A stretch of DNA of 15,099 bases from an uncultured bacterium (GTDB taxonomy: Bacteria; Lernaellota; Lernaellaia; Lernaellales; Lernaellaceae). A model generated the notes under the pieces. The model was not told the origin of the DNA and ran no database searches. It saw nothing but the letters and a program-made list of their open reading frames with translations. The stretch lies in assembly GCA_964534375.1 (NCBI GenBank), contig CAZHPN010000153.1, positions 1 through 15,099 of the forward strand, read 5' to 3'. Positions 1-15,099 of this stretch are shown in pieces. Numbering within the stretch: position 1 is the stretch's first letter; each line of letters begins with the position of its first letter. The position numbers and the translations under genes were made by a program.

Positions 1-148
1 CCTTGATCATTGCCAGCGACTCGTTCATCCGCGGCACCTGGTCGTTCAGGTCGCGGATGTTTTGCTGCAAGATCATTTCCGGGTTTTCCAACGAATCCAA
101 AGCTCCGCCGAACAGGCTGCGCACCCACCGTTTGAACCGGTTCCACAT
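1..148 (-). CDS. pspA: PspA/IM30 family protein, N-terminal part (runs off the window edge)
   Basis: Not in the ORF track. Manual translation from the ATG at 148 gives MWNRFKRWVRSLFGGALDSLENPEMILQQNIRDLNDQVPRMNESLAMIK, matching the PspA amphipathic N-helix plus 'ld.lE(d/n)Pe.il.Q.ird' pattern. SD GGGAGG lies 5 nt upstream. Confidence 0.85.
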   Translation of the reverse strand, partial: MWNRFKRWVRSLFGGALDSLENPEMILQQNIRDLNDQVPRMNESLAMIK

Positions 149-185
149 CGTCGCCTCCCGCTTGAATAGTTGCTTGGTTCGATTA

Positions 186-214
186 TTTATAGACGCGGGT
201 TCCGCCGGGGTCAA
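186..214 (-). promoter_or_regulatory. Putative sigma70 promoter for pspA
   Basis: Minus strand reads TTGACC (214-209), 17-nt spacer, TATAAA (191-186), about 40 nt upstream of the pspA ATG. Confidence 0.6.
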
Positions 215-231
215 TGCGCCGCGAGACGACG

Positions 232-381
232 CGCGGTTGCGCGGCGCGGCCGCCGGGCTGCGCGACGGGGCCGCGGGGCTGAGAGGCTGAGAGGACGAGC
301 AGGCCACGCTCTGCGGCGCGATCTGCCAGCCTCTCGGCCTTCCGGTCTCTCAGCCTTTCAGCCGGCGCCGGCCTCCCGGTC

Positions 382-384
<3 letters not shown>
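232..384. repeat. Inverted array of degenerate 8-bp units (nnnGGCYG / CRGCCnnn), copy 1
   Basis: Left arm: cggggccg cggggctg agaggctg agaggacg (266-297), plus more degenerate units from 232. Right arm: cagcctct cggccttc cggtctct cagccttt cagccggc .. cggcctcc cggtctca (327-384). Confidence 0.7.
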
Positions 385-1449
<1,065 letters not shown>

Positions 1450-1459
1450 TGTCAATCCG

Positions 1460-2569
1460 TCATTGAATTTCGCACGAGCCGCCCTTGAACAGCAACTCCG
1501 GCGAACCGATGTCGGCCAGCGCCGCCGCGAAATCGGGATAGGAAGTTTCTTCTTCGGCCGAAACCTGCGCGCCGTCCTGCACGTGCTTTTCGCGCCAGAG
1601 GCATTTTTTCAGGCTGAGAATCGAGATTTCGAGCATGCGGTCGTCGGGCGGCTTGGTCGTGATCTTCTGCGTCATCAGGCCCGGCCAGATCGCCGCCCGC
1701 AGGAACGGATTGCGCCGATTTTTCGCCGCCAGGCGGATCAACTCGTACGACACGCCGGCGATCGGGAAGAGCAGCGGCAGCTTGACCGCGATGTAAATCA
1801 GGTGCCGCAGAATCTTGGGCACGCCTTCCAGCTTCGGCATGAACGGGAACAGCAGCGAGAAGAGCAAAATGCTCGAAAGCAGCACGACGATCAAGAAGCT
1901 CGTGCCGCAGCGCGGGTGCAGCGTCGTGTACGGCCGCACGTTTTCGACGGTCAGTTCCTTGCCTTCGTCGAACGCGGCGATCGCCTTGTGCTCGGCGCCG
2001 TGGTACATGAATGTCCGCCGGATGTCCGGCAGCAGGCTGATGGCCCAGATGTAGCCGATGAACAGCGCAATCTTGATGACGCCGTCGACGAGGTGGAACG
2101 AAATCATATCGACCGTCAGTTCGCGGCCGAACAGCAGCTTCGGCAGATACACCGTCGCCAGGTGCGGCGCCACCACGAACAGCGCCATCGCCGCGCCGAG
2201 CGAGAAGGCGATCGTCAGGCCGATCATTGCGTTCGTCATGCCGCCGGGTTTTTCCGGCTTGGCCTCGGCATTCGCTTTGGCCTTCTTCTCCTGCTCCTTC
2301 GGATCGTCCTCGGCGTACATTTTTGCCGAGAACGACAACGCGCCCATGCCGTTCCACATCGATTCGATCAGGACGATCGCGCCGCGGAGAAACGGCTTGC
2401 GCAGGAACTTCCAGCGGTCCCACAGGCTGATCCAGCGTTGTTCCTTGACGACGATGCGGCCGTCGGCGCGGCGACAAACGACCGCCATGCTGTTGGGCGA
2501 ACGCATCATCACGCCTTCCAGCAGCGCTTGCCCGCCGACGCGCATCGGTTCGGTTGGTTTGTCGGCCAT
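1460..2569 (-). CDS. DUF1385 family membrane protein (putative metal-binding)
   Basis: GGQALLEGVMMR, YHGAEHK, HPRCGTSF and GLMTQKITTKPPD motifs with hydrophobic segments. Typical position between rpmE and prfA. SD AAGGAG before the ATG at 2569. Confidence 0.9.
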   Translation of the reverse strand: MADKPTEPMRVGGQALLEGVMMRSPNSMAVVCRRADGRIVVKEQRWISLWDRWKFLRKPFLRGAIVLIESMWNGMGALSFSAKMYAEDDPKEQEKKAKANAEAKPEKPGGMTNAMIGLTIAFSLGAAMALFVVAPHLATVYLPKLLFGRELTVDMISFHLVDGVIKIALFIGYIWAISLLPDIRRTFMYHGAEHKAIAAFDEGKELTVENVRPYTTLHPRCGTSFLIVVLLSSILLFSLLFPFMPKLEGVPKILRHLIYIAVKLPLLFPIAGVSYELIRLAAKNRRNPFLRAAIWPGLMTQKITTKPPDDRMLEISILSLKKCLWREKHVQDGAQVSAEEETSYPDFAAALADIGSPELLFKGGSCEIQ

Positions 2570-2634
2570 TGATCGGCGCTCCTTGCGGCAGAGAGTTTTC
2601 CGCGGCCGGCGACGGTCGGCGGCGAACTCTGCGC

Positions 2635-2673
2635 AAAACAAAACCCGCGCGGCGACAAGTCAACCGCGCGGGT
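2635..2673 (-). terminator. Intrinsic terminator-like hairpin after rpmE
   Basis: Perfect 10-bp stem ACCCGCGCGG / CCGCGCGGGT (2643-2652 and 2664-2673), 11-nt loop, followed on the minus strand by a T-rich tract (TTTGTTTT). Confidence 0.7.
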
Positions 2674-2690
2674 CGGATAAATCGGCGTCG

Positions 2691-2912
2691 CTACTTTTCT
2701 ACTTTTTTCCCGAAGTCTTTGTATTTCTGCTTGAAGCGCTCGACACGGCCGGCCGTGTCGACCAGCTTTTGCTTGCCCGTGAAGAACGGGTGGCACTTGT
2801 TGCAGATGTCGATGTTGAGTTCCGGACCGCGGGTCGAAAAGGTCAGGAACTCATTGCCGCACGCGCAGCGGACTTTCGTCTCAATGTAGTTCGGGTGGAT
2901 TCCCTCTTTCAT
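2691..2912 (-). CDS. rpmE: 50S ribosomal protein L31, Zn-binding (type A)
   Basis: MKEGIHPNY...CACG...[26 protein letters not shown]; all four Cys retained. Purine-rich SD before the ATG at 2912. Confidence 0.97.
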
Positions 2913-2914
2913 CG

Positions 2915-2964
2915 ATCTTCTCCCTTCCAGTCGACGCCGGCGTTCGTACGGCGTCGGAAAAGAT
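2915..2964 (-). promoter_or_regulatory. Structured rpmE 5' leader that can occlude the SD
   Basis: Inner stem GACGCCG/CGGCGUC (2955-2949 with 2939-2933). Outer stem AUCUUUUCC (2964-2956) pairs with GGAGAAGAU (2923-2915). Confidence 0.5.
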
Positions 2965-2968
2965 GTGC

Positions 2969-2997
2969 TTGATAACATAAGACGACCGAGATTTCAA
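2969..2997 (-). promoter_or_regulatory. Putative sigma70 promoter for rpmE
   Basis: TTGAAA (2997-2992), 17 nt, TATCAA (2974-2969) with an extended TGn. The AT-rich palindrome AAAATATTTT at 3004-3013 lies just upstream. Confidence 0.45.
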
Positions 2998-3119
2998 CGG
3001 GCGAAAATATTTTGTCAGCGGCGTGTTTTTACTCGATTTCTCTTCGTTCGTAAAGGCAGCCCACCGTGCGCTTCGTTCGGCGGACGCGGAAGTTGGTCGA
3101 ATTTCCCCGTTTTGGTGGA

Positions 3120-3148
3120 TTGTGGACGCATGAAGAATTTGTTAGCAT
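3120..3148 (+). promoter_or_regulatory. Putative extended -10 promoter for the lipoprotein pair
   Basis: TTGTGG (3120-3125), 17 nt, TAGCAT (3143-3148) preceded by TGn. Confidence 0.35.
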
Positions 3149-3203
3149 TTCGTTAGTTAGTGGTTGGGCCGTTAATTTCGCATCCAAAACCCAGGGGTTC
3201 GCG

Positions 3204-5189
3204 ATGAATCGAGTGTTCCCGCGGTCGACATTCTTGCTCTGCCTCGCGGCGTTGGCGTTTTTCTCCTTCCTGGCCCTGAACTGCGGCAAATCGTCCAGTT
3301 CGTCGTCCAATTCGCTCGTCGACGACGACGACAACGACGCCTCGCCCGCCGACGATGACGACAACGACAACGACGACACCAGTCCCGTGAACGCCATCCC
3401 GACGACGCTCGACGTGACGTTCGGGCCGAAAGAAACGGCGCCGGGCTCGGGCCAATACGTGCTCGCGCAATTTCCCGGCGAACCGTACATGGCGCGCAAC
3501 GATCTGAACATCAAGCCGACGCTCAGCCCGGCGGCCGGCGCCAAGCCGTTGTCGATGACGTACTTTTCGGTCTTTTCGGATCTGCACATCACCGACGAAG
3601 AGGCGCCGGCGCGGCTGACTTTCTTCGACGGGAACGTCATTCTCGACGGCCTCTTCCAGGCGGCGTTTCGGCCGCAAATGGATCTCGGCGGGCAGATGCT
3701 GAACGAGCTGGTGCGCACCGCCGACCGCATCCAAAGCGACTACGGCCGCGATTTCGATTTCATGCTGCTGTTGGGCGACGTGGGCGACAACGCCCAGACC
3801 AACGAGATGAAAACGGCGATCGACATTTTCGACGCCACGGGCCTGCTCACCGGCGACCCGGGTTGGGTGCGCGTGGACAGCGGCGATCTCGACATCGATC
3901 CGCAGACCGGCCACGACCGCGGCGAGCGCAATTTCGACATTGAAGAAACCAACCTGGAAGGCAAGAACATCGACCCGTTCAACCGGCCCGGCTACCCGAA
4001 CTCCAACGCCGACTTCCAAACGCCCGGCCTGGTGCGCGCCTCCGGCGAGCACGTGCCGTGGTTCGCGACGATCGGCAACCACGACGAAGAGAACTGCGGC
4101 GTCTTCGAAATGTCGACGCTGTTGACGATTTACAAACCCGACGACTACGTCGGCGAATGGGCGCCCTTCGGCATGCTGCCGGCGTTCGCCAACATGATCA
4201 AGTATTGGGAAGACAATCCGACCGCGGACATCAAAATCGGCAACGGCTTGTTGGGGTTGATGGATTGGCGCGATGTGTTCGAGATTATGAAAGACATCGG
4301 CATGATTCCGCCGGGTTACACCGAAGACATCAATCCGGCCCTCGAACCCGATGCCGAATTTGCGCGGATTTTGAAATCCTCCGCGCCCAACGGCGTCCAC
4401 GTGGCGCCCGATCCGGATCGCGCCTACCTGGGCCGCGCCGGCGAAATCAACCTGCTCGAACCGATGGGCCACGGTTTCAAGAATCGCCCCGCGCAAGACT
4501 TCGGCTATTACCGCCTCGATTGGAGCCAGATCGACCCGTCGTCCGACCTGCCGCTCCGCATTTTGACCCTGGACAGCACCGAGGAAGAAAACATCGCCGA
4601 CGGGGGCATCAGCGACACCCAACTCGCCTGGTTCGAAAGCGAACTCGACCAAGCGGCGACCGACGAAGTGCTGGTCATGGCGACGTCCCACTTCCACCTC
4701 AGTTCCATCTCGAAAAACGGCGCCGAACTCGCGGCGTTGCTCGCGTCGTATCCGAACTTCTTCATCTTCCTCGAAGGTCACGGCCACGACAACCTCGTGG
4801 CGCCTCGGCCGGGCACGGGCGATTCGCCCGGGTATTGGGAAGTCGAGACGCCTTCCGACATGGACTTCCCGCAGCAGGCGCGCATTTTCGAAATCGTCGA
4901 CAACCGCGACGGCACCGGCATCGTGTACACGACGCTGTACGATCACTGGTCGACCGTCGGCGACGACGCGGACGTATTGGGCGACCTGGGCCGCCAATTG
5001 GCGTTCACCGATTGGATGGCGAAGGGTTGGGACGGCAAGACCCCGTTCGCCGGCATGGGTCAGTTGAGCGACCGCAACGTCGCCCTGACATTCGCCATTC
5101 CGGCGGCGATCGAAGCAAAATTGGCGCAGATTCCGTCGAACGGCTCGATCACGTCGGTGGATTCGCTCGGCCATCTTTATCATCCGTGA
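3204..5189 (+). CDS. Lipoprotein with calcineurin-like metallophosphoesterase domain (resembles TIGR03767/TIGR03768-type)
   Basis: Signal peptide with lipobox LALN-C, then a Ser/Asp-rich linker, then ordered metallophosphoesterase motifs SDLHITDEE, GDVGDN, IGNHD, SHFH and GHGH, plus WEVETPSDMDFPQQAR. Start moved to the ATG at 3204. Confidence 0.85.
   Translation: MNRVFPRSTFLLCLAALAFFSFLALNCGKSSSSSSNSLVDDDDNDASPADDDDNDNDDTSPVNAIPTTLDVTFGPKETAPGSGQYVLAQFPGEPYMARNDLNIKPTLSPAAGAKPLSMTYFSVFSDLHITDEEAPARLTFFDGNVILDGLFQAAFRPQMDLGGQMLNELVRTADRIQSDYGRDFDFMLLLGDVGDNAQTNEMKTAIDIFDATGLLTGDPGWVRVDSGDLDIDPQTGHDRGERNFDIEETNLEGKNIDPFNRPGYPNSNADFQTPGLVRASGEHVPWFATIGNHDEENCGVFEMSTLLTIYKPDDYVGEWAPFGMLPAFANMIKYWEDNPTADIKIGNGLLGLMDWRDVFEIMKDIGMIPPGYTEDINPALEPDAEFARILKSSAPNGVHVAPDPDRAYLGRAGEINLLEPMGHGFKNRPAQDFGYYRLDWSQIDPSSDLPLRILTLDSTEEENIADGGISDTQLAWFESELDQAATDEVLVMATSHFHLSSISKNGAELAALLASYPNFFIFLEGHGHDNLVAPRPGTGDSPGYWEVETPSDMDFPQQARIFEIVDNRDGTGIVYTTLYDHWSTVGDDADVLGDLGRQLAFTDWMAKGWDGKTPFAGMGQLSDRNVALTFAIPAAIEAKLAQIPSNGSITSVDSLGHLYHP
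3321..3380 (+). repeat. Asp-rich low-complexity (GAC/AAC) linker in lipoprotein 1
   Basis: Encodes DDDDNDASPADDDDNDNDDT. Confidence 0.8.
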
Positions 5190-5270
5190 TCGAACGCGAA
5201 AAAGGGATTTGACATTCGTCGGACGGTCGAAACGGTGACGAAAGGCGCACGGGGCGCGAAGGACCGCGTT

Positions 5271-5930
5271 GTGCGCTATCTTTTCCTGGCGTTGTTGGGA
5301 TTGTTGTGCCTCGGCGCGGCCGTGAGCCTCTCGTGCGCGCGCGAGAGCAACAGCAGCGGGAGCAACGGCGCCCTCGACGACGATGCCTCGCCGACGGACG
5401 ATGACGACGATGCTTCTCCCGCCGACGACGACGATGACAACGACGACGACAACGACGACACTGCCGGAGAGACTGTCTGGACCGATTCGACGACCGCTCT
5501 GACGTGGCAGAACGGCCCCGCGGTCGGCTCGATCCAATACGATGTGACGGACGCGCAACTTTATTGTTCGGGTCTGAGTTGGGGCGGATTCGGCGGCTGG
5601 CGGCTGCCGACGATCTCCGAGCTTCGCAGCCTGATTCGGGGTTGCGCCGCCACAGAGCCGGGCGGCGCGTGCGGCGTCACCGACGGCTGCCTGGAACTCA
5701 GGTGTCTCGCTTCGTGCGGTGGTTGCCCCCACTCCGAAGGGCCGGCGCCGGGCGGCTTCTATTGGCCGTCGGAACTGTCGGGCAACGCCGACAATTGGTG
5801 GTATTGGTCGGATTCGGCGGTCGCGCCCAACAACCTCGTCGACGACGCCGGCTGGACGGTCGATTTCAACCTCGGCAGCGTCTCCCTCGCCCTGATCGAC
5901 TACAACAACGCGGTGCGTTGCGTGCGTTAG
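5271..5930 (+). CDS. DUF1566 (Lcl C-terminal-like) domain lipoprotein
   Basis: Lipobox SLS-C, Asp-rich linker, VWTDSTTALTWQ, WRLPTISELRSL, YWS and terminal VRCVR. Probable GTG start at 5271 after AAGGA; 5235 is the alternative. Confidence 0.85.
   Translation: MRYLFLALLGLLCLGAAVSLSCARESNSSGSNGALDDDASPTDDDDDASPADDDDDNDDDNDDTAGETVWTDSTTALTWQNGPAVGSIQYDVTDAQLYCSGLSWGGFGGWRLPTISELRSLIRGCAATEPGGACGVTDGCLELRCLASCGGCPHSEGPAPGGFYWPSELSGNADNWWYWSDSAVAPNNLVDDAGWTVDFNLGSVSLALIDYNNAVRCVR
5376..5462 (+). repeat. Asp-rich low-complexity linker in lipoprotein 2
   Basis: Encodes DDDASPTDDDDDASPADDDDDNDDDNDDT. Confidence 0.8.
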
Positions 5931-5931
5931 A

Positions 5932-6046
5932 CGCGGCCGAGCCGCGGGGCTGCGCGGCCGAGCCGTGGACTGAAAGGCCGGGAGACTCGCAAGGCGACCG
6001 GCAGCACGACCTCTCAGCCTCTCAGCCTCCCAGTCTCTCAGCCTTG
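5932..6046. repeat. Inverted array of degenerate 8-bp units, copy 2
   Basis: Left arm: cgcggccg..cggggctg cgcggccg..tggactg aaaggccg ggagactc (5932-5988). Right arm: cgacctct cagcctct cagcctcc cagtctct cagccttg (6007-6046). Shares exact 12-18 bp blocks with copy 1. Confidence 0.7.
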
Positions 6047-7249
6047 CCGCGGGCCTTCCAGCCTCTCCAACGCGGCTAGCACCTCGGCGACCGGCAAAGA
6101 GTTTTTGAAAAAAATGACCGGGCCGGGCAGGGCGGCCATGTCCTCCTGCCGTTGCGCGACCGCGGCGACGACGATCGGCCGGTCGGCGAAGCGGCGAAAC
6201 GTTTCGAGTTTCGCGGCGAGATATTGCGGCGTCCAGAAGCCGACGATTTCGAGATACGCCTCGGCGCCGTCGGCCCGCCGGAAGACGAAATCCGGCACGA
6301 ACGTCTTTTGCCGCACGTCCAGGATCGCGCCCTCGCGGTCCAGCGACCAGCCGTCGCGCTCCGAACCGAACGCGGCGGCGAATTTCTCTTCCAGGCTCGA
6401 ATCGAACTCGGGCGGCGCGGGCAGGCGGCCGGTCAGGCCGGAGGCGTCGTCGAGCGCCAGCACCGCGTTGCCGCGCTCCGTGCGAATGTCGGCGCGCAGC
6501 CGCCAGCCGCGGCAGGCGAGCAGCGCCGGCAGGAAGCGCGCCATGGCCACGCCGTAGCGGCGCGTCTCGCGCAAGATCGACGCCGGGCCGGTCAGCACGA
6601 TGCGATACGCCGACGGCCCGCGCCGCGTGATTTCGTGCAGCAGCCGCGCCAGTTTCACGTAACGCAAAACGATTTTGAAATCCTGCGTGACGTCGATCGT
6701 CATCCGCGCCGCGCGATAGAGGCAGACCTGCGCCTGCGCGACGTTGTAGCGCGCCAGCAAGGCGGCGGGCGTTTCGTCGGCGGCGAAGGCGCGCAAGCGA
6801 TGGCGGTCCATGACGTCGGCGTAAAGCCGGTTTTCGATTTCCGCCCACGGCTGATCGAGCGCGCGGGCGATTTCCTCTTTGACCGCGCGTTCCTCGTTTT
6901 CGAACAGCGCGCGCCGTTCCGCGACCAGGGGGTGTTTTTCCGCGGCCAACGCGAAAACTTTGAGCCGCAATTCGGCCGAATTGCCGTGGCGGTCGGTGTC
7001 GAAATCGGCCGCGTCGTCGAGCAATTTGCAGAAGGCCGCGATGCGCCGGGGCTGGCAATTCGGTTCTTCGTCGAAGAGCCGCTCGACCGCGCGGTGCAGG
7101 TCGCGGCGCGTGCGGCCGGCGCCGGCGGCGTAGATCTCCAACATGCGCGCGGCGTAGGCGAGGTATTGCCGGTGCGGGCCGCGCAGCAGGCGGTCGGGGA
7201 TCACCCGGCCGCGATCATATTCGGCGATGGCGTGTTCGCGTGTAAGCAT
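6038..7249 (-). CDS. DUF790 family protein (Bax1-like PD-(D/E)xK nuclease)
   Basis: MLTRE start, RYNVAQAQ, GPASILRETRRYG, FDSSLEEKF and FVPDFVF...EIVGFWTPQYL. Lies directly downstream of, and overlaps, an XPB-like helicase. Confidence 0.88.
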   Translation of the reverse strand: MLTREHAIAEYDRGRVIPDRLLRGPHRQYLAYAARMLEIYAAGAGRTRRDLHRAVERLFDEEPNCQPRRIAAFCKLLDDAADFDTDRHGNSAELRLKVFALAAEKHPLVAERRALFENEERAVKEEIARALDQPWAEIENRLYADVMDRHRLRAFAADETPAALLARYNVAQAQVCLYRAARMTIDVTQDFKIVLRYVKLARLLHEITRRGPSAYRIVLTGPASILRETRRYGVAMARFLPALLACRGWRLRADIRTERGNAVLALDDASGLTGRLPAPPEFDSSLEEKFAAAFGSERDGWSLDREGAILDVRQKTFVPDFVFRRADGAEAYLEIVGFWTPQYLAAKLETFRRFADRPIVVAAVAQRQEDMAALPGPVIFFKNSLPVAEVLAALERLEGPRQG

Positions 7250-8621
7250 CGCTTTTCCGGCGCGCGCGCGAGCGTTGTTCCTCGCCCGCCGCTTCGCAAA
7301 CCACCTCGTAGAGCACCGCCCGCGCGTCGCCGACGGGCCGCAGAATGCGGCCGAGCCGCTGCTTCGCCTGGCGCGTCGACGACTGCCCGCCGAGCACGAC
7401 CGCGACCTTGGCCTCGGGCACGTCGACGCCCTCGTCGAGCACCTGGTTGGCGACGATCGCCGGGAAGCGGCCCGCGGCGAAATGTTCGAGCACGGCGATC
7501 CGCTCCTTCTTGCGGCAATGGCTCAGCAGCGTCGGCAGCAAAAAGCGCGTCGAGACCTCCAGCGCCATCGCATTCGTGCCCGTGAAGACGATCACCCGCT
7601 CGCCGCGATGCCGGCGAAACAACTCCTCCAGCGCGCGAAATTTTTCCTGCGCCCGGTCTTCGAGCGATTGCTTTTCGTAAAACGCGTGCTGCGCGCGGCG
7701 CGCCTCTGGATCGGCGCCCGCGTCGGCGAGAACGTCCTTCCATTCGTAGCCGGGCACGTCGCGCCGCCGGGCCAGGACGTAGTTGCGCACGATCGTCGAC
7801 GCCCAATCGTGTTTCTGTTTTTCCGCCTCGGTCAATTTCACGGAAATGCGATAGGTCTCGTACGGCGCAAGCGAGTCCCCCGCGTCGGCGAGATCGCACT
7901 GGCAGCAAACCGGCCCGATCAGCCGGTCCAGATCGACGTGCCGCCCGTCCGGGCGTTCCGGCGTCGCGGTCAGGCCGAGCCGCCGCGGCGCCGTGCACAT
8001 CAGCGCCGCCTCGCGATATCCGGGGGCGGGCAGATGGTGCGCCTCGTCGAAAACGATCAGGCCGAATTTCGCGCCGATCTTCGGCATGTGGATCGCGGCG
8101 CTGTCGTAGGTGGTGACCGTGACCGGGCGCAGATCGAAAGTGTTGTCGCCGAGCACGCCGGCGTCGTAGCCCATCGCGCGCAGGATGCGCCGATGCCATT
8201 GGTGCATCAGGTCGCGCGTGGGGCTGACCACGAGCGTCGCGACCCAGGTCCGCGCCATAATCGCCAGCGCCACGACCGTCTTGCCCGTGCCGGTCGGCAT
8301 GACGATCACGCCGCGCCCGCCGGCGGCCAGCCAGCCGGCCACGGCTTCTTCCTGCTGCGGCCGCGGCGGCGGCAGCGCGATCAGCGGCCACGCCACAGCG
8401 CGCGGCGTTGGGATATCAACATGCAGCGGCAGCCCGGCGGCGCGAAAAAGCTGCTCGGTTTCGGCGAGATGAATCGCGTCCGCCCGCCACCCGCCGACGC
8501 GCCAATCCCAGCGCCACACGCTGCCGTCGAGCAGGCTTTTCGCCGCGTCGAGTTTGAGGCCGCGCAGGAGAAGGGTGCCGGCGTCGAAAATCAGGGTGGG
8601 CGCGGCGAGGGGTTCGGTCAT
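7215..8621 (-). CDS. XPB/Rad25-like superfamily 2 DNA helicase
   Basis: Walker A MPTGTGKT, motif Ia SPTRDL, DEAHHL, GLTATPER, LDEGVDVP and QRLGRILR. Confidence 0.9.
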   Translation of the reverse strand: MTEPLAAPTLIFDAGTLLLRGLKLDAAKSLLDGSVWRWDWRVGGWRADAIHLAETEQLFRAAGLPLHVDIPTPRAVAWPLIALPPPRPQQEEAVAGWLAAGGRGVIVMPTGTGKTVVALAIMARTWVATLVVSPTRDLMHQWHRRILRAMGYDAGVLGDNTFDLRPVTVTTYDSAAIHMPKIGAKFGLIVFDEAHHLPAPGYREAALMCTAPRRLGLTATPERPDGRHVDLDRLIGPVCCQCDLADAGDSLAPYETYRISVKLTEAEKQKHDWASTIVRNYVLARRRDVPGYEWKDVLADAGADPEARRAQHAFYEKQSLEDRAQEKFRALEELFRRHRGERVIVFTGTNAMALEVSTRFLLPTLLSHCRKKERIAVLEHFAAGRFPAIVANQVLDEGVDVPEAKVAVVLGGQSSTRQAKQRLGRILRPVGDARAVLYEVVCEAAGEEQRSRARRKSDAYTRTRHRRI

Positions 8622-9193
8622 AGGTTTTCGGCAGCGATGATATTTCGGATTCGCTCTTCCAACTCGGCGATTTCGGGACAGCGGCTTTTGAGGCCGCGGT
8701 AATTTCGCAGGGTTTCTTTCATCAGTCGGCGCCGAGAGCCGCCGGGATCGTCAGGATTGCCGTGTTGCGCGACGAATGGCTGAAAGAACGATTCCTTGAC
8801 CCCGCTGTCGCGCCTGACTTCGAGCCAGGGTCGGCCCAGTTTTCCCACGTGGCCGGCCAGCAGCCACGTTTCAACTTCCTCCACTGCGGCGCAGCACAAC
8901 AAACGAATGCCGTTCTTCTTGGCGTGTTTCTCCAGAGCGTCAAGATCCGCACGTCGACTCTGGCCGTCGTTGTCGGGCAGGAAAAGCACAAGCTTCACAT
9001 GCCTGTAACGCAGCGGCACTTGCTCCTTTATCAGTTTTGTGGCGTCCTCGTATCCATTGGCGCTGGGGTTCGTCATGATTGTCACGTCGGACCGCGGCCT
9101 TGCGCACGCTTTCATTATTCGTTCGACAAGGGGCTTCAATATGTAGCCATTGTATTTCGGATTTTCGGGGACAACCAGAACGTTAAGACTCAT
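8618..9193 (-). CDS. TOPRIM-like protein (DUF4276/RloB-like partner of the upstream ATPase)
   Basis: N-terminal strand ending in Glu (VLVVPE), DxD (LFLPDNDG) and EEVETWLLAG. The ATG at 9193 overlaps the ATPase stop (ATGA). Confidence 0.65.
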   Translation of the reverse strand: MSLNVLVVPENPKYNGYILKPLVERIMKACARPRSDVTIMTNPSANGYEDATKLIKEQVPLRYRHVKLVLFLPDNDGQSRRADLDALEKHAKKNGIRLLCCAAVEEVETWLLAGHVGKLGRPWLEVRRDSGVKESFFQPFVAQHGNPDDPGGSRRRLMKETLRNYRGLKSRCPEIAELEERIRNIIAAENL

Positions 9194-10413
9194 TCCGCCG
9201 TCTCCAACCACCCTTCGACGATCATGTCGGCGACGGAATTTGTGCGCGCCGCTTCCACGAAATGCGGCAGTTCGGACAGCGGCGTGATGATGGAAGCGCC
9301 GGATCTCGGATTGCGGCGGCAGAAGAAGACATGCTCGTAGTCCGTTTCGTTCAGCCAGGCGACGACAAGCGGTGAGTGTGTGGTCGCGAAGACCTGCGTT
9401 TTGCGGCCCGATTGCGACTTCAGCAACTCGACCAACAAACGGATGCGCGTTGGGTGCAATCCGTTTTCAATTTCCTCGATAGCGATCAAACCCGGCATGG
9501 TCGGCTGAAAAAACGCCGCCGTGATCGCGGCAAAACGGAGCGTGCCATCCGAGAGAATCGGCGCCGGGTAGACGACGCCTTTTTTTTTGACGGCGAACAT
9601 CGGTTCTTTTAGAGCGCCCGGCAAAACCGCAACATCATCCAAGTCGATTGGGGTCAATTCCCGCAACCAGGACAAATAGCTCGATCTAGTTTTCTTGCCG
9701 GCAATGATCGCCTTGACGATTCCAGCGAAATCCTCGCCGTGCTCTCCCATTCGTCGAACCGCATGCGTTTGTGCGTAGCTCCGCAGCAACCCGACTGACG
9801 GGGACAGTTGTTGCATATTCGCAAAAGCGAGCAAAGTCGATTGAACTGCGGTCGCGTGCTCTGTACGCATGGGCGGGTCTGATTTCGCCATTTGAGCGAG
9901 CGACGGAACGGAACCCAGAACTTGGTAACCCTTCTCGTCGCGGGGCGCACCGGGGAAATAACGAATCCCCCGAGTCTGGCGCGCAAACCTTCGGCCTCCG
10001 CTCACGAAAACGTTGCGTTCCCCGTCAGTGAATCTGTCATTTTCCACTGTTCCGTGATTCAGATCAAATTCTATTTCGTATTTTGCCTTACTCCCTAATT
10101 CGTGCCGCATGTCCACGGCGAAACTCACCGATGTCGACTTTCTCGCGAGGTCGGTTTTTCCGATTGCCGCGAAAGCCGCCTTTGCGCTCCCGCCGCGAAT
10201 GCCCGCCCATTCCGCGCTCGTCGCACTTCGCGGTTTGCCGTTAAATATCTCATCGACGGTGAATCCATTGCCGATGCCTTGCAGTACGCGCAACGCGTCG
10301 AAAAAGTTGGATTTGCCGCTCGCGTTGGTCCCGATGAAGAGATTGAACGGACCGAGATCCAGCGCCACTTTTTTCAGGCTCTTGAAACCCTCAATCTCGA
10401 TCCTGGTAATCAT
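9190..10413 (-). CDS. ABC-type (AAA_21/AAA_15-like) ATPase
   Basis: IEGFKSL, Walker A GTNASGKSN, variant signature LSDGT, Walker B/D-loop IAIEEIENGLHP and H-loop TTHS. SD GGGGAG. Confidence 0.9.
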   Translation of the reverse strand: MITRIEIEGFKSLKKVALDLGPFNLFIGTNASGKSNFFDALRVLQGIGNGFTVDEIFNGKPRSATSAEWAGIRGGSAKAAFAAIGKTDLARKSTSVSFAVDMRHELGSKAKYEIEFDLNHGTVENDRFTDGERNVFVSGGRRFARQTRGIRYFPGAPRDEKGYQVLGSVPSLAQMAKSDPPMRTEHATAVQSTLLAFANMQQLSPSVGLLRSYAQTHAVRRMGEHGEDFAGIVKAIIAGKKTRSSYLSWLRELTPIDLDDVAVLPGALKEPMFAVKKKGVVYPAPILSDGTLRFAAITAAFFQPTMPGLIAIEEIENGLHPTRIRLLVELLKSQSGRKTQVFATTHSPLVVAWLNETDYEHVFFCRRNPRSGASIITPLSELPHFVEAARTNSVADMIVEGWLETAE

Positions 10414-10439
10414 TTCTGCGTCTCCCCATGGTTACGCGG

Positions 10440-10468
10440 ATAGTAGAAAATCTCGGTGATCGAAGCAA
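10440..10468 (-). promoter_or_regulatory. Putative sigma70 promoter of the ATPase-TOPRIM-XPB-DUF790 operon
   Basis: TTGCTT (10468-10463), 17 nt, TACTAT (10445-10440), between the rho terminator and the ATPase SD. Confidence 0.65.
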
Positions 10469-10483
10469 CTCGAAAGCGGCCAC

Positions 10484-10514
10484 AAAAAAACGCCCGACGG
10501 TTTCCCGTCGGGCG
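10484..10514 (-). terminator. Intrinsic terminator after rho
   Basis: Minus strand CGCCCGACGG-GAAA-CCGTCGGGCG-TTTTTTT: perfect 10-bp stem, GNRA loop and U7. Confidence 0.92.
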
Positions 10515-10538
10515 CTTCCGTTTTAAGGCGCGGGCCGG

Positions 10539-11927
10539 CTACTGATTCATCAAATCCATGAAGTCGTTGTTCGACTTGGTGCCGGTCATCTTGTCGAGCA
10601 GGAACTCCATGCTGTCGATGGTGTTCAGCGGGCTGAGCACGCGGCGCAGCACCCAGACGCGCTGCAGCGTCGCCGGGTCGAGCAGCAACTCTTCCTTGCG
10701 CGTGCCGCTGCGGTTGATGTCGATCGCCGGGAAAATGCGGCGGTCGGCCAGCTTGCGGTCGAGGTGGATTTCCATGTTGCCGGTGCCTTTGAATTCTTCG
10801 TAGATCACTTCGTCCATGCGGCTGCCGGTGTCGACGAGCGCCGTGGCGATGACCGTCAGGCTGCCGCCTTCTTCGACGTTGCGCGCCGCGCCGAAGAAAC
10901 GTTTCGGTTTGTGCAACGCGTTGGCGTCGACGCCGCCCGAGAGGATTTTGCCCGAGTGCGGAACCACAGTGTTGTACGCGCGGGCGAGGCGCGTGATCGA
11001 GTCGAGCAGAATCACCACGTCGCGCTTGTGCTCGACGAGGCGCTTGGCCTTTTCGAGCACCATTTCCGCGACTTGCACGTGGCGGGTGGCGGGCTCGTCA
11101 AACGTCGACGAAATGACTTCGCCGCGGACGCTGCGCATCATATCGGTGACTTCTTCGGGCCGCTCGTCGATCAGCAGCACGATCAGGATGACTTCTTTGT
11201 GATTGCGGGCGAGCGAATTGGCGATCGCCTGCAGCAGCATGGTTTTGCCGGCTTTCGGCGGCGAAACGATCAGGCCGCGCTGGCCTTTGCCGATGGGGCA
11301 GACCAAATCCATGATGCGCACGGAATACTGGTCGGACTCGGTTTCGAGCTTCAGCATCTCCATCGGATACAGCGGCGTCAGGTTGTCGAAGAGGATTTTG
11401 TTGCGCGCCAGGTCGGGGTCTTCGTGGTTCATCGCCTCGACTTTGAGCAACGCAAAATAGCGCTCGCCTTCTTTCGGCGGGCGAATTTGGCCGCTGATCG
11501 TGTCGCCGGTGCGCAGGTTGAAGCGCCGAATCTGGCTCGGGCTGACGTAAATATCGTCGGGGCCGGGCAAGTAGTTGTAATCCGGCGCGCGCAGGAACCC
11601 GAAGCCGTCGGGCAGGATTTCCAACGTGCCTTCGCCGTAGATCATGCCGTTGCGTTCGGTGTGCGCCTGGAGCAGGGCGAAAATCAGGTCCTGCTTGCGC
11701 ATGCCGGTGGCGCCTTCGACGTTCAAGTCTTTCGCCAGCCGCAACAGATCGTTGATCTTGCGCTTTTTCAGGTTCTTGATGTTGATTTCTTCGGGCTGAA
11801 TCGACCCGTCGGCGGCGGTGCGGCGCGGCCTTTTTACGGCTTCGGCGCCTTCCTCATCCCCGTTTTCGTCTTCATCGGCCAATTTCTTTCCCAGGTCCGG
11901 GCCATCCTTGAACAAGTCATCCGCCAT
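10539..11927 (-). CDS. rho: Transcription termination factor Rho
   Basis: [56 protein letters not shown] and [10 protein letters not shown]. Confidence 0.98.
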
Positions 11928-12143
11928 AATTCAGCTCCGTGGTGGTTTCGCGTTTTGGTTTGCGCACGCCTTTGCCAGAACACGCTTGATTTTCTCGGCC
12001 GCCGGGAGTCGCTCGCGTAAACAAGTCAGATGCCCACGCGATTACGTTGTAAGGAGCAAAAACCCCGCTGCCGGTCGAACGAAAATATCAACCAGGGGTA
12101 ACCGCGCCTAGGAAAAACAGCGCAACTCAGGATTGCAGCAAGG

Positions 12144-12174
12144 AATATATGGGGCCAGCCGCAAATTTTGTCAA
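12144..12174 (-). promoter_or_regulatory. Putative rho promoter
   Basis: Consensus TTGACA (12174-12169) followed by CATATA at 17-nt spacing or TATATT at 19-nt spacing. Implies a leader of about 210 nt. Confidence 0.5.
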
Positions 12175-12307
12175 GGGCAATGTGCGCCAATTTTTGAGGC
12201 CCGGCAGAACTGCCGTGGATTCGTCGTTTGCAGCGCGAACGGCAGCGGTCAACCGGCGGGTCCGGCGGCTGCCGTGCCCGCCGGCGGCGGGACCGCGGCC
12301 CTGGGGC

Positions 12308-12336
12308 TTCAGTTTCGCGGCGCCGTCCGGTAAACT
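12308..12336 (+). promoter_or_regulatory. Possible promoter of the second ATPase/DUF4276 pair
   Basis: TTCAGT (12308-12313), 17 nt, TAAACT (12331-12336). SD GGAGG at 12365-12369. Confidence 0.35.
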
Positions 12337-12375
12337 CGCGGGCGTTCCACAGGCCGAGTTGTGCGGAGGTTCGCA

Positions 12376-13560
12376 ATGCTTCAGAGCATTCAGTTGAAAA
12401 ACCTGCTTTCGTTCGGGTCGGACAGCGAGCCGCTGCCGTTGCAAAAATTGAATGTACTCATCGGCCCAAATGGCTCCGGGAAATCCAACTTACTCGAGGC
12501 AATCGGACTTCTACAGGCCGCGCCAAGAGACGTCGCGGCTCCGATTCGTAACGGCGGCGGGATTCACGAATGGCTGTGGCACGGCGCGACAGAGCCGGCG
12601 CCGGCAAACATCAAGGTCGTTGTTGATGGCCTCAGCGGTCGAATTCCCTTGCGTTACGATCTTGAATTCGCCGAATCCGATGACCGGTTGAAGTTTTCTC
12701 TGGAAGAAATCGCGAACACTGAAACAACGGAAAAAGAGAAGAAGCCGCGCACGTGGTATCGTTTCACGGGAACTGTCCCGAGGATTAGGAGCACGGCGAA
12801 AAGAACGCTGTTGTTCATGCGGAAGAACTTTGACCGCGCGCGCTCCATTCTCGCCCAACGAAAGGATCCCGATCGTTACCCAGAATTGACCTACTTGGGC
12901 GAAACGTTCGAACGCATTCGCATTTACCGCGAATGGTCGTTTGGTCGTCGCTCCGTACCGCGTCTGCCGCAGAAGGCGGACATGCCCACCGACTTCTTGA
13001 TGGAAGATTGCAGCAATCTCGGGCTGGTGCTGAACCGACTGCGGCGCGCCCCGGCGGTCAAGAAACAGATCGTCGAACGCCTCCAACTTCTTCACGAAGG
13101 CTTCGACGATTTTGACGTTCGAGTCGAAGGCGGCACGGTGCAGGTTTTCCTGCAGGAGTCGCCCACCAAAGCCTCGGACGGCGGCTGGATCGTTCCCGCG
13201 ACGCGGCTGTCGGACGGCACATTGCGGTACCTGTGCCTGCTCGCGATCTTGCTGGACCCGAATCCGCCGCCGCTCGTGTGCATCGAAGAGCCCGAACTCG
13301 GGTTGCATCCGGATATCGTTGCGTCGCTCGGCGAATTGCTGGTCGCGGCCTCGGAGCGGATGCAACTTGTTGTCACGACCCATTCGGACGTTCTGGTTGA
13401 CGCGCTGACCGAACATCCGGAAGCGGTAATAGTTTGCGAGAAACGCCAGGGGGCGACTTGCATGCGTCGTCTGGATCGCGAATCGCTCGCGGTGTGGCTC
13501 GAAAAATATTCGCTCGGCCAATTGTGGCGCGATGGCGAGATCGGCGGCAACCGATGGTAG
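12376..13560 (+). CDS. ABC-type (AAA_21/AAA_15-like) ATPase
   Basis: LKNLLSF, Walker A GPNGSGKSN, LSDGT, VCIEEPELGLHP, TTHS and C-terminal SLGQLWRDGEIGG. ATG at 12376 follows GGAGG. Confidence 0.9.
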   Translation: MLQSIQLKNLLSFGSDSEPLPLQKLNVLIGPNGSGKSNLLEAIGLLQAAPRDVAAPIRNGGGIHEWLWHGATEPAPANIKVVVDGLSGRIPLRYDLEFAESDDRLKFSLEEIANTETTEKEKKPRTWYRFTGTVPRIRSTAKRTLLFMRKNFDRARSILAQRKDPDRYPELTYLGETFERIRIYREWSFGRRSVPRLPQKADMPTDFLMEDCSNLGLVLNRLRRAPAVKKQIVERLQLLHEGFDDFDVRVEGGTVQVFLQESPTKASDGGWIVPATRLSDGTLRYLCLLAILLDPNPPPLVCIEEPELGLHPDIVASLGELLVAASERMQLVVTTHSDVLVDALTEHPEAVIVCEKRQGATCMRRLDRESLAVWLEKYSLGQLWRDGEIGGNRW

Positions 13561-14168
13561 CCGTCCGCATCTACGTGGAGGGCGGCGGCGACAAAGCCGG
13601 CCTTCGCCGGGCGTGCCGTATCGGCTTTGCACAATTGTTCGAAAAAATTGTGCCCGCGGGACACCAACCCCTCGTGAAAGCGTGCGGGCGACGCCAGGCG
13701 GCTTTCGACGACTTTTGCACCGCGCTAGTCGCCCACCCGGACTCGCTCTGCGTCTTGCTGGTCGACAGCGAAGGCCCCGTTGCCGTTGGAACAACTGCCT
13801 GGTCGCACTTGAAGACGCGGGACAAGTGGAAGCGCCCGTCCGGCGTGAAGAATCAGCAAGCCCAAATGATGGTGCAATGCATGGAAGCTTGGTTTCTTGC
13901 CGACAAGGAGGCGCTGAAGAAGTTTTACGACAAGGGATTTTTGCTCAAGGCGCTGCCTGGGCGCGCGAACATCGAGGAGATTTCGAAGGACGACCTTTTC
14001 CGCATCCTTGAACACGCGACGCGAAAAACAACGAAAGGCGCCTATTCAAAGGGCGATCACAGTTTTCAGATTTTGGCGAAGCTCAGTCCCGAATTGATCG
14101 AAAATGCTTCTCGCCACGCCAAAACGCTGTTCGATTTCCTCAGAGAAAATGCCGCGGACAGCGCTTAA
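13554..14168 (+). CDS. DUF4276 family TOPRIM-like protein
   Basis: IYVEGGG, LLVDSEG and MVQCMEAWFLAD. The ATG at 13554 overlaps the ATPase stop (ATGGTAG). Confidence 0.8.
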   Translation: MVAVRIYVEGGGDKAGLRRACRIGFAQLFEKIVPAGHQPLVKACGRRQAAFDDFCTALVAHPDSLCVLLVDSEGPVAVGTTAWSHLKTRDKWKRPSGVKNQQAQMMVQCMEAWFLADKEALKKFYDKGFLLKALPGRANIEEISKDDLFRILEHATRKTTKGAYSKGDHSFQILAKLSPELIENASRHAKTLFDFLRENAADSA

Positions 14169-14185
14169 GACGGTCCGCGAAACCT

Positions 14186-14953
14186 TCATTTCGCGATTGC
14201 CGACACCTGCCGCCCGCTGCGGCCGCCGCTCCGCCGGTGCGAAAACAGGCGCGGATCGGCCGTCGATGGGCCGACGATTTCGACCGATTCGCCGGGCAGG
14301 CCGGCAGCGAGCAGATCTTTGAGCGCGATGAGGCGCAAATCGAGATGCGGCTTGCGGCGGCGGTCCGGCCAGATGACGCCCAGCAGATCGAGGCGTTCGC
14401 GCAGGAAACGATTCGCCAATTCCGCACTTACCTCATATTCCGGCGCGCCGACCGTCGGCCCGATCGCCGCGGCCAATTCGCCCGGCGGCACGCCGAACGC
14501 GCGCGTCAGGCGCTGGATCGCCCGGCCGATGACGCCCGCCAGCAGGCCGCGCCAACCGGCGTGTACGGCCGCCATCGCCTCGCCGTCCTGCGAGCCAATG
14601 AGAATCGGCGTGCAATCGGCCGTCAGCACGCCGAGCGCCCCGCCGGCGAGCCGCGCCGTTTTCGCCACCACGGCGTCCGCCTCCGGGCCGCGCACGACGC
14701 CGGTCACCGGTTCGTTCAACAACTCGGCTCGATCGCCATGCACCTGCCGCGGCAGGTAGAGGCCGTTGACGCCCAGATGCGCGAGCACGCGGCGTTCGTT
14801 TTCCGCCAGCGCCGCGGGATCGTCGTCGACGTACGCGCCGAGGTTCAACGACTCCAGCGGCCCCCGGCTGACGCCGCCCTCGCGCCCAAAAAACACGGCG
14901 CGGTAGCCGAAGGAAGCGAGCACGCGGCTGCGCCAGACGACCGGTTCATCCAT
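14186..14953 (-). CDS. pgeF: PgeF/YfiH (laccase-domain, purine nucleoside phosphorylase-like) protein
   Basis: SLNLG, QVHG, TADCTPI, VHAGWRG, AIGP and FSHRR..GRQ. Located downstream of an rluD-like gene. Confidence 0.92.
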   Translation of the reverse strand: MDEPVVWRSRVLASFGYRAVFFGREGGVSRGPLESLNLGAYVDDDPAALAENERRVLAHLGVNGLYLPRQVHGDRAELLNEPVTGVVRGPEADAVVAKTARLAGGALGVLTADCTPILIGSQDGEAMAAVHAGWRGLLAGVIGRAIQRLTRAFGVPPGELAAAIGPTVGAPEYEVSAELANRFLRERLDLLGVIWPDRRRKPHLDLRLIALKDLLAAGLPGESVEIVGPSTADPRLFSHRRSGGRSGRQVSAIAK

Positions 14954-15099
14954 TTTTCATCTCCAGCAAGGCCAGGATTCGTTGCAGATCGGCCGGCGGC
15001 GGGGAGGCGAACTCGAGCCAGGCGGCGGTTGCGGGGTGGCGAAACGCCAGCCGCCGCGCGTGCAGCGCCGGCCGCTCGAGCGCGGCGCACGCGGCGCGC
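14946..15099 (-). CDS. rluD: RluA/RluD family pseudouridine synthase, C-terminal part (starts outside the window)
   Basis: Not in the ORF track. Manual translation from 15098 gives RAACAALERPALHARRLAFRHPATAAWLEFASPPPADLQRILALLEMKNG*, matching the LHA..L.F.HP.T motif. 8-nt overlap with pgeF, the classic rluD-yfiH pairing. Confidence 0.85.
   Translation of the reverse strand, partial: RAACAALERPALHARRLAFRHPATAAWLEFASPPPADLQRILALLEMKNG

Follow-up and report, generated by a model that had tools for sequence, protein, structure and literature searches.

A probable chimeric operon of two gene pairs, ABC ATPase with TOPRIM-like protein and XPB with Bax1, in an uncultured bacterium

In this study, a window of 15,099 nt (the whole stretch of DNA that was analyzed) was examined around four open reading frames, A, B, C, and D. 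They lay on the minus strand in the same direction and formed a 4.4-kb unit. The genes and the signals around them, in minus-strand order, were as follows.

10484..10514, minus strand: intrinsic terminator of rho, a hairpin at 10514-10491 followed by seven T at 10490-10484
10440..10468, minus strand: promoter-like hexamers, TTGCTT at 10468-10463 and TACTAT at 10445-10440, with a 17-nt spacer
10421..10427, minus strand: Shine-Dalgarno-like GGGGAGA, 7 nt ahead of the gene A ATG
9190-10413, minus strand: gene A, ABC-type ATPase (AAA_21/AAA_15) of the PADLOC PDC-M07A type, 407 aa
8618-9193, minus strand: gene B, small TOPRIM-like protein, 191 aa from the ATG at 9193
7215-8621, minus strand: gene C, XPB-type SF2 helicase, 468 aa
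6038-7249, minus strand: gene D, Bax1/DUF790 PD-(D/E)xK nuclease, 403 aa
5925..6045, minus strand: two stacked hairpins beginning at the D stop codon, in the gap before the convergent gene

The A stop and B start met at 9193-9190, where the minus strand reads GAATGAGT, and the B stop and C start met at 8621-8618, where it reads CTATGACC. By these letters, both were true ATGA stop/start overlaps. C (end 7215) and D (start 7249) overlapped by 35 nt, and no Shine-Dalgarno-like run preceded the XPB ATG. The packing, the three overlaps, and the helicase gene without an evident ribosome-binding site were thus as the original prediction had described them. Since the four genes formed one tightly overlapped array, translation of XPB is likely coupled to that of B. 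Overlaps between genes were common in loci of the A-B family, and B homologues also overlapped downstream genes of unrelated kinds. The coupling of A-B to XPB would be a by-product of the way the A-B cassette sits in operons and not a sign of joint function.

The rho stop codon (10541-10539) lay upstream of the terminator. The terminator stem found in the scan had 10 pairs, 9 of them GC, and its fold had an energy of −36.1 kcal/mol (z = −2.85); with the seven T, this GC-rich stem supported the predicted strong terminator ahead of the array. An own promoter had also been proposed. The letters TTGCTT-17-TACTAT were present, but they matched the sigma-70 consensus weakly, at 3 + 4 = 7 of 12 positions, and a promoter scan of 5800-10700 yielded 0 qualifying sites, where shuffled sequence would give 0.4, so the promoter claim was left without support above chance. 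At the other end, the RNA of 5925..6045 folded at −67.5 kcal/mol (z = −2.95), and one of 200 shuffles folded equally well. No T-run followed these hairpins, which probably mark the 3′ end of the transcript.

Gene A matched Pfam AAA_21 at 114.3 bits (cut-off 27), in agreement with the predicted ABC ATPase. Four PADLOC PDC-M07A models covered it in full length (3.1e-50 to 2.3e-46), and HEC-01A (1.2e-37), AriA (1.4e-32), and mad3 (1.1e-21) matched as well. The Walker A residues G28, S32, G33, and K34, the signature L287-S288-D289-G290, E313-E314, and H346 were invariant in 28 sequences. Judged from its sequence, A is an intact ABC ATPase.

Twenty-eight homologues of B aligned over the entire protein from the ATG at 9193, which indicated that B is full length. 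Its matches to Pfam DUF4276 (E = 6e-4, 20.5 bits, under the cut-off of 30.2) and PADLOC HEC-01B (2e-4) were weak. Across the B family, the HEC-01B match was also weak: 21 of 29 members reached E ≤ 0.01, with a best value of 1.2e-5. No match was obtained to DUF4435 or to the PDC-M07 models of PADLOC. E10, D74, D76, E106, and E108 were invariant in 29 sequences. In an AlphaFold2 model with a pLDDT of 93.8, E10 followed strand 1 and D74xD76 followed strand 3. The best PDB fold matches were to Xanthomonas OLD, in its C-terminal (TOPRIM) region (E = 1.9e-3 and 4e-3; TM 0.37–0.46). B is a divergent TOPRIM-like relative of DUF4276 and HEC-01B; the TOPRIM call was upheld by the Glu and DxD pattern, with a DUF4276 match below threshold.

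The assignments of C and D to XPB and Bax1 were confirmed. In a phmmer search of PDB, C matched Sulfurisphaera XPBII (6p4f_A, 3.9e-82) and Archaeoglobus XPB (2fwr_A, 1.8e-80). Its Pfam matches were ResIII (1.4e-27), Helicase_C, and ERCC3_RAD25_C, and XPB_DRD scored 24.8 bits against a cut-off of 26. The N-terminus of C agreed with the consensus length of 39 homologues. C also matched the restriction-type helicases PbeA (7.2e-50, PADLOC) and dnd_restrict_1 (3.5e-38). D matched DUF790 over its full length at 310.5 bits and Bax1 6p66_B at 7.7e-35. Its DSSLEE, PDF, and LEIVGFWT motifs aligned with the acidic residues E275, D305, and E318 of AfBax1, whose roles are described in PMC7293015; AfBax1 E135, of the second, N-terminal active site, corresponded to Met in D. 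Both proteins scored under the NCBIfam equivalog cut-offs (C, 174.6 vs 610; D, 161.2 vs 500). By sequence comparison, the catalytic motifs of A, B, and D were intact. The XPB-Bax1 pair unwinds and incises forked or bubble DNA. Taken together, XPB and Bax1 are a split counterpart of the proteins that join an SF2 helicase to a PD-(D/E)xK nuclease, such as type III Res and type I HsdR.

The base composition of the two halves of the array was different. GC3 was 0.66 for A and 0.65 for B, against 0.85 for both C and D and 0.81–0.85 for the six genes that were measured beyond the window's two ATPase pairs; the shift was located at the B/C boundary. The second ATPase pair, E-F, is of the DUF4276 type and lay at 12361-14168, on the opposite side of rho, with PADLOC matches to HEC-01A (2.7e-171) and HEC-01B (5.5e-78).

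When 185,579 species genomes were scanned, 152 relatives of B emerged, and the best 80 loci were kept. In 77 of these 80, A was directly upstream of B. XPB or Bax1 homologues were searched over the whole locus on both strands (tblastn, E ≤ 1e-5), and none was found within 8 kb at any of the 80 loci, 67 of which had at least 3 kb downstream of B. The A-B neighbors on both sides were unrelated between loci, and housekeeping genes adjoined most copies of the cassette. At L002, A-B lay between the enolase and phosphoglycerate mutase genes, and the B stop overlapped the mutase ATG as ATGA, the same as B/XPB in the window; at L024, the order was argR-A-B-argG. Compared with its flanks, the cassette had the higher AT content in 74 of 76 loci, with a median GC difference of −0.068 (window, −0.071). 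The GC3 gap of the window, 0.20, was close to that of insertions next to housekeeping genes, which was about 0.23 (L002), 0.21 (L024), and 0.24 (L065). Because low GC is typical of this cassette family everywhere, composition alone cannot prove a separate history.

The other half of the array was also found alone. D homologues were present on 42 plasmid records, most of which were megaplasmids from Deinococcus and haloarchaea. The original prediction had called for a survey of XPB-DUF790 neighborhoods for an upstream ATPase-TOPRIM pair. In the three plasmid contexts read, all from Deinococcus, XPB-DUF790 was a stand-alone overlapping pair with no such ATPase pair, and the adjoining genes were not defence genes. 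Two plasmid records with a B homologue carried A-B alone, without XPB-DUF790. In the sample examined, the four-gene order was therefore confined to the genome of the window. The domain calls of the original prediction and its statement that the combination is not a named system stood, while its proposal of one composite four-gene system was not borne out.

In 4 of the 80 loci (L005, L013, L055, and L077), A-B lay directly upstream of a restriction helicase-nuclease gene in the same operon. The order was Mod-A-B-Res (type III) in the first three, which came from three phyla, and hsdM-hsdS-orf-A-B-hsdR (type I) in L077. Together with XPB-Bax1 as a split analogue of Res and HsdR, this indicated that the position of A-B is not random with respect to helicase-nucleases, and A-B may be functionally linked to helicase-nucleases in general. 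Type III Mod-Res without the cassette also exists, with a Res 57% identical to that of L013. The GC3 gap of restriction-embedded pairs was 0.03–0.13 (L005, L055, and L077), smaller than that of the window. In an A+B tree of 67 rows, these pairs were scattered, and L055 was sister to the stand-alone L065; the window pair was an isolated branch with a length of 0.82, in no well-supported clade.

None of the known systems compared contains all four genes, and D matched 0 PADLOC models. PDC-M07 and HEC-01 share the layout of A-B, two genes with the ATPase first and a stop/start overlap, but neither includes a helicase or a DUF790 nuclease. HEC-01 is reported to have given no protection in E. coli assays (bioRxiv 10.1101/2024.01.29.577857), so even the nearest type is without proven function. 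MAD3-MAD4 of MADS is likewise a pair, formed by an AAA/ABC ATPase and a DUF4276 protein. MADS also includes a methyltransferase, whereas neither a methyltransferase nor other mad genes were found in the window. A matched NCBIfam antiphage_MADS3 at 7.9e-33 with 114 bits, under the cut-off of 420, and is therefore not an equivalog. In the published description (PMC12065111), the DUF4276 domain belongs to the Toprim superfamily, and Mad4 is a homologue.

PARIS is likewise a two-gene ABC ATPase-TOPRIM system (AriA and AriB). Its AriA models covered only parts of A, and AriB is a protein of ~35 kDa with DUF4435, different from the 191-aa B. AriA and AriB are reported to form one complex triggered by the phage protein Ocr, and the tRNA-Lys cleavage site has been mapped (PMC11464382). 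In Gabija and OLD, the ATPase and TOPRIM parts are fused, whereas they are separate genes in the window; the GajA and Old models matched A over short parts only, and the best fold match of B was to a class 2 OLD protein, in the C-terminal region that contains TOPRIM. The helicase gene GajB follows GajA as XPB follows A-B. GajB is a UvrD-like SF1 helicase, while the window helicase is an SF2 XPB with its own nuclease partner, in an association with A-B not conserved at the other B loci. C and D are clearly homologous to the crystallized archaeal XPB-Bax1 pairs, with the Bax1 acidic triad kept in D. The window host is bacterial, and C and D are adjacent and overlapping like the Deinococcus plasmid pairs; among the contexts examined, only in the window was XPB-Bax1 preceded by an ATPase-TOPRIM pair in an operon. 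Among the genes embedded in Hma systems, the commonest family is reported to be ABC ATPase genes with a TOPRIM, NERD, or PIN partner gene (bioRxiv 10.1101/2024.01.29.577857). The four restriction operons similarly hold A-B inside, before the helicase-nuclease gene. In the window, XPB-Bax1 is not a recognized defence system, and the cassette precedes both host genes at the 5′ end of the operon instead of lying between them.

The array is probably a chimeric operon in which two autonomous modules of known kinds, each with two genes, are joined. A+B would be a portable cassette for a small TOPRIM-like nuclease and an ABC ATPase, of the kind of candidate anti-phage systems such as PDC-M07A/HEC-01 and MAD3-MAD4, placed after the rho terminator and ahead of the start codon of a resident XPB-Bax1 pair. 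C+D would be a helicase-nuclease pair of the ordinary XPB-Bax1 kind. By analogy with PARIS and OLD, A may hold or gate B; sensing of a phage-derived trigger would free the nuclease, which would cut nucleic acid and abort the infection. Counting against two modules, the junction was very precise, with foreign-looking DNA reaching the native XPB ATG. No target-site duplication or recombinase was visible at the cassette. As the closest relatives were only 58% (B) and 53% (A) identical, insertion of the cassette is inferred and not seen as an empty site.

It is unlikely that A-B instead works with XPB-Bax1, as it perhaps does with Res or HsdR, either as a guard or back-up set off by inhibition of the helicase-nuclease, or by marking or cutting DNA that XPB-Bax1 then processes. 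The continuous overlaps, the XPB gene without its own Shine-Dalgarno sequence, its ResIII domain, the four restriction operons, and the frequency of such ATPase pairs in Hma are consistent with joint function, as is the report that PARIS senses an inhibitor of restriction systems (PMC11464382). Against it, the combination was seen once, in the window, and at 0 of 80 B loci and 0 of 3 plasmid contexts; the window has no methyltransferase, Mod-Res occurs without the cassette, and the same ATGA overlap stands ahead of a glycolytic gene. Embedded pairs were also polyphyletic, and the window pair was in no partner-specific clade. Equally improbable is a small defence island, in which XPB-Bax1 is an unrecognized anti-phage or anti-plasmid helicase-nuclease and A-B and E-F accumulated alongside. 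Two ATPase pairs flanking rho, the plasmid-borne D homologues, and the likeness of C to restriction-type helicases fit such an island, and deletions of archaeal NER-type genes are reported, from earlier work, to show no observable phenotype (bioRxiv 10.1101/240879). In contrast, the GC3 of C and D is that of the other genes outside the ATPase pairs, D matched no defence model of PADLOC and had no homologues among 50,697 phage records, the plasmid neighbors read were not defence genes, and a literature search gave no paper that connects bacterial defence with Bax1, XPB, or DUF790.

That the four genes are a true but rare system, acquired whole and unsampled in the 80 loci, is very unlikely. It would suit the long isolated branch of A-B without a near relative, and 72 of the 152 B relatives lay outside the kept set. 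However, the closest D relative (77% identical, on a 5,680-bp contig) had no counterpart among the relatives of B or A, and a single transferred unit should share one composition, whereas GC3 jumped from 0.65 to 0.85 at the B/C boundary.

The original prediction had described four minus-strand genes in the window (15,099 nt, 62% G+C), and the four open reading frames were found as described:

9190-10413, minus strand: gene A, ABC ATPase, 407 aa
8618-9193, minus strand: gene B, TOPRIM-like protein, 191 aa
7215-8621, minus strand: gene C, XPB helicase, 468 aa
6038-7249, minus strand: gene D, Bax1/DUF790 nuclease, 403 aa

The two predicted ATGA stop/start overlaps were both read on the minus strand, at 9193-9190 (A/B) and 8621-8618 (B/C), and the 35-nt C/D overlap was present. 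The sequence GGGGAGA precedes the ATG of A, and no Shine-Dalgarno-like sequence was found before the XPB ATG, as the original prediction had stated. Beyond the end of rho at 10539 lie a hairpin (10514-10491; 10 pairs, nine GC) and then seven T, in agreement with the predicted rho terminator. The D stop coincides with the start of two stacked hairpins (-67.5 kcal/mol, z = -2.95). The promoter assigned to the four genes was unsupported, because the letters TTGCTT-17-TACTAT are present at 10468-10440, yet only 7 of 12 consensus positions match, and no site was found when 5800-10700 was scanned for promoters (0.4 expected from shuffles). Internal terminators between the four genes were rejected: 8 terminator-like sites were counted versus 6.9 +/- 2.2 in shuffles, and every minus-strand one is located inside coding sequence. 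No tRNA genes or Rfam families were found in the window. A 1,301-aa open frame on the minus strand (3153-7058) overlaps three genes, that of Bax1 and two on the plus strand with family matches. As a gene it was rejected as most likely a spurious product of high-GC sequence; similar spurious long frames also occur in L001 and L013, two of the loci compared with the window.

The recurrence of the four-gene order was investigated by a genome scan. The query was the B family, which is more specific than the other three; 152 relatives were obtained, and the best 80 loci were kept. The scan matches did not include the window's own genome, and the best B relative among them was 58% identical. Of these best 80 loci, 77 had A immediately upstream of B. 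The three exceptions were one locus cut by a contig end (L079) and two disrupted loci (L062 and L080). An XPB or Bax1 homologue was found in 0/80 B-family loci by tblastn with C and D of the window (both strands, within 8 kb), with at least 3 kb of sequence downstream of B in 67/80 loci and at least 1.5 kb in 71/80. No conserved third gene emerged when the flanking ORFs were scanned with Pfam and the downstream ORFs were compared all against all by BLAST; the largest downstream ORF cluster (7 ORFs) was a glycogen-metabolism gene of related Acidobacteriota. D homologues were found in 42 plasmid records, mainly of Deinococcus and haloarchaea, and XPB-DUF790 stood as an overlapping pair alone in all three plasmid contexts read. 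Both plasmid records with a B homologue (n = 2) held A-B alone. The phage records contained neither a B nor a D homologue.

Recurrence of the predicted order was therefore 0/80 in B-family loci, 0/3 in XPB-DUF790 plasmid contexts and 0/2 in plasmid A-B contexts. A-B and XPB-DUF790 occur independently, and thus both are widespread self-contained two-gene modules. The composite four-gene system that had been proposed was unsupported: among the contexts examined, the combination of A-B with XPB-Bax1 was seen only once, in the window, and each half is independent elsewhere. The unit is classed as a divergent A-B pair of the known ABC-ATPase/TOPRIM cassette kind beside an ordinary XPB-Bax1 pair.

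Gene A matched Pfam AAA_21 at 114.3 bits (cut-off 27) and AAA_15 at 74.2 bits (cut-off 32.1). The residues G28, S32, G33 and K34; L287-S288-D289-G290; E313-E314; and H346 were invariant in 28 sequences. We read them as the putative Walker A, ABC signature (LSDG), Walker B with the catalytic Glu (EE) and H-loop, respectively.

Gene B matched Pfam DUF4276 at 20.5 bits, under the 30.2 gathering cut-off. At E <= 0.01, HEC-01B was matched by 21/29 family members and DUF4276 by 14/29 (best 9.2e-6). The alignment of the B family (29 sequences) showed invariant E10, D74-x-D76, E106 and E108. In the AlphaFold2 model of B (pLDDT 93.8), strands were predicted at 4-7, 36-39, 68-71 and 98-100, which puts E10 behind the first strand and the DxD behind the third. 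This is the arrangement described as the TOPRIM signature in PMC12065111, where DUF4276 is placed in the TOPRIM superfamily. The top two PDB matches of the model in Foldseek were the C-terminal (TOPRIM) region of the Xanthomonas OLD nuclease (6njv and 6njx). These matches were weak (E = 1.9e-3 and 4e-3, probability 0.96-0.99, TM 0.37-0.46), and the Foldseek search against PDB gave nothing at E <= 0.001. Because of the weak DUF4276 score and the weak fold matches, B is called TOPRIM-like only, and not a proven DUF4276 member. The family profile of B gave two chance-level matches only among PDB sequences (a designed helical protein and Rpb4), which were rejected. A match of the B profile to F, the window's DUF4276 protein, was also rejected (probability 1.25%; aligned part an EVExWLLAGH-like stretch only). 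The sole version of window B in the protein collection (P0121) has 152 aa and begins at a later Met. The likely gene is the longer form of B, since its relatives, some 185-195 aa long, can be aligned starting at the ATG at 9193.

The A-B cassette was compared with known systems. The best PADLOC matches of A were four PDC-M07A models, full length (3.1e-50 to 2.3e-46), followed by HEC-01A (1.2e-37), AriA (1.4e-32) and mad3 (1.1e-21). Although A matches PDC-M07A over its full length, B and its 28 relatives matched no PDC-M07 model at E <= 0.01, and no mention of the term PDC-M07 was found in the literature searched. HEC-01A was only the second-best match of A, and B matched HEC-01B at 2e-4. One report describes E. 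coli assays in which HEC-01 gave no protection (bioRxiv 10.1101/2024.01.29.577857). The cassette differs from PARIS in that the DUF4435 nuclease partner (AriB type) is missing; neither B nor its relatives matched DUF4435 or AriB. PARIS is set off by the phage protein Ocr; its AriA and AriB share a single complex, and a tRNA-Lys cleavage site has been mapped (PMC11464382). In the comparison with MADS, A remained below the NCBIfam MADS3 equivalog cut-off (114.2 bits, cut-off 420), and no methyltransferase domain was present among the window genes. In Gabija and OLD, the ATPase and TOPRIM are fused, while they are separate genes with an ATGA overlap in the window; Old and GajA models matched parts of A only.

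The second half of the unit was also investigated. C matched PDB chains of archaeal crystallised XPBs in phmmer at 3.9e-82 and 1.8e-80 (residues 37-456). XPB_DRD, the N-terminal damage-recognition domain, scored 24.8 bits, slightly below the cut-off of 26, and the cut-off of the NCBIfam XPB equivalog was not reached (174.6, cut-off 610). D matched Pfam DUF790 at full length (310.5 bits, model positions 1-387) and AfBax1 at 7.7e-35. E275, D305 and E318 of AfBax1, its acidic nuclease residues (PMC7293015), align with identical residues in D. Judged by sequence, C is an XPB and D is a Bax1, and the predicted catalytic residues of the ATPase, the TOPRIM-like protein and Bax1 are intact. The domain assignments of the original prediction were right for all four proteins; that prediction stood in its genes, overlaps, terminator and domain calls, and was unsupported in its promoter. 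A complex prediction for XPB and B gave a score of 0.00, which is no answer and was counted neither way. The archaeal XPB-Bax1 complex unwinds bubble or fork DNA and makes incisions in it (PMC7293015), and by analogy the pair in the window would do the same. In the literature searched, no paper was found that gives Bax1, XPB or DUF790 a defence role in bacteria.

The position and composition of the cassette were investigated in other genomes. In L002 (Acidobacteriaceae), the order at 5264-10222 was enolase-A-B-phosphoglycerate mutase. There, the stop of B and the start of the mutase gene share an ATGA, just as B and XPB do in the window. Since the same cassette overlaps a glycolytic gene elsewhere, stop/start overlaps are no proof of joint function. 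In L024 (6211-9818), the order was argR-A-B-argG. The cassette was AT-richer than its flanks in 74/76 loci, four further loci with short flanks or without adjacency having been set aside; the median difference was -0.068, and that of the window was -0.071. GC3 (G+C at third codon positions) in the window was 0.66 for A and 0.65 for B; C and D both had 0.85, and six other measured genes outside both ATPase pairs had 0.81-0.85, with the step at the B/C boundary. In a small sample of loci, the step of the window (0.20) resembled that of insertions beside housekeeping genes, about 0.23 (L002), 0.21 (L024) and 0.24 (L065), and exceeded the 0.03-0.13 of the restriction-embedded loci L005, L055 and L077. 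These results characterize a widespread ATPase-TOPRIM cassette family, whose nuclease has no passing Pfam match and whose A+T content nearly always exceeds that of the host.

No integrase or transposase family was found among the cassette neighbours scanned. A target-site duplication or attachment site was rejected, the flanking direct and inverted repeats in the window being short and at chance level only. The cassette would have come to separate the XPB ATG from its native upstream region, so that all four genes would now be co-transcribed. Translation of XPB would likely be coupled to that of B, a side effect of where the cassette lies. By analogy, A-B would work like PARIS. In L001, the locus of the closest B relative, a reverse transcriptase gene (4989-6329) lies just upstream of the cassette. 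It was rejected as a retron-type partner; its best PADLOC matches were generic reverse transcriptase and homing-endonuclease models, and therefore it is probably an unrelated mobile element (mobile intron).

Cassettes were also found inside restriction operons. In L013 (4187-11239), the order was MTase_III (3.5e-123), A, B and a REase_III helicase-nuclease (4.9e-21), with overlapping junctions. L005 (1-5081) and L055 (1-4869) showed the same Mod-A-B-Res order: their partial upstream ORFs matched the C-terminus of the L013 methyltransferase with 75% and 29% identity, and their Res proteins were homologous to L013 Res with 67% and 36% identity, respectively. The genomes of these three loci belong to three phyla. 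L077 (828-9208) is a type I restriction operon with the order hsdM-hsdS-133-aa ORF (no family match)-A-B-hsdR. An Aminobacter plasmid (L086:3878-8682) carries Mod-Res without the cassette between, and its Res is 57% identical to L013 Res. The immediate gene after B encoded an SF2 helicase with a PD-(D/E)xK-type nuclease in 4/80 loci; XPB and Bax1 together have this layout, split over two genes. According to bioRxiv 10.1101/2024.01.29.577857, the family most often embedded in Hma systems is that of ABC ATPase genes with a TOPRIM, NERD or PIN partner, and the restriction-embedded cassette loci fit this picture.

These loci provide a lead, a preference of the cassettes for the position immediately upstream of genes for restriction helicase-nucleases. 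On this basis, the cassette position in the window could be non-accidental: A-B pairs would repeatedly settle before restriction helicase-nucleases, here before XPB-Bax1. XPB-Bax1 would be a methylation-independent, restriction-like helicase-nuclease against invading DNA, and A-B would be its guard or back-up, firing on phage inhibition of it, like PARIS against the anti-restriction protein Ocr. If this were true, bacterial XPB-Bax1 would gain a testable function. The proposal is considered improbable. The gene upstream of A is MTase_III in L013, whereas rho and its terminator occupy this position in the window. In the A+B tree (67 rows; 14 partial, frameshifted or non-adjacent loci left out), the restriction-embedded pairs were scattered, and L055 was sister to the stand-alone L065. 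The window pair stood alone on a branch of length 0.82 and fell into no well-supported clade. The tree and the cassette-free Mod-Res pair of the Aminobacter plasmid speak against a dedicated partnership. The adjacency of the cassette to the helicase-nuclease is itself unlikely to be functional, and the reading of two neighbouring modules is preferred.

A second ATPase pair lies across rho at 12361-14168 on the plus strand. It consists of an ABC ATPase (E) and the DUF4276 protein F and has a strong PADLOC match to HEC-01 (2.7e-171 and 5.5e-78). The two genes overlap by 7 nt, their GC3 is 0.69-0.70, and E is 26% identical to A. The likely true start of E is the ATG at 12376, after GGAGG.

Two plus-strand genes, 3066-5189 and 5235-5930, each encode a protein with a hydrophobic stretch at the N-terminus and, after it, a long low-complexity linker rich in Asp (D, N and S runs). 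The two products are a metallophosphoesterase of the TIGR03767 type and a protein with an Lcl_C domain. In rho (10539-11927, minus strand), Pfam Rho_N begins at residue 53, and the approximately 50 residues before it form a charged N-terminal extension.
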